Assembly: GCA_964493475.1 (NCBI GenBank) | Contig: CAZBNS010000002.1 | Location: forward strand, 1-43,954 | DNA length: 43,954 bases | Direction: 5' to 3' | Source: an uncultured Rhizobiaceae bacterium | Lineage (GTDB): Bacteria; Pseudomonadota; Alphaproteobacteria; Rickettsiales; UBA1997 | Shown: positions 1-43,954 of the stretch, piece after piece | Position numbering within the stretch: the first letter of the stretch is position 1 | How the letters are laid out: each line of letters opens with the position of its first letter | Translations under genes and position numbers: made by a program | The notes under the pieces: generated by a model | Told to the model about the DNA's origin: nothing | What the model saw: the letters and a program-made list of their open reading frames with translations, nothing else | Databases searched by the model: none

Positions 1-55
1 CTAATCTTTCCCATCCTTGAGGGGAAATGTCAACGGAGTTGACAAAGGGGAGCTA
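1..55. repeat. Family-1 dispersed hairpin repeat (RPE/REP-like), cut by the window edge
   Basis: The unit is ctaatctttccc..gggaaa hairpin, then tgtcaac-gga-gttgaca hairpin, then aaggggagcta. The same ~50-nt unit recurs at 758-806, 8029-8078 and 10910-10958, and inverted at 16027-16066. Confidence 0.7.
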
Positions 56-93
56 TTTACAAAAACATATAATTAAAACTCCCAAATAAACAT

Positions 94-122
94 TTGACAA
101 ATAAAACCAAATAATTAACAAT
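94..122 (+). promoter_or_regulatory. Sigma70-like promoter of cassette copy 1 (TTGACA-N17-AACAAT)
   Basis: TTGACA lies at 94-99, followed by a 17-nt spacer and AACAAT at 117-122. The same hexamers and spacing occur in the two other cassette copies. Confidence 0.55.
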
Positions 123-126
123 TTGA

Positions 127-327
127 TTGCCTACGGGCAAAGTGATGGCTTAAAACACCAAAACCCAATTTTAATTTAGTTCGCAGGTCTTTGTTGTATC
201 TAACGATATAGCGGAGGCTTGCGGTTATAATGAATTATGTTTCATAATTCAAAAGGCTGTAAGGGCTGATTGGGTCAGTTGTTTTAACCTCCGCACTTTT
301 CAAATTATTTGAAGTGCGATTTTTATT
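127..327 (+). ncRNA. Conserved structured leader/ncRNA, copy 1 (unknown family)
   Basis: Helices read from the sequence: 5' hairpin ttgcc-UACG-ggcaa (127-140); hairpin tatc/gata (197-208); P1 gcggagg (211-217)/cctccgc (288-294); P2 cttgcgg (218-224)/ctgtaag (257-263) capped by gaattatg/cataattc (232-250); hairpin gctga/tcagt (265-279). Stems are supported by compensatory changes in copies 2 and 3. Confidence 0.7.
292..327 (+). terminator. Intrinsic terminator at the end of RNA copy 1
   Basis: Stem cgcactt (292-298)/aagtgcg (312-318) is followed by atttttatt. The 5' arm shares nt 292-294 with the P1 3' strand. Confidence 0.65.
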
Positions 328-347
328 AATTAAAAAAGAGGTAAAAT

Positions 348-671
348 ATGATGACTGATAAACTAAGAGAATTAAATAATCTTTTAAATCAGAAAATAGA
401 TGATAGTAAGAATAAGAATAATTCTTATAATAATAATCTCAAAGACGAAATAAATAACATTGAAAGAGAAATACTAGACAAGAAACTATTTCAATTAGAA
501 AGAAAAGCTTTCCAATATATAGTAAATAATAACTTTAATGCAAAACGAGATATAAGAACATTGAGAAGATTATTAAGATATATAGAAAGAACTCACGAAG
601 GAAAAAGAACTAATGAGTGTATGATTGAAAGAGTAGAGAATCTATTGGAAAGTGTGATAAAGAAAGATTAA
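348..671 (+). CDS. Small K/N/E/R-rich, probably helical protein of unknown function (cassette cargo 1)
   Basis: The ORF is 107 aa, with GAGGT (338-342) upstream of ATG 348/351. Its C-terminal segment QYIVNNN..RDIRTLRRLLRYIERT resembles RYYIDNK..GDVIGLRNLLNYIIKT of cargo 2. Confidence 0.6.
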   Translation: MMTDKLRELNNLLNQKIDDSKNKNNSYNNNLKDEINNIEREILDKKLFQLERKAFQYIVNNNFNAKRDIRTLRRLLRYIERTHEGKRTNECMIERVENLLESVIKKD

Positions 672-730
672 CAAAATAAAGAATTGAAAAACATAAGCTA
701 AAAAAGTGGAGCTAATAAAATAATTAAAAA

Positions 731-842
731 GTACCTCCTATTTGTCGTGTTGCGACATTTCCCATCAAGTAGGGGAAATGTCTGAAGGACAAAGGGGGGG
801 GGAGATACAAAACAACTTAAAGGGAGCTATAATAAAATAAAT
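731..842. repeat. Family-1 repeat, extended copy
   Basis: Core tttcccatcaagtaggggaaatgtctgaaggacaaagggg lies at 758-806. The 5' part cctatttgtcgtgttgcgac matches 15557-15576, and the tail aagggagcta..aaatggctgcaa matches 15625-15652. Confidence 0.65.
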
Positions 843-942
843 TTCCACAAAGGATAAATGGCTGCAAATTGTCTCACAACAGGAAAAAACCTCGATATAG
901 TCGGTAAATTGTAAGATAAACTTCAACAAATAAGGCAACTAT

Positions 943-1341
943 TTATGTTTTGCTAACTATCACAATCGTATTTATATAAGGTGTTTCATCGGTAATTGAA
1001 AGGTCTATTTGCAAATATTTGTAATCAACTTTGTAAAGATTTTCTAAAAAGTTGCAGCCGCTTTCTGTTAAACTAATAATTGGTCTTCCTAAAATGTCAT
1101 TGTTTATAGTTATTTCATTAAGATGCAGTCCTCTGCCAATGCCAATGCCAAGGGCTTTTGAAAAAGCTTCTTTGGCACAAAATCTTTTTGCTAAAAAATT
1201 TACATGATTTTTTGTGATTTTTTTATATTGCTTAAGTTCTTCTTCTGATAATATTCTTTTTGAAAATTTGTCATCAAATTTTTCTCGAACTTTAATTAAT
1301 CTATTTATATTTAATAAATCTATTCCGACACCTAATATCAT
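943..1341 (-). CDS. acpS: Holo-[acyl-carrier-protein] synthase
   Basis: The N-terminus ILGVGIDLLNINR and the motif RFCAKEAFSKALG are typical of AcpS-type 4'-phosphopantetheinyl transferases. Size is 132 aa. Confidence 0.9.
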   Translation of the reverse strand: MILGVGIDLLNINRLIKVREKFDDKFSKRILSEEELKQYKKITKNHVNFLAKRFCAKEAFSKALGIGIGRGLHLNEITINNDILGRPIISLTESGCNFLENLYKVDYKYLQIDLSITDETPYINTIVIVSKT

Positions 1342-1371
1342 GCTTGCGAACTTTAAAAAAATTAATCAAAA

Positions 1372-2457
1372 TTACTTTTTCTTAGACTTTTTTGGAGTAT
1401 CTTCAGCTTTTTCTTCTTGTTCATCATTAAATTCTTCAATAATTTCATTATCATTTATGTTTAATGGATCGTGAAAGTTTGATCTGATTTTCTTTTCAAT
1501 TTCATTTAATAAAGTAGGATTATTTCTCAAATATTCTTTTGCGCTTTCCTTTCCTTGTCCTATTCTTTGACTATTATAAGAATACCAAGAGCCAGATTTT
1601 TCAATGATATTTGAATCTGAGCCGAGGTCAATAATTTCGCCAATTTTTGATATTCCTTCACCGTAAATTATTTCAAACTTAGCACTTCTAAAAGGCGGAG
1701 CAACTTTATTCTTTACAACCTTAACAGTTGTTTCATTTCCAACGGATTCTTCTTTGTCTTTTATTTGTGTTCCTTTCCTAACATCAAGTCTAACGGAAGC
1801 ATAGAATTTTAAAGCATTGCCTCCAGTTGTGGTTTCTGGATTTCCGAACATTATACCAATTTTCATTCTAATTTGGTTAATGAAGAAGACGGTGCAGTTT
1901 GTCTTAGATATGGAGCCGGTTAATTTTCTCAATGCTTTACTCATTAATCTTGCTTGTAATCCCATCTGATTATCTTCCATGGCGCCTTCAAGCTCAACTT
2001 TTGGAACTAATGCAGCAACGGAGTCAATAACTATAACATCAACAGCACCGGATCTAACTAAAGTATCAGCAATCTCAAGCGCTTCTTCACCACTGCTTGG
2101 CTGAGAAATAATTAACTCTTCAAGATTAATTCCTAATTTTTTTCCGTAAGCTGGGTCAAAAGCATGTTCTGCATCAATAAAAGCACAAGTTAAGCCTTGT
2201 TTTTGAGCTTCAGCAATTGCATGCAAAGTAAGAGTTGTTTTACCTGAGCTTTCCGGGCCATATACTTCTATAATTCTGCCTCTTGGATATCCGCCTACAC
2301 CAAGAGCATTGTCAAGTGTTAATGAGCCAGATGATATTACTTTAATATCCTCAATTGGCTTTTGTCCGAATTTCATAGCAGAACCTTTGCCAAATTGTTT
2401 GTCTATTTGTTGCAACGCTATTTCTAAAGCTTTTTGTTTTTCAGCAGATACTGTCAT
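1372..2457 (-). CDS. recA: Recombinase RecA
   Basis: Walker [17 protein letters not shown], and the loop [32 protein letters not shown] are present, with full-length RecA similarity. Confidence 0.98.
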
Positions 2458-2471
2458 GTATTTCCTCTTTG

Positions 2472-2888
2472 TTAATTATTGTTTGTTCTTCTTTGTTGAT
2501 AATTTCGTCTATTATTGTAATTTCTATTAGAATTATTATTTCTATTTAAATTCCTTGTAATACCGTGTATTCTATCTTTTTTGTATTGGAATAATATTAA
2601 TACAATCAATAGGCCAAATAGACCAGCCATTAAATATGCAATAGCAATATTTCCAGTTTTAGCTAATTCAAATATCATTGAAACTATATAAAGCAAAAAA
2701 ATTGCGCCAAATATTTGTCCAATTCTAAAGTGTATTAAATACTTATCTTGCAATTTATGTCTGTGTTCTTGTTCTTTTTTCACTAACTCCAACAGTTCTT
2801 TAGACAATCCTTTGGATATATTTTCATATCTTTCCAATAATTCTGGCGGTGGTAATAAGGTTTCTTTCTTTTCTTGTATATTATTCAT
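2472..2888 (-). CDS. Small membrane protein, DUF2335-like
   Basis: [10 protein letters not shown]...KEQEHRH is followed by two hydrophobic segments and an N/R-rich tail. The family assignment is from memory of the motif. Confidence 0.5.
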
Positions 2889-3143
2889 CGTAATCCTAAA
2901 AATTATTACTATTTTTTATTATGCTTCTAATGTCATTTCCTATTGTTTTCCAATCATTTTTATATATATCATCTGGAAAATATTTTATATTTTTATCAGA
3001 CAAACATATAAAAGGAAAACAAGTAATAAAACCAGATAAAAATCTTTTAAACATTTAAATTTTATAATTGTAAATCATATTTCCTTTATATAAATATTCT
3101 TTTAATTTTGCAAGAATTATTACTAATAATTACGCAATTATAT

Positions 3144-3273
3144 GCTTCCTTACTGGAATTCCCTCCCATATACAAAAAAGTGAGCATAGTCTTCCCCATG
3201 AGGAATGAAATAATAGGAAAAGAGAAATATCCAAAGACAAAGGGAAGCTGCATTACAAATATTTTTTAGCTTT
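3144..3273. repeat. Family-2 dispersed repeat
   Basis: ctggaattccc..tagtcttccccatgaggaatgaa..aaagacaaagggaagctgcattacaaatattttttagcttt has parts that recur at 24508-24563 and 38705-38727. Confidence 0.55.
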
Positions 3274-3297
3274 AAAAATAATTACTGTATTTATTGC

Positions 3298-4371
3298 TTA
3301 ATTAGTTCCGGTAGTTTTATTTTCAGTATCCAACTTAACAAGTTTTGAAAGAATATCTTGCCTGTCAGCTAATCCGTCTCGCATCAATTTTTCAGCATAT
3401 TCTCCCATGGTTATCATTCCAAATTTGGAACCTGTTTGAATCATGGAATCAATTTGATGAATTTTATTTTCTCTTATCATATTTCGAATGCCGCTGGTTG
3501 CAATTAAAATTTCAAAACCGGCTATCATTCCACTATTATTTGTTCTCTTGAATAGTGTTTGTAAAACTATAGCCTGTAAAGATGTTGAAAGCATACTCCT
3601 CACAACTTCTTTTTCACTTAAATCGCAGGAATCTATAATTCTATCAATAGTTTTGCTTGCTGACATAGTATGAAGTGTTGAAAAAACCAAGTGTCCGGTT
3701 TCTGCTGCTGTTAAGGCCATTTTTATTGTTTCTTTATCCCGCATTTCACCAATCATGATAACATCTGGATCTTCTCTTAAAGCGCCTCTAAGTCCATCAG
3801 CGAAATTTCTAACACTTCTTCCAACTTCCCTTTGATCCACAAGAGATTTTTTTGTTTCGTGCATATACTCAACTGGATCCTCCAGAATTATTATATGCTT
3901 TGGAAAATTTCTATTGATATAGTCAATCATTATTGCAAGCGTTGTGGATTTTCCACTTCCAGTTGGACCGCAAACTAGCACTAAGCCTTTTTCAAGAGAC
4001 GCCATTTTTTTAAAAATATTAGGAAATCCGGATTCTTCCAAAAGCGGCACTTTGCTGTTTAATTGTCTAAAAACAGCGGAAACGCCAATATGCGTTCTAA
4101 AAACATTTACCCTATACCTAGTTTTATTCTCTGAATTTGAATAGGCATAATCAACTTGTAAGTTTTTTAAAAAAACTTCCTGTGCGTATTTATCCATAAT
4201 ATTTAATACAATATCAAGGATGTCTTTTCCACTCAATACTTTGAATTCAGTTAATGTGTGAATATCTCCCTGAACTCTTACATATGGAGGCAAGTTTGTT
4301 GATAAATGAATATCAGATGCTCCAAGTTCTTGAGCTTTATTGAGTATACTATTTAAGTAGCTTTTGTCCAT
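3298..4371 (-). CDS. pilT: Type IV pilus retraction ATPase PilT family
   Basis: Walker A GPTGSGKST, the Asp box EDPVE, GEMRD and the His box TGHLVFSTLHT are present. Size is 357 aa. Confidence 0.9.
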   Translation of the reverse strand: MDKSYLNSILNKAQELGASDIHLSTNLPPYVRVQGDIHTLTEFKVLSGKDILDIVLNIMDKYAQEVFLKNLQVDYAYSNSENKTRYRVNVFRTHIGVSAVFRQLNSKVPLLEESGFPNIFKKMASLEKGLVLVCGPTGSGKSTTLAIMIDYINRNFPKHIIILEDPVEYMHETKKSLVDQREVGRSVRNFADGLRGALREDPDVIMIGEMRDKETIKMALTAAETGHLVFSTLHTMSASKTIDRIIDSCDLSEKEVVRSMLSTSLQAIVLQTLFKRTNNSGMIAGFEILIATSGIRNMIRENKIHQIDSMIQTGSKFGMITMGEYAEKLMRDGLADRQDILSKLVKLDTENKTTGTN

Positions 4372-5202
4372 TTATTTCCTTTCTAAAACATTTAATCTAT
4401 TCCTTATATCCTTTACTGGCAGATTAAAGCTGTCTATTTTACTTGATGCTAACAATCCCTTGTATAAATTCTTGGCTTCTGGATAATTTTTATTCAAATC
4501 ATATAAAACGGCCAAATTATATTGATACTCCAAATTATTTGAGTCCAATTCAATAGCTCTCTTAATATATTCAATAGCTTTAGAATAATTTTGTATTCTG
4601 GAATATGCTATACTAGTTTGAGCTTGAATTAACGGCGATGTCAAATTTCTATCAGCTATACTTGACAATAAATAAACTGCCTCATAAGGAGTTTCATTTG
4701 AAATAATAGCCAATAAATTAGCCATCACTTGCTGATCTGTTGGATAAACTTCCATAACCTCTATATATAAAGGCTTTGCCTGTATATATTCCCCCAAATA
4801 CTGATAAGCAGTAGCTAACCCGAGTTTTGCATAAACATCATCTTTATTTTGCTTTAATGCGTCTTTATACAACTCAACTGCAATTTCATATTGTCCGATA
4901 TTAATTGCATCAAAAGCTTTTCTTTTCAATGCCAAAATTCTAGTATCGTCTGTACTTTTAGTAGTTGTTGCATTTATTTTTTTTGCTGATTGAACATCGG
5001 TACCTTCTAATGTTTTAGTATCCTGCTCGTCCCATCCACCTTTTTTTATAACAATGTCCGCATTTTCCGGTTTCAAAACTTCTTTAGAATAAATCAAATT
5101 TTTTTCAACCTGCTCAACAACATCAAGTGGACTATTTTTTTCAGCCCCATAAGAACTAAAAGCAACAAATAAGGAAAAAAATAAAAAATAAACTTTTTTC
5201 AC
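4372..5202 (-). CDS. Secreted TPR-repeat protein (possible PilF/PilW-like pilus accessory factor)
   Basis: It has a signal peptide MKKVYFLFFSLFVAFSSYG-AE and several TPR-like units (AxxYxxxGxYxxA). Its stop codon abuts the pilT start with 0 nt between them. Confidence 0.6.
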   Translation of the reverse strand: MKKVYFLFFSLFVAFSSYGAEKNSPLDVVEQVEKNLIYSKEVLKPENADIVIKKGGWDEQDTKTLEGTDVQSAKKINATTTKSTDDTRILALKRKAFDAINIGQYEIAVELYKDALKQNKDDVYAKLGLATAYQYLGEYIQAKPLYIEVMEVYPTDQQVMANLLAIISNETPYEAVYLLSSIADRNLTSPLIQAQTSIAYSRIQNYSKAIEYIKRAIELDSNNLEYQYNLAVLYDLNKNYPEAKNLYKGLLASSKIDSFNLPVKDIRNRLNVLERK

Positions 5203-5754
5203 AAAATATCAATTATTTCGATTAATACTTATAATAAGGTTAATTAATTATTTATTCAAGAAAAAACTGTAAAACTTCAAGTATCTGCATTTTAAAACTT
5301 TTGATAAAATTAGAAACATGCCTCAAAGCTTCCTTTAGCCTTGAAGCCAAAACTCCTCAATTCCCTACACAACCACTATTATTTTTTAGCTATATTTTTA
5401 TGAGTACTTAAGTCAATCCTAACTTGCAGTGTTTTTATTTGTCTCTCCATCACTTCCACTTTTTTAAGTAAAAGTTCGGGTTTTTTTATCAACCTCTTTA
5501 AACTGTCTGCCTTCTTTTCTAACGTGGTATTCTTCATTCTACAATAACAAGATATTCATTATGAGTTTACTTGTCTTATTTAAAAAAGTCAATGCTAAGT
5601 GTGGATATTTTGAGAATTTTTATAATGCAAGATTTTTTAGTATTAATTTCAATAGCTCCTTTATCGCTCCTGCGAAGTCAAATGTCGCAGAGCAACAAAT
5701 GAGAGCTACTTAACATCTTCAAGTATATTCCTAACCATCAAACCCAAAAAATTA

Positions 5755-6348
5755 TCAATAATTAGGCTGCAACGCACTTATTTTATTCCCTATTTCAATA
5801 GCCAGTTGATTTATCAAATAACTATATCCTTTGACTAAATCATTATAATTGCTACTTGTTAAATCGGTTGTAAAATTACTATTTTTTGCAATCAAAACAT
5901 TTCCATTTTTATCCAAAATTGACCACAAAACACTTAATGCTACTTTATCGCCAAATCTTCCATCAAATTTGTTAACCATAACGTAAACTGAGTAATCAGC
6001 CCTTGCAGTCTTTATGGCATTAGTTTTAATAATTGATTTTGACACGTAAGAATATAAATCACCAGCCAATACTCTTTGGATTGAATCCGATAATGGCTCA
6101 ACCCATCTATTTGTTTCCGATATGTTAAATTCTGTATCTTCGCTATTTAATGTAATAATTTGTGGTCTATCTAGATATGCAGGAACAACTATAGGCTCAA
6201 TATTAATAACAAGATTTTTCTTAGTTTTAATTTTTACATTGCTATTGTCATATGAAACTAAATTATAGAAACTGGACGGCATGCTTATGCCGCCAATACA
6301 CGAAGACAGTAATAAAACAATAATTAATGAATAAAATATTTTTCTCAT
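5755..6348 (-). CDS. ABC-transport auxiliary lipoprotein (DUF330/PqiC-like)
   Basis: It has a lipobox LLLSSC, then Y.L...VPAYLDRPQI...RWVEPL, a pattern typical of this family. It lies 1 nt downstream of the MCE gene. Confidence 0.7.
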   Translation of the reverse strand: MRKIFYSLIIVLLLSSCIGGISMPSSFYNLVSYDNSNVKIKTKKNLVINIEPIVVPAYLDRPQIITLNSEDTEFNISETNRWVEPLSDSIQRVLAGDLYSYVSKSIIKTNAIKTARADYSVYVMVNKFDGRFGDKVALSVLWSILDKNGNVLIAKNSNFTTDLTSSNYNDLVKGYSYLINQLAIEIGNKISALQPNY

Positions 6349-6349
6349 A

Positions 6350-7141
6350 TTAATACCTCTTTCCTTTTAATAAAGCCTCTGGATGCCTCTCAACATAATC
6401 AGCAAAATTTTTTAAAGCCTTTGCGGCATCACTAATTTCATTAAGTGTTTTATTCAAATTCCATATAGTTGTAGATATATTATTATCATTTCCTGATACT
6501 ATTTTATTTACATTTGCTGCTATAGACGATGTTTGAATTAAAAATAAAGGCAATTCTTTATCAACAACATCTAATATATTATTAAGTTTATCAACGGTTT
6601 GTTTTATTGGCAAATCCTGTATTCCCTTTGATAACTCGCCAAGAGGAGATAAAACAGTCGGTATTTCAATCATATCTCTTCTTGATAAATTCGTAGCCTT
6701 AAAAACGGCAGGCATATTTGGCAAAATTTCCAGCTCTATAGATAATTGTCCCGTAAGATAACTTTGCGTCATCAGCCTTGCTTTTAGACCTTTTTCTATT
6801 AAATCATTTAAAAAAGCCTCTTTATTGTGAATTCTTTTATTATTATCAATTCTAAAAGTCTGATCCTTATTTAATTGAATATATACAGGCACACTAAAAT
6901 TTAAATTCTTAATATCAGCAATTAAGTCTATATCTGAAACCTTTCCAATTTCAACTCCTCTAAAAGACACTGGCGAGCCCACAATTAGACCTTTTACTGA
7001 CTCGTCAAAATACATAACAATTCTGTCTTTATCTGATCTTACTACCCTTTTATTCAAAAACATAATTACTATAAAAACAAAAAGTAAAATTCCAATAATT
7101 GTAAATAAACCAATAAGTATTCTATTTGGCGTTCGCTGCAT
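6350..7141 (-). CDS. MCE/MlaD-family substrate-binding membrane protein
   Basis: It has an N-terminal TM helix and an MCE core, GLIVGSPVSFRGVEIGKV. It overlaps the upstream ABC ATPase gene by 20 nt. Confidence 0.8.
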   Translation of the reverse strand: MQRTPNRILIGLFTIIGILLFVFIVIMFLNKRVVRSDKDRIVMYFDESVKGLIVGSPVSFRGVEIGKVSDIDLIADIKNLNFSVPVYIQLNKDQTFRIDNNKRIHNKEAFLNDLIEKGLKARLMTQSYLTGQLSIELEILPNMPAVFKATNLSRRDMIEIPTVLSPLGELSKGIQDLPIKQTVDKLNNILDVVDKELPLFLIQTSSIAANVNKIVSGNDNNISTTIWNLNKTLNEISDAAKALKNFADYVERHPEALLKGKRY

Positions 7142-7907
7142 TTCCTTCTCCTCTTGTTAAAAAATTTAATACCTTTTCATTTGGCGGACATCTTAATAAT
7201 TCTTTTGGATTTCCACAGCCAATTATCGTCTGCTCTTCACTATCTAAAAATATAGAATTAGTCCCAATCTTAAAAATTGAATTTAATTCATGCGTAATAA
7301 CAACAATAGTTGTTCCCAAACTTTGATTTATTTCAATAATTAAATCATCAAGCATTTTAGAATTAACTGGATCAAGCCCAGCCGATGGCTCATCAAAATA
7401 AACTATTTTGGGATCCAACGCCAACGCCCTAGCAAACCCAGCTCTTTTTTTCATACCGCCGCTAATCTCAGACGGATAAAAACTTTCAAATCCGCTTAAT
7501 CCAACTAACGACAATTTTAATGAAACTATATCCTTAATTTCATTTTTTGAATAATTTGTATACTGTTCCAACGGCAAAGCCACATTTTCCGCCAAAGTCA
7601 TAGACGAAAATAAAGCGCCACTCTGATACAACACTCCGCACTTTCGCATTATCAAATTTTGAACTTTATTATCAGATTTCCAAAAATTAAAGCCATCAAT
7701 AAATACTCCACCTTTTGCTGGTTGCTTCAAACCAGTCATAACATTAAGCAAGCTAGTTTTGCCACATCCGCTTGAGCCCATAATAACAAAAATATCATGC
7801 TTATTGACTTCAAAACTTATATCTTTCAATAATATAAAATTATCATACGATACTGTTAAGTTTTTAATTTCAATTTCTGCTATTTTAATATTTTCTGGCA
7901 ACATCAA
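7122..7907 (-). CDS. ABC transporter ATP-binding protein, MlaF-like
   Basis: Walker A GSSGCGKTS, the signature ISGGMKKR and Walker B IVYFDEPSAGLD are present. Confidence 0.9.
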   Translation of the reverse strand: MMLPENIKIAEIEIKNLTVSYDNFILLKDISFEVNKHDIFVIMGSSGCGKTSLLNVMTGLKQPAKGGVFIDGFNFWKSDNKVQNLIMRKCGVLYQSGALFSSMTLAENVALPLEQYTNYSKNEIKDIVSLKLSLVGLSGFESFYPSEISGGMKKRAGFARALALDPKIVYFDEPSAGLDPVNSKMLDDLIIEINQSLGTTIVVITHELNSIFKIGTNSIFLDSEEQTIIGCGNPKELLRCPPNEKVLNFLTRGEGNAANAK

Positions 7908-8028
7908 CTTTAAATTGAACTTAATATAAGTAAAACATTAAAAAATATATTTTCAAGATATTTTATTAAATTGGATTGTTAATATGTTATGGTTTTTTAT
8001 TTTAGCTAAATAGTTCAACAACCAAGGA

Positions 8029-8078
8029 CAATCTTTCCACTCCTTGAGGGTCAATATCTGAAGGACAAAGGGGAGCTA
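8029..8078. repeat. Family-1 repeat copy
   Basis: The sequence is caatctttccactccttgagggtcaatatctgaaggacaaaggggagcta. Confidence 0.7.
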
Positions 8079-8179
8079 CAACAACCACAGCAATATCCCA
8101 AAATGATAAAAGAGCTATAATTTACTTACTTGGAACAATACGGGAAAACCATTTAATAAATTTAACAACAAATTTATAA

Positions 8180-8554
8180 TTATTTATTCTTTTCTCTATA
8201 ATTTTCAATGGCCTTTGCAATAGCCTCTTCCGCCATTACAGAGCAATGAATTTTTAATTTTGGCAGTTCTAATTCTTCAACCAGCTCTTTATTTTTTATT
8301 TTTAAAGCCTCTTCAACAGTTTTGCCTATAATTTTTTCCGTCATCAAAGAACTTGAAGAAATCGCTCCGCCACAGCCAAACGTTTTAAATTTTGCATCTA
8401 CAATAACATTATTTTCAATTCTTAACCAAAATTGCAGCATATCCCCGCATACTGGAGATCCAACTAAACCAGTTCCTACATTTTTGTCGTTTTCATCAAG
8501 TTTTCCTACATTCCTTGGGTGTTGACAATGATCCATCATTTTTTCTGAAAGCAT
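8180..8554 (-). CDS. iscU: Fe-S cluster assembly scaffold IscU
   Basis: HPRNVG, GSPVCGD, FKTFGCGGAI and LPKLKIHCSV carry the three conserved Cys. Size is 124 aa. Confidence 0.93.
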   Translation of the reverse strand: MLSEKMMDHCQHPRNVGKLDENDKNVGTGLVGSPVCGDMLQFWLRIENNVIVDAKFKTFGCGGAISSSSLMTEKIIGKTVEEALKIKNKELVEELELPKLKIHCSVMAEEAIAKAIENYREKNK

Positions 8555-8563
8555 ATCATCTCC

Positions 8564-8887
8564 TTAGCCTTTTGCATTTATTAATCCTCTTCCAGGTGTA
8601 TCTGGAAGCAATTGCGCTCGAACCGCATTAAATGGCTTCCCAAGTTGGGCAAGTTCTGCAGTTTCAATTTTACTTAACGGCCCTAGTCCTGTGTTCTTTG
8701 GATCAAAGTTAGCAAGTTTTGTATTCACAATATCAGTGATATTTTTCTCAATCGATTCCCCTGTTCCAGCATTTAATGACTTTCCAAGTTCCAATGCGTT
8801 GCCAGTATTTATAGGATTTGAACTCTGACCTAAACCTTGAATGCCACTATTGCCAGCTTTTCCAATTTCGTTCATAAAATACTCCAC
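8564..8887 (-). CDS. Hypothetical G/N/L-rich small protein
   Basis: This 107-aa ORF ends 9 nt upstream of iscU, where iscS would be expected. I recognise no motif and see no signal peptide. Confidence 0.4.
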   Translation of the reverse strand: MEYFMNEIGKAGNSGIQGLGQSSNPINTGNALELGKSLNAGTGESIEKNITDIVNTKLANFDPKNTGLGPLSKIETAELAQLGKPFNAVRAQLLPDTPGRGLINAKG

Positions 8888-8934
8888 ATTACTATATTAT
8901 TAATATAGTTTTTTTATTTAATAAATCAATAATT

Positions 8935-9834
8935 TCATTTTATTATTTCCAAATTCTCTTTTTTGCATTCATTTTCTAAGAACAAGCTGTATACTTTGAA
9001 TTTTGCGCCCCTTTCCTCTAAGCATTCGTCATATTCTTTATTTCTAAGATCTATAATATTAAGTTTTTCAACCTTTGGACCAAAACTAAAACCATCAGCA
9101 GAACTATCAAATTTAGCTAATGAATCTGGATATTTTTCAATACTTAACTTTCTACAATATATTTTATCATCTATCTGTCTTTGTATAAGTTTATCACTTG
9201 TATTTTTAATACATTGATTAGCGTTTCGCATCGCTTCTTGGCATTGCTTTAACTTATCAGCGTTTATCGCATATTTCACACAATCCTTTTCTATAATTAT
9301 AGTTTTAAGTTTTTGCGGTGCGGCAGATTTATTATCCTCCGGTTGAAGAATTTTTAACATTTGTTCATTACTTTGTTCAAAATAACCTTTATTTTTTCGC
9401 TTTATGTTTTCTATACTTTCTCTACATTTAAAATAATCATAAGTATCAATTTTATTATTTGACTGATCCCTCAACATTAAACAATAGCTATGTTCCTTCT
9501 CCTCAAGCGTGCTATTTACTTCTGCTTGAGCTATTTTCTCTTGCTCTTTAATTCTCTTTTTGATTAAAGACCTAAGTCTTTTAAATTCTCTTTTATATAA
9601 TAAGCTGTATCCATAATTATCAAACTCACCAGCAATTCTTTGATTTATAACCCTTAACCTGCATTGCCAATATATTTTTCTAGTATCTTTGTCTTCATAT
9701 TGAACACCCTGCATAATACACAAATTATTATCTTCTTCCTCTATTTTTTGCAAAACTTCAGGAGACAGTCTTGAACTATAGCAAGAACAAAGAAAAAGCA
9801 ATAAAAAACCTAAATTAAATAACTTCCGCATCAA
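8935..9834 (-). CDS. Putative lipoprotein with repeated Cys-pair modules
   Basis: The signal/lipobox is FLLLFLCSC. C-x18-C units recur (C39..C58, C118..C137), with further Cys pairs downstream. I recognise no homolog. Confidence 0.55.
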   Translation of the reverse strand: MMRKLFNLGFLLLFLCSCYSSRLSPEVLQKIEEEDNNLCIMQGVQYEDKDTRKIYWQCRLRVINQRIAGEFDNYGYSLLYKREFKRLRSLIKKRIKEQEKIAQAEVNSTLEEKEHSYCLMLRDQSNNKIDTYDYFKCRESIENIKRKNKGYFEQSNEQMLKILQPEDNKSAAPQKLKTIIIEKDCVKYAINADKLKQCQEAMRNANQCIKNTSDKLIQRQIDDKIYCRKLSIEKYPDSLAKFDSSADGFSFGPKVEKLNIIDLRNKEYDECLEERGAKFKVYSLFLENECKKENLEIIK

Positions 9835-9903
9835 AAAATAAAAACTAAATTGTCAATATAATACTATTTTATAATTACAAAAATATCAACAAAATAAATT
9901 ATT

Positions 9904-10443
9904 ATGAATATATTAAAAAATCCAATATTAAATTTAAAAACAGACGCTTCAACCTTAGCTGTCGACTTAGCAATTACTAAGAATTTTCTTAAAGTTGATT
10001 TTGGCGATGACGACGAATTAATTATAAAAATGATTAAAACAGCCGCCAGCCAATGCGAAACCCATATTGGCAAAACATTAGTTGAAAAAACTTATGTTTA
10101 TTCTTTGTATGAATTAAAAAGTAGCTCAATTATTCTTCCTTATTCTCCAATAAAATCAATTAATGAAATAAAGAACAGTGATTTAAATAATATAAGTGCG
10201 ATAATACCATCATTTGATTATATTTTAGACAATATTGGCGGAATATTAAACTTTATAAAAAAACCAGAAAATTTTTACAGACTTGACATAGAATATACAG
10301 CAGGTTTAACAACAATTAATGATGAATTAATTCAAGCACTGCTAATGCACATATCAAGAATGTATGAAGACAGAAGCGGCTATTCGCCAATTCCTACAAA
10401 TTCTTTAAATATTTACAAAAAATATAGACAAATTAAATTATAA
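9904..10443 (+). CDS. Phage/GTA head-tail connector protein (gp6-like)
   Basis: The N-terminus L..LK..L.VD..DDDELI..MI.TA...CE..IGK.L resembles gp6-type head-tail connectors (RcGTA g6-like position). Confidence 0.7.
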   Translation: MNILKNPILNLKTDASTLAVDLAITKNFLKVDFGDDDELIIKMIKTAASQCETHIGKTLVEKTYVYSLYELKSSSIILPYSPIKSINEIKNSDLNNISAIIPSFDYILDNIGGILNFIKKPENFYRLDIEYTAGLTTINDELIQALLMHISRMYEDRSGYSPIPTNSLNIYKKYRQIKL

Positions 10444-10444
10444 T

Positions 10445-10774
10445 ATGACAGAAAAAAAATTAGTTGATAGATTAAACAAAAGAATAAAAATACAAGCAAA
10501 AACCAACAACAACGATGGTTTTGGCGGCTATTTGGAAACATGGAGTGATTCAAAAATTTTGTGGGCAGAAATTAGACCTGTTTCAAATCTTGATAGTTTT
10601 AGAGGAAAAAGAATTGAAGAAAAAATCACCCATATAATAACAATAAGACATTATGCCCCACTCACAACACAGCATAGAATAAAATACAAAAACAGAATAT
10701 TTGGTATTGTAGGCATTATAAATACGCTTGAAAACAATCAAACTATGGAAATTAGAGCAGAGGAAATATTGTAA
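10445..10774 (+). CDS. Phage/GTA head-tail adaptor (head-closure, SPP1 gp16-like)
   Basis: LNKRIKIQ......DGFGG..ETWSD....WAEIRP.S is typical of head-tail joining proteins. The gene starts 1 nt after the connector gene. Confidence 0.7.
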   Translation: MTEKKLVDRLNKRIKIQAKTNNNDGFGGYLETWSDSKILWAEIRPVSNLDSFRGKRIEEKITHIITIRHYAPLTTQHRIKYKNRIFGIVGIINTLENNQTMEIRAEEIL

Positions 10775-10817
10775 TTATTCTTGGTTGTTGAACTATATTT
10801 TCTTAACCACCGCCAGC

Positions 10818-10958
10818 AATCTTTCCCTCTGCCCTCACCACCACACTAATCTTTCCCCTCTGCCTTCACCACTACACTAATCTTTCCCCTCCGCCTTCGC
10901 CACTACACTAATCTTTCCCCTCCTTGAGGGGAAATGTCCGAAGGACAAAGGGGAGCTA
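10818..10958. repeat. Tandem array of the family-1 5' half (three units of 30-31 nt) fused to one complete family-1 unit
   Basis: Units aatctttccc(c)tc(t/c)gcc(c/t)t(c)(a/g)cca(c)c(a/t)acact lie at 10818-10847, 10848-10878 and 10879-10909. A full element follows at 10910-10958. Confidence 0.8.
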
Positions 10959-11017
10959 AGCTCACTTGCCTCAATTCACTTATTATAATTCATTTCTATA
11001 ACTTATTTATTATAAAT

Positions 11018-11299
11018 TTACTTAATCCTATTAATAACCTTACTTAACCTTTCAAACTTCTTTTCTTCATCATATTTAACTCTACAAGTTTTAATTATAT
11101 AATTAAGTAAGTTTCTTAAACCTATTACATCTCCTCTTACTATTATTTTATTATCAATGTAGTATCTTAATATTTCTTTTATTGGTTCTATTAAGTCTTC
11201 ATTAATTGAGTTATTAATTTTGATTTTCTTTTCGAAATCTTTTTCTTTTTGTAGAAGATATAATTTTTTGAATAAATCGTTTTTCATCAGTTCGTCCAT
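11018..11299 (-). CDS. Small helical protein of unknown function (cassette cargo 2)
   Basis: The ORF track starts at 11311. That ATG overlaps the GAGGT that aligns with the SD of copies 1 and 3, so ATG 11299 (MDELMKND..., 93 aa) is the likelier start. It is a paralog of cargo 1 by C-terminal similarity. Confidence 0.6.
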   Translation of the reverse strand: MDELMKNDLFKKLYLLQKEKDFEKKIKINNSINEDLIEPIKEILRYYIDNKIIVRGDVIGLRNLLNYIIKTCRVKYDEEKKFERLSKVINRIK

Positions 11300-11320
11300 T
11301 TTAGACCTCATTTTTTAATT

Positions 11321-11352
11321 AATAAAAATCGCACCATTCTAAGAAAAGTGCG
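11321..11352 (-). terminator. Intrinsic terminator at the end of RNA copy 2
   Basis: On the minus strand, stem cgcac (11352-11348)/gtgcg (11334-11330) is followed by atttttatt. Confidence 0.6.
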
Positions 11353-11514
11353 GAGGTTAAACTAACTGACACTATCAGCTCTCACAGCCTTTTAGACTAT
11401 AAATAGCCTATTATAACCGCAAGCCTCCGCTATATCGTTAGATACAACAAAAGCCTGCAGACTAAATTAAATAGTGTTTCGGTAGTTTACACCGTCAACT
11501 TTGCCCGTAGGCAA
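11321..11514 (-). ncRNA. Conserved structured leader/ncRNA, copy 2
   Basis: The reverse complement aligns with 127-327, and a 41-nt run equals 191-231 exactly. It has the same ttgcc-UACG-ggcaa 5' hairpin (11501-11514). The P2 apical hairpin changes to taggcta/tagtcta (11393-11410). Confidence 0.7.
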
Positions 11515-11518
11515 TTCA

Positions 11519-11547
11519 ATTATTAATTGTTTTAATTAAGATGTCAA
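11519..11547 (-). promoter_or_regulatory. Sigma70-like promoter of cassette copy 2 (TTGACA-N17-AATAAT)
   Basis: On the minus strand, TTGACA is at 11547-11542, followed by a 17-nt spacer and AATAAT at 11524-11519. The -35 element abuts the gatA stop codon. Confidence 0.55.
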
Positions 11548-13014
11548 TTATTTATTTTCTTCAATGAATAAAGCGAAATCCAGCGTGCTTTGCTCGTCAA
11601 AATGTCTACCTATAAACTGCATACCAATTGGCAATCCGATTTTTGAAAGACCAAAAGGAACGCTTATTCCTGGCAATCCGCACATATTTACTGCATTTAT
11701 GAAATAATCATTCACAATGCCCCTTTTACTGATTATTTTGCTTTCTTCTGGAGTTGGATTGATTGGAAAAGCGGTTCCTGCGTCTGTTGGTGTGAAAATT
11801 ATGTCAACATTTTTGAATGCTTCATCAAACTCGTTTGCTATTTTTCTTCTTATTTTCTGTGATTTGATAAAATATTTTTCATAATTTTCTGATGAAGAAA
11901 GATAATATCCTAAAAGTATTCTTTTTTTGATGTTCTCTCCAAAACCTTCGCTTCTTGATTTAATATAAACATCCTCATAAGTGCTGCATTTTTCGTCTGT
12001 TTTTCTGCCATATCTAATGCCACTATATCTTGCAAGGTTTGAAGCTAATTCTGTATAAGATAAAGAAATATATAACAAGGAGCTTGCGGTAATTGTTGGA
12101 ATTGAAACTTCAATTACTTCTGCGCCGCCTTGTTTTAATAATTTAACAGCCTTTAAATAGGCGTCTTTAATGTCTGGCTCTATGTCGTCTAAATAATCAT
12201 TAAATTCTTTTATTAAAGCAACTTTTTTGCCTTTTATGTTTGAATTTAAGTTCTTTAAGAAGTCTGGTAAATCATGCTCAACTGTTGTGGAATCCTTATC
12301 GTCCTTTCCGCAAACTAAATGCGTTAAATATGCGCAATCTTTTACATCTTTTGTTAAAAAACCGCCTTGATCCAAAGAGCTTGCGTAAGCGACCATTCCA
12401 TATCTTGAAATTCTTCCATATGTTGGCTTTAAACCAACTAAATTGCATAGCGATGCTGGCTGTCTAATTGAACCTCCTGTATCGCTGCCTGTTGCTCCAA
12501 AACACATGTTTGCAGCAACAGCAACTGCTGAACCGCCAGACGAACCGCCCGGAACTAAATCTCTATCATCATTGTGTGCCTTATAAGGATTTACACATAC
12601 GCCAAAATGGCTCGTTTTGTTGGTGCTGCTCGCTGCGAATTCATCCATATTTGTTTTTCCAACTAATATATATCCTTCATCATTAAGAATTTTCGTAGCT
12701 GTTGACTCATAAGGAGGAACAAAGTTTTCTAATACTCCGGAACCAGCTGTAGTTCTAATTCCCTTAGTGCAAAATAAATCTTTTATCGCTAAAGGAATGC
12801 CTTCAAGTTTTCCAATATTTTTGCCTTCTGCAATTTTTTTATCTGAGGTTTTAGCCCTTTCTCTCGCCAAGTCAAAAGTTTCAGTGATAAAAGCATTTAA
12901 TTTTCTTTTGTTTTCAATATTTGAAATACAAGCGTTGGTTAATTCAAGACTTGAAAATTTTTTGTCCTTAAGGCCTTTTTTTGCTTCAAGCAAAGTTAAT
13001 TTTGTTAATTCCAT
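11548..13014 (-). CDS. gatA: Glutamyl-tRNA(Gln) amidotransferase subunit A
   Basis: The amidase signature GGSSGGSAVAVAA...GSDTGGSIRQPA is present. Size is 488 aa, and gatC lies upstream. Confidence 0.95.
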   Translation of the reverse strand: MELTKLTLLEAKKGLKDKKFSSLELTNACISNIENKRKLNAFITETFDLARERAKTSDKKIAEGKNIGKLEGIPLAIKDLFCTKGIRTTAGSGVLENFVPPYESTATKILNDEGYILVGKTNMDEFAASSTNKTSHFGVCVNPYKAHNDDRDLVPGGSSGGSAVAVAANMCFGATGSDTGGSIRQPASLCNLVGLKPTYGRISRYGMVAYASSLDQGGFLTKDVKDCAYLTHLVCGKDDKDSTTVEHDLPDFLKNLNSNIKGKKVALIKEFNDYLDDIEPDIKDAYLKAVKLLKQGGAEVIEVSIPTITASSLLYISLSYTELASNLARYSGIRYGRKTDEKCSTYEDVYIKSRSEGFGENIKKRILLGYYLSSSENYEKYFIKSQKIRRKIANEFDEAFKNVDIIFTPTDAGTAFPINPTPEESKIISKRGIVNDYFINAVNMCGLPGISVPFGLSKIGLPIGMQFIGRHFDEQSTLDFALFIEENK

Positions 13015-13022
13015 AATATCCC

Positions 13023-13322
13023 TTATTTTTTCTCTAATACTTTTGGTGCGACAAAATAATTATATAATGATGTTGGCGCACATTTCATTAATTGATCGAC
13101 TTTATCTCCATCGCTAACTACATCTGGATATTTGGATAAAGCCATGTCGTACGGGTTTGTGAGCTCTTTTAAACCGTCAACATCTATGTCGTCCAAAGCT
13201 TCAAGTGTCTCCAAGCTGCTATTTATTAAATTCAAATATTTTTCAATTTCCTCTTGTTTAATATCAAGCATTGCTAGTTTGCATAGTTTTTTTAATCTTG
13301 TTTCGTCAACAAATTTCTTCAT
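13023..13322 (-). CDS. gatC: Glutamyl-tRNA(Gln) amidotransferase subunit C
   Basis: The likely start is ATG 13322 (MKKFVDETRLKKL...) with GAGGT upstream. This avoids overlapping the fabZ stop at 13333. The longer ORF to 13385 is probably an extension artifact. Confidence 0.8.
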   Translation of the reverse strand: MKKFVDETRLKKLCKLAMLDIKQEEIEKYLNLINSSLETLEALDDIDVDGLKELTNPYDMALSKYPDVVSDGDKVDQLMKCAPTSLYNYFVAPKVLEKK

Positions 13323-13332
13323 TTTTACCTCA

Positions 13333-13797
13333 TTAGATTTTTTTTGAACTTTTATCATAAAGCATTGCGGAAAATTCAGTTTCAATTACTTTTTGACCGT
13401 CAACATAACCAATGCCTTCAATAACATAAATTGAAAGCTTATTTCTTAAAATTTTAACATGCAATTCTAATTGATCTCCAGGAACAACTGGTTTTCTAAA
13501 TTTTACTTTCTCAATTGTTGTAAATAAAATTCCAACATTTTTTGGGGCTTTGCTTCCCAAAGACTTTATAACTAAAACACAAGCGGTTTGAGCTAGTGCC
13601 TCTATTTGCAAAACGCCCGGCATAACCGGCTCATCTGGAAAATGCCCTTGAAAAAATTCTTCATTTATACTCACATTTTTAATGCCAACAGCAGTTTCAT
13701 TTGGAACAAGATCTTTTATCTTATCCACCAATAAAAATGGATATCTGTGCGGTATTAATGTTTTAATTTCTTTTATAGTTATAATTTCATTAGTCAT
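13333..13797 (-). CDS. fabZ: 3-hydroxyacyl-ACP dehydratase FabZ
   Basis: LIPHRYPFLLVD...FFQGHFP..PVMPGVL.IEALAQ is present. Confidence 0.95.
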   Translation of the reverse strand: MTNEIITIKEIKTLIPHRYPFLLVDKIKDLVPNETAVGIKNVSINEEFFQGHFPDEPVMPGVLQIEALAQTACVLVIKSLGSKAPKNVGILFTTIEKVKFRKPVVPGDQLELHVKILRNKLSIYVIEGIGYVDGQKVIETEFSAMLYDKSSKKI

Positions 13798-14884
13798 CTT
13801 CTTTTTCTCCTTTTTTATTTTCTAACATTTTTTCCAATAATATCGTTTGTTTGTGCCATTTTCTAGAAGGCAATGCAGGATATCCACCCCAGCTACTCAT
13901 AGGTTTATCTATACCTTGAGCTATACCGGAATTTCCAGCAACTTGAACTCCATCAGCAATTTTTAAATGTCCCGCAACTCCAACTTTGCCACCCAATTGA
14001 ACAAACTTTCCAATTTCAGTTGAGCCTGCAATTCCAACACCTCCAGCAATAAATGTCCCTGCGCCAATTTTTACGCCATGCGCTATTTGAACTAAATTAT
14101 CAATTTTTGCATTTGACTCAATAATTGTATCTTCCAAAGCACCTCTATCAATACACGAATTCGCACCTATTTCCACATAATCACCAATAATTACTTTGCC
14201 AATTTGGGTAATTTTGAAATTAAACATCTTATGATGAACAAAACCAAAGCCACATTGGCCTATTTGCGCCCCATTGTGAATTATGCAGTCTTTTCCAATA
14301 TTTGCATACATAATCGTTGAATTTGCGCCAATGTAAGTATTATCCCCAATTATACAGTCATGATAAATTACAGCTCCAGCGCAAATTTTACAATTATTTC
14401 CAATTACGACATTTTTATCAATATACGCACCATCTTGAATTTCAACATTTTTTCCAATTTTAGCACTCCACACAATATGGGCTTTCCTTGACAAGCCCGC
14501 ATTAATATCAAAAATTGGAGCCTTATACATAGCTTGCAAACAAAGCATATAAGCAAAATGCGGATTCTCATGTATCAAAGCAACCACGCCACTTGGAACT
14601 TTTTCAACCATACTTTTTTCAACAAAAACAGCTCCTGCTTTTGTGTTTTTTAAATCATCAACATATTTTTTATTAGTAAGAAAAGAAATATCATTTTCCG
14701 TTGCTTTTTTTAATGTAGAAACTTTATAAATTTTTTTCTTGGTATCATAATCGCCAATCACTTCTGATTTTGTAAGAAAAACTATATTTTCCAACGTAGC
14801 ATATTCCATTTTTTGATCAAAAAACTGGTTATACTTAATTTCTTTTGTCTTACAAAATAAACTCTTTATTTTACTTAAACACAT
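13790..14884 (-). CDS. lpxD: UDP-3-O-acylglucosamine N-acyltransferase LpxD
   Basis: It has long hexapeptide (left-handed beta-helix) repeats and overlaps fabZ by 8 nt. The true start may be the internal MEYATLEN at 14809. Confidence 0.85.
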   Translation of the reverse strand: MCLSKIKSLFCKTKEIKYNQFFDQKMEYATLENIVFLTKSEVIGDYDTKKKIYKVSTLKKATENDISFLTNKKYVDDLKNTKAGAVFVEKSMVEKVPSGVVALIHENPHFAYMLCLQAMYKAPIFDINAGLSRKAHIVWSAKIGKNVEIQDGAYIDKNVVIGNNCKICAGAVIYHDCIIGDNTYIGANSTIMYANIGKDCIIHNGAQIGQCGFGFVHHKMFNFKITQIGKVIIGDYVEIGANSCIDRGALEDTIIESNAKIDNLVQIAHGVKIGAGTFIAGGVGIAGSTEIGKFVQLGGKVGVAGHLKIADGVQVAGNSGIAQGIDKPMSSWGGYPALPSRKWHKQTILLEKMLENKKGEKEDD

Positions 14885-15041
14885 TCAAATTTATATAAAA
14901 TTTTAATATATAAATTATTGAAAATAAAATATAAATTACAAGTGTTTTATTGTATGCTATTCTAAAGGGTTTTAATAAAAGCATTTAATTTGCAAAATAT
15001 TTGAGAATATAATCTGCTATAATTGGAAAAATTTGGATAAA

Positions 15042-15116
15042 TGGAGCGGGTGACGGGGCTTGAACCCGCGACCCCAACCTTGGCAAGGTTGTGCTCTACC
15101 ACTGAGCTACGCCCGC
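15042..15116 (-). tRNA. tRNA-Gly (GCC)
   Basis: The reverse complement folds as a cloverleaf with anticodon loop ttGCCaa. The 3' CCA is encoded. There is one C6-A67 mismatch in the acceptor stem. Confidence 0.9.
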
Positions 15117-15312
15117 TTCAACGACATTGACATTGTAAATTTTAAGTTTTTAAAAATCAAGAGAATATTTTAATTTTTGATATTATATATTATCAGAGTT
15201 TTCAATGAGACTACAAACAGTTCTCTTTTACTTTTTAGAGATTTAATTATTGAATTTATTCAAGTCAAATATTATAAAGTAATGAAAGGAAGTTATTAAA
15301 ATGGCAACATAA

Positions 15313-15387
<75 letters not shown>

Positions 15388-15547
15388 GTATATAAAAAAT
15401 ATATAAAATGTTTTCAAATAATCAATAGAAAAGTGAATCAAATAGAACAACTATACACTTTGAGACTTTAAATAGTCCATCTTTGTCATGTTCTGCTATT
15501 CCAATTTGCTATTTTTATAATTCCTTTTTTCTCTTCTTGTAAGCTGT

Positions 15548-15589
15548 TTATAGCTCCCATTTCGTGTTGCGACAAAGGGGAGCTATAAA
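15548..15589. repeat. Family-1-related perfect 10-bp inverted repeat
   Basis: tatagctccc (15550-15559) pairs with gggagctata (15578-15587), separated by an 18-nt spacer atttcgtgttgcgacaaag. Confidence 0.7.
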
Positions 15590-15703
15590 TTAATTATAAC
15601 AGGAGAAATTTTGAGGAGAAACAAAAATGGCTGCAACAAATGGGAGCTACTAATAATTATATCAATATATATTAGATAATGCCATAAAACATGTTAAAAT
15701 TAA

Positions 15704-15787
15704 TGGTACCCTCGGTCAGACTTGAACTGACACGCCGTGAAGCAATAGATTTTGAGTCTATCGTGTCTACCATTCCACCACGAGGGC
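15704..15787 (-). tRNA. tRNA-Leu (CAA)
   Basis: It has a long variable arm and anticodon loop ctCAAaa. CCA is encoded and length is 84 nt. Confidence 0.9.
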
Positions 15788-15795
15788 ATGAAAGA

Positions 15796-15873
15796 TGGGG
15801 TATGTAGTGGGATTCGAACCCACGACCAACGGAATCACAACCCGCTACTCTAACCAGCTGAGCCATACATACC
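15796..15873 (-). tRNA. tRNA-His (GTG) with encoded G-1
   Basis: An extra 5' G precedes the acceptor stem gtatgta/tacatac. The anticodon loop is ttGTGat and CCA is encoded. Confidence 0.9.
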
Positions 15874-16026
15874 ATCACCATAACAGTAATAATAATACAT
15901 GGCTTTTTTTTAGTCAAGCAATTTTAATTTGTTGTCTGGCGGTTGCTATGTTTTCTGCTTTTGAATTGTAATAATGTCTTTGTTAACTTTATTGAGACTT
16001 TTTTGTTATAAGAGGTGATTAAGTTG

Positions 16027-16066
16027 TTTATAGCTCCCCTTTGCCTTTCAGATATTTCTCCTTTCT
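16027..16066. repeat. Family-1 repeat, inverted orientation, degenerate
   Basis: tttatagctcccctttgcctttcagatatttctcctttc is the reverse complement of the ..gaaatgtctgaaggacaaaggggagcta core. Confidence 0.6.
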
Positions 16067-16137
16067 TAGTATATCATTGCAGTGTTATTTTTCTTAGTGT
16101 CTTTAGGCGCTTAGAAGACATTCAACCGCAATCTATA
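16066..16137. repeat. Family-3 dispersed repeat
   Basis: The pattern tagtata(t/c)attgc(a/g)gtg...cattcaaccgcaat.tataa is shared with 34756-34815 and partly with 38779-38849. Confidence 0.5.
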
Positions 16138-16139
16138 AA

Positions 16140-16826
16140 TTAATTCCATAAACTATTTTTTATGTTTTTTTCTATGAAGGCCTTATGTTTTTCCTCCTCC
16201 TCAGGATTGACAGTAAAAATTCTGCTGGTTAATTTTTTTTTATTTTTTATTGCTATTAACAAGTTGTCAATTCCCAATGTTTCTTTAAATTCGCTGCTTT
16301 GGTTAAAAAAACTGGATTGCTCTTCTTCTGTTAACTTTAGATAAACTTCAGCGAGCAATTCGGCGTCAAGTAAAGCGCCGTGTTTTGTTCTATTTGAGTT
16401 GTCAATAGCAAATCTTTCGCATAAAATATCTAAGTTATTTTTTTTGCCGGGAAATTTGACTTTTGCTAGTGCTAAGGAGTCCACGATAGAATTCTTTAGT
16501 GGTTCGGTTTCTAACAAGCTTAATTCATGATTTAAAAAATTTATATCAAATGTTGCGTTATGTGCTACTAATTGACTATCACTAATAAATTCTAAAAAAT
16601 CTTTAACTATTTCGGAAAAAAACGGTTTATCTTTTAGAATTTCATCAGTTAGTCCTGTAATTTGTATTGATTCCTCACTATTTTTCCTTCCGGGATTAAT
16701 AATTTGTCTATATGAATTTCCAGTAATTTTTCTGTCTATTATTTCAATACAACCAATTTCAGTTATTTTATCACCATTTTTTGGATCTAAACCTGTAGTT
16801 TCGGTATCAAGACAAATTTCTCTCAT
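16140..16826 (-). CDS. dnaQ: DNA polymerase III epsilon subunit (3'-5' exonuclease)
   Basis: Exo motifs ICLDTETTGL, HNATFDINFL and HGALLDAELLAEVY are present. Confidence 0.9.
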   Translation of the reverse strand: MREICLDTETTGLDPKNGDKITEIGCIEIIDRKITGNSYRQIINPGRKNSEESIQITGLTDEILKDKPFFSEIVKDFLEFISDSQLVAHNATFDINFLNHELSLLETEPLKNSIVDSLALAKVKFPGKKNNLDILCERFAIDNSNRTKHGALLDAELLAEVYLKLTEEEQSSFFNQSSEFKETLGIDNLLIAIKNKKKLTSRIFTVNPEEEEKHKAFIEKNIKNSLWN

Positions 16827-16859
16827 TTTAGTTTAAGTAATTATTAATAATATACTAAA

Positions 16860-18365
16860 TTATTTGTTTAATAAGTCTATTACATTGTTTTTTAAGAATT
16901 TTCTTATTTCGCTTTTAACTTTATCTACAATTTTCTTTTTTATCTCATTAGATAATTTTAATGTTCCCCAGATATTTTCATCTAATTTAAAATTGTTTAT
17001 TGACTTATCAAAGAAATTAATCGTAGTATTTTGTTTTTTATTATTATTTTTGTTGTCAACATTTTTTATGTCTTGTTTTTTATTGATTACTTCGCTTATT
17101 TGCTCAACTTTTTTGTCTAATTGACAAGCATCCTTTCCATTTTTTTTCAAAAATTCTTCTATATTATTTAGATTTAATTCGGCTATATCTCCTAATTTAT
17201 CATCGTTTTTTAGTGGTTCTAGCTCCATTTCTTCTTTTTTGTCTTCTTCAATTTCTCCAATTCTCTTTTTTTCTTCTTGCTCAGATTTTATTCTTTCAGC
17301 TTCTATTTCAGAAGCAAAATCATCATTTATTGTTTCTAAATCCACAATGTCTTTGTCGCAAATGGAAAAATTATTTAAAGCACAATTTTCATTGTTTCCT
17401 TTTTCATCAGGGTTTTTGTCAACTTTTTCACTTTCTTCATCAATATCTTCTTCATTTTCCTCATCATCGTCTGTTTCATCGATCTGATTTTCATTAATTT
17501 TTTCTTTTTCGGGTTTATTTTCAATGTTTTTAGCTTCTTTTTGAGTATCAACTTCTTTGGTTTTTGTTATTTCTTCTTTACTTGGAGAATTTTGTGATTG
17601 AATATTTTTTTCTAAATCCTCACTGCTTTTGTTATGATCCTCATTTAACCAATCATCATTTTTGTTTGTATCTTCGGTTTTTTCTTCTTTTTGAATGACT
17701 TTTTTCTCAGTATTGTTAATATTGTCGCTGATTGTGTTATTTTCTTGTTCCTTTATGGTATCTTTTGAATCTAATTCACTATTATTTGATTTTGGGCTTT
17801 CAGTGCTATCAGCCGGACTCTCTATATTGTCATTATTTTCAGAATTTTCACTAGTTGAAATAATATCTATTTTATTTAAATTATCATTGATTTTATCATC
17901 TACAGGAGTATCCAAATCATTATTTACAATATTATTTTCATCAGTGGTATTTTCCTCAGCAATTTCCTCTTTTATATCATTTTCCTCTATTGTATTTAAG
18001 TTGTTTTCAGCGGGCGATTTTGATACATTATTTTCATCTACTATATTTATTGTCTCATCACTTTCAGCAGCCTTCTCCTTTTCAATATTTTTTTCAAGAG
18101 AATCTTTTAAAAAATTATTATCATTTTGAACGGTATTGCTTGCGGAAGTTTGTTCAAAAAAAGCCTCCACATCATCTTTACTTCGTTCTTTCTCTGTATT
18201 TTCAAGATGCGAATTATCTAAATTATTGTTTTGATTTTCAAGTAAATTTGGATTGTTTCCAAGAGTATTATCAGCCGAAATTTCTTCTTTATCCATACCT
18301 TCGTAAAGAAACGAAAAATCGTCATTTTTTTTCCCTCCAAAAACTTTGCTTTTTTGATCCATCAA
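16860..18365 (-). CDS. Highly acidic low-complexity protein (E/D/N/K-rich), possibly PopZ/DUF2497-like
   Basis: This 501-aa protein has no signal peptide and is mostly an acidic low-complexity linker. Its C-terminal helix EIRKFLKNNVIDLL loosely resembles the PopZ C-terminal MLKSWLDDNLPGLV (recalled from memory). It sits next to tolC. Confidence 0.55.
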   Translation of the reverse strand: MMDQKSKVFGGKKNDDFSFLYEGMDKEEISADNTLGNNPNLLENQNNNLDNSHLENTEKERSKDDVEAFFEQTSASNTVQNDNNFLKDSLEKNIEKEKAAESDETINIVDENNVSKSPAENNLNTIEENDIKEEIAEENTTDENNIVNNDLDTPVDDKINDNLNKIDIISTSENSENNDNIESPADSTESPKSNNSELDSKDTIKEQENNTISDNINNTEKKVIQKEEKTEDTNKNDDWLNEDHNKSSEDLEKNIQSQNSPSKEEITKTKEVDTQKEAKNIENKPEKEKINENQIDETDDDEENEEDIDEESEKVDKNPDEKGNNENCALNNFSICDKDIVDLETINDDFASEIEAERIKSEQEEKKRIGEIEEDKKEEMELEPLKNDDKLGDIAELNLNNIEEFLKKNGKDACQLDKKVEQISEVINKKQDIKNVDNKNNNKKQNTTINFFDKSINNFKLDENIWGTLKLSNEIKKKIVDKVKSEIRKFLKNNVIDLLNK

Positions 18366-18370
18366 AACTC

Positions 18371-19759
18371 CTAACTAAATAAATCAACTAAATTAAGCTC
18401 ACCCATGAGCAATCTTAAACCATAATAGTATTTTATAACATTTGTTTTATATTTCAAATGGGAAATTTCAGTATCAAAATATTCCTTTCTTCTGTCTAAA
18501 ACATCAACCAGTGTTGCTTTTCCAACTTTTTCTTCCGCAATGATATTTTCCAATGCCATTTTTGCGGAATCCCTATAGGTTTTACTGCTTATCACTATGC
18601 TTTTTGAAGCTAAAAATTCATCAAATACAGTCAAGCATTGATTTATTAGAGTATCTTTTACATCATTTAAGTTAAATTTAGCCTCATTTAATAAATATCC
18701 AGCTTCTTTATGAGCTGCATACTCTATTCCAGATTGAAACAATGGAACTTTTAAATTCAAACCTATACTGCTGTTTCTGCTGCTGATTAAATCCGTTCTA
18801 TCAGAATTTTCAATTTGAGCGTTTAAATATAATTCAGGTAAAAATTTAGTTTTTGCAAACTTTAAATTATTTTTATTCATTTCGTAATTATTTCTAGCAG
18901 TCTGGTATTGCGGATTTTTAAACAAAGCTGATTCTATTACTTTATCAAAAAAAATATCATAATTAAAACAAGTATTAAAAATTTGATTATAATTAACATT
19001 AATTAAGCTTGGATTGATTTTTGTTATTTTTAAAAAATTAGCCTTTGCGTTCAAATAATTTGTATTTGCAATAATTGTTTCTGTTCTTGCAGAATTATAT
19101 CTAGCTTTAGCCAAAGACAAATCAGTAATAGTAGTTCTTCCAACTTTTCTTTTTGCAGAAACATAATCATAATTATTCTTTAAGGACTCTTCATTTTTAA
19201 TAGTTAATTCAAAAATTTCTTTAGATTGTAATAAATCAATTGTCGCTTGAACTGCACTAAATAAAACTTCCTGTTCGACTTGAGCTAATTTATTTTTTTG
19301 CATATTAATTTGACTGTCAACCATTTTTAATTGCGTTGCAGTTCTTCCGCTTTTAAAAATTGGCTCTTGCAAATAAATTCTGCTATTGTTAGTAGAACCA
19401 TCATCTTTAAAAACTATAGTTCCCATTCTTTCTTTAAAATTCGTATAGCCATAACCGAGCTCAGCACCAATAGTTGGCAGAGCATTTGCTCCTATTGTCT
19501 TAAATTTTTGAGTTTCTACTGCTTTTGTTTTTTCTCTTTCTGCATTTAACACATCATTATTAGCTAAAGTATGTTTCAAAATTTCACTAAAAGTTATTTG
19601 CCTATTTTTTTCTAATAATTTGTTTTGAGCCTCTACAATTTTATTATATTCTATTCTATCGTCTTGCGTTTCAACAGCGTTTGATGAAAAAACAACGACA
19701 AAACTTAACCCTATACCAAATAATAAATTTTTACAAAACATTCTTATGCAATTTTCCAA
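18371..19759 (-). CDS. tolC: TolC-family outer membrane efflux protein
   Basis: It has a signal peptide and two repeats of OEP-type helices. Size is 462 aa. Confidence 0.85.
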   Translation of the reverse strand: MENCIRMFCKNLLFGIGLSFVVVFSSNAVETQDDRIEYNKIVEAQNKLLEKNRQITFSEILKHTLANNDVLNAEREKTKAVETQKFKTIGANALPTIGAELGYGYTNFKERMGTIVFKDDGSTNNSRIYLQEPIFKSGRTATQLKMVDSQINMQKNKLAQVEQEVLFSAVQATIDLLQSKEIFELTIKNEESLKNNYDYVSAKRKVGRTTITDLSLAKARYNSARTETIIANTNYLNAKANFLKITKINPSLINVNYNQIFNTCFNYDIFFDKVIESALFKNPQYQTARNNYEMNKNNLKFAKTKFLPELYLNAQIENSDRTDLISSRNSSIGLNLKVPLFQSGIEYAAHKEAGYLLNEAKFNLNDVKDTLINQCLTVFDEFLASKSIVISSKTYRDSAKMALENIIAEEKVGKATLVDVLDRRKEYFDTEISHLKYKTNVIKYYYGLRLLMGELNLVDLFS

Positions 19760-19785
19760 TCACTATTATAAAGTTATTACAATAA

Positions 19786-20238
19786 TTAATTTAAAAAACA
19801 ATTTAAAAAACTTTCCAAAATATAAGAAGCTGCGATTTTATCCACGACTTTTTTTGTTTCATTAAATCCAATATTATCAAGCATTAAATCTTCAGCTTCA
19901 AATGAAGACAGCCTTTCATCTTGAAAAACTATCGGCAAATCAACTTTATTAGATAAATTTTCAGCAAATTTTTTAACAAATAATGATGATTTAGTATCTT
20001 TTTCATCAAACGAAATAGGCAGACCAATCACAATACCTTTCACATTTTTTGACTTGCACATATTCGCCAAAACATCAAAATCCTTTTTATTTCCTTGTCT
20101 GGCAATAGTATCAGATGGCAAACAAATTTTTCTTAAATCATCAGTAATAGCTACGCCAATTCTTTTTGTTCCAACATCCAATCCAAGTAATCTTCCACTA
20201 GGACAAACTTTCAAAAAATCATTACTACTGTAAATCAT
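19786..20238 (-). CDS. ruvX: Holliday junction resolvase-like protein RuvX/YqgF
   Basis: LGLDVGTKRIGVA...IVIGLP....D........F...L.....LPIVFQDERLSS is present. Confidence 0.9.
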   Translation of the reverse strand: MIYSSNDFLKVCPSGRLLGLDVGTKRIGVAITDDLRKICLPSDTIARQGNKKDFDVLANMCKSKNVKGIVIGLPISFDEKDTKSSLFVKKFAENLSNKVDLPIVFQDERLSSFEAEDLMLDNIGFNETKKVVDKIAASYILESFLNCFLN

Positions 20239-20287
20239 TAAAATATTCTCAACAAGGTTTTTAAAAAAATTTTAAAGAAAAACTAAA

Positions 20288-21103
20288 TTATTTTGCAACG
20301 GATCTAATTTTCAAAACATCTCGCATATTATAAAGACCCTTTTCCTTTTTAAAAGCCCAAATAGCAGCCCTAATTGCTCCATTTACAAAAATTAATTTTG
20401 ACGCTGCCTTATGCGAAAGTTCTATTCTTTCGCCCATACCAGCAAAAATCACCGTATGTTCCCCAACAACATCTCCACCTCTCAAAACCGCAAAGCCAAT
20501 TTCATTTGTTTCTCTTGGAGCAATAACCCCATCTCTTATTTTTCTTGATACCTCTCCAAAATTCAAATTTCTGCCCCTAGCCACTGCCTGTCCCAGCATT
20601 AAAGCCGTTCCAGATGGCGCATCTTTTTTATTTCTATGGTGCATTTCTAAAATTTCAGTATCATAATCTTCTCTAAGCAAAGAGGCCGTTTCTTCAACCA
20701 GATTTACCAATAAATTAGCTCCAATACTCATATTATTAGAATGAACTATCACACAACCATGGGCAAATTTTTCCAATTTTTCCTTTTCTTCATCACTCAA
20801 CCCCGTAGTTCCAGTAATAAGTATTTTTTTCTTTTTCGCACACATTTCAGCGCATTGCATAGTAAGTTCAGGAGAAGAAAAATCTATCACAGCGTCAGAC
20901 TCATCAAATAATTTTTCCAAATCATCAGTAATCAAACTATTAGTTTTTTTATCAAGTCCAAGAAAATCTCCTATATCCTCGCCGACTTCATCATATCCTT
21001 GTCTAACCAATGCTCCACTAATATCAAACAAATTGTTGCTGATAATTTCAAGAGCCAAGGCTCTAGCCATTCTTCCTCTAATACCAGTAATTCCGATTTT
21101 CAT
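20288..21103 (-). CDS. dapB: 4-hydroxy-tetrahydrodipicolinate reductase
   Basis: MKIGITGIRGRMA (Rossmann fold), EMHHRNKKDAPSGTA and the C-terminal tetramerisation region are present. The start is taken at ATG 21103 rather than 21124. Confidence 0.9.
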   Translation of the reverse strand: MKIGITGIRGRMARALALEIISNNLFDISGALVRQGYDEVGEDIGDFLGLDKKTNSLITDDLEKLFDESDAVIDFSSPELTMQCAEMCAKKKKILITGTTGLSDEEKEKLEKFAHGCVIVHSNNMSIGANLLVNLVEETASLLREDYDTEILEMHHRNKKDAPSGTALMLGQAVARGRNLNFGEVSRKIRDGVIAPRETNEIGFAVLRGGDVVGEHTVIFAGMGERIELSHKAASKLIFVNGAIRAAIWAFKKEKGLYNMRDVLKIRSVAK

Positions 21104-21196
21104 AAACTTGTAATTTATTAACACAATTAAAATATAGAATTAAAAATTATTTTATCAATAAGCGTTAATCATAATATTAAAGCAAAACCAAATAAA

Positions 21197-21225
21197 TTGA
21201 CAATTAATTTCAAATATTTAACAAT
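21197..21225 (+). promoter_or_regulatory. Sigma70-like promoter of cassette copy 3 (TTGACA-N17-AACAAT)
   Basis: TTGACA lies at 21197-21202, followed by a 17-nt spacer and AACAAT at 21220-21225. Confidence 0.55.
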
Positions 21226-21230
21226 GAATT

Positions 21231-21428
21231 TGTCTTAAGAAGACCTTAAGACATTGTTGATGGTTTAAAACACCAAAAAGCGATTAGATGATGTCGTAAG
21301 TCTTTGTTATGCAAAGCATAGCGGAGGCTTACGGTTATAATGAGTTGCATTTGCAGCTTAAAAGGCTGTAAGAGCTGATCGCTTCAGTTGTTTTAACCTC
21401 CGCACTTTTATCAGTGCGATTTTTATTA
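21231..21428 (+). ncRNA. Conserved structured leader/ncRNA, copy 3 (most diverged)
   Basis: The 5' hairpin is replaced by tgtcttaag/cttaagaca (21231-21253). Hairpin tatgc/gcata lies at 21308-21320. P1 is gcggagg (21321-21327)/cctccgc (21397-21403). P2 is cttacgg/ctgtaag, with apical hairpin agttgc/gcagct (21343-21358). Confidence 0.7.
21401..21428 (+). terminator. Intrinsic terminator at the end of RNA copy 3
   Basis: Stem cgcact (21401-21406)/agtgcg (21413-21418) is followed by atttttatta. It overlaps the P1 3' strand by 3 nt. Confidence 0.6.
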
Positions 21429-21450
21429 ATTAGAATAAAAGAGGTTTGAA

Positions 21451-21882
21451 ATGATAGAAGATGAATTATATAATCCCGGTGAAGAAGAATTTAAAGTTGA
21501 TAAAACACTAAATAAAAAAAGCATAAAAGAAGAGATGAAAATTAGCAGAATGTTAATTAACATAAATGAAATTCAAAATTTAATAGATTGTTTTGAATTA
21601 AATAATCATTTTTCAAATGATTATAACTATAAGGAAATATTAAATACAAATAATTGCCATTATTTAGAAAATCTTTTTAAAGCAAAAATATTAGAATTAA
21701 ATATAATAATCATAAAAAACTATTTGGAAGTTAATAAATTTAATTTCAATTTTGATAAGCTAAAAAAATCAAGAAAAATAATGGACAAGCTGTTGAAAGT
21801 CTACAGTTGCTCGCAAGAAAAGGCTGTAAAAAAAATTAAAGAACTGATTGCTTGGAGTGGTATTGAGGAAAGGGAAGTTTGA
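21451..21882 (+). CDS. Small K/N/E-rich protein of unknown function (cassette cargo 3)
   Basis: This 143-aa ORF has AGAGGT 7 nt upstream of its ATG. It shows only faint similarity to cargos 1 and 2 (NYLEVNKFN...KIMDKLLKVY). Confidence 0.55.
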   Translation: MIEDELYNPGEEEFKVDKTLNKKSIKEEMKISRMLININEIQNLIDCFELNNHFSNDYNYKEILNTNNCHYLENLFKAKILELNIIIIKNYLEVNKFNFNFDKLKKSRKIMDKLLKVYSCSQEKAVKKIKELIAWSGIEEREV

Positions 21883-21932
21883 TATTATATTGGCCTAGAC
21901 TTTGCTTTTTAACCGATTATATTAATAATTTC

Positions 21933-21961
21933 TTGACAATAATTAAATAATAAGCGATTAT
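21933..21961 (+). promoter_or_regulatory. Candidate promoter for virB10 (TTGACA-N17-GATTAT)
   Basis: TTGACA lies at 21933-21938 and GATTAT at 21956-21961. This is a weak call in AT-rich DNA. Confidence 0.3.
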
Positions 21962-21987
21962 TTTATACAGTTTATGTTATATGTAGT

Positions 21988-23493
21988 ATGCAGCAAAATC
22001 AGATAACCAATACTAATACTCAAGAAGATATTGCCGAAACTGATGAAGATACGATTGGCGTTGGCAGCTCGAAACAAAGTAAAATGATTTTAATCGTTTT
22101 TATAGTTGTATTTGTTTCCACTGTTATATATTTTCTTTTCTTGAAAGAGCCGGCTGATACTACTGTGGGACCAAGCACTGATGAAATAGTTATTCAAAAA
22201 GGCGGACAGCCAACTAGAGGGGTTAGCATTGATTATAATATTTCAGATTTGTTGGATGTGGCTCCAACTGATGATAGATTTTTAACTCCTCAAACACAAG
22301 ATACAGTTCCAGCTTTACCGGAATTGCCGTCATTGCCGGAAGAAATAAGGCAACAGATTGCTAGTGGAGAAAAGAAAGATGAAAAAACATTCACTAAAGA
22401 AGAAGTTGATAAAATGATTAGCGATAGGTTAAAAGAGGCTATGGAGCAACAAATGGAAGCTATAACAAAGCTTAGTGCGCAACAACAGCCTAGAGATGAA
22501 GTAAGAACTGCAGCACCTGCGGGTATTGTGATAACTCCTCCTAGACAACAACAGCCTGTGAGAGCTGGAGATCCAACATCTATAAGTCTTCCTGGAGATG
22601 CTACGGCTGGACTTGATACTGCGAACATGACAGACGAAGAAATTTTAACTGCGCAGCAAAAAAAAGAAGCTGAGGCATTAGAGAAAATTAAAAAAGATAA
22701 AATTTTACAAGAAAGAAAAGTTGCGCCTATGTTTAAAGTGAGTTCTGGAACAGGACCTGCTAAAAGTAGTCTTGACACTTCTGATTTTATTATACTATCT
22801 TATACTGACAACAAACTTGACATTCAAAATAAAACGCCTGATGTTATACCGACACAAGTTACGGACTTAACGAGAGTGATATTGCAGGGAAAAGTTATAA
22901 GCGCAGTTCTTGAAACGGCTATAGATACTGATATAGCTTCAACAGTAAGAGCAGTAATTACAAGAGACATATATGCTGAAGAAGGCAAAAACATTCTAAT
23001 ACCAAAAGGCTCAAGAGTTATTGGAAATTATGAAACTAATATAACATCAGGACAAACAAGAGTTACAATTAATTGGAATAGAATTATAAGAGTTGATGGA
23101 ATGAGCTTAAATATAGCTTCTATTGGCGCAGATAGGCTTGGAAGAGCTGGTGTTGCGGGTGATTTAGATAATAGATATGCTCAACGTTTGGCAAATTCAT
23201 TCTTATCAAGTGTTTTAAGTGTTGGTACCTCCTTAGCTGTTGAAAAAGTTAGCGGTTCTACTGGAATTACAAATACAATAAGCTCTTTAACTGGAGAATC
23301 TACTACAACAAGTGGAAAAGCGTCAGATTATGCTTTAATACAAGCTACAAAAGATTTTATGAGTGATGCCCAAGATATAGTAGACGATATAGCCGAACAA
23401 AAACCTGTAATTAGAATTCCGCAGGGTGAAAAAGTAATGATTATGGTTACTCAAGATTTAACCCTTCCAGTATATAAAAGGAGTAATAGATAA
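21988..23493 (+). CDS. virB10: Type IV secretion system protein VirB10
   Basis: It has an N-terminal TM helix, a P/Q-rich linker and a C-terminal TrbI/VirB10 barrel region (VISAVLETAIDTD....V.A.ITRDIY...GK.ILIPKGSRVIG.Y). Confidence 0.9.
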   Translation: MQQNQITNTNTQEDIAETDEDTIGVGSSKQSKMILIVFIVVFVSTVIYFLFLKEPADTTVGPSTDEIVIQKGGQPTRGVSIDYNISDLLDVAPTDDRFLTPQTQDTVPALPELPSLPEEIRQQIASGEKKDEKTFTKEEVDKMISDRLKEAMEQQMEAITKLSAQQQPRDEVRTAAPAGIVITPPRQQQPVRAGDPTSISLPGDATAGLDTANMTDEEILTAQQKKEAEALEKIKKDKILQERKVAPMFKVSSGTGPAKSSLDTSDFIILSYTDNKLDIQNKTPDVIPTQVTDLTRVILQGKVISAVLETAIDTDIASTVRAVITRDIYAEEGKNILIPKGSRVIGNYETNITSGQTRVTINWNRIIRVDGMSLNIASIGADRLGRAGVAGDLDNRYAQRLANSFLSSVLSVGTSLAVEKVSGSTGITNTISSLTGESTTTSGKASDYALIQATKDFMSDAQDIVDDIAEQKPVIRIPQGEKVMIMVTQDLTLPVYKRSNR

Positions 23494-24485
23494 TGCATAA
23501 TTTTGAAGCTCTTGAAGTCTATTTAAAACCTATAAATTACATTTTACAACAGGAAGGAATAACTGAAATATCAATTAATAAGGCCAATGAAGCTTGGGTA
23601 GAAAAAAAAGGCGACATGTTTAAAGTTGAAATGCCCGGATATGATTTAAAACATTTAAAATCATTAGGAAGACTAATCGCACAGGCTACGGATCAGAAAA
23701 TAAGTGAAGAAACCCCATTGCTATCAGCAACATTGCCTTCTGGATATAGAATTCAGGTTGTTTTTCCACCAGCATGTGAAAATGACACAGTAATCATGTC
23801 TATCAGAAAAAAGAGTGATATAGTATGGTCGCTTGATGATTATGAAAAAATGGGAGCATTTTCAACAACTTCTGTTGGTGCGGTTAAAGATGACTCAAAC
23901 GTTATTTTATCTAAGCTTTTAAAAGCAAATATGATAAAAGAATTTTTATACAAAGCAATTTTAAGCAAAAAAAACTTAATTATTTCCGGTGGTACTTCAA
24001 CAGGTAAAACCACTTTTACTAACGCCTGTCTAAAAGCAATTCCAAGAGTTGAAAGACTAATAACCGTTGAAGACGCCAGAGAAATAGATTTAGGTTGGCT
24101 TCCAAATAAGGTTCACCTATTAGCTTCAAAAGGCGGACAAGGAAGAGCAAATGTAACGGCTCAAGATTTAATTGAAGCTTGCTTGAGGTTAAGACCTGAT
24201 AGAATAATAGTGGGAGAGTTGAGAGGAAAAGAAGCTTTTTCATTCTTAAGAGCGATAAACACAGGACACCCTGGTTCTATTTCCACACTTCACGCTGACA
24301 CTCCTAAAATGGCTTTACAACAGCTAAAGTTAATGGTTATGCAGGCTGGATTAGGTATGCCTCCCGATGATATATTTAATTATATTAATAATGTTATTGA
24401 TATAGTAGTTCAGTTAAAAAGAGGCGCAAAAGGAGTTAGATATATATCTGAGGTTTATTTTAGAGATTTTAATCAGAATATATAG
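23493..24485 (+). CDS. virB11: Type IV secretion system ATPase VirB11
   Basis: Walker A GGTSTGKTT, ITVEDAREI, GELRG and the His box TGHPGSISTLHA are present. A TAATG overlap couples it to virB10. Confidence 0.93.
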   Translation: MHNFEALEVYLKPINYILQQEGITEISINKANEAWVEKKGDMFKVEMPGYDLKHLKSLGRLIAQATDQKISEETPLLSATLPSGYRIQVVFPPACENDTVIMSIRKKSDIVWSLDDYEKMGAFSTTSVGAVKDDSNVILSKLLKANMIKEFLYKAILSKKNLIISGGTSTGKTTFTNACLKAIPRVERLITVEDAREIDLGWLPNKVHLLASKGGQGRANVTAQDLIEACLRLRPDRIIVGELRGKEAFSFLRAINTGHPGSISTLHADTPKMALQQLKLMVMQAGLGMPPDDIFNYINNVIDIVVQLKRGAKGVRYISEVYFRDFNQNI

Positions 24486-24507
24486 TATAGTTATTATATT
24501 AAATAAC

Positions 24508-24563
24508 TGGATTCCCGCTTGTGTAAAGGACAAATAGGATGCATTACAAAATATTTTAGCTTT
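24508..24563. repeat. Family-2 repeat copy
   Basis: ctggattcccgc..aaaggacaaataggatgcattacaaaatattttagcttt matches 3162-3273. Confidence 0.55.
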
Positions 24564-24685
24564 GGGATATACTCTATATAGCTAAACTATTACTTTACTT
24601 TTAATAATTTTATTATAATATCTTATTGTTTGCTGTATTTTGAGATGGCAAATGTTTATTAAATTATTAATTATATTTACTCAAA

Positions 24686-24961
24686 ATGTCTATAGAAAAA
24701 AATAAAAAAAGCGAACTCATTAAAGAGTTTGGAAATAAAGAATCTGATACTGGTTCCGTTGAAGTTCAAGTTGCGGTTCTAACTGAAAGAATTAAAAATG
24801 TTACAGAGCACTGCAAAACTCATGCTAAAGATTTCTCTTCAAGAAGAGGATTGTTGATGTTGGTTGCTAGAAGAAAAAGATTATTGGCTTACTTAAAAAG
24901 AAAATCCACAGAAAGATTTAATGCTTTAATTGAAAAATTGGGTTTGAAAGATAATAAATAG
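24686..24961 (+). CDS. rpsO: 30S ribosomal protein S15
   Basis: [17 protein letters not shown]...H.KD..SRRGLL.LV..RRRLL.YL is present. Confidence 0.97.
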
Positions 24962-24966
24962 GAATT

Positions 24967-27087
24967 TTGATGTTTGAAATAAAAAGAAAAGAGATGGAGT
25001 GGGGCGGAAAAAAATTAAGTTTGGAAACTGGTAGAATTGGAAGGCAAGCAAGTTCGGTTATTGTTAGATATGGAAAGACTGTTGTAATGTGCAATGTAAC
25101 GGTTGCAAAAAAAGAAACAACAGGCATAGATTTTATACCATTAACTGTTTCTTATATTGAAAAATTTTATTCTGCTGGAAAAATACCTGGTGGATTTATA
25201 AAAAGAGAAACAAAACCTTCTGATAATGAAACATTAATTGCAAGAGCAATTGATAGGCCAATTAGACCTTTGTTCCCTTCAAATTATAGATATGAAACGA
25301 ATATTTTTTGTACTTTAATTGCTTATGATGAAGCTTGTCCGGTTGATGTTATTGCAATGATTGGGGCTTCTACAGCTTTAAGTATTTCACGAGCGCCTTT
25401 TGAAGATGTTATCGCAGGTGCAAAAGTGAGCTATAAAAATGGTGAGTATTTGCTAAATCAAGTAGAACCGTTTGAAAATAATGGTAAATTAGATTTAACT
25501 GTTGCTGGAACAAAAGATTCAATTTTAATGGTTGAATCTGAAGCAAAAGAATTAAGCGAAACTGAAATGTTAAAAGCATTGGCTTTCGGACATGCTGAAT
25601 TAGGCAAAGTTGTTGATTTTATTAAATCATTTATTGCAGAATGCAAAGTTGAAAAATTAAAAATTGAAGAACAAGATTTTTCACAATTAGAAAAAGATAT
25701 TGCTGATTTTGCAACAACAGATATTAAAGAAGCATACAATATAGTAGCAAAGCAGGAAAGAGTATCTAAAATTGAAGAAATAACTGAAAAAATTAGGGAA
25801 AAGTTTGTTGGAGAAAGTGAAGACGAAACTTTATCTAATAAAGTTGATGAAATTCAAAGAGATATTGAAAGAGATATCGTTAGAAAAATGGTTCTTAGCG
25901 AAGGCAAAAGAATTGATGGAAGAAAAGTAAATCAAGTTAGGCCTATCAAATCCGAAATTGATATATTGCCGATTGTTCATGGTTCCGCTCTATTTACTAG
26001 AGGCGAAACTCAAGCATTGGTTATCACAACGCTTGGTTCAGAGCATGACGAACAATTATTAGATAATATTTCTGAAGCTGAAGATAGCCAAGATTTCTTA
26101 TTGCATTATAATTTTCCTCCTTATGCGGTTGGTGAAGTTGGTGCATTAAGAGCTCCGGGCAGAAGAGAAATCGGACATGGCAAACTAGCGTGGAAAGCAA
26201 TTCATAATATAATCGACAAAAAAGACTTCCCTTATACTATAAGAGTTGTATCTGAAATCACGGAATCAAATGGCTCTTCGTCAATGGCTACAGTTTGCGG
26301 AACTTCATTGTCTTTAATGGCAAGCGGCGTTCCTATGAAAGCCCCAGTATCTGGTATTGCTATGGGTTTAATTAAAGAGAAAGATAGTTTTGTAGTTTTA
26401 AGCGATATTATGGGCGATGAAGATCACTTGGGCGATATGGATTTCAAGGTTGCTGGAACAAAAGATGGTATTACAGCGCTTCAAATGGATATTAAATGCA
26501 AGGGCGTAAATGAAGAAATTATGACTGTTGCATTAAACCAAGCGAAAGACGGCAGATTTCATATTCTTGAAAAAATGGCTGAAGCCATAGGGGAATCAAG
26601 GCCTGATATTTCCGAAACTGCACCAAGACCTTTGACTATGAAAATTAAAACAGAAAAAATCAAAGAAGTAATTGGACCTAAAGGCAAGAATATCAAAGAG
26701 ATTATTGAAAAAACTGGAACTTCTATTGATATTTCTGATGATGGAACCGTTGTTATTATGTCAAACAATCCAGAAAACAGCGAGGCTGCTAAAAAATTAA
26801 TTGAAGCAATCGTTGGCGGTGGAAAAAGCGAACTAGAAATGGGAAAAATATATGAAGGAAAAGTATTAAAAGTTGTTGAGTTTGGTGCCTTTGTTGATTT
26901 ACCGGGAAAGGATGATGGATTTATTCATATTAGCCAATTAGCTGATTACAGAGTTGAATTTGTTGATGACATCATTCATGAAGGCGACATTGTAAAAGTT
27001 AAATTAATTGGTTTTGATAAAAATAATAAACCTAAGTTAAGCTACAAGGTTGTAAATCAAAAAACCGGTGAGGATTTAGAAAAATAA
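24967..27087 (+). CDS. pnp: Polyribonucleotide nucleotidyltransferase (PNPase)
   Basis: It has two RNase PH domains, a KH domain and a C-terminal S1 domain. Size is 706 aa and it lies downstream of rpsO. Confidence 0.97.
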   Translation: MMFEIKRKEMEWGGKKLSLETGRIGRQASSVIVRYGKTVVMCNVTVAKKETTGIDFIPLTVSYIEKFYSAGKIPGGFIKRETKPSDNETLIARAIDRPIRPLFPSNYRYETNIFCTLIAYDEACPVDVIAMIGASTALSISRAPFEDVIAGAKVSYKNGEYLLNQVEPFENNGKLDLTVAGTKDSILMVESEAKELSETEMLKALAFGHAELGKVVDFIKSFIAECKVEKLKIEEQDFSQLEKDIADFATTDIKEAYNIVAKQERVSKIEEITEKIREKFVGESEDETLSNKVDEIQRDIERDIVRKMVLSEGKRIDGRKVNQVRPIKSEIDILPIVHGSALFTRGETQALVITTLGSEHDEQLLDNISEAEDSQDFLLHYNFPPYAVGEVGALRAPGRREIGHGKLAWKAIHNIIDKKDFPYTIRVVSEITESNGSSSMATVCGTSLSLMASGVPMKAPVSGIAMGLIKEKDSFVVLSDIMGDEDHLGDMDFKVAGTKDGITALQMDIKCKGVNEEIMTVALNQAKDGRFHILEKMAEAIGESRPDISETAPRPLTMKIKTEKIKEVIGPKGKNIKEIIEKTGTSIDISDDGTVVIMSNNPENSEAAKKLIEAIVGGGKSELEMGKIYEGKVLKVVEFGAFVDLPGKDDGFIHISQLADYRVEFVDDIIHEGDIVKVKLIGFDKNNKPKLSYKVVNQKTGEDLEK

Positions 27088-27149
27088 TTTAAGTTTGAAG
27101 ACAATCTATATTGTTTTCGAACTTTTGTTTAATAAAAAAAAGGAAAAAG

Positions 27150-27485
27150 ATGTTTGATAATAAGAAAAATTTTGATAATAAGAACAAATTTAAAGTAAAT
27201 AGAGGGGAATTCAACCCAAATATTGAGGTCGGACAGGTTTACAAAGGTAAAGTTATAAAAATTTTAAATTCTGGTGCTTTTGTAGAATTTCCTGAAAGTC
27301 CAAAAAAAGACGGTTTCGTTCATATAAGCCAATTAGCTAATCATAGAGTTGAAACTGTTAATGATGTATTAAAAGAAGGTGAAATATATTATTTTAAATT
27401 AGTAGGTTTTGATTTTAGCAGAAAACCAAAATTGAGTTTCAAAGCTGTAGATCAAAAGACCGGTAAAGACATTGAAACTAAATAA
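27150..27485 (+). CDS. Stand-alone S1 RNA-binding domain protein, paralog of the PNPase C-terminus
   Basis: VGQVYKGKVIKILNSGAFVEFP..KDGFVHISQLANHRVE.V.DVLKEGE...KLVGFD...KPKLSFKAVDQKTGKDIE aligns along its length with PNPase residues ~630-706. The start is taken at ATG 27150 (AGGAAAAAG upstream) rather than TTG 27111. Confidence 0.8.
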   Translation: MFDNKKNFDNKNKFKVNRGEFNPNIEVGQVYKGKVIKILNSGAFVEFPESPKKDGFVHISQLANHRVETVNDVLKEGEIYYFKLVGFDFSRKPKLSFKAVDQKTGKDIETK

Positions 27486-27596
27486 ATTTTAATAAATATC
27501 AAACTTATTTTTTATATTAAAACTCAGCTCAATCAGCATTTATTGTGTATTAAACGTGCAAATTTCATTTATTTACATTACACATAACTCAACCTT

Positions 27597-27742
27597 ATCA
27601 TTGCTATGCTATATTTAGACAAGCTCAGCCTTGTCAAATAATTTCATCCATTGTCCTGTCATTACCATGCTAGATTGTGTTAACGAACGATCGTCCAGGT
27701 CATATTCTATATATAACAGACAAATCCGTCATTACCATGCTA
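27597..27742. repeat. Three direct repeats (a/g)tcatt(g/a)c(t/c)atgcta
   Basis: gtcattaccatgcta occurs at 27658-27672 and 27728-27742, with a degenerate atcattgctatgcta at 27597-11. A hairpin gacaag/cttgtc lies at 27619-27636. Confidence 0.55.
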
Positions 27743-27963
27743 TATTTTGTTAGATACTATTCACAAAGGTTTTTGCAGATTAAAATCACTTTCACAAAAA
27801 CATGCGAGGAGTAGGTAAATTTTATTTATTGATGCATAATATATATCTCCAAAATAAAATTTACCTGCGACAAAGCATAATGAAGTGAAAGTCAACTTAT
27901 GATTAAATACTTTATGGTGTTGGTTCATAGATCCAACACCATATAGAAAATAAAAATTAAAAA

Positions 27964-29163
27964 CTAAGCGCTGGCTCCGCATTTTAAAAGCTTAAATGCT
28001 TCTTTTCTAATTACATCACCACCCACTCTTTTTGTGGTGTAAAATCTAACATAAGGTTTTGAAGTATATGGATCTCTCAAAATTCTTATATCGGTTCTAT
28101 CAACTATTTGATAAAATTTAAAATTACCAAAAACTACGGAAAAGCTGGAAGCTGCTAACCCTGGCATAAAGGCGCTTTGATAAACAGGGCAACCCATCAA
28201 AGTGTCTTCTTTGCCGCCTAACAATGCTGGCTGCCATAAATATGCACCGCTTGTTGAGTCCTTTAACATTCTGATTGCGCCTACTGCGGCTCTTGGCATT
28301 ATAAAACAAGCACCGTTAACATATTGTTCTTTTAGGCCATAATATAAATCTATTATGTCTTTTGCGTCTATGCCGCCATCGGTGGTATTATCGGATTCAA
28401 CAATGGTAATAGATGAATCTGCATAAGTTGTAATTCCTCGTGGCTGATTATATGTGTCGCCAGTTCCAACTAAAAAAGCCTCTTCTTCTGCTTGTGCAAA
28501 TTTTGACGCTAACTGCTGTGCCAACCAGTCTTCTATGTCAATAGAAGCGTCATCAAGTAATTTTTGTGTCACTTGCGGCTGTGCAACCAACTCATGAACT
28601 TTAATTGTTGCTTTAGTCAAAACAGAGGAATTTGTAGTATTAACTGTTCCAATTTCTGAATTCCAAGAAGCATCAAAACTGCTGTCGTCAATAACATCAA
28701 GTGCTGATGAAGAAATGTTTTGAACGGAGCAAATTTTTCTCATAAAACTTGTGCTGTTAACTTCATTGGTAATAATTCTTTGCATGCTAGGACTAACCAA
28801 ATAGCCACCGTAAGTTCCACTTAAGGCGGTTGTTAAATCAGCTTTTTGCTCCAAAGCAAGCAGAGGTGCGTCAACTCCTTTTGTCAAATAATTTCTTAGG
28901 GCTTTTTTATACTCGGAATTTTCATAACAATAATTTGAACTCTTGCTTTCAAGATTTGGTCTAGACATACTAATTTCAATCTTTTCCATTTTTTCATTTT
29001 GCTCATTGAGGAAATTATTTATTTTTTCTAACTCTTCTTTGACTAAGCAATCAGCCGAACCTTTCTTTTCAAGCTGTCTTAATCTTTCATCATTAACTTG
29101 TTTAAAATGCTCCCAAGCATTTCCAATTTGTTCAAGTTTATCATTTACTTCTTCTAAACTCAT
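27964..29163 (-). CDS. Phage/GTA major capsid protein, HK97 family
   Basis: It has an N-terminal coiled-coil delta-like segment (LEQIGNAWEHFKQVNDERLRQLEKKG) and an HK97-fold C-terminal region ending ..RVGGDV...EAFKLLK. Size is 399 aa. Confidence 0.88.
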   Translation of the reverse strand: MSLEEVNDKLEQIGNAWEHFKQVNDERLRQLEKKGSADCLVKEELEKINNFLNEQNEKMEKIEISMSRPNLESKSSNYCYENSEYKKALRNYLTKGVDAPLLALEQKADLTTALSGTYGGYLVSPSMQRIITNEVNSTSFMRKICSVQNISSSALDVIDDSSFDASWNSEIGTVNTTNSSVLTKATIKVHELVAQPQVTQKLLDDASIDIEDWLAQQLASKFAQAEEEAFLVGTGDTYNQPRGITTYADSSITIVESDNTTDGGIDAKDIIDLYYGLKEQYVNGACFIMPRAAVGAIRMLKDSTSGAYLWQPALLGGKEDTLMGCPVYQSAFMPGLAASSFSVVFGNFKFYQIVDRTDIRILRDPYTSKPYVRFYTTKRVGGDVIRKEAFKLLKCGASA

Positions 29164-29222
29164 ATAATTTTAATTTATTAATAAATAGCCCAAATGGGTT
29201 TAATTAATTTTTAAAATTTATA

Positions 29223-29639
29223 TTATCGTCGGGAAGTATAATATATGCCAGCAGGAAAATAATGTCTAGTTTTATCTTTTGTATCAGGATTTGAATATTT
29301 TTTTCTCAACGCACACACGCCAAGGCTAATTCCATACATTCTGCAAAGCTTGGCTGTATCTTGAAGAAAGAATATTGGATTTTCTTCTAAATTCACATCA
29401 ACTTCATGATTTTCAAAATACTTGCGATCTTGCATACTTGAACGATTAACGACATGTATATCAACTTTAAGACCATTTTCCTCATATACTTTGTGTCTTA
29501 TATTATCCTCTGCCACTATGCAGAATTTAAGAATTTTTTCCTCTAATACAACTGCAATTAGACCTTGTGGCCTCTTAAAAACAACTGCTTCATTGTTAAA
29601 ATCAAACCGTGTTGTTTCAACTTCTTCTAATCTTTGCAT
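29223..29639 (-). CDS. Hypothetical protein upstream of the capsid gene
   Basis: This 138-aa ORF has no motif I recognise. It occupies the position where a prohead protease or scaffold would sit. Confidence 0.45.
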   Translation of the reverse strand: MQRLEEVETTRFDFNNEAVVFKRPQGLIAVVLEEKILKFCIVAEDNIRHKVYEENGLKVDIHVVNRSSMQDRKYFENHEVDVNLEENPIFFLQDTAKLCRMYGISLGVCALRKKYSNPDTKDKTRHYFPAGIYYTSRR

Positions 29640-29788
29640 ATATTTTAAAGAAATTGCCTCTATTTTAAAAAATAAAGATAACTTTTAACAATGTCAAACT
29701 TTGTTTTGTGGTTATTTTATTTTAATTGATAACCCAACTTTGTTGTATAAATACAAATGGAAGCTAATTATGGGTAATTTGCAACTGC

Positions 29789-31024
29789 CTAATAATTTAT
29801 AATATCACCGATTTTATGTTTTTTTAAAGTGTCATTCGGCAACTTTACAGACAAATAATTCTCTGTTCTGCCAACCGTTTCATTTTCAATTAAAACTTTA
29901 TGCGGCAATTTCATTTGCTCTTTTGTAAATTCTTGAAGTTGTTTTTCTGCTAAATTCCTCAATTCCTTTGCTCTTTCTCTTCTAATTTCAACTGGAACTT
30001 GCTCCATTAAAGCCGCAGGGGTATTTTCTCTAATGGAATATGGAAAAATATGTCCGAATACTAAATTAATTTCTTTTATTAAGTTATATGAATTTTTATG
30101 CATTTCATTTGTTTCACGTGGAAAACCAGCAATTAAATCTGCACCAATGGCTATATTAGGCCTGTATTTTCTAATTTCGTTGCAAAAATTTATTACTTGT
30201 TCTCTATTATGCCTTCTTGCCATAAGTTTTAATATTGTATTATCACCAGACTGCAAACTTAAATGAATATGCGGCATAACTCTTTCTTCATTAAACAAAA
30301 CGTCTCTTAAATCATCATTAATATCAGCAATATCAATTGATGATAGCCTCAGCCTTAATAAATTTGTTTCTTTTAATATTTTTTTTATTAATTTTCCAAG
30401 ATTTATGTCTTCATTAAGCCTTTTTCCATAGTCTGTAATGTTAATTCCAGTTAAAACTATTTCATTATAATTATTCTCAACCAAAACATTAATTTGATCT
30501 ATAACTTTTTCTGGTGAAACAGAAACGCTTTTGCCTCTTGCTAATCTTGTCGCACAAAATGTGCAACGATTATCACAACCAGATTGAATTTGTATAAAAC
30601 CCCTGGTTCTTTCCTCAAATCCTGTAATTAATTGTGGAGCCAATTCATCCAAATCATTAATATTATTAATTAAAATAGGTTTTTTTTCTTTTTTGCTAAT
30701 TAATGAAACTAATAATTCATAATTATTTGCCCTCATTTTATCATGATTACCAAAAACAAAATCTACTTCGCTCATTTCTTCATAAATTTTTCCATTAGTT
30801 TGAGCTGCACAGCCAACAACGCCAATTATAGCATTTGGATTTTCTTTTCTTTGCTTTCTTATTGCTTGTCTTAATTGTTTTTCCGCTTCTGATGTAACGG
30901 TGCAGGAATTAAAAATAATTATTTCTTTATTTTCTAATTCTTTATTATTCTGAAGAAAAGTTTTTATTACTTCGCTTTCATAAGTATTTAAGCGACACCC
31001 GAATGTTATTAGTTTTACAGACAT
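29789..31024 (-). CDS. Radical-SAM tRNA methylthiotransferase, MtaB/MiaB-like
   Basis: It has an N-terminal UPF0004 domain (ITFGCRLNTYESE) and the radical SAM motif CDNRCTFC. Size is 411 aa. Confidence 0.85.
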   Translation of the reverse strand: MSVKLITFGCRLNTYESEVIKTFLQNNKELENKEIIIFNSCTVTSEAEKQLRQAIRKQRKENPNAIIGVVGCAAQTNGKIYEEMSEVDFVFGNHDKMRANNYELLVSLISKKEKKPILINNINDLDELAPQLITGFEERTRGFIQIQSGCDNRCTFCATRLARGKSVSVSPEKVIDQINVLVENNYNEIVLTGINITDYGKRLNEDINLGKLIKKILKETNLLRLRLSSIDIADINDDLRDVLFNEERVMPHIHLSLQSGDNTILKLMARRHNREQVINFCNEIRKYRPNIAIGADLIAGFPRETNEMHKNSYNLIKEINLVFGHIFPYSIRENTPAALMEQVPVEIRRERAKELRNLAEKQLQEFTKEQMKLPHKVLIENETVGRTENYLSVKLPNDTLKKHKIGDIINY

Positions 31025-31747
31025 TTATAAAAAGAATACTAATAACAAAAAGGAAGCGATTAATGCTGGAGCAAATGGAAAATATTCATTCTTTCTGATT
31101 TTTTTCCATATTAAGCCAAAAATAACTCCAAATAATCCAGCTAAGAATAAAAACATTATGATATTCTTTACTCCTAAAATTAATCCAATTATTGTTATAA
31201 ATTTTATGTCTCCACCGCCCAAAGCTTCTTTTTTCTTCCACTTGCTTACTAAAAATGCTGTCAAATAAAATACTATAAAATACGCAAAACCTGACAAAAT
31301 AGAATAACAAAAATCATAATCATTGTAAAAAACAAAAGTTAAACTTAAAACTAACAACGATATTTGCAATAAATCTGGCAAGGTATATGTTTCTAAGTCC
31401 GCTACAAACATTGTTAAACATACAACAATAATTAAGTCAAAAATTATTGTATTTAAGCTAACGCCAAATTTAAGATAGGATAAAACAAACAAAACAGCTG
31501 CTGTAATTTCAATTAATGGGTATCTTATAGATATTTTTGTTCCACAATTTACACATTTTCCTTTTTGAAAAATCCAAGATAAAATTGGAATTAAAGATAA
31601 AAATTTTAGTGGTTTATTACATTTAGGACAATAAGATTTTTTTAAAACAATGTCCTGTTTTCTTGGCAACCTATAGCTTGCCATTGTAATAAAACTTCCA
31701 AAACATGCTCCGAATAAAAGTGAAAACATTATGTATAAACTTTCCAT
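31025..31747 (-). CDS. Prepilin peptidase (A24 family, PilD-like)
   Basis: It has an N-terminal Cys-rich box CPKC..C..CG, multiple TM helices and GGGDIKF. Its stop abuts the mtaB-like start. Confidence 0.88.
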   Translation of the reverse strand: MESLYIMFSLLFGACFGSFITMASYRLPRKQDIVLKKSYCPKCNKPLKFLSLIPILSWIFQKGKCVNCGTKISIRYPLIEITAAVLFVLSYLKFGVSLNTIIFDLIIVVCLTMFVADLETYTLPDLLQISLLVLSLTFVFYNDYDFCYSILSGFAYFIVFYLTAFLVSKWKKKEALGGGDIKFITIIGLILGVKNIIMFLFLAGLFGVIFGLIWKKIRKNEYFPFAPALIASFLLLVFFL

Positions 31748-31866
31748 ATTATATTATTGTAGTTTTCTGTATTTATTTTAATTTTATTTTTTTCAATAGC
31801 AATTATTTTTATTGAATTTTATAACTTTATTTCTAATATATAGAAAAATGCTAATAATAAGTAAAA

Positions 31867-33420
31867 ATGGAATTTTCTAGGACAAAAACAATATTTATTC
31901 TTTTGGTTTGTTTGATTGGTATATTGTTAAGTTTGGGAAACTTTTATGATTTAGGCATATTCTCCAAGAATACGGTTCATTTAGGACTTGACTTAAGAGG
32001 AGGATCTCAAATTCTATTAAAAATAGATTATGACAACTATGTAAAAGAACAGCTAGCAAATACAATTTCTGACTTAAAAACCGAATTTAGAAAAAATCAA
32101 ATAAGAACTATTCCACAATTAAAAATTGAAGTAAAAGACGGTGAAAAAGAAAACTATATTTATTTCGTTTTAACTTCTGAATCAGATTTAAAACCTATAA
32201 AAAAAATCATAAATAACGTAAATCCAAATTTAGACTTAAAACGAGTTATGAATGATATTTATATAAAATATAATAAAGATACTCTGGAAAAAATAAAATA
32301 TAGATTATTAGAGCAATCAATAGAAATTGTCAGAAAAAGAATTGACGAAACTGGAACAAAAGAACCTACAATTCAAGCTCAGGGAAGAGATAGAATTTTA
32401 GTTCAAGTTCCCGGTATGGAAAGTCCGGATGAATTAAAAAAAGTTTTGGGTAAAACCGCAAAAATGACTTTCCATTTTGTAAACACTGAAATTTTAAAAG
32501 ATGGGGTTTTACCTCCAAATGTTGAAAGAATGAAAGAAATGAACGGAAATTATTACTACAATGTTGATAAAACTGTGATTTTAAGTGGCGATTTATTACA
32601 AGATGCAAACGCAACATACAGCGAAGGAAAACCAGCTGTAGGCTTTAAATTTAATGACTTAGGTGCAAAAAAGTTTGCTGACATCACAAAAGCCAATCTT
32701 GGCAGAATATTAGCCATAGTTTTGGATAATGAGGTAATCACTGCACCACGAATTAATACTCCAATACTCGCTGGAAACGGAATAATAACTGGAAATTTCA
32801 CCACAGCGGAAGCAAATCAAGTAGCCTTATTATTAAGGGCTGGAGCATTGCCTGCGCCACTAGAAGTTATTGAAGAAAGGGTTGTAGGACCATCATTAGG
32901 ACAAGACTCAATCAAAAGCGGACTTAACGCTTGCATGATAGGATTTATCCTTACATTATTATTTGTATTATTTATTTACAGATTCTTTGGTATTTTAACG
33001 TGCATCACATTAGTAATTAACCTATTCATAACATTGGGCGCTTTATCGCTAATAAATGCAACTCTAACTTTACCAGGTATAGCCGGTATTGTTTTATCAA
33101 TAGGAATGGCAGTTGATACAAATGTTTTAATTTTTGAAAGAATTAAAGAAGAATATAAAGCATCTGGCAAAGTTTATAATTCTGTAGCTAGTGGATTTGA
33201 TTTCGCATGGACAACTATTTTTGACTCAAATATTACCACACTACTAGTAGCAATAATATTGTTTGCTTTAGGAACTGGAGCAATTAAAGGCTTCGCTTTA
33301 GTTCTTGGAATTGGTATATTTGCTTCTTTATTTTCCGGAGTTTTATTAACAAAATTATTATTATCTGCTTGGTTAAACAAATTCCAACCAAGACAAATTA
33401 AAATGTGGAGTGTCAAATGA
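31867..33420 (+). CDS. secD: Protein translocase subunit SecD
   Basis: LGLDLRGGSQILL, a periplasmic domain and six C-terminal TM helices with SIGMAVDTNVLIFERIKEE are present. Confidence 0.92.
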   Translation: MEFSRTKTIFILLVCLIGILLSLGNFYDLGIFSKNTVHLGLDLRGGSQILLKIDYDNYVKEQLANTISDLKTEFRKNQIRTIPQLKIEVKDGEKENYIYFVLTSESDLKPIKKIINNVNPNLDLKRVMNDIYIKYNKDTLEKIKYRLLEQSIEIVRKRIDETGTKEPTIQAQGRDRILVQVPGMESPDELKKVLGKTAKMTFHFVNTEILKDGVLPPNVERMKEMNGNYYYNVDKTVILSGDLLQDANATYSEGKPAVGFKFNDLGAKKFADITKANLGRILAIVLDNEVITAPRINTPILAGNGIITGNFTTAEANQVALLLRAGALPAPLEVIEERVVGPSLGQDSIKSGLNACMIGFILTLLFVLFIYRFFGILTCITLVINLFITLGALSLINATLTLPGIAGIVLSIGMAVDTNVLIFERIKEEYKASGKVYNSVASGFDFAWTTIFDSNITTLLVAIILFALGTGAIKGFALVLGIGIFASLFSGVLLTKLLLSAWLNKFQPRQIKMWSVK

Positions 33421-34694
33421 AATTATTTAAGTATGCTTTAGTTCTATTATTATGTTCTACTTTATCAGCCTTCGCCGAGAACTATGATGATGATATTTAT
33501 GAAGACAGCGGCAGTTATTCAACCAAATCAACGCCAAAAAAACAAAATACTAATAACCCAAGCACAAAAAATACAAATAAAGATTCAATTTTTGAAGGCT
33601 ATATCTTAAGCGAATTTTATGTAAATACACTCACGGACGCAAAAGACAAAGTCAGAAAAAACGACAGCCCAACAAATTCATATTTATATTTGGAATCACT
33701 AGCAAAATTAAACATTGGAAAAGGTTTTTTTGCCGAAACAAAGTGGTATTTAAAGCCAGTAAATAAAAGACTTTACACGGGCGATATTTATGCAAAAGAC
33801 ACATCCCGTGTTATAGGAGATTCTTCTAACAGTGATTTTTACGGAAAGGATAATTACGTTAAGCGAACTTTTCAATTTTCAAGCTACGGTTTAGGCATTG
33901 AAACTTTATACGCTGGTTATAAAAATTCAAACTTAGCTTTTGGTTTAGGAAAAATAACTCCAACTTTTGCAACCGCTTATGATAAATCAAGATTTAGCGG
34001 TGTATATGGCATTAAAGTTCCAGAAGAATATGAATTAACTGACAAAATAGGCGGCTATGTATCAGCAATCTTTCCATTCGGTAATTTAACATTTAATATG
34101 TTCTACGACGATACAACAGATTTAAGCAACACAATGTTTAAAAAACAAGGAAGAGATAAATCAAAAGGCGGAGCTGGAAATACCGAAAAATTAAACAATT
34201 TCTCTTTAACGTTTAATGGAAAATTTGACAACTTATCATTAAATTTAGGCTACAGACAACTAGAAGCGTCTTTGCCGCAAGAAAGCAATGAAAATGGATA
34301 CACAATTGGCCTTGAATATTTAGTAGAATTGCCTTACGACATTAATTTCTTACCATTTGTAGAGTATACTTATTTAGACGATTTTGATGGCATGAAATCA
34401 AGAGATGTATCTTACTTTACAGTATTCTTACCTATGATTTATGAAAACTGGCATTTCATTCTTTCAAACACTTCAAAATATGACGACGAAAGAAATTACC
34501 GCAATTATACAAGTTATTTAACTCAGGCCTCAGTTGGTTATAAATTTGACTTTGGATTAATGATTGATGTTGCAAAAGTTTGGGAAAGATATGTAAGAAA
34601 AGCTGATGGATTTAGCGAAGTAGGCGCTAGAGATAAATGGGTAAAACATGCTGATTCTTGGGCATTTATGATATCATATTTATTTAATTTTTAA
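33417..34694 (+). CDS. Putative outer-membrane beta-barrel protein/porin
   Basis: The signal peptide is MKLFKYALVLLLCSTLSAFA. Alternating beta-strand patterns run through the protein, and it ends in an aromatic residue (..SYLFNF). The start ATG 33417 overlaps the secD stop (ATGA). Confidence 0.6.
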   Translation: MKLFKYALVLLLCSTLSAFAENYDDDIYEDSGSYSTKSTPKKQNTNNPSTKNTNKDSIFEGYILSEFYVNTLTDAKDKVRKNDSPTNSYLYLESLAKLNIGKGFFAETKWYLKPVNKRLYTGDIYAKDTSRVIGDSSNSDFYGKDNYVKRTFQFSSYGLGIETLYAGYKNSNLAFGLGKITPTFATAYDKSRFSGVYGIKVPEEYELTDKIGGYVSAIFPFGNLTFNMFYDDTTDLSNTMFKKQGRDKSKGGAGNTEKLNNFSLTFNGKFDNLSLNLGYRQLEASLPQESNENGYTIGLEYLVELPYDINFLPFVEYTYLDDFDGMKSRDVSYFTVFLPMIYENWHFILSNTSKYDDERNYRNYTSYLTQASVGYKFDFGLMIDVAKVWERYVRKADGFSEVGARDKWVKHADSWAFMISYLFNF

Positions 34695-34755
34695 TAGTTT
34701 AATAGAATATAATAATCTATAAAAATACAGAAAATCGTTGGGAGATTTACATTTT

Positions 34756-34815
34756 TTCAGTATATTATTGCAGTGCCATTTTTATTAGTGTATTGCATTC
34801 AACCGCAATATATAA
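34756..34815. repeat. Family-3 repeat copy
   Basis: The sequence is ttcagtatattattgcagtgccatttttattagtgtattgcattcaaccgcaatatataa. Confidence 0.5.
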
Positions 34816-34917
34816 TATATTATTATAATTAATAAATTTAGCAACTAATCAATATACGATTGACTATAAAATTATTTATCATATAACTTAAGATTGGTTT
34901 TATAATTTATATAATGT

Positions 34918-35388
34918 ATGGATAAAAAAAAATTTATGCAAGAAGCTATTAAGTCTTCCATTGAAGGAATGAATAGCAATGCTGGCGGTCCTTTTGGGGC
35001 TGTAATTGTTAAAAATGGTGAAATTATAGCTAGAGGCTGGAATAAGGTTACGAGCACTAATGATCCAACTGCGCATGCCGAAATTACAACAATTAGGGAA
35101 GCGTGTAAAAAATTGGGAACGTTTGATTTAAGTGGCTGTGAGCTTTATACTTCATGCGAGCCGTGTCCTATGTGTTTGGCGGCTATATATTGGGCAAGAA
35201 TTGATAAAATTTATTATGGAAATACCAAAAAAGACGCTGCAGATATTGGTTTTGATGACGATTTTATTTATGCAGAATTTGCGCTTCCAGTGGAGAAAAG
35301 AAGTGTTCCAATGGAACAGTTAGATAGGGAAGATGCTATAAAATCTTTTGAAAAATGGGCGGAAAAAAATGATAAGATTGAATATTAG
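34918..35388 (+). CDS. CDA-fold zinc deaminase, guanine-deaminase-like
   Basis: HAE and CEPCPMC zinc motifs are present. The following AAIYWARIDKIYYG...GFDDDFIY region suggests a GuaD type rather than TadA. Confidence 0.7.
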   Translation: MDKKKFMQEAIKSSIEGMNSNAGGPFGAVIVKNGEIIARGWNKVTSTNDPTAHAEITTIREACKKLGTFDLSGCELYTSCEPCPMCLAAIYWARIDKIYYGNTKKDAADIGFDDDFIYAEFALPVEKRSVPMEQLDREDAIKSFEKWAEKNDKIEY

Positions 35389-35442
35389 CTTTAATTTTTA
35401 ATTTTATTTATTAAATTAAATATAGATTTTTAAAAAAATAAT

Positions 35443-38385
35443 ATGACAAAATCTTTTAAAAGCATAAGAAAGTTTATTAATATTAGAAATCTATATTTTT
35501 TTATATTTAAGATTTGTGTTGCTGTATTATTAACTTTGTCTTTGTTGATAATAAATTTTATTATAATATTTTCAATAAAGCCCAGAACTGTTCCGAAAGT
35601 TAGTTCTTATATTATAAAATATTTAAATAAAAATCCTAATGTTAAGATTAATTTTGATGTTGATAATTCAACTTTGTATTTTGATTCTGATTTAGGTTTA
35701 AAATATAAAATTAAAGATTTTAATTTAGAAACTGATAAATCTAAGATTAATTCGGAAGAGATTATAGTAAATTTAGATTTTGTGAGATTATTATTCGGCA
35801 GAATTAATATAAATGATATTAATTTATCTGATACGAATTTAAAATTTAATTCACAAGAAGTTAGTTCAAAAAAAGAATTTACACATGAAAAAGAGGAAAT
35901 AACTGCGCAAATTCAAAAAGTAATTCAGAAAATTCATAATAGTTCGGTTTCAATAAAAAGATTTCAACTTAATGATTTTAAAATAAATGTTAACTTAAAT
36001 AATGTTGATAATGAAATAAAAATATTAAGATCTCAACTTAATTTAGATTTTAAAAACAGTAATTTTCAAATATATCAAAATGCAATATTTAATATTAATA
36101 ATGCCAAGACTAATTCAAGGTTAAGCGTTATTTGTGATAAGCGAGATGGAGTTAGCAATTGCAAAATTGATATAAAAAACATTAATCCAAATAATTTTGA
36201 AACTTTTTTTAATCAAAATAGTATAGAATATAGTTATTTATCTAATGTGGATGGTTATTTTGATGGAAAGTTTGATTTTATATTCGATAATAAAATGAAA
36301 TTAAAGAGTGGCAATGGAATAATAAAGTCAATATTTGGCTCATTTGATTTTAAAAATTTATTTGACGAAAAATTAGTTTTTGGAAATTTAATAATAAATG
36401 TCGGATTTGACAACTATTTTAAAGATATAAATATTAATTCATTAACTACGAATTTTGGCAAAACTCGCTTTTTTATGAGTATGTTTATAAAAGAAAAAAA
36501 GAAATATAAAAGTGTAGACTTAAATTTTGATATTCAAAACACACTGGTGAGTGATTTAAGAAAATTATGGCCTAATTTTTTAGATAATGACTCAAGCAGG
36601 CCATGGGTTTTAAAACATATTAAATCTGGAAATTTGCCTCTTGCTAAAACAAATATGAATTTTAAATATTTTTATGACAATAATAAGTCTGGATTACAAT
36701 CGATTAATGCTGAGATTGATTTGGATAATATTCTACTAGAATATGATGACTATTTTCCAATTATTCAAAATATTAATGGCAAAGCTATTTTCACTAAAAA
36801 CGACATGAAAATCAATATAAAAACTGCGAAGGTTTTAAACTCAAAGATAACAAATGGAATTATTAGTATTGATTTTAATAAAAATCCAAAAAATGTCGCT
36901 ATAAAAGCAAATTTAAATGGCCCTATCCATGATTTATTTATTCATATTAATAAAAATGACACTGCAAATATAAAAAATACTGTAAACAGCATTTTAGAAG
37001 ATTATTATACTATTACTGATTTAAATTTAAAAATACCGTTAATTAATAATATTACTTTCAACAGCGTATTTTTAAGCACTAAATCCACAGTATTTAATAA
37101 AGAAAATTCATTATTGACAAAAAATTCCAGCATAAATTTTTCTTTCATAAAGCCTCAAAATAGCAATAAATTTTCTGGAAAAATAGATTTAACCAAGAGC
37201 AATTTAGAATATATTCCTTTAAATATGTTCAAACCAAATAATACACTGCTTTCTTTTGATTATTTTTGTGAGTTGAATGATGGCGTTGTGTATATTCATG
37301 ATATTAAATCAAACGATGATTTTATTAGTTTTATTGCAAACGGTTTTTTAAATATAGACAAAAAAATTAATGAAATTAATTTTGAAAATATATCATATAA
37401 TAATTCCAACTATAATCTTTATTATAAATCATACGTTTCAAATGGTATATTAAATAACAATATTGAAATAGATGGAAGAAACATCAATTACAACAATATA
37501 TTTGAAAAACTAAAGGATAATAAAAATTCTATTAATACTGCAGAGTCAAATGCCAAAAATAAGATGAATGTGAAATTAAATTTAAAATATTTAAGTTTTG
37601 AAAATGAAAGACAGCTAAAATTGCCTATTCTTTCAGCGGAATTTGAAAACAACGATATAAAGAAAATTGATTTTCAGGCAAAAATTGATGATAAAAAGTT
37701 TATAAATTTAAACTTCAACAAAAGACAAAAAATGTTAAGTATGGAATCCAATGATTTTGGCGATTTATTTCAAATAATAGGTTTGACAGACAAAATAATT
37801 GGCGGCGCAGGAGAAATTAATTTTAATCATATAACAGAGAATGGCAAAGGGATACTTTACGGAAATATTGACATTACTAAACAGTTTAAAATTATTACAG
37901 ATGAAAACGCAAGCAAAAATTTAATTCCAAATATCAAGCAGGAAAAATATTTTAGAAGGCTAACGAACAGCCTTATTGAAGATTCAAGTATAAGGTTTGA
38001 TAGAATGCGAGGAAATATATCTTTTAGTGAAAATATTCTAAAATTTGATGAAGTAGTTGCAAATAGTAGTTTTATAAATTTACAAATATTAGCCTCAGGA
38101 TTTTTAAACCTTAACACCAATGAAATAAAAATTAATGGACTTTTAATGCCATTAGGCACGATAAATGGCCTATTTGGAGCAAACAGACTGCCAGTTATAA
38201 GCGATATAGTATTTGGACAAAAAGATGCTGGATTATTTGCCTCTAAGTTTGAAATTACGAAGAAAAACAATAACGCAAAATTAAATTTCAAAGTTGATAA
38301 ATTTTCAATGATTATGCCGGGATTTTTAAGAAATATATTTGATCTAGATACCTATAAAAATACTTATCATAATTTTATAAAATAA
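35443..38385 (+). CDS. Large membrane-anchored AsmA/DUF3971-like protein
   Basis: This 980-aa protein has an N-terminal TM anchor and a long N/K/I-rich, beta-rich body. The family call rests on architecture only. Confidence 0.4.
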   Translation: MTKSFKSIRKFINIRNLYFFIFKICVAVLLTLSLLIINFIIIFSIKPRTVPKVSSYIIKYLNKNPNVKINFDVDNSTLYFDSDLGLKYKIKDFNLETDKSKINSEEIIVNLDFVRLLFGRININDINLSDTNLKFNSQEVSSKKEFTHEKEEITAQIQKVIQKIHNSSVSIKRFQLNDFKINVNLNNVDNEIKILRSQLNLDFKNSNFQIYQNAIFNINNAKTNSRLSVICDKRDGVSNCKIDIKNINPNNFETFFNQNSIEYSYLSNVDGYFDGKFDFIFDNKMKLKSGNGIIKSIFGSFDFKNLFDEKLVFGNLIINVGFDNYFKDININSLTTNFGKTRFFMSMFIKEKKKYKSVDLNFDIQNTLVSDLRKLWPNFLDNDSSRPWVLKHIKSGNLPLAKTNMNFKYFYDNNKSGLQSINAEIDLDNILLEYDDYFPIIQNINGKAIFTKNDMKINIKTAKVLNSKITNGIISIDFNKNPKNVAIKANLNGPIHDLFIHINKNDTANIKNTVNSILEDYYTITDLNLKIPLINNITFNSVFLSTKSTVFNKENSLLTKNSSINFSFIKPQNSNKFSGKIDLTKSNLEYIPLNMFKPNNTLLSFDYFCELNDGVVYIHDIKSNDDFISFIANGFLNIDKKINEINFENISYNNSNYNLYYKSYVSNGILNNNIEIDGRNINYNNIFEKLKDNKNSINTAESNAKNKMNVKLNLKYLSFENERQLKLPILSAEFENNDIKKIDFQAKIDDKKFINLNFNKRQKMLSMESNDFGDLFQIIGLTDKIIGGAGEINFNHITENGKGILYGNIDITKQFKIITDENASKNLIPNIKQEKYFRRLTNSLIEDSSIRFDRMRGNISFSENILKFDEVVANSSFINLQILASGFLNLNTNEIKINGLLMPLGTINGLFGANRLPVISDIVFGQKDAGLFASKFEITKKNNNAKLNFKVDKFSMIMPGFLRNIFDLDTYKNTYHNFIK

Positions 38386-38532
38386 AATTACTACTATTAG
38401 TAAAATATAATTTCAATATTAAAGAAATTATTACAATGCGACAAATACTTATATTAATAGTTAACAATCAATAACATTAAAATAACTAAGCGAATTAAAC
38501 TATATGATATATATTAAATGATTAAATAATTA

Positions 38533-38607
38533 TGGAGGTCGGGGTCAGAATCGAACTGACGCATAGAAGCTTTGCAGGCCACGGCATTACCACTTTGCTA
38601 CCCGACC
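38533..38607 (-). tRNA. tRNA-Cys (GCA)
   Basis: The acceptor stem is ggtcggg/cccgacc, the discriminator is U, the D stem has 3 bp and the anticodon loop is ctGCAaa. CCA is encoded. There is one U-U mismatch in the anticodon stem. Confidence 0.85.
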
Positions 38608-38704
38608 ATAATTGAAGTAATTATTACATTGAATTATTTTTTAGTCAAGTTTTTTAAATATAATTTAGGATAATTACAGACTTCCCAATCTGTAATTACA
38701 TATC

Positions 38705-38849
38705 TAGTCTTCCTTGCGAGGAATGAACGGCTGGAAACAAATATAGTTTTTGTTAATGAATTCCTTTTATCTTGCATTTTCAGTATGTTATTGCGGTGTT
38801 AATTTTTTTGTTAATGAATTTCGCATTCCCTCATCTTGCGGCATATAAA
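38705..38849. repeat. Composite of a family-2 fragment and a family-3 copy with an internal duplication
   Basis: tagtcttccttgcgaggaatgaa (38705-38727) matches 3187-3209. tttgttaatgaatt.c....tcttgc occurs twice. ttcagtatgttattgcggtg... (38779-38849) is the family-3 part. Confidence 0.5.
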
Positions 38850-38967
38850 TTTTATTAATATTTTATTTGTTTTAAGGCAATCTACAAAAAACCAAACAAA
38901 AATAGCTATTAATCCAATATAAATATATTAAAATAATACTCCCAAATGGAACACAAAGAAACATTTA

Positions 38968-39885
38968 TTAAAATAATACACCACTAATTAACCTCAAATC
39001 GAACCAATCAAACTGATGATTAAACCAAGTATATTGTCTTTTAGCATAGTTTCTTGTAATTTTAATCGATTGATTGACAAAATCGCTTAAAGAAATTTTA
39101 CTATTCAAATATTCAACCCCTTCAAGCAATCCTATCGTATTTGATACCGAATAACTGGCTGGATTTTCTATTATTTTTTTATGTTTTTTGGAAAAGTCTT
39201 TAATTTCTTCCAAAACATTGTCTTGCTCTACGAGTTTTTTAAATCTTAATTCACACCTTTGATATAATAAATCTCTAGGCGGATTTATATTTATATGGAA
39301 AAATGCTTCTCTTGGAAAAAGTCTAATATTTCCTTTTTCCTGAAAATATCTAATGGATTTTCCACTGGCTTCAAATATTTCCAAAAATCTCAATAATCTT
39401 TGTTTGTCATTCGGATTTAATTTTTCAACATATTCTTTATCAATTTGCAATGCCTTTTTATAACATTCTTGATAACCAACTTTTTCATATAAATCATTAA
39501 TCTTTTCTCTAATATCTTGTGAAACTTCTGGAATTTGTGAAATTCCATCAATTAATTTTGAAATATACATTCCGGTTCCGCCAACAATTATAGGTTTTTT
39601 ACCGCTTAAAAAACAATACTCTATTTTTTCTTTTGCTAATTTTAACCAAAGTCCTATATTACAATTATTTTCTGGTTCCAAATGAGAAAATAGCAAATGC
39701 TCAATGCCTTCTTTTTCAACTTCTGTTGGCTGTGCTGAAAGTATTGGTAAACCTTTATAAATCTGCACGGAGTCTGCATTGATTATAACTCCATTATATT
39801 TTTTCGCTAATTCCACAGAGTAAGCTGTTTTACCGCTGGCCGTAGGTCCAGAAACTACAATAATTTTTTTGCTTTCTATACTCAC
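38968..39885 (-). CDS. miaA: tRNA dimethylallyltransferase
   Basis: The P-loop GPTASGKT and INADSVQIYKGL.I.SAQPT are present. Confidence 0.92.
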   Translation of the reverse strand: MSIESKKIIVVSGPTASGKTAYSVELAKKYNGVIINADSVQIYKGLPILSAQPTEVEKEGIEHLLFSHLEPENNCNIGLWLKLAKEKIEYCFLSGKKPIIVGGTGMYISKLIDGISQIPEVSQDIREKINDLYEKVGYQECYKKALQIDKEYVEKLNPNDKQRLLRFLEIFEASGKSIRYFQEKGNIRLFPREAFFHININPPRDLLYQRCELRFKKLVEQDNVLEEIKDFSKKHKKIIENPASYSVSNTIGLLEGVEYLNSKISLSDFVNQSIKITRNYAKRQYTWFNHQFDWFDLRLISGVLF

Positions 39886-39895
39886 AACGCATTAA

Positions 39896-41017
39896 TTATG
39901 ATCTAATTGGCATTAAAACAAATAATAAGTTTTTATTATTTTCTTGTTGAATTAGCAATGGAGAACTGCCATCTTCTATTTTAAACACAAGATTTTTTTC
40001 ACTTATTTGTCCCAAAATATCTAACAAATATTTTGCATTTAAAACCGTATTTATCTCATCGCCATCATAGTCAGTCTTTATGTCAGCTTTAGCCATGCTT
40101 CCATCAGAACTTGAAATTTCTAAATCAATATTTTCTGATTTAATTGAAATTTTTACATTTTTAGTTTTATCATTTGAAACAATGCAAACTTTACCAAGAA
40201 CATCTTGCAAAGCAGCAGTATTTATCTTCACTTCTTTACTATTCTTATATGGAATTACTTTTTCATAATCAGGGAATTCGCCCTCAACCAATTTCAATAA
40301 TATTTCTAAATTCTCAGTTTTAATATTCATTTTATTTTTACTAAAGGAAATCAAAACTTCATTCTCGCCCTTTTCCAAAATTTTTATTATTTCCGGAATA
40401 ACTTTTTTAGGCATAATCGCCTTTTGTAAAAGCTTATAATCTTCTTTCTTCTCACCGGATGTAGCAAGAATATGGCCGTTTGTAGCCACCATAAATGTGT
40501 GATAACCGCCTTCTTTATCTTTATAAACCTCAATATGAATGCCATTAAGATAATATCTCACCTCATCATCACCCATTGCAATTTTAACTTTTTTCATTGA
40601 CTCAAGAAGCTCATCTCTTTGAACCTTATATTCCTCGCCTTTATCATCTCCAATTTGACTTCTGCCCTCTTGCTCGCAAGTTTTTATCTTAAACTTTATG
40701 CCATCAGCTTCAACACTGATTAAATTCTCTTTTTCTTCTTTAAATGTTATTTTAACATCATCAGAAAAACTTTTAATTATATCCTGCAGTCTTCTTAACG
40801 GAAGTATCATTTCCATACTTTCCTTATTGCTTATATCTTCTTTTCCAACCAATAAATATCTAAACGATAAAATTTCAAATAAAAGTTTGCCCCCTGATAC
40901 CTTAATGAACACACTACTTTCAGTATTAGATAAGTCATCAGGTCCAATCTCCGGGTTGAATAATACTATGTTTCTTAATTTTTTAGCTTCTATTGTAAAT
41001 TTCTTGTCCATATTCAT
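39896..41017 (-). CDS. dnaN: DNA polymerase III beta sliding clamp
   Basis: It has a three-domain size (373 aa), an N-terminal KFTIE and a C-terminal ..LFVLMPIRS typical of DnaN. The sequence is divergent. Confidence 0.85.
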   Translation of the reverse strand: MNMDKKFTIEAKKLRNIVLFNPEIGPDDLSNTESSVFIKVSGGKLLFEILSFRYLLVGKEDISNKESMEMILPLRRLQDIIKSFSDDVKITFKEEKENLISVEADGIKFKIKTCEQEGRSQIGDDKGEEYKVQRDELLESMKKVKIAMGDDEVRYYLNGIHIEVYKDKEGGYHTFMVATNGHILATSGEKKEDYKLLQKAIMPKKVIPEIIKILEKGENEVLISFSKNKMNIKTENLEILLKLVEGEFPDYEKVIPYKNSKEVKINTAALQDVLGKVCIVSNDKTKNVKISIKSENIDLEISSSDGSMAKADIKTDYDGDEINTVLNAKYLLDILGQISEKNLVFKIEDGSSPLLIQQENNKNLLFVLMPIRS

Positions 41018-41185
41018 AATTAAATCAACTATTCATTGCTTGACAATATATTTTATTGAAAAAAAGTCAAGATATTTTTTGTCAATAAAAAATACTAGTA
41101 AATTTTTCCAGCTACGGATTACTTTTACAACAAAAGGAAATCTCAACGAAACTATCAAAAACTCTTATAATCATACTAAAACCTT

Positions 41186-41671
41186 CTAAGTATGGTTATC
41201 CTGTTTTAACTTTTGCCAAAATATAAACACTTTTTTAAAAGCATGTCTAAAATAATTTGGGTTGAACTTTTCTTCAGCATAATAATGCATATATGCCATA
41301 GTTGTTTCATTATTTTTATACTTTTCAGGCATACATTGCGGTGGATTATAAAATCTATTATTTTTACCATTTTGATATTTCATTGATTTTATAATATCCT
41401 CACATTTATGCTTTCTCTTATATCTTCTAGTATATTCCTTACTCAAGGCCAAACCATATTCCTTAAGCCAATTCCAATTTCCTTTAGATTTTGCAGCCCA
41501 AATACTGCAGGGATGTTTTAAATGTGTTGGTTTATAGGGATATTTTTGATTATTTAAACAAAGCCCATTAGACAAAAGTTGAGTAGTTTCTAAAATCATT
41601 TTAACCAATCTCTTATCGTCAAGTAATTTACTGTTTAACTTTATATCATGTGTAAAATAAAATATATTCAT
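41186..41671 (-). CDS. Conserved-looking hypothetical protein (W/H/C/Y-rich)
   Basis: This 161-aa ORF contains LDDKRLVKMILETTQLLS...HLKHPCSIWA...NWNWL...EYTRRYKRKH. I cannot assign a family with confidence. Confidence 0.5.
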   Translation of the reverse strand: MNIFYFTHDIKLNSKLLDDKRLVKMILETTQLLSNGLCLNNQKYPYKPTHLKHPCSIWAAKSKGNWNWLKEYGLALSKEYTRRYKRKHKCEDIIKSMKYQNGKNNRFYNPPQCMPEKYKNNETTMAYMHYYAEEKFNPNYFRHAFKKVFIFWQKLKQDNHT

Positions 41672-41787
41672 AAATAGTTATGCAAAATTTTACTTCAAAT
41701 AACCAATAAAAATCAATTTACCATTAGTTATTTTCAAAAATAAGGGGCAATTGCCCATTTAAGACTTTTTAAAAATATAAAAATTAA

Positions 41788-42201
41788 TTAAAAAATCTCT
41801 AATTTGCTAAAGAAAAAATCTATTTCTCTTTCAGCACTCTCAATAGAATCTGAGCCATGAACGCAATTATCTCTGATATTTGTCGCAAATAATTTTCTAA
41901 TAGTTCCCTCAGCAGCTTCTAAGTAATTAGTTTTTCCCATTATTGTTCTATTTTTTTGAATAGCATCACTACCTTCTAAAATTTGAACTATTATAGGTCC
42001 AGAAATTATGAAATCAATCAACGGCTCATAAAACGGTTTTCCTTTATGCTCTCTATAAAAATCCTCAGCCTGTTGTTTTGTTAAAATAATCATCTTCTGA
42101 GCTATAATTTTTAGCCCATTTTCCTCAAACATGGCATTAATTTTTCCAGTTAAATTTCGTTTTACAGCATCTGGTTTTATTATTGATAATGTTCTTTCCA
42201 T
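41788..42201 (-). CDS. ndk: Nucleoside diphosphate kinase
   Basis: [19 protein letters not shown] and the active-site NCVHGSDS are present. Confidence 0.96.
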
Positions 42202-42466
42202 TGAAAAAGTATAGAATTAAATATGGTTATTTTATAATATATAAAAATATATTTTCAAGTTTTTTATGAAACATTATCAGCTTATAATAATATATTATAA
42301 TCTTTACATTTTAACTGCAATATCCCCCCTCCTTTACCATCTTATTGGCTAATAAGAATACTTATAAAATCTTAAAGCTTATAATTATAATATCTTATAC
42401 TTATATTGCTTGAAAATAAAAATTAAATTATGTATTATGCTTTTGAGAAAATTATTTTCGATACAT

Positions 42467-43900
42467 ATGATAAATCTAAGCATTTTTGATATTTTTAAAG
42501 TTGGTATTGGACCATCAAGCTCACATACATTTGGACCTATGGTTGCCTCAAATATGTTTATAAAAACATTATCTAAAAAAATGCTGGTGAAAAAAGTTAG
42601 CTCAGTTCAAATAGATTTATACGGGTCGTTAGCATTAACAGGAAAAGGGCATGGCACTTTTTTAGCTATTGAATTGGGTCTTGAAGGTTGGACGCCAGAC
42701 ACTATAGAGCCAAATGAAATAAATAATGAAATACAAAGAATTAAAAATGATGGAAATTTATTATTAGCGAGAAAACATATTATTCCCTATAGCAGAAATG
42801 AAAATTTTAAAGTCCATAAGGATCAAGAATTAGAATATCATAGCAATGGCATGTCTATTAGTGCATTTGATAAGCATGGCAAAAGCATATATTCACAAAC
42901 ATATTATTCTGTAGGCGGTGGTTTTGTTTTGACACATGACGACATATCATGCAAAAAGAAAACAAAAGATAAAGTATTAAAATATAATTTTACAAACTTT
43001 AAAGAATTATTAGAAATTTGCGATAAAGAGCAATTATCAATTGATGAAGTTGTATTAGCTAATGAAAAATGCTTTAGAAAAGAAAAAGAGATAGACAAGG
43101 AAATAAAAAATATTGTTAATATAATGCATGAGATGGTGCAAAATGGTTTAAACAGAAAAGGCAACTTAGATGGTTCGCTGGACCTACCAAGAAGAGCTCC
43201 TATTTTACTTAAAAAACTGCAAAATGATAATAGCAACGACCCACTTAATGTTTTTGACTGGGTGTCTTTATGGGCTATAGCTGGAGCAGAGGAAAACGCA
43301 AGTTTAGGAAGACTAATTACAGCTCCAACAAATGGAGCTTCAGCAGTAATACCGGCTGTAATTCTATTCTTAGAAAAATATTATTCTACACAATATAAAT
43401 TTGAAAATATTAAAAAATTTATTTTAGTTGCCGGCATAGTTGGCATACTATGTAAAAAAAATGCAACAATTTCTGGCGCAGAAGGCGGTTGTCAAGCAGA
43501 AATCGGCTCAGCCTGCGCTATGGCTGCAGGTGGCTTAACAGCTGCTTTAGGAGGAACAAATTTACAATGTGAAAACGCTGCAATAATTGGATTAGTTCAT
43601 AATCTAGGCTTAACTTGCGATCCAATTGGCGGTTTAGTTCAAATTCCATGCATTGAAAGAAATGCAATAAATGCAGTAAAAGCAATAACCGCAACAAGAA
43701 TTGCATTAAGAGAAGAAAAAAGTTTGTTTATTACGTTAGATCAGGCCATTTTGACAATGAAACAAGTTGGCAAAGATATGCCGTGCCAATACAGAGAAAC
43801 ATCAAAAGGCGGACTGGCAATTAATTCTAAAAATGGCAGGGATACAGTAATACCAACTTGCGTTGCATGTGTTAAAAATAGAGCATGTTTTTTCAAATAA
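42467..43900 (+). CDS. sdaA: L-serine dehydratase, iron-sulfur dependent, single chain
   Basis: MINLSIFDIFKVGIGPSSSHT.GPM is at the N-terminus, with the C-terminal alpha domain GGCQAEIGSA. The start is taken at ATG 42467 instead of TTG 42410. Confidence 0.9.
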   Translation: MINLSIFDIFKVGIGPSSSHTFGPMVASNMFIKTLSKKMLVKKVSSVQIDLYGSLALTGKGHGTFLAIELGLEGWTPDTIEPNEINNEIQRIKNDGNLLLARKHIIPYSRNENFKVHKDQELEYHSNGMSISAFDKHGKSIYSQTYYSVGGGFVLTHDDISCKKKTKDKVLKYNFTNFKELLEICDKEQLSIDEVVLANEKCFRKEKEIDKEIKNIVNIMHEMVQNGLNRKGNLDGSLDLPRRAPILLKKLQNDNSNDPLNVFDWVSLWAIAGAEENASLGRLITAPTNGASAVIPAVILFLEKYYSTQYKFENIKKFILVAGIVGILCKKNATISGAEGGCQAEIGSACAMAAGGLTAALGGTNLQCENAAIIGLVHNLGLTCDPIGGLVQIPCIERNAINAVKAITATRIALREEKSLFITLDQAILTMKQVGKDMPCQYRETSKGGLAINSKNGRDTVIPTCVACVKNRACFFK

Positions 43901-43902
43901 AG

Positions 43903-43954
43903 TATGTCATTCCATAGCTGGATTTTCTTATTGAGCCACTGCTTTCGCAGCGGC
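43903..43954. repeat. Partial dispersed repeat at the window edge
   Basis: gtcattcc..agctggatttt resembles family-2 pieces, followed by an imperfect hairpin gccactgc-tttc-gcagcggc. It is truncated by the window end. Confidence 0.35.

Follow-up and report, generated by a model that had tools for sequence, protein, structure and literature searches.

A multicopy RNA leader with two competing, conserved folds precedes orphan small ORFs in uncultured Rickettsiales: a candidate transcription attenuator

A cassette that occurs three times in the DNA of an uncultured Rickettsiales bacterium raises the question of what a structured RNA of about 200 nt does in front of a small open reading frame (ORF). 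We analysed the whole stretch of 43,954 nt (hereafter the window), for which a sequence-only reading had proposed the order promoter, RNA, terminator, Shine-Dalgarno sequence (SD) and ORF. Checked on the sequence, this order is real in the window copies, and all coordinates, promoter hexamers and 17-nt spacers are as that reading had them. The leaders occupy 94-347 (copy 1, + strand), 11547-11312 (copy 2, - strand) and 21197-21450 (copy 3, + strand). In each cassette, a TTGACA-17-AAYAAT site precedes the ~200-nt RNA with its 5' hairpin, and the intrinsic terminator is followed by an SD and the small ORF. The promoter-like site reads TTGACA-17-AACAAT in copy 1 (94..122, +), where an A-rich block precedes it, TTGACA-17-AATAAT in copy 2 (11547-11519, -) and TTGACA-17-AACAAT in copy 3 (21197-21225, +); its position is kept in 3/3 window copies. 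A 17-base core pattern of the RNA (at most 3 mismatches) matches the window at exactly 3 sites, with 0.15 expected by chance, and the 41-nt run 191-231 is indeed identical in copy 2.

Behind the RNA of copy 1 follow the SD GAGGU (338-342, +) and a family-A ORF of 107 aa (348-671, +, ATG at 348) with a dN/dS of 0.19-0.29 against its orthologues. The whole cassette of copy 2 (11018..11547, -) begins immediately past the gatA stop codon and combines an RNA at about 11518-11324 with a family-B ORF at 11299-11018, which encodes 93 aa, or 97 aa from an upstream ATG. Copy 3 (21197..21882, +) carries its RNA at about 21226-21424 and a family-C ORF of 143 aa at 21451-21882. Only ~20-30 nt separate the U-run of the terminator from the start codon. 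This gap holds no promoter, such that the ORF can only be expressed via read-through from the promoter of the RNA. Related loci have either the TTGACA-type site or, in its place, TTGCAA-17-TATAAC as a variant. We also considered the invariant TTATAAT as an internal promoter and dropped it, since it has neither a -35 element nor a TG and its transcripts would still reach the terminator.

Given the three copies, we asked how far the RNA extends beyond the window. A single exact-pattern scan covered 185,579 species genomes and hit the RNA core in just two metagenome-assembled genomes (MAGs) labelled 'Rickettsiales bacterium', and a metagenome scan yielded four further contigs with the core (two metagenomes in all). 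Searches of viral contigs, phage records and plasmids gave no match to the core. The generality of the finding is thus limited by a narrow known distribution of two MAG species and two metagenomes. The covariance model built here (R1) finds 19 full-length copies across the window and 13 loci, including two decaying ones that the pattern search had missed, and also picks up a 5'-aberrant copy in L014 as well as L008:1-80, a copy cut at a contig end. Many of the tests below use the 17 pattern-selected copies, while the model-fitted alignment uses all 19. In a near-identical strain, the contig breaks within the RNA.

Copy 1 folds far better than shuffled sequence (z = -7.1, 0/200 shuffles). All helices listed by the sequence-only reading occur where it placed them, while a 20-bp hairpin, its competition with two of the listed helices, and two covarying long-range helices had escaped it. 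In 5' to 3' direction (all + strand), the RNA starts with the hairpin H0 (UUGCC-UACG-GGCAA, 127..140), whose sequence varies among loci while the hairpin is kept; copy 3 has a different hairpin at its place (21231-21253). Next is Ha (146..160), a 3-bp stem (146-148/158-160) with a 9-nt loop. This stem covaries, i.e., its closing pair is C-G in 8, U-A in 7 and G-C in 3 copies, and the next pair changes once from G-C to A-U. The Ha loop holds UUAAAACA (150..157), the 5' strand of the long-range helix LR1, which pairs with UGUUUUAA at 280..287, directly adjoining the 3' strand of helix P1. A second long-range helix, LR2, is formed by ACCCAAUU (163..170) and 268-275; it differs from copy to copy and thus resembles a 'barcode'.

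The region from 181 to 224 forms Hb, a long G.U-rich hairpin of 20 bp, of which the previously listed tatc/gata hairpin (197-208) is merely the tip. Its 3' strand, AUAGCGGAGGCUUGCGG, contains both GCGGAGG, the 5' strand of P1 (211..217), and CUUGCGG, the 5' strand of P2, so that Hb sequesters both. P1, the proposed antiterminator, pairs 211-217 with CCUCCGC at 288..294, and direct reading of the sequence shows that the last CGC of this strand is also the base of the terminator stem. P2 (218-226/255-263, within 218..263) is followed by an invariant internal loop AUAAU/AAAA (227-231/251-254) and a variable cap, P3 (232-250). The P4 hairpin GGCUGA/UCAGUU (264..280) has the 3' strand of LR2 (268-275) as its loop, and P4 and full LR2 therefore cannot coexist; we judged their simultaneous formation sterically implausible, as it would need connecting loops of zero length. 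The intrinsic terminator (292..327, stem 292-298) has an invariant base CGCAC.../...GUGCG, a variable loop and a U-run. In copy 3, the terminator was called by a scan tool at 21401-21418.

To what extent is this structure supported by covariation? On the 19-copy model-fitted alignment, the composite of LR1, LR2, Hb, P2 and P3 is paired in 94.8% of cells and 23 pairs are doubly changed, with 129 such cells; since the copies all come from few, closely related uncultured genomes in which gene conversion is evident, these cell counts overstate the number of independent events. None of 500 shuffles (0/500) reaches the observed values, and sliding the partners by 1-3 columns reduces pairing to 38-49%. 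That is, the claim that the structure is real is borne out by strong covariation.

Since the 19-copy alignment leans towards the model, we also performed alignment-free tests of the long-range helices. For LR1, of which 4/8 pairs are changed on both sides, the Ha loop was duplexed with the stretch preceding CCUCC; in 15/17 copies, no other partner beats the cognate one (permutation p<5e-5). One copy, L010b, shows a compensatory 1-nt deletion on both strands of LR1. For LR2, in which both partners have changed in 6/8 pairs and a column shows up to 5 different pair types, the 14 nt after Ha were duplexed with the P4-loop segment of every copy. Here, the cognate partner is best in 16/17 copies, with a mean duplex energy of -5.2 vs. 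-0.3 kcal/mol (permutation p<5e-5); only L009b, a chimeric-looking copy at the end of a contig, deviates. Thus, LR1 and LR2 differ in sequence in almost every copy, and their complementarity is kept.

Among the remaining helices, Hb covaries at its tip and at pair 184:221 (C-G 6, U-A 5, U.G 1), and opposite its invariant GGAGG only U or C is found in any copy. P2 is paired in 171/171 cells (9 pairs x 19 copies) and doubly changed at three of its pairs, and 6/6 pairs of P3 are doubly changed. The covariation expected from the listed helices hence exists for P2 and P3. On the other hand, both strands of P1 are perfectly complementary and invariant except for one G.U in a decaying copy (the 3' strand is invariant in the 17 pattern-selected copies), and a helix that never varies gains no support from covariation. 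The same holds for P4 (gctga/tcagt in the sequence-only reading), which is 98% paired and shows only one-sided G-to-A changes.

The conservation pattern is informative beyond single helices. No variation is seen along the chain of the Y-tract, GCGGAGG, CCUCCGCAC and GUGCG, and the terminator loop, P3 and the LR helices are free to vary, which is exactly the pattern predicted by overlapping alternative pairings. In addition, the unpaired junction nucleotides UUAUAAU, ARAA and RAA are invariant or nearly so and the stems vary; this combination is the usual signature of a binding pocket, for which these nucleotides are thus a candidate. About 60 leader positions stay the same even between species in which the synonymous sites of the ORFs have reached saturation, which requires purifying selection on the RNA itself. 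A resemblance of UGCGGUU to the 16S 3' end is unconserved among the copies, and the idea of a 16S mimic was dropped.

Taken over all copies, evolution has kept two mutually exclusive folds, namely the P1-P4 fold of the sequence-only reading and the fold of Hb, LR1 and LR2. RNAalifold on the 17 copies returns P1-P2-P3-P4, while single-sequence MFE prediction returns Hb, LR1, LR2 and the terminator in 16/17 copies (the chimeric L009b lacks LR1 and LR2). For the isolated core, the energy difference between the folds is within -4.7 to +5.9 kcal/mol in 17/17 copies. With the 5' domain added, the terminator fold comes out ahead by 2-17 kcal/mol in nested folding. As a whole structure, the P1-P4 fold is therefore not the dominant predicted one; that is Hb with the long-range helices.

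With regard to terminator control, P1 and the terminator exclude each other over the shared CGC (P1 3' strand 288-294, stem 292-298). The leader thus shows two generic marks of a riboswitch: a conserved, covarying domain in a 5' leader, located upstream of SD and ORF with no promoter in between, and a putative aptamer helix that competes with an intrinsic terminator, given here by the CGC overlap and the near-isoenergetic folds, with P1 itself invariant rather than covarying. We consider with moderate confidence that the leader is a three-hairpin transcription attenuator, or riboswitch-like leader, which would control read-through into the orphan ORFs.

In this model, each cassette would be one transcription unit whose ~200-nt 5' part acts as a bistable attenuator with three competing hairpins. 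By default, Hb would form first during synthesis as an anti-antiterminator that locks GCGGAGG and, in long-type copies, also the 5' strand of P2. The copy-specific helices LR1 and LR2 would then clamp the 5' domain onto the 3' domain, which constitutes the terminated state; the terminator would form and a compact, stable RNA of ~200 nt would be released. A putative trigger might prevent or open Hb, such that GCGGAGG-CUUGCGGUU could pair with CCUCCGC and GGCUGUAAG. P1 and P2, the antiterminator, would form around the invariant AUAAU/AAAA loop and P3, P1 would take the CGC base from the terminator stem, and the small ORF would be transcribed by read-through. While the helices, their mutual exclusivity and the terminator overlap are shown by the sequences, we infer which hairpin folds first, in which direction the switch works and that there is a trigger at all. 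Candidate triggers are a small ligand or protein that binds the invariant junction or internal-loop nucleotides, or a factor on the pyrimidine tract of Hb.

Temperature, a classic cue for host-associated bacteria, could take the place of such a trigger, i.e., the leader may be an RNA thermometer in which the G.U-rich Hb melts and frees GCGGAGG. The many G.U pairs by which Hb binds GGAGG to a U/C tract indeed recall fourU and ROSE elements. However, the energy difference of the core folds barely moves between 25 and 42 C, Hb folded alone reaches -22 to -28 kcal/mol in long-type copies (-10 to -14 kcal/mol in short-type copies), and the GGAGG in question is not the SD of the ORF. We regard the thermometer as very improbable. 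Classical ribosome-mediated attenuation would explain the 1:2 / 2:3 / 3:4 hairpin logic, which resembles that of trp-type attenuators. It depends on a leader peptide, however, and the 17 copies share no ATG-initiated leader ORF, either by position or by sequence; we thus rejected this mechanism, which is hardly credible here.

The proposed attenuator has to be weighed above all against a reading in which the RNA is primarily the gene of a stable sRNA, acting in trans or with a protein partner, while constitutive leaky read-through merely fixes the RNA:protein ratio. A strong promoter drives each copy separately, the RNA is bounded by a protective hairpin at its 5' end and by a terminator, and the default fold predicted for it is highly stable (-57 to -76 kcal/mol). 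Furthermore, structurally intact copies without any ORF exist (L006) and tandem RNA-RNA-ORF arrangements occur in L008/L009 and L014, which hints at a function of the RNA of its own. The single-stranded CCUCC beside the terminator could serve as an anti-SD seed. What the sRNA reading leaves unexplained are the kept P2, the P1/terminator overlap and the near-isoenergetic folds. Moreover, most copies retain a downstream ORF with its SD at a fixed distance, and no target can be named. We consider it possible, if somewhat unlikely, as the primary role.

The multicopy nature of the RNA is likewise found in sibling sRNA families, such as the 'cuckoo'/CcsR RNAs, an alphaproteobacterial family linked to small ORFs. 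These share with the leader the changing contexts, the adjoining small protein genes and a CCUCC element. In contrast to them, the RNA studied here lies upstream of its ORF with a terminator in between, is much larger and shows two-state covariation; no Rfam match to these families was found here.

What the read-through would produce was assessed on the ORFs themselves. Family A comprises the ORF of copy 1 and seven further loci or proteins, family B that of copy 2 and four others, and family C those of copy 3, L015 and L004. The three window ORFs (107, 93 and 143 aa) had been described as barely alignable. This is correct for copy 3, which is not detectably related to the other two, while copies 1 and 2 turn out to be weakly homologous (28% over 54 aa); families A and B share homology over their C-terminal 60 residues (hhalign 85% probability, E 7e-6), and profile comparison detects no relation of family C to either. 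The leader thus outlasts the protein across unrelated ORF families (A/B vs. C), in accordance with the earlier statement that the RNA is more conserved than the protein. Given a leader that is common to unrelated ORFs, it is the RNA that the cassettes have in common, and the downstream protein is an unlikely trigger.

The ORFs are real genes under purifying selection (dN/dS 0.19-0.48, dS saturated), and orthologues exist in other MAGs. Relatives are rare: family A has 8 among 5.8 billion clusters and, in a set of 1.84 billion, 2 representative clusters, and the database search with family C found only itself. No significant match was obtained in Pfam, PHROG, PADLOC, NCBIfam or the PDB sequences. 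The AlphaFold model of a cargo protein shows four helices at low confidence (pLDDT 67), and Foldseek found no fold match for it. The products are accordingly predicted to be orphan, all-helical proteins of ~100-140 aa. Family, fold and domain searches of the associated genes gave no metabolic clue and suggest no ligand.

The order of promoter, structured RNA, intrinsic terminator and ORF, with terminator read-through setting the protein output, is also that of type III toxin-antitoxin systems (ToxIN and relatives). There, the RNA consists of tandem repeats; TRF found no tandem array within 123-330, 11324-11518 or 21226-21424, and for this reason we rejected a type III system. Neither do the small, predicted all-helical proteins match any toxin or defence family, i.e., no ToxN/AbiQ-type endoribonuclease was found among the cargo by Pfam, PADLOC, PHROG or NCBIfam, nor does the predicted fold suggest a toxin. 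The lack of repeats and of toxin or defence matches likewise weighs on the sRNA reading. A retron was rejected since no reverse transcriptase is present among the cassette-flanking window ORFs scanned against Pfam, and the ORFs behind the terminator are helical orphans of 93-143 aa. We also rejected group II EBS/IBS-like pairing because of the nested helices, the missing domain V and an RNA length of only ~200 nt.

The genomic positions of the copies bear on a further reading, in which promoter, RNA and cargo form a selfish module that duplicates and recombines and whose RNA is conserved by gene conversion or by a part in its own spread. Flanking genes are non-syntenic between loci and the copies sit among housekeeping genes, with the site after gatA as the exception. 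Even this site differs: there, the window has a B ORF behind an intact long-type RNA, and L015 a decayed short-type RNA without ORF followed by a C cassette. Recent duplicates within one MAG are near-identical from the 3' strand of LR1 through the ORF and differ in LR2, the Hb tip and P3, a mosaic that points to gene conversion. Decaying copies exist (L005:597-745 and L015:533-670), and a dispersed REP-like palindrome often lies within 60 nt of the cassette edges. Its orientation is inconsistent, however, and it is absent at some copies. Neither a transposase, integrase or reverse transcriptase nor consistent terminal inverted repeats or target-site duplications were found, the core has no counterpart in phages, plasmids or viral contigs, and gene conversion or spread would not account for the ~60 invariant positions, which demand selection on the RNA. 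As an explanation on its own, the selfish module seems quite unlikely; it is compatible with the attenuator rather than an alternative to it. Of the three hypotheses put forward initially (cis-regulatory leader, stable sRNA, duplicating module), the cis-regulatory leader thus fits best, given that there is no room for a promoter of the ORF and that P1 overlaps the terminator, and the other two may hold alongside.

We then compared the leader with known RNA families. At the gathering threshold, Rfam 15 reports only 5 tRNAs in the whole window, and permissive scans of copy 1 and one short-type copy give best scores of 18-29 bits against thresholds of 42-59. For the leader, no Rfam family reaches its threshold and the papers searched do not contain it, and the claim that the RNA matches no known family holds. 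Among the sub-threshold matches, GcvB (RF00022), a single-copy gammaproteobacterial gene beside gcvA, resembles the leader in its length (~200 nt), 5' hairpin, U/G-containing middle and terminator. It scores 18.4 and 26.5 bits with a gathering threshold of 42, and its seed R1, which is single-stranded and G/U-rich in GcvB, aligns to a stretch inside the covarying helices P2 and P3. We thus do not assign the leader to GcvB.

The best cis-regulatory match is the trpB ncRNA motif (RF04312), a riboswitch candidate of Firmicutes and Fusobacteria in which a hairpin is followed by an intrinsic terminator and the antiterminator lies in the P1 shoulder (PMC11109978). Its score of 29.4 bits is half the gathering threshold of 59, membership would also call for its conserved P1 nucleotides, most of its conserved letters are unmatched, and phyla and associated genes differ, such that this assignment was rejected, too. 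Both alignments rest on a generic hairpin plus terminator. The main text of the Breaker-lab surveys of 26 and 50 genomes does not name Rickettsia, Rickettsiales or Wolbachia.

In its logic, the leader is closest to three-hairpin attenuators and terminator-type riboswitch leaders (PyrR-controlled pyr, T-box, orphan riboswitch candidates), with which it shares mutually exclusive anti-antiterminator, antiterminator and terminator helices as well as conserved junction nucleotides, variable peripheral stems and tandem arrangements. It differs from these in that it has no Rfam match, no T-box or specifier features and no PyrR binding-loop consensus. Beyond that, it has two extra copy-specific long-range helices, many copies, promoters of its own, and orphan small proteins instead of metabolic genes behind it. 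The leader is therefore a new RNA family of a known kind, i.e., a terminator-controlling structured leader, and its unusual traits are the selection on both folds, the copy-specific clamp helices, the separate promoter of each copy, the multicopy state and the orphan cargo.

Few regulators, and hardly any riboswitches, are known from Rickettsiales and other reduced, host-associated bacteria. A leader that is conserved deeper than its proteins, is present in many copies per genome and keeps both folds is thus a new class of regulatory RNA in candidate form that lends itself to experiments, and from it one could learn which signal these uncultured bacteria sense and what role the orphan small proteins play. 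The copy-specific complementary helices may show how paralogous switch RNAs stay insulated or, alternatively, how gene conversion shapes RNA families. As an unlikely, speculative extension, the leader may be an addressable bistable riboregulator, in which a sensing core (P1-P2, AUAAU-AAAA loop and P3 junction) is shut by the copy-specific 'barcode' clamps. Each paralogue in one cell could then be opened independently, e.g., by a copy-specific trans RNA, or the paralogues could be tuned to different thresholds for a shared ligand or host signal. If true, this would provide graded control of fast-evolving small, possibly effector-like proteins in an obligate intracellular bacterium with few regulators.

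The window itself has a G+C content of about 30%. Besides the housekeeping genes recA, acpS, gatCA, lpxD, dapB and rpsO-pnp and a cluster of tRNAs, it contains a virB10-virB11 pair and phage/GTA-like head genes at scattered positions.

Within the RNA gene, the heptamer TTATAAT (window 225-231 and its equivalents) is unvaried in all pattern-recovered copies (17/17), a count to be read with the fact that the metagenome search pattern itself required TTATAAT. One decaying copy, found by the covariance model, carries TCATAAT at this place. The motif includes a perfect -10 hexamer, which is accompanied by neither a -35 element nor a TG. It might be a candidate site of sigma-dependent pausing instead of initiation.

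We also observe RNA copies in tandem. The overlapping contig ends of two further loci (L008 1-331 and L009 5551-5759) yield the order RNA-RNA-ORF, with a separate promoter and terminator for each RNA. Since many contigs of the two Rickettsiales MAGs end inside the RNA, i.e., are broken at this site, it acts as an assembly-breaking repeat. The copy at L014 112-328 (minus strand) is aberrant: the perfect palindrome CTGCAGGAAGGGGTTTGCAACCCCTTCCTGCAG stands in place of both the long G.U-rich hairpin Hb and the 5' domain upstream of it, the core helices P1-P4 and the terminator are still intact, and the copy is directly followed by a second cassette promoter. In locus L015, degenerate C-rich repeats (CCCCTGTCAAGAC...) form a block that, together with its inverted counterpart (740-1110), has a decayed RNA copy on one side and an intact cassette on the other.

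A dispersed palindromic REP-like element of about 50 nt (CTAATCTTTCCCCTCCTTGAGGGGAAATGTCCGAAGGACAAAGGGGAGCTA) is also seen in the window (1-55, 752-802, 8028-8078, 10908-10958, 15571-15585 and 16028-16062). Its core, GACAAAGGGGAGCTA, lies at most 60 nt from the cassette edges for window copies 1 and 2 as well as for L004, L006, L009, L010, L011 and L015, with no consistent orientation at these edges. Just downstream of cassette 2, a REP-like copy is adjoined by a tandem repeat (10818-10922; 3.4 copies of the 31-nt unit AATCTTTCCCCTCTGCCTTCACCACTACACT, 93% matches).

With regard to the other genes of the window, phage/GTA-like head genes are located at 9904-10774 and 27964-29163, i.e., a gp6-like connector, a head completion protein and a major capsid protein. 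Each is single and dispersed among housekeeping genes, and this scattering suggests dispersed remnants of a gene-transfer agent or prophage. Between cassette 3 and rpsO-pnp, a virB10 (TrbI)-virB11 pair (21988-24485) is found, which has a promoter-like site of its own at 21933-21961 and appears to be one piece of a type IV secretion system that has been split.

Follow-up and report, generated by a model that had tools for sequence, protein, structure and literature searches.

Classical three-helix attenuators (e.g., the trp leader and PyrR- or T-box-controlled leaders) consist of an anti-antiterminator, an antiterminator, and a terminator. The leader RNA described here resembles them in that its middle helix (P1, together with a junction) excludes both an upstream hairpin (H0) and the terminator. 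It differs in having a large pseudoknotted junction as its antiterminator, with a terminator overlap of only 3 nt, and in lacking a conserved leader peptide or a known RNA-binding regulator motif.

Type III toxin–antitoxin loci, such as ToxIN, CptIN, and TenpIN, share with our locus the order of promoter, structured RNA, intrinsic terminator, and small protein gene, and they too are multicopy and fast-evolving and have pseudoknotted RNAs. As in those loci, a terminator separates the RNA gene from the protein gene. However, the RNA here is a single complex fold and not a set of tandem 30–40-nt repeats (neither TRF nor a repeat search found any in the leader), and the protein is a three-helix one of 93–143 aa that neither resembles ToxN/AbiQ nor has a PADLOC match.

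Among riboswitches, the SAM-I and cobalamin aptamers use a multi-helix junction plus a pseudoknot or kissing interaction to link sensor and expression platform. The leader is similar in this respect, but it has no Rfam match, its conserved nucleotides differ, and one of its long-range pairings (PK2) varies between copies, with 22 distinct loop sequences among 29. The crcB fluoride (PMC8752731) and HMP-PP thiS (PMC6478431) riboswitches are also alike in that their 5′ leader is structured and uses long-range or pseudoknot pairing. In them too, the 3′ strand of a closing helix has a few nucleotides in common with the terminator stem, whereby sensor folding decides termination, and an ORF follows directly. 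Relative to these two, the leader is again without an Rfam match, combines a P1/P2/P3/PK1 junction with a second loop pairing and an extra hairpin (H0), precedes a lineage-restricted family of small proteins instead of metabolic or transport genes, and occurs in many copies per genome.

Unit architecture and distribution

The window is the whole stretch of DNA analysed, 43,954 nt of a contig from an uncultured Rickettsiales bacterium (CAZBNS010000002.1). It contains exactly three matches to GGAGG-N(50-78)-CCTCC, where shuffled sequences lead one to expect 0.08, and three to the pattern GGAGGNNNNCGG, with 0.04 expected. This pattern search located GCGGAGG..CCTCCGC cores at 211-294 (copy A, plus strand), 21321-21403 (copy B, plus strand), and 11430-11350 (copy C, minus strand). 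A “third copy” proposed at 25573 by a repeat search was a chance match within the coding region of a gene.

Each core belongs to a promoter-to-terminator element of ~195 nt. In copy A, a sigma-70-type promoter (TTGACA-17-AACAAT, 94-122, plus strand) would probably start transcription at ~126-130, and the intrinsic terminator (292-327) comprises a stem with a variable top (CGCACTT at 292-298 with AAGTGCG at 312-318) followed by the U-tract ATTTTTATT (319-327). A Shine-Dalgarno (SD) sequence, GAGGT (338-342), then precedes an ORF for a helical protein of 107 aa (348-671). The promoter hexamers and their spacing are the same in copy B (21197-21225, plus strand) and copy C (11547-11519, minus strand), and the promoter is kept in most of the 29 aligned copies. 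The terminator of copy B is at 21401-21427 (a consensus scan calls it at 21401-21418) and that of copy C at 11352-11321; the ORFs are at 21451-21882 (143 aa) and 11299-11018 (93 aa), so the full units, from promoter through ORF end, occupy 21197-21882 and 11018-11547. That the element is a unit of promoter, leader, terminator, SD, and ORF supports the expression platform proposed when only the sequence had been read.

In 24 of the 29 copies found by pattern, after removal of duplicate loci and counting as the ORF either a family member or one truncated at a contig end, the ORF begins 12-41 nt past the terminator (22-29 nt in most). No conserved promoter was seen by eye in this terminator-to-ORF interval, which is about 22-30 nt long, so the ORF would be expressible by read-through only.

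We found ~36 copies, all of them from uncultured Rickettsiales MAGs and metagenomes. In a metagenome pattern scan, 11 of the 18 matches were ordinary, unrelated terminators. At the gathering score, Rfam identified only tRNAs in the window and nothing in four related loci, and a sensitive Rfam 15 scan of 60-400 gave sub-threshold noise (the best hit was GcvB, 18 bits against a cut-off of 42). A T-box is excluded because there is no Rfam match. We also considered and discarded a tRNA-like reading of GCGGAGG...CCUCCGCA: ARAGORN and Rfam find only five true tRNAs, and P3 lies 8 nt from the acceptor-like strand. The leader is a new, previously undescribed class of structured RNA.

The inverted repeats might instead be DNA-level signals of a mobile cassette, e.g., an integron attC-like, MITE-like, or recombination site. 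The unit does occur many times (14 copies or more in one MAG), whole blocks running from its promoter to its stop codon have been duplicated, several copies are flanked by REP-like palindromes, and variable patches have been shuffled mosaic-fashion between copies. Against this, the pairing in H0, P2, and some pseudoknot pairs needs G.U wobbles, which exist on the transcribed strand only, and we found no arrays, target-site duplications, terminal inverted repeats at the unit ends, or nearby integrase or transposase. The element is also absent from viral, phage, and plasmid collections. We therefore reject attC and MITE readings on the grounds of strand-specific G.U pairs and the lack of recombinase genes and arrays, and consider a DNA-level explanation of any kind very improbable. 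A phage or plasmid origin was dismissed separately: blastn gave no match, and two pattern matches in viral contigs were due to chance.

Leader fold and covariation

All evidence presented here is computational and drawn from a single narrow lineage, whose copies are evidently recombining. Across the alignment, the proposed structure has 89.8% of its pairs formed, compared to 40–46% when the strands are slid, and two-sided changes are seen at 29 pairs. RNAalifold, given all 29 leaders, predicts P1, P2, P2a, P3, and two 5′ hairpins (hp1 and hp2), and the cores of copies A, B, and C fold into one common three-way junction (-31.8 to -36.4 kcal/mol, z-scores -4.1 to -5.9). A conserved, structured 5′ leader with a covarying aptamer, as is generic to riboswitches, is thus present.

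In copy A, the 5′-terminal hairpin hp1 (127-140, TTGCC TACG GGCAA) has 95% of cells paired and one two-sided change (CG:26, UA:2). It is followed by hp2 (146-160), a 3-bp stem whose closing pair covaries (UA:12, CG:10, GC:5) and whose 9-nt loop carries X1 (150-157, TTAAAACA). Within the junction, P2 (218-226 with 255-263) is 97.7% paired with three two-sided pair changes, and beyond an invariant AUAA/AAA internal loop (227-230 and 252-254) comes the hypervariable hairpin P2a (231-251), which is 96.5% paired and has two-sided changes in 8/9 pairs. The P3 hairpin (264-280) has a 7-8-nt loop containing Y2 (269-275, ATTGGGT), and compensatory changes in its stem occur in L007 (GTCGA/TCGAT) and L031 (GTTGA/TCAAT). 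An additional 5′ pairing between AAAGUG (139-144) and CACUUU (294-299) appears in the minimum-free-energy (MFE) fold of copy A and was set aside, as it is not kept in B and C.

The closing helix P1 pairs GCGGAGG (211-217) with CCTCCGC (288-294), as the sequence-only reading had claimed, and this 7-bp helix can be drawn in all three window copies (in B, 21321-21327 with 21397-21403; in C, 11430-11424 with 11356-11350). Its 5′ strand is unaltered in 28 of the 29 aligned copies, and as exceptions to its pairing, a pseudogene copy has one G.U pair, and L003 and L006 each have a single mismatch. Because P1 is invariant across the ~36 copies, it lacks covariation support, and perfect complementarity and invariance are what suggest that it exists.

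Loci found by protein homology only (L001, L003, L004, L006, L044, L046, and L048) give the same picture: GCGGAGG, CCUCCGC, and GUGCG are nearly constant, with single substitutions in L003 and L006. Free variation is found in the 5′ arm of H0 and in every helix that serves structure only. Such a division between constant segments and freely varying helices fits constant segments that each need two partners.

Long-range pairings

Two long-range pairings, PK1 and PK2, tie the 5′ part of the leader to the junction. In PK1, the hp2 loop X1 pairs with Y1 (280-287, TGTTTTAA), which is the J3/1 segment and directly adjoins the P1 3′ strand; the equivalents are 21265-21272 with 21389-21396 in copy B and 11490-11483 with 11364-11357 in copy C. 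There are seven distinct Y1 variants and a matching X1 for each, with five two-sided pair changes, and all 644 non-cognate comparisons stay below 7 bp. In PK2, the P3 loop Y2 pairs with X2 (163-169, ACCCAAT), and copies B (AAGCGAT, 21278-21284, with ATCGCTT, 21378-21384) and C (ACACTAT, 11477-11471, with ATAGTGT, 11375-11369) use different sequences at the same places. The mean Watson-Crick run of PK2 is 6.8 for cognate and 3.5 for non-cognate strands. For PK1 and PK2, none of 20000 permutations reached the observed level of cognate matching.

Recent paralogues have a fully re-coded PK2 that is still complementary, while every other scored helix and loop is identical. Their remaining differences are weak and lie in the spacer, the top of H0, and the top of the terminator.

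One could read the 7-bp PK2 pairing as a copy-specific “address”, the match of which is kept by selection despite shuffling, in an effector-sensing RNA of a new class, whether riboswitch or factor-dependent attenuator, that is restricted to a lineage of intracellular Rickettsiales. We regard this reading as doubtful. If it were true, each cassette RNA would have to recognise its own partner strand only, a form of self-only recognition that can be likened to plasmid incompatibility RNAs and paralogous toxin–antitoxin pairs, and it would point to a previously unknown self-specific RNA–protein module. A loop pairing that is highly variable but matched also raises the question of how cross-pairing among the many near-identical RNAs of one cell is prevented or put to use.

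Competing helices

Upstream of P1, and overlapping it, is H0 (181-224), a G.U-rich hairpin of ~20 bp with its 5′ arm at 181-200 and its 3′ arm at 205-224 (21294-21334 in copy B and 11460-11417 in copy C). GCGGAGG, the 5′ strand of P1, lies within its 3′ arm, as does the 5′ strand of P2 in “long-type” copies. In our folding predictions for nascent leaders, H0 forms with GCGGAGG sequestered in 29/29 copies. Because it sequesters this segment, H0 competes with P1. The lower helix of H0 is 85.8% paired (the whole tested structure falls to 36–47% when slid), one pair covaries (CG:9/UA:8), and C and U interchange opposite G in ten pairs. In long-type copies, H0 has a stability of -25 to -31 kcal/mol.

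At its other end, P1 overlaps the terminator: the terminator stem begins with C292, G293, and C294, which are also the final nucleotides of the P1 3′ strand. Among the 29 aligned copies, the terminator has a mean of -9.0 kcal/mol when full and -0.8 kcal/mol without the CGC/GCG pairs, so these three shared pairs (~8 kcal/mol) make up about 90% of its stability in every copy. Since the 3-nt overlap carries almost all of the terminator’s stability, full P1 and a working terminator are mutually exclusive. The overlap noted from sequence is thus short but decisive, and the exclusivity of P1 and terminator stands. What does not stand is its role as the main competition, which is between H0 and the 5′ strands of P1 and P2, with a 7–14-nt overlap. 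The observation made from sequence was real, but the upstream hairpin and the two long-range pairings were missing from it.

Nearest-neighbour energies (ViennaRNA, which leaves pseudoknots unscored) favour the H0 state over the P1 state by a mean ddG of +2.5 kcal/mol before the terminator is transcribed (range -3.8 to +7.8) and +7.7 kcal/mol with it. Whatever the transcript length, the predicted ground state is H0 plus full terminator, and on these energies the default state would be off. As a 3-bp overlap is quickly crossed by branch migration, the terminator might displace a pre-formed P1 unless tertiary contacts or a ligand lock P1 in place.

Conserved, covarying, and mutually exclusive helices are a hallmark of a switch, and platform structures that exclude the aptamer helix, as riboswitches generally have, are found here in silico. 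It is possible, though improbable, that there is no switch, with P1 as a static closing helix for stability or processing, H0 as a transient intermediate, the terminator as a leaky one or a stabilising 3′ hairpin, and the CGC overlap as incidental. Consistent with this, the isolated core folds robustly into the junction and RNAalifold picks the junction; in “short-type” copies the P1 state equals or slightly exceeds the H0 state in stability; and in the MFE fold of 205-330, P1 shortened to 5 bp coexists with the terminator. However, H0 is kept by selection, being found in 29/29 copies with compensatory CG/UA and C-to-U changes opposite G, and its stability in long-type copies exceeds the needs of a fleeting intermediate. 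The concentration of terminator stability in the three shared pairs, in every copy, also argues against an incidental overlap.

The sequence-only reading had further pointed to complementarity between the SD and the P1 3′ strand. GAGGT (338-342) is complementary to ACCTC (287-291) over 5 bp, but the pairing is not specific: in 23 copies, the mean pairing run of the SD region is 4.6 to the leader AACCUCC and 4.8 to a generic 16S tail. Mimicry of 16S h45 and its anti-SD was also considered, given a common 7-mer (UGCGGUU) and ACCUCC, and judged coincidental as the topology is permuted.

Two further forms of attenuation were sought. For a trp-type leader peptide, no conserved short ORF was seen in the leader sequences when read by eye: ATG-GCT-TAA at 145-153 is missing from copy C and all short-type copies, and an ATG after GGAGG (at 231) occurs in some copies only. 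Antisense-RNA attenuation of the pT181/pIP501 type was rejected, as promoter-like sites on the minus strand are weak, lie in hypervariable P2a, and are not conserved in B or C.

Downstream proteins

The proteins encoded downstream in the window are helical (93-143 aa), and an AF2 model has three helices, for which Foldseek gave no significant match. Searches of Pfam, NCBIfam, PADLOC, PHROGs, and PDB sequences with the cargo protein also gave no match, so these proteins have no detectable relatives of known function. The family is small (16–19 clusters in 5.8 billion proteins and 11 representatives in 1.84 billion), fast-evolving, and lineage-restricted. Helical proteins as gene context offer no ligand hypothesis.

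Proposed mechanism

We favour, with a probability of roughly 55%, a three-helix attenuator in which H0, P1, and the terminator compete within a self-contained unit that has two exclusive folds, the ORF being expressed by read-through. What the analysis shows in silico is the helices with their covariation, how they exclude one another, and how their energies balance; formation of P1 in vivo, conditional termination, and an effector are inferred. The switch logic that had been proposed from sequence is thus partly supported: exclusive helices that are conserved and covary are there, and the controlling ligand or factor is putative.

The unit would be transcribed from its sigma-70-type promoter through the ~195-nt leader into the terminator. 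In the off state, H0 would form first during transcription and lock GCGGAGG, leaving CCUCCGC free, so its CGC would complete the terminator stem, transcription would stop, and a short RNA would be released. In the on state, GCGGAGG would pair with CCUCCGC to form P1, closing a junction of P1, P2, P3, and PK1 that is braced by PK2 (the P3 loop with X2). P1 would then take three G/C pairs from the terminator, so RNA polymerase would read through and the SD would be free. H0 would therefore act as the anti-antiterminator, the P1 junction as the antiterminator, and CGCAC/GUGCG with U5 as the terminator. The on state may be near enough in energy for an effector to select it with a few kcal/mol, and candidates include a small ligand, a protein (possibly the encoded one), temperature, and ribosomes.

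Alternatively, the unit may be an autonomous small RNA or RNP gene, or a type III-style RNA antitoxin, with a constitutive terminator that does no more than fix the proportion between plentiful short RNA and rare read-through mRNA. The mature form would then be the H0 fold, with single-stranded CCUCC between PK1 and the terminator, and its target, in cis or in trans, would be the encoded protein or SD sequences. We consider this possible but unlikely. The unit does have its own promoter and terminator, its predicted ground state at all lengths is H0 plus terminator, its fold with two long-range pairings is more elaborate than a simple attenuator requires, and its order of promoter, RNA, terminator, and ORF is that of ToxIN-type loci. 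The cassettes are also multicopy and scattered among housekeeping genes, with fast-evolving proteins.

Some leaders have no ORF of their own, which suggests that the RNA may have a role in its own right. In STC_2, a leader-complete unit with its own promoter and terminator lies directly upstream of another leader (L019/L020), and L006 carries, upstream of its complete leader, part of a second one that is interrupted by an N gap. However, only a few leaders occur on their own, and among these some are plainly remnants. The leader also lacks tandem RNA repeats, and the absence of Pfam, NCBIfam, PADLOC, and PHROGs matches means no ToxN/AbiQ-like toxin or known defence family. An autonomous RNA would leave the invariance of GCGGAGG unexplained, if its sole partner were the variable 5′ arm of H0, and would make coincidental both the conserved 7-bp match between the P1 strands and the way P1 overlaps precisely the energetically critical base of the terminator.

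Implications

If the attenuator model holds, this leader would be an unusually well-documented fold, with two long-range pairings and two exclusive helices visible in natural covariation. It would also be a clean natural example of a terminator with its whole stability in three base pairs that are contested by a sensor helix, which would aid the study of minimal-overlap switches. To our knowledge, few RNA regulators have been described in Rickettsiales. Under the attenuator model, this RNA would govern a multicopy gene family of uncultured, presumably intracellular members of that order, and the identity of its effector could reveal the function of the small proteins.

Three copies of a structured leader

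The window is AT-rich bacterial DNA that carries recA, a pilT-like ATPase gene, a gatA-type amidase gene, dapB, a TrbI/VirB10 homologue and tRNA genes, four of which (Gly, Thr, Leu and His; 15042-15872, minus strand) form a cluster unrelated to the leader. The pattern GGAGG-N(50-78)-CCTCC occurs three times in it, against 0.08 expected from shuffles, and the GCGGAGG/CCTCCGC pairing that the sequence-only reading proposed for helix P1 is present in the cores of all three leader units: copies A (211-294, +), B (21321-21403, +) and C (11430-11350, -). These copies can be aligned over about 260 nt of non-coding DNA, which is conserved far above the small "cargo" ORFs 3' of them, and their cores adopt one common three-way junction fold (z-scores -4.1 to -5.9).

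In copy A, where all features are on the plus strand, the unit starts with a promoter, TTGACA-17-AACAAT (94-122), whose hexamers and spacing are identical in B and C and which is kept in most copies. It is followed by hairpins hp1 (127-140) and hp2 (146-160, loop X1 150-157), segment X2 (163-169) and hairpin H0 (181-200 with 205-224). The junction consists of P1 (211-217 with 288-294), P2 (218-226 with 255-263), an invariant internal loop AUAA/AAA (227-230 and 252-254), P2a (231-251), P3 (264-280, loop Y2 269-275) and the joining segment J3/1, or Y1 (280-287). The terminator (292-327), SD (338-342) and start codon (348) complete the unit.

Our covariation alignment (A3) holds 29 distinct copies, in which the named structure is 89.8% paired, compared with 40-46% after shifting the partners by 1-3 columns. 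Both sides change in 29 pairs, including 8 of the 9 in P2a, three in P2 and two in P3 (e.g., GTCGA/TCGAT in L007 and GTTGA/TCAAT in L031, both homologous loci from elsewhere), and the closing pair of hp2 is UA in 12 copies, CG in 10 and GC in 5. RNAalifold independently predicts hp1, hp2, P1, P2, P2a and P3. The 7-mer UGCGGUU is common to the P2 5' strand (CUUGCGGUU, 218-226) and the 3' strand of helix 45 in 16S rRNA, and ACCUCC occurs in the leader too (287-292); since 16S has these elements in a permuted order, we judged the likeness coincidental.

Two long-range pairings

The sequence-only reading saw P1 and the terminator and missed two further pairings. In the first (PK1), X1 in the hp2 loop complements the nominally single-stranded Y1, which has seven distinct variants, each with a matching X1: TTAAAACA/TGTTTTAA, TAAACTA/TAGTTTA, TAAGAAA/TTTCTTA, TTCAAAAA/TTTTTGAA, TTCAAACA/TGTTTGAA, TTCACGA/TCGTGAA and TCGTAG/CTACGA. 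Of 644 comparisons between non-cognate partners, none extends to 7 bp. In the second (PK2), the P3 loop Y2, with 22 different sequences in 29 copies, is complementary to X2, and the mean Watson-Crick run is 6.8 for cognate vs 3.5 for non-cognate partners. For each pairing, 0 of 20000 partner permutations reach the observed mean.

Some of these pairs are G.U, so pairing occurs at the RNA level. G.U pairing is strand-specific and recombinases are absent, which makes it very improbable that the inverted repeats are a DNA-level signal of a mobile element. Because no spacer separates Y1 from the P1 3' strand, P1, P2, P3 and PK1 could meet in a four-helix junction, which on this sequence evidence would be braced by PK2.

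A few copies are mismatched: L008 (5385-5644), L020b (the second leader copy on L020; 42-310, -) and L048 (148-480) combine an X side and a Y side that belong to different alleles (e.g., X2 of L020b fits the loop of L023). L008 and L020b lie at the ends of low-coverage contigs, and all three are probably either assembly chimeras joined at repeat boundaries or genuine recombinants.

A competing hairpin and the terminator

When the RNA is folded only through the end of the P2 5' strand, H0 forms with GCGGAGG in its 3' arm in all 29 copies. Long-type H0 (20-25 bp, -16 to -31 kcal/mol, most -25 to -31) also covers the P2 5' strand, and short-type H0 (~11 bp, -8 to -12 kcal/mol) covers the P1 strand alone. 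The lower H0 helix is 85.8% paired (36-47% for the whole tested structure when slid); one pair is compensatory (CG in 9 copies, UA in 8), and in ten the sole variation is C<->U facing an invariant G. This strength and conservation argue against a static leader in which H0 is just an intermediate of folding, a reading we consider improbable. As H0 and P1 are built from common nucleotides, the two conserved structures are mutually exclusive.

With the pseudoknot strands of both states masked, the fold with H0 is favoured over that with P1 by a mean of 2.5 kcal/mol before the terminator is made (range -3.8 to +7.8), short-type copies slightly preferring P1, and by a mean of 7.7 kcal/mol once the terminator is included. 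Across a length series of copy A, H0 is present at every length and the full terminator is added once position 318 is reached.

It had been proposed that P1 and the terminator partly exclude each other, and C292, G293 and C294 of P1 do also lie in the stem of the hairpin plus U-tract CGCACTT...AAGTGCG ATTTTTATT; the corresponding hairpin of copy B was classed as a terminator by a consensus scan. Over 29 copies the hairpin averages -9.0 kcal/mol, and -0.8 without the CGC/GCG pairs common to P1. This 3-nt overlap thus carries ~90% of terminator stability, so the terminator is lost when P1 is complete, and P1 is cut back to 4 bp when the terminator is. The overlap is short and energetically decisive; the main competitor, H0, was absent from the earlier account. 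In copy A, AAAGUG (139-144, upstream of hp2) can pair with CACUUU (294-299, terminator 5' arm), and roughly half the copies show a similar AGTG/GTG motif on inspection by eye; as a possible second antiterminator contact it was rejected, not being conserved in B and C.

A proposed conditional attenuator

Even in loci retrieved through their proteins, GCGGAGG, CCUCCGC and GUGCG hardly vary (single substitutions in L003 and L006), whereas the H0 5' arm and all helices with a purely structural role vary, a contrast that fits segments bound to satisfy two partners each. By eye there is no conserved promoter between terminator and SD, so expression of the ORF needs read-through. The most economical model, to which we give a probability of roughly 0.55, is a three-helix attenuator of H0, P1 and the terminator. 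H0, as an anti-antiterminator, would form first and leave CCUCCGC free for the terminator (OFF, the predicted default); closing of the junction through P1 would remove the terminator base and allow the ORF to be transcribed (ON). We infer that P1, which shows no covariation in the aligned copies, forms in vivo, and that termination is conditional on an effector.

The switch interpretation of the sequence-only reading is thus partly supported, by the competing conserved folds and the terminator overlap. Its SD/anti-SD component is not: GAGGT (338-342) is indeed complementary to ACCTC (287-291), but SD regions pair with AACCUCC no better (4.6) than with a generic 16S tail (4.8), so the argument is uninformative.

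That H0 plus terminator is the predicted ground state, in a unit with its own promoter and terminator and with leader-leader tandems in the MAG STC_2 and in L006, also suits a leader whose terminator is constitutive and whose RNA is an autonomous sRNA, RNP or type III-TA-like antitoxin. We regard this as the less likely reading, since the leader has no RNA repeats, there is no ToxN-like protein, and the invariance and placement of P1 are left unexplained. Gating of an intrinsic terminator by a structured leader, as in the attenuator model, is a known kind of mechanism.

Distribution of the leader and its cargo

Neither Rfam nor a full-text literature search yielded the leader family, its two-pairing junction, H0, the 3-nt contest or the link to multicopy orphan proteins; judged by sequence, a leader with two long-range pairings, a competitor hairpin and a 3-nt terminator contest appears to be a new family. 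Scanning one genome per species for the DNA pattern gave 17 leader loci, all from two Rickettsiales MAGs, STC_2 with at least 14 copies and SMAG_U15884 with 4, and the leader was absent from the viral, phage and plasmid collections searched. A metagenome scan, whose pattern did not fix the P1 5' strand or CCTC, added seven true copies, each with GCGGAGG/CCTCCGC; its other 11 matches were unrelated terminators. Among retrieved loci, three more copies came to light with R1, a covariance model of the core: a remnant cut within the terminator loop and lacking an ORF (L039:586-668), a decaying pseudogene with a G.U in P1 (CTTCCGC), broken PK2 and truncated ORF (L011:663-743), and an intact copy with PK1 one bp shorter on both strands (L021:1356-1435).

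The duplication unit in STC_2 runs from promoter through stop codon (~550-580 nt). A complete leader unit (promoter to terminator) with a second leader directly after it, and an ORF only after that, is seen in L019:96-376 (-) with L020:5506-5759 (-), and L006 has tandem leaders at 1973-2118 and 2190-2464, the first broken by an assembly gap. A REP/RPE-like palindromic repeat (CTAATCTTTCCCnTCCTTGAGGGGAAATGTC...GGACAAAGGGGAGCTA; window 1-55, 752-802, 8028-8078 and 10908-10958) flanks cassettes A and C, one repeat copy lying beside a 31-nt x3 tandem (10822-10922). In another MAG it occurs upstream of leaders, whole in L046 (~1180-1240) and partial in L044; its orientation varies.

Every locus retrieved via cargo-family proteins has a leader of this type. 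The cargo ORFs of A, B and C (107, 143 and 93 aa) are diverged paralogues with 22-35% identity, and searches with them gave no match in Pfam, NCBIfam or PADLOC and no meaningful match in PHROGs. In a set of 5.8 billion proteins the family forms just 16-19 clusters, and in one of 1.84 billion it has 11 representatives; the few members with a source name are all labelled as Rickettsiales MAG proteins. Conserved synteny was seen in one case alone, a B-type cassette immediately 5' of a virB10 (TrbI) gene, in the window (21451-23493) and in L003 (127-2169), where a T2SSE-family (virB11-like) ATPase gene follows. Adjoining cassette C, among housekeeping genes, is an ORF (10445-10774, +) with a strong match to Phage_HCP (head completion protein, PF05521), which may be a gene-transfer-agent or prophage remnant.

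Divergence of PK2 between paralogues

Between recent paralogues of a single genome, PK2 has changed much faster than the rest of the leader while keeping its complementarity. For example, the ORFs of L011 (5568-5848) and L016 (7761-8000) are 95% identical, yet 10 of 14 PK2 positions differ; the scored helices and loops otherwise match apart from slight differences in the H0 top (6/22), spacer (2/12) and terminator top (1/13), with hp1 left out because the L016 locus is cut there. Among L009, L013 and L014, PK2 differences number 29/46, vs 0 in PK1, P1, the P3 stem and the terminator base. PK2 alleles also recur across copies (L009 = L011; L016 = L024). These sequence patterns indicate patchwise exchange among copies, followed by selection for matched PK2 partners. 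The matched divergence may reflect a structural requirement in cis only, or a need for copy-specific recognition.

Follow-up and report, generated by a model that had tools for sequence, protein, structure and literature searches.

A strongly structured leader RNA family upstream of small orphan protein genes in a Rickettsiales lineage

Results

Organization of the transcription unit next to gatA

The 43,954-nt stretch of DNA that was analysed, referred to here as the window, contains a transcription unit on the minus strand next to gatA. The unit consists of a promoter, a leader, and a gene for a small protein, which we call the cargo. Two more such units are located elsewhere in the window, and the one next to gatA is copy 2.

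11519-11547, minus strand: promoter of copy 2, with the -35 box TTGACA (11542-11547), a 17-nt spacer, and the -10 box AATAAT (11519-11524)
11321-11352, minus strand: intrinsic terminator of copy 2, CGCAC...GUGCG, about 9 bp when extended, followed by AUUUUUAUU
11018-11309, minus strand: Shine-Dalgarno (SD) sequence GAGGU (11305-11309) and coding sequence of cargo 2, from the ATG at 11299 to the stop codon at 11018-11020, 93 residues
10818-10960, minus strand: GC-rich palindromic repeat and tandem array of 3.4 units of 31 nt, located 62 nt past the stop codon of cargo 2
94-671, plus strand: copy 1, with the promoter from 94, leader 127-327, and coding sequence 348-671 of a type A cargo, 107 residues
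21197-21882, plus strand: copy 3, with the promoter from 21197 and the leader to 21427
21451-21882, plus strand: coding sequence of copy 3, type C cargo, 143 residues

The promoter of copy 2 is of the sigma-70 type and matches 11 of the 12 consensus positions, and transcription is predicted to start near 11512. The -35 box directly adjoins the stop codon TAA (11548-11550) of gatA, here an Amidase-family ORF located after gatC, as had been described previously for this DNA. The earlier note also held that the terminator differs in its loop and keeps its stem and T-run. The stem CGCAC/GUGCG is indeed unchanged in 22 of 22 copies, where the U-run reads (A/U)UUUUUAUU, and the loop is variable. A simple terminator scan misses the terminator of copy 2, since the scan allows loops of up to 8 nt and the loop above the 5-bp core stem is longer. 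The sequence of copy 2 indicates the layout of a promoter-proximal leader, with a predicted intrinsic terminator that separates the sensor domain from the ORF.

The ATG at 11311, listed as the start of the ORF, overlaps the GAGGT at 11305-11309, whereas the ATG at 11299 lies 5 nt past it. At the position of the upstream ATG, homologues have TTG or AAG, or the triplet is out of frame (L005, L014, and L008b), and all six database clusters of cargo 2, including the gene call on its own contig, are 93 residues long. These data uphold the proposed correction of the start codon to 11299.

Copies and distribution of the leader

The leader of copy 2 (11321-11514, minus strand) is a paralogue of that of copy 1 (127-327), as first noticed by inspection. 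The reverse complement of approximately 11298-11557 aligns with 84-347 at 79.6% identity over 270 nt (E-value 1.9e-60), and the window contains a 41-nt core at exactly two places, compared with zero expected by chance. A third copy is located at 21197-21450. Searches recovered 25 leader copies from two Rickettsiales metagenome-assembled genomes (MAGs) and several metagenomes; the set represents one narrow clade, and kinship within it inflates some of the counts given below. Two further metagenome matches (L016 and L017) were dropped as chance fits to the search pattern. There are 12 or more leader copies per genome. All 25 leaders point towards a downstream ORF or the pseudogene or remnant of one, and when the look-up started from the cargo proteins, and was thus unbiased with respect to the RNA, a leader was found upstream in three of three cases. 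The order of promoter, leader, SD sequence, and ATG on the same strand is shared by copy 2 and approximately 22 of the 25 copies.

The leader has a GC content of 39%, compared with 22% for the coding sequence, and the RNA is conserved far better than the ORFs. Because the cargo genes evolve under purifying selection with dS values ranging from 0.65 to saturation, the conserved blocks of the leader are considered to be under constraint. Copy 2 is a real member of a new, strongly structured family of leader RNAs of approximately 190 nt that is specific to a lineage of Rickettsiales. A description of the element was not found in the literature.

Cargo proteins

The C-terminal 61 residues of cargo 1 and cargo 2 are homologous (hhalign probability 93%, E-value 2.5e-7), in agreement with the helix pattern that the earlier note had seen in both. 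The idea of one fold common to all three cargos is not supported, since cargo 3 has no detectable sequence or fold kinship to types A and B. The AlphaFold2 model of cargo 2 contains four helices and is of low confidence (pLDDT 64, pTM 0.32). The cargo family is fast-evolving yet under purifying selection, with dN/dS values of 0.09-0.29. Searches of Pfam, PHROGs, PADLOC, and NCBIfam gave no significant match. A sequence-profile search of the PDB returned M2-1 only, with an E-value of 0.19, and a Foldseek comparison of the model with the PDB returned nothing below an E-value of 1. When 1.84 billion representatives were searched exhaustively with a profile, only ten clusters were retrieved, all of 90-112 residues. 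The cargos are best read as predicted all-helical small proteins without known relatives.

The unit could be an RNA-protein module in which the terminator sets the ratio of the two products. The cargo would then either regulate itself through its own leader, in the manner of the ribosomal-protein leaders and the cspA 5' UTR, or form a pair with the RNA similar to a type III toxin-antitoxin system. The order of RNA, terminator, and small protein gene resembles that of ToxIN-type loci; the units are multicopy and lineage-restricted and their proteins evolve fast; and the conserved C-terminal domain common to cargo types A and B may provide an RNA-binding surface. However, the RNA contains no tandem repeat array, the cargos have no match in the four databases named above or in the PDB, and the type C cargo is unrelated and nevertheless follows the same leader. 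The units are also located among housekeeping genes rather than in defence islands, and the confidence of the AlphaFold model is low. We consider such a module quite unlikely.

Structure of the leader in its ground state

The minus-strand leader of copy 2 can be divided into the following elements, listed in the direction of transcription:

11501-11514, minus strand: hairpin H1, UUGCC-UACG-GGCAA, with a UNCG-type tetraloop; four pairs have two-sided changes
11480-11494, minus strand: hairpin H2, CGGU-GUAAACU-ACCG, the loop of which, Y (UAAACUA, 11483-11489), pairs with Y'
11471-11477, minus strand: X, ACACUAU, which enters the hypervariable long-range helix X:X' as its 5' strand
11419-11458, minus strand: hairpin LH, with the 5' strand 11441-11458, the loop UAAC, and the 3' strand 11419-11436
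11393-11410, minus strand: apical hairpin UAGGCUA-UUUA-UAGUCUA, which caps P2
11381-11387, minus strand: 3' strand of P2, CUGUGAG, which pairs with CUUGCGG (11417-11423)
11365-11379, minus strand: invariant stem P3, GCUG/CAGU, the loop of which is X' (AUAGUGU, 11369-11375)
11358-11364, minus strand: Y', UAGUUUA, the partner of the H2 loop

In the ground state, Y:Y' and X:X' close a junction that bears LH and P2 with its apical hairpin and is directly followed by the terminator. Covariation was assessed by counting pairs in a MAFFT alignment, with shuffled and slid alignments as controls. Pairing is present in 92.4% of 1175 cells, compared with 34-45% in the slid controls, and 29 pairs have two-sided changes, a number not reached in any of 500 shuffles. 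The structure of the sensor domain is conserved and supported by covariation. The leaders have folding z-scores of -6.2 to -7.5, and every minimum-energy fold (MFE) contains the terminator.

Copies 1 and 2 differ at 13 of the 70 modelled pairs: at eight of these, both sides have changed in compensation, at four a wobble pair maintains the pairing, and one is broken. With 12 of the 13 differing pairs still paired, the expectation of the earlier note that the changes preserve pairing is borne out, and the opposite outcome, that they break as many pairs as they preserve, is excluded. The individual substitutions were also read correctly. The apical hairpin is TAGGCTA/TAGTCTA at 11393-11410 in place of GAATTATG/CATAATTC in copy 1, the second hairpin is CGGT..ACCG in place of TGG..CCA, and P2 (CTTGCGG/CTGTGAG) is fully paired, with a single change from U-A to U·G.

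The sequence of H1 is kept in 20 of 23 copies, and copy 3 and the divergent leaders have other hairpins in its place that are still self-complementary. The closing pair of H2 is U-A in 13 copies, C-G in six, and G-C in three. The apical hairpin has two-sided changes at all of its eight pairs across 23 copies, with 99.3% of the cells paired. P2 is 100% paired, with one-sided changes at five pairs, and its eight haplotype combinations among the 25 copies are each paired at seven of seven positions.

The long-range helices X:X' and Y:Y' are hypervariable in sequence. Two-sided changes occur at six of the seven pairs of X:X', and a cognate Watson-Crick match of 6-7 nt is present in 20 of the 25 copies, compared with 6% of the non-cognate combinations. 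Y:Y' is 95% paired and covaries at four of its eight pairs.

LH is a G·U-rich helix of 18-20 bp (-27.8 kcal/mol, z-score -6.9) that buries GCGGAGG, the 5' strand of P1 (11424-11430), and part of the 5' strand of P2 (11417-11423). The 18 pairs of LH are 91.6% paired, with five two-sided and eight one-sided changes; the pair of alignment columns 79 and 124, for example, is C-G in ten copies, U-A in six, and U·G in three. In the divergent leaders L013b, L014b, L021a, and L022, GGAGG is sequestered by another 5' strand, CCUCUCUUU. Since the 5' strand differs in these leaders, it is the sequestration of GGAGG that is conserved, and not the sequence that achieves it.

Genomic neighbourhood and mobility

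The neighbours of the units are acpS, recA, gatCA, dapB, ruvX, and virB10/11; copy 3 is located directly 5' of virB10/virB11. Palindromic repeats flank copy 1 on both sides, follow copy 2, and are also present away from leader-cargo units. A repeat array had been reported beyond the ORF stop of both copies. There is a repeat approximately 62 nt past the stop codon in each, but the 31-nt tandem array (10818-10922) belongs to copy 2 only, and copy 1 has just the palindromic core. The palindromic repeat is probably not part of the leader-cargo unit and could serve as an mRNA 3' end.

The two promoter modules and the three cargo types are combined in different ways among the copies. Together with the multicopy nature of the units and the palindromes around copy 1 and downstream of copy 2, this would fit a mobile, integron- or MITE-like DNA cassette, the inverted repeats of which are recombination sites rather than RNA structure. 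However, the heavy use of G·U pairs on the leader strand corresponds to C·A on the other strand; the pairing is thus strand-specific, and the structure therefore lies in the RNA. The similarity between copies extends from the -35 box to the ORF stop without a shared end structure, and no terminal repeats, integrase, transposase, att-like ends, or target duplications were found that bound the unit. The flanking repeats also occur elsewhere, and there were no matches to viral contigs and none to phages. The only plasmid matches were marginal AT-rich ones to Borrelia blyB (E-value 1e-3), which lack protein-level support and were rejected. In a related organism (L021), a leader likewise occupies the site adjacent to gatA, suggesting that the units are inherited vertically and that paralogues recombine with each other. 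The description of the unit as a cassette with interchangeable cargo hence overstates its mobility, and a mobile DNA element is highly improbable.

P1, the anti-SD sequence, and the competing fold

The fold originally proposed for the leader consists of P1, P2, and P3, of which P1 requires one additional strand:

11350-11356, minus strand: 3' strand of P1, CCUCCGC, a candidate antiterminator strand that overlaps the 5' half of the terminator

CCUCCGC is also a candidate anti-SD sequence, as AACCUC can pair with the SD sequence GAGGU. P1 (GCGGAGG/CCUCCGC) is perfect in 22 of the 25 copies, contains a wobble pair in one, and is mismatched in two (A·C in L006 and C·C in L022). It shows neither covariation nor compensatory change. 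P1 cannot form together with the ground-state helices LH, X:X', and Y:Y', and the LH fold exceeds the P1 fold in stability by 3-17 kcal/mol in all copies. In 14 of 23 leaders, the MFE pairs the SD sequence with the anti-SD; in copy 2, the predicted probability of this pairing is only 0.25. LH is transcribed and closed before CCUCCGC exists. Since the LH fold is both more stable and formed earlier than P1, switching to P1 would need an active factor.

Applied to 23 copies, RNAalifold independently returns P1, P2, the apical hairpin, P3, and H2, in agreement with the original fold. However, that fold is only half of the picture, as it lacks X:X', Y:Y', and LH, the helices best supported by covariation. 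P1 does not covary and P3 is invariant, so the compensatory evidence misses the helices that carried the regulatory logic of the original proposal.

Mechanism proposed for the leader

We propose that the leader probably acts in cis as an anti-antiterminator, antiterminator, and terminator combined with an anti-SD sequence, placed before genes for small helical proteins. The leader would be transcribed from its own sigma-70-type promoter and end at the intrinsic terminator, with the SD sequence and the start of the promoterless cargo gene expected approximately 15-20 nt past it. Since the cargo gene has no promoter of its own, its expression requires read-through of the leader terminator. GCGGAGG is complementary to CCUCCGC, which is both the 5' half of the terminator and the anti-SD, and LH would therefore be the anti-antiterminator and P1 the antiterminator, stacked on P2. 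That the leader switches between these folds is inferred from its sequence, whereas its structure is shown by the covariation. In the default state, the leader would terminate transcription and mask the SD sequence. A factor acting in trans may open LH, X, and Y, so that P1 and P2 form, termination is suppressed, and the SD sequence is freed. The candidates for the opener are a protein of the RNA-binding or chaperone type, processing of the 20-bp hairpin, and temperature; a metabolite would be less likely. The same leader precedes three cargo families, which would put all of them under one signal as an RNA-level regulon. The leader family most likely throttles the expression of the downstream small orphan protein genes.

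Alternatively, the leader may be a free-standing small RNA gene, the product of which, approximately 190 nt long, acts in trans by base pairing or protein titration; the ORF would then be expressed only by leaky read-through, and the role of the RNA as a leader would be secondary. The near-consensus promoter, the canonical terminator present in every MFE, the very stable compact fold, and the conservation of the RNA far beyond that of the ORFs would all suit a small RNA, and several conserved single-stranded AGG/GGA joiners could be binding sites. Intact leaders also persist beside broken ORFs (L008a and L019) or in the absence of any ORF (L020 and L021a). However, L008a, L020, and L021a look truncated or decaying: L008a has lost the promoter, the 5' part of L020 is replaced, and L021a has lost the terminator. 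The spacing and sequence between the terminator and the SD are kept in approximately 22 of the 25 copies, across three ORF families without promoters of their own, and the CCUCC at the terminator complements both the SD sequence and GCGGAGG, which is hard to explain for an RNA that acts purely in trans. No trans target was found. We therefore regard a free-standing small RNA as unlikely.

The promoter and leader may also constitute a portable RNA "regulon tag" that was repeatedly recombined before unrelated small ORFs in this lineage. The copy-specific helices X:X' and Y:Y' would be kept distinct to prevent a dozen or more paralogous leaders in one cell from mispairing in trans, and the terminated RNA of approximately 190 nt would itself contribute to the regulation, for example by titrating the factor that opens LH. 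This reading is rather improbable; if true, the element would not be an ordinary attenuator and would represent a new kind of RNA switch or RNA-protein module present in many copies.

Discussion

If the cis-acting attenuation mechanism is right, the leaders represent a structured RNA family that has not been described before, shows unusually clear covariation, and controls many orphan small proteins. To our knowledge, RNA-based regulation is poorly known in uncultivated Rickettsiales, and the leader offers a compact system for testing the proposed three-part attenuator design. Its effector is probably something other than a metabolite, and finding it could reveal a signal sensed by these intracellular bacteria. 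In practical terms, the start codon of cargo 2 is corrected, the transcription unit beside gatA is defined, and the alignment of the leaders can seed a covariance model for the annotation of such loci in MAGs.

A search of the whole window with Rfam at the gathering threshold returned five tRNAs only. Permissive searches (E-value up to 10) of copies 2 and 3 and L022 against the 4227 families of Rfam 15 gave nothing consistent. GcvB (RF00022) matched copy 3 only, with 22.9 bits compared with a gathering score of 42. This match relies on a hairpin, a G/U-rich stretch, and a terminator; it has low posterior probabilities, is absent from copy 2 and L022, concerns the wrong phylum, and was judged to be due to chance. 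GUGAUGG...CCGAAAC was inspected as a hammerhead-like motif and rejected, and none of the Rfam ribozyme models matched. A leader-peptide attenuator was rejected because the mini-ORFs are not conserved: after GGAGG, copies 1 and 3 have an ATG but copy 2 and most other copies have ATA, and ATGGCTTAA is found in copy 1 only.

Type III toxin-antitoxin loci of the ToxIN type are ordered as promoter, structured RNA, terminator, and small protein gene, with the terminator limiting the amount of protein. The leader unit has the same order of parts, but its leader contains no tandem repeats, and its cargo, for which PADLOC and Pfam gave no match, cannot be recognised as an endoribonuclease. Compared with integron cassettes, the copies lack a shared end structure and an integrase nearby. 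The genes of the cspA family are paralogous, encode small proteins, and have long structured 5' UTRs that are conserved beyond expectation and switch between conformations. The leader-cargo units would resemble them in being such a family, and alternative conformations that sense temperature or a protein would suit the leader too; they differ in that the cargo is predicted to be all-helical rather than an OB fold, the leader has a terminator, and there is no similarity in sequence or covariance models.

Attenuators such as the S-box/SAM-I riboswitch and the pyr and trp attenuators differ from the leader in that it has no Rfam match, precedes genes for orphan small helical proteins rather than metabolic or transport pathway genes, as would be expected of a metabolite riboswitch, and is present in 12 or more copies per genome. 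An equilibrium driven by a metabolite is also unlikely, because LH, the proposed anti-antiterminator, exceeds the candidate antiterminator P1 by far in stability. In its architecture, however, the leader is similar to these attenuators: it is structured and promoter-proximal, with an intrinsic terminator just before the SD sequence, and its CCUCCGC is part of the terminator and also complementary to the upstream GCGGAGG, which is itself sequestered by LH.

Organization of the copy 2 unit

The window has a GC content of 30% and a gene content typical of Rickettsiales, which includes gatC/gatA, recA, acpS, dapB, ruvX, virB10/virB11, and GTA-like head genes. The second of its three leader-RNA units, copy 2, is located on the minus strand and runs from 11547 to 11018 in the order promoter, leader, stem-loop with U-run, GAGGT, and open reading frame (ORF):

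11542-11547, minus strand, -35 box TTGACA
11519-11524, minus strand, -10 box AATAAT, after a 17-nt spacer
11321-11514, minus strand, leader of ~190 nt
11305-11309, minus strand, GAGGT, the Shine-Dalgarno sequence (SD)

The promoter is near-consensus (11 of 12 matches), and its -35 box immediately adjoins the TAA stop codon of the Amidase-family ORF downstream of gatC, as the earlier note had observed. The leader is enriched in GC (39%, compared with 22% in the coding sequence behind it).

A phage gp6-like head-tail connector and a head completion protein are encoded by adjacent genes (9904-10774, plus strand), ~45 nt past the distal end of the repeats downstream of copy 2; these genes resemble what is left of an alphaproteobacterial gene-transfer agent or prophage. 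Copy 3, together with its 143-aa cargo, the small protein encoded behind the leader, is positioned directly 5' of virB10 (TrbI domain), virB11 (T2SSE), and a 706-aa ORF (21988-27087, plus strand, all co-oriented). This linkage to type IV secretion system genes may be incidental, because in the related metagenome contig L021 the corresponding type of cargo is located away from such genes.

Copies of the leader and their distribution

The copy 2 segment is 79.6% identical to positions 84-347 of the plus strand (E 1.9e-60), and a third, more diverged copy is located at 21188-21450. A single pattern scan of GTDB species representatives identified 13 loci, all from two Rickettsiales MAGs; profile searches of these loci added three divergent copies, and a looser pattern scan of metagenomes five more. 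The leader was also present upstream in all three look-ups that began from cargo homologues (L015, L022, L023) and were therefore blind to the RNA sequence. In total, 25 copies were usable. The same pattern had no match in viral contigs, phages gave no match and plasmids no meaningful one, and no Rfam family matched the leader at gathering or permissive thresholds. A GcvB hit, restricted to copy 3 (21291-21426, plus strand), reached 22.9 bits, below the gathering score of 42, and was judged to be due to chance.

Secondary structure of the leader

The earlier note had proposed a fold composed of helices P1, P2, P3, H2, and an apical hairpin, in which the differences of copy 2 from copy 1 preserve pairing. 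Each of the specific compensatory changes that it listed is correct: 13 of the 70 modelled pairs differ between the two copies, with two-sided compensation in eight, pairing retained by wobble in four, and loss of a single terminal pair. The same model was returned independently by RNAalifold from the MAFFT alignment of 23 leaders (A3), in which 94.7% of cells are paired, compared with 34-45% with slid partners. Two-sided changes occur in 20 pairs, which was reached by none of 500 shuffles. The covariation is spread unevenly over the helices. The apical hairpin (8/8 pairs) and H2 are strongly supported, whereas P1 and P3 are essentially invariant; P1 (GCGGAGG/CCUCCGC) pairs perfectly in 22 of the 25 copies, contains a wobble in one, and a mismatch in two. 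The base of P2 exhibits one-sided transitions only, all of them tolerated, and each of its eight haplotype combinations is paired 7/7, for which we estimate from the sequences a probability of ~5% by chance.

The proposed fold is nevertheless incomplete, as it lacks three helices, which we named X:X', Y:Y', and LH. In X:X', the seven nucleotides directly after H2 (ACACUAU, 11471-11477 in copy 2) are the complement of the P3 hairpin loop (AUAGUGU, 11369-11375). Nearly every copy differs in the central bases while complementarity is kept, with two-sided changes in 6 of 7 pairs, and a full Watson-Crick match is found in 20 of 25 cognate pairs, compared with 6% of non-cognate combinations. In Y:Y', the H2 loop UAAACUA (11483-11489) pairs with the joiner UAGUUUA (11358-11364) just 5' of CCUCCGC. 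Among its variants are UUAAAACA/UGUUUUAA, UUCAAAAA/UUUUUGAA, UAAGAAA/UUUCUUA, UUCAUAC/GUAUGAA, and a matched 1-nt deletion, and 95% of cells are paired, with four covarying pairs. LH is a G·U-rich hairpin of 18-20 bp (11419-11458), the 3' strand of which holds GCGGAGG together with some of the P2 5' strand. It belongs to the minimum free energy (MFE) fold of all three window copies, folds alone at -27.8 kcal/mol (z -6.9), and is 91.6% paired, with five two-sided and eight one-sided changes; at one position, 10 copies have C-G, 6 have U-A, and 3 have U·G. The divergent leaders (L013b, L014b, L021a, and L022) sequester GGAGG with a different pyrimidine strand, CCUCUCUUU, in a shorter hairpin with which P2 coexists. 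Sequestration is conserved, whereas the sequestering sequence is not.

The full structure has 54 pairs with 92.4% of cells paired, and 29 pairs with two-sided changes, a number that no shuffle reaches. The pairing reflects RNA structure, since the heavy use of G·U makes it strand-specific.

The 5'-truncated leader of L020 (105-260, minus strand) has, in place of LH, a perfect 13-bp hairpin of unrelated sequence, CTGCAGGAAGGGG...CCCCTTCCTGCAG, which leaves GCGGAGG unsequestered. This leader is not followed by an ORF, and the next unit's promoter begins ~30 nt past the terminator.

Cargo genes and the start codon of copy 2

The leaders precede three types of cargo:

Type A, ~107 aa, beginning MMT(D/E)KL..., copy 1
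Type B, ~93 aa, beginning MDELMKNDL..., copy 2
Type C, ~140 aa, copy 3 (143 aa)

The C-terminal likeness noticed between the cargos of copies 1 and 2 reflects homology of types A and B, which extends over 61 residues (hhalign 93%, E 2.5e-7); type C has no detectable relationship to either. The dN/dS ratios of 0.09-0.29, at dS from 0.65 to saturated, and the conserved lengths indicate that the cargo genes are real. Searches of Pfam, PHROGs, PADLOC, NCBIfam, and the PDB found nothing, and relatives were limited to 10 clusters among 1.84 billion representatives. The predicted cargo structure has four helices at low confidence (pLDDT 64) and had no Foldseek match.

The evidence supports ATG 11299 as the start of the copy 2 cargo, as had been suggested, rather than ATG 11311, which overlaps the SD and has none of its own. 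In homologues, the triplet matching ATG 11311 reads TTG or AAG or lies out of frame, and the order GAGG, 5-8 nt, ATG is conserved. The database clusters of this cargo, including a gene call on the same contig, are all 93 aa long.

Competing folds and a proposed switch

The GCGGAGG needed by P1 is locked inside LH, and a fold with P1 would in addition cross X:X' and Y:Y'. The other P1 strand, CCUCCGC, shares bases with CGCAC, the 5' half of the terminator, and the CCUC within it is able to pair with the SD. These overlaps give the leader the anatomy of an anti-antiterminator, an antiterminator, and a terminator with an anti-SD. LH within the junction closed by X and Y would be the anti-antiterminator, and P1 stacked on P2 the antiterminator, opposing the terminator and the anti-SD. 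Y:Y' and X:X' may form together with H2 and P3, giving loop-strand pseudoknots, or the two sets of helices may be alternatives. LH closes before CCUCCGC is transcribed. In all copies, a fold constrained to contain P1 is 3-17 kcal/mol less stable, before and after transcription of the terminator, so that the terminating fold is favoured. When full-length leaders are folded, 14 of 23 have the SD paired with the anti-SD in the MFE structure; the pairing probability in copy 2 is only 0.25.

The data show a multicopy, strongly structured new RNA with its own promoter and terminator, which precedes small ORFs under selection as their 5' leader. By default, the leader would attenuate transcription and mask the SD, and a factor opening LH, X, and Y would allow P1 and P2 to form and the gene to be expressed. 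Given the energy gap and the kind of genes that are regulated, the factor is less likely to be a metabolite than a protein, a processing event, or a physical signal.

In the main rival explanation, the functional product is the terminated RNA of ~190 nt itself. Two loci bear on this: in L008 (663-850) and L019 (3363-3690), type B cargos contain premature stops at codons 19 and 17, respectively, and the leaders still look largely intact. The survival of leaders beside broken ORFs (L008a, L019) fits an RNA product, but the conserved linkage of terminator and SD, together with the anti-SD, argues that control in cis accounts for at least some of the function. In L019, a ~45-nt insertion separates the terminator from the SD.

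Probable recombination among units, and associated repeats

Similarity between copies begins in the -35 region and ceases at the ORF stop. Neither an integrase nor terminal repeats were found to define the unit, and the neighbours of the units are housekeeping genes. Two promoter modules, TTGACA-17-TAAnAAT and the TTGCAA-type CTTGCAAAATAATTTCC...TATAAT, both occur with cargos A, B, and C and with differing H2/Y variants across the window copies and related loci (L002-L023). X and X' are mismatched in two copies, L003 and L013a, as expected of recombinants. Such free mixing of modules indicates recombination or gene conversion among paralogous units, which explains the mosaic better than transposition.

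In L021 (470-1160), the gatA stop is again directly followed by a leader, which is degenerate, ends at CCTCCGCACTTTC, and lacks the terminator 3' half and an ORF. It is followed by ~250 nt of C-rich CTGTCAAGAC-type repeats (given strand), a spacer, inverted CTTGACAGG-type copies, and a complete type C unit. The site next to gatA is therefore old, and its content has been remodelled.

The repeats noted beyond the ORF stops lie ~62 nt past those of copies 1 and 2 and belong to a genome-wide family of GC-rich palindromic repeats, also present away from leader units. The family has the core ACATTTCCCCTCAAGGAGGGGAAA, with GCTCCCCTTTGTC and small tetraloop hairpins on its flanks, and occurs in the window at:

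1-57, minus strand
721-800, plus strand
8057-8076
10818-10960, minus strand
15583-16033

One instance contains a 31-nt tandem array of 3.4 units (10818-10922), and inverted family copies bracket copy 1. Five tRNA genes are located at 15045-15872 and 38536-38607 (minus strand); four are clustered within ~830 nt and interspersed with pieces of the family. In related MAGs, the repeats are often, not always, beside leader units. The family looks REP- or RPE-like.

Comparison with known leaders

The structure of the leader is solid, its attenuation mechanism is an unproven proposal, and its distribution is narrow. Structured attenuating leaders are of a known kind; this family is undescribed, and its context is unusual: one MAG has at least 12 copies, the genes behind the leaders encode orphan small proteins, the promoters are swappable, and two long-range helices are hypervariable.
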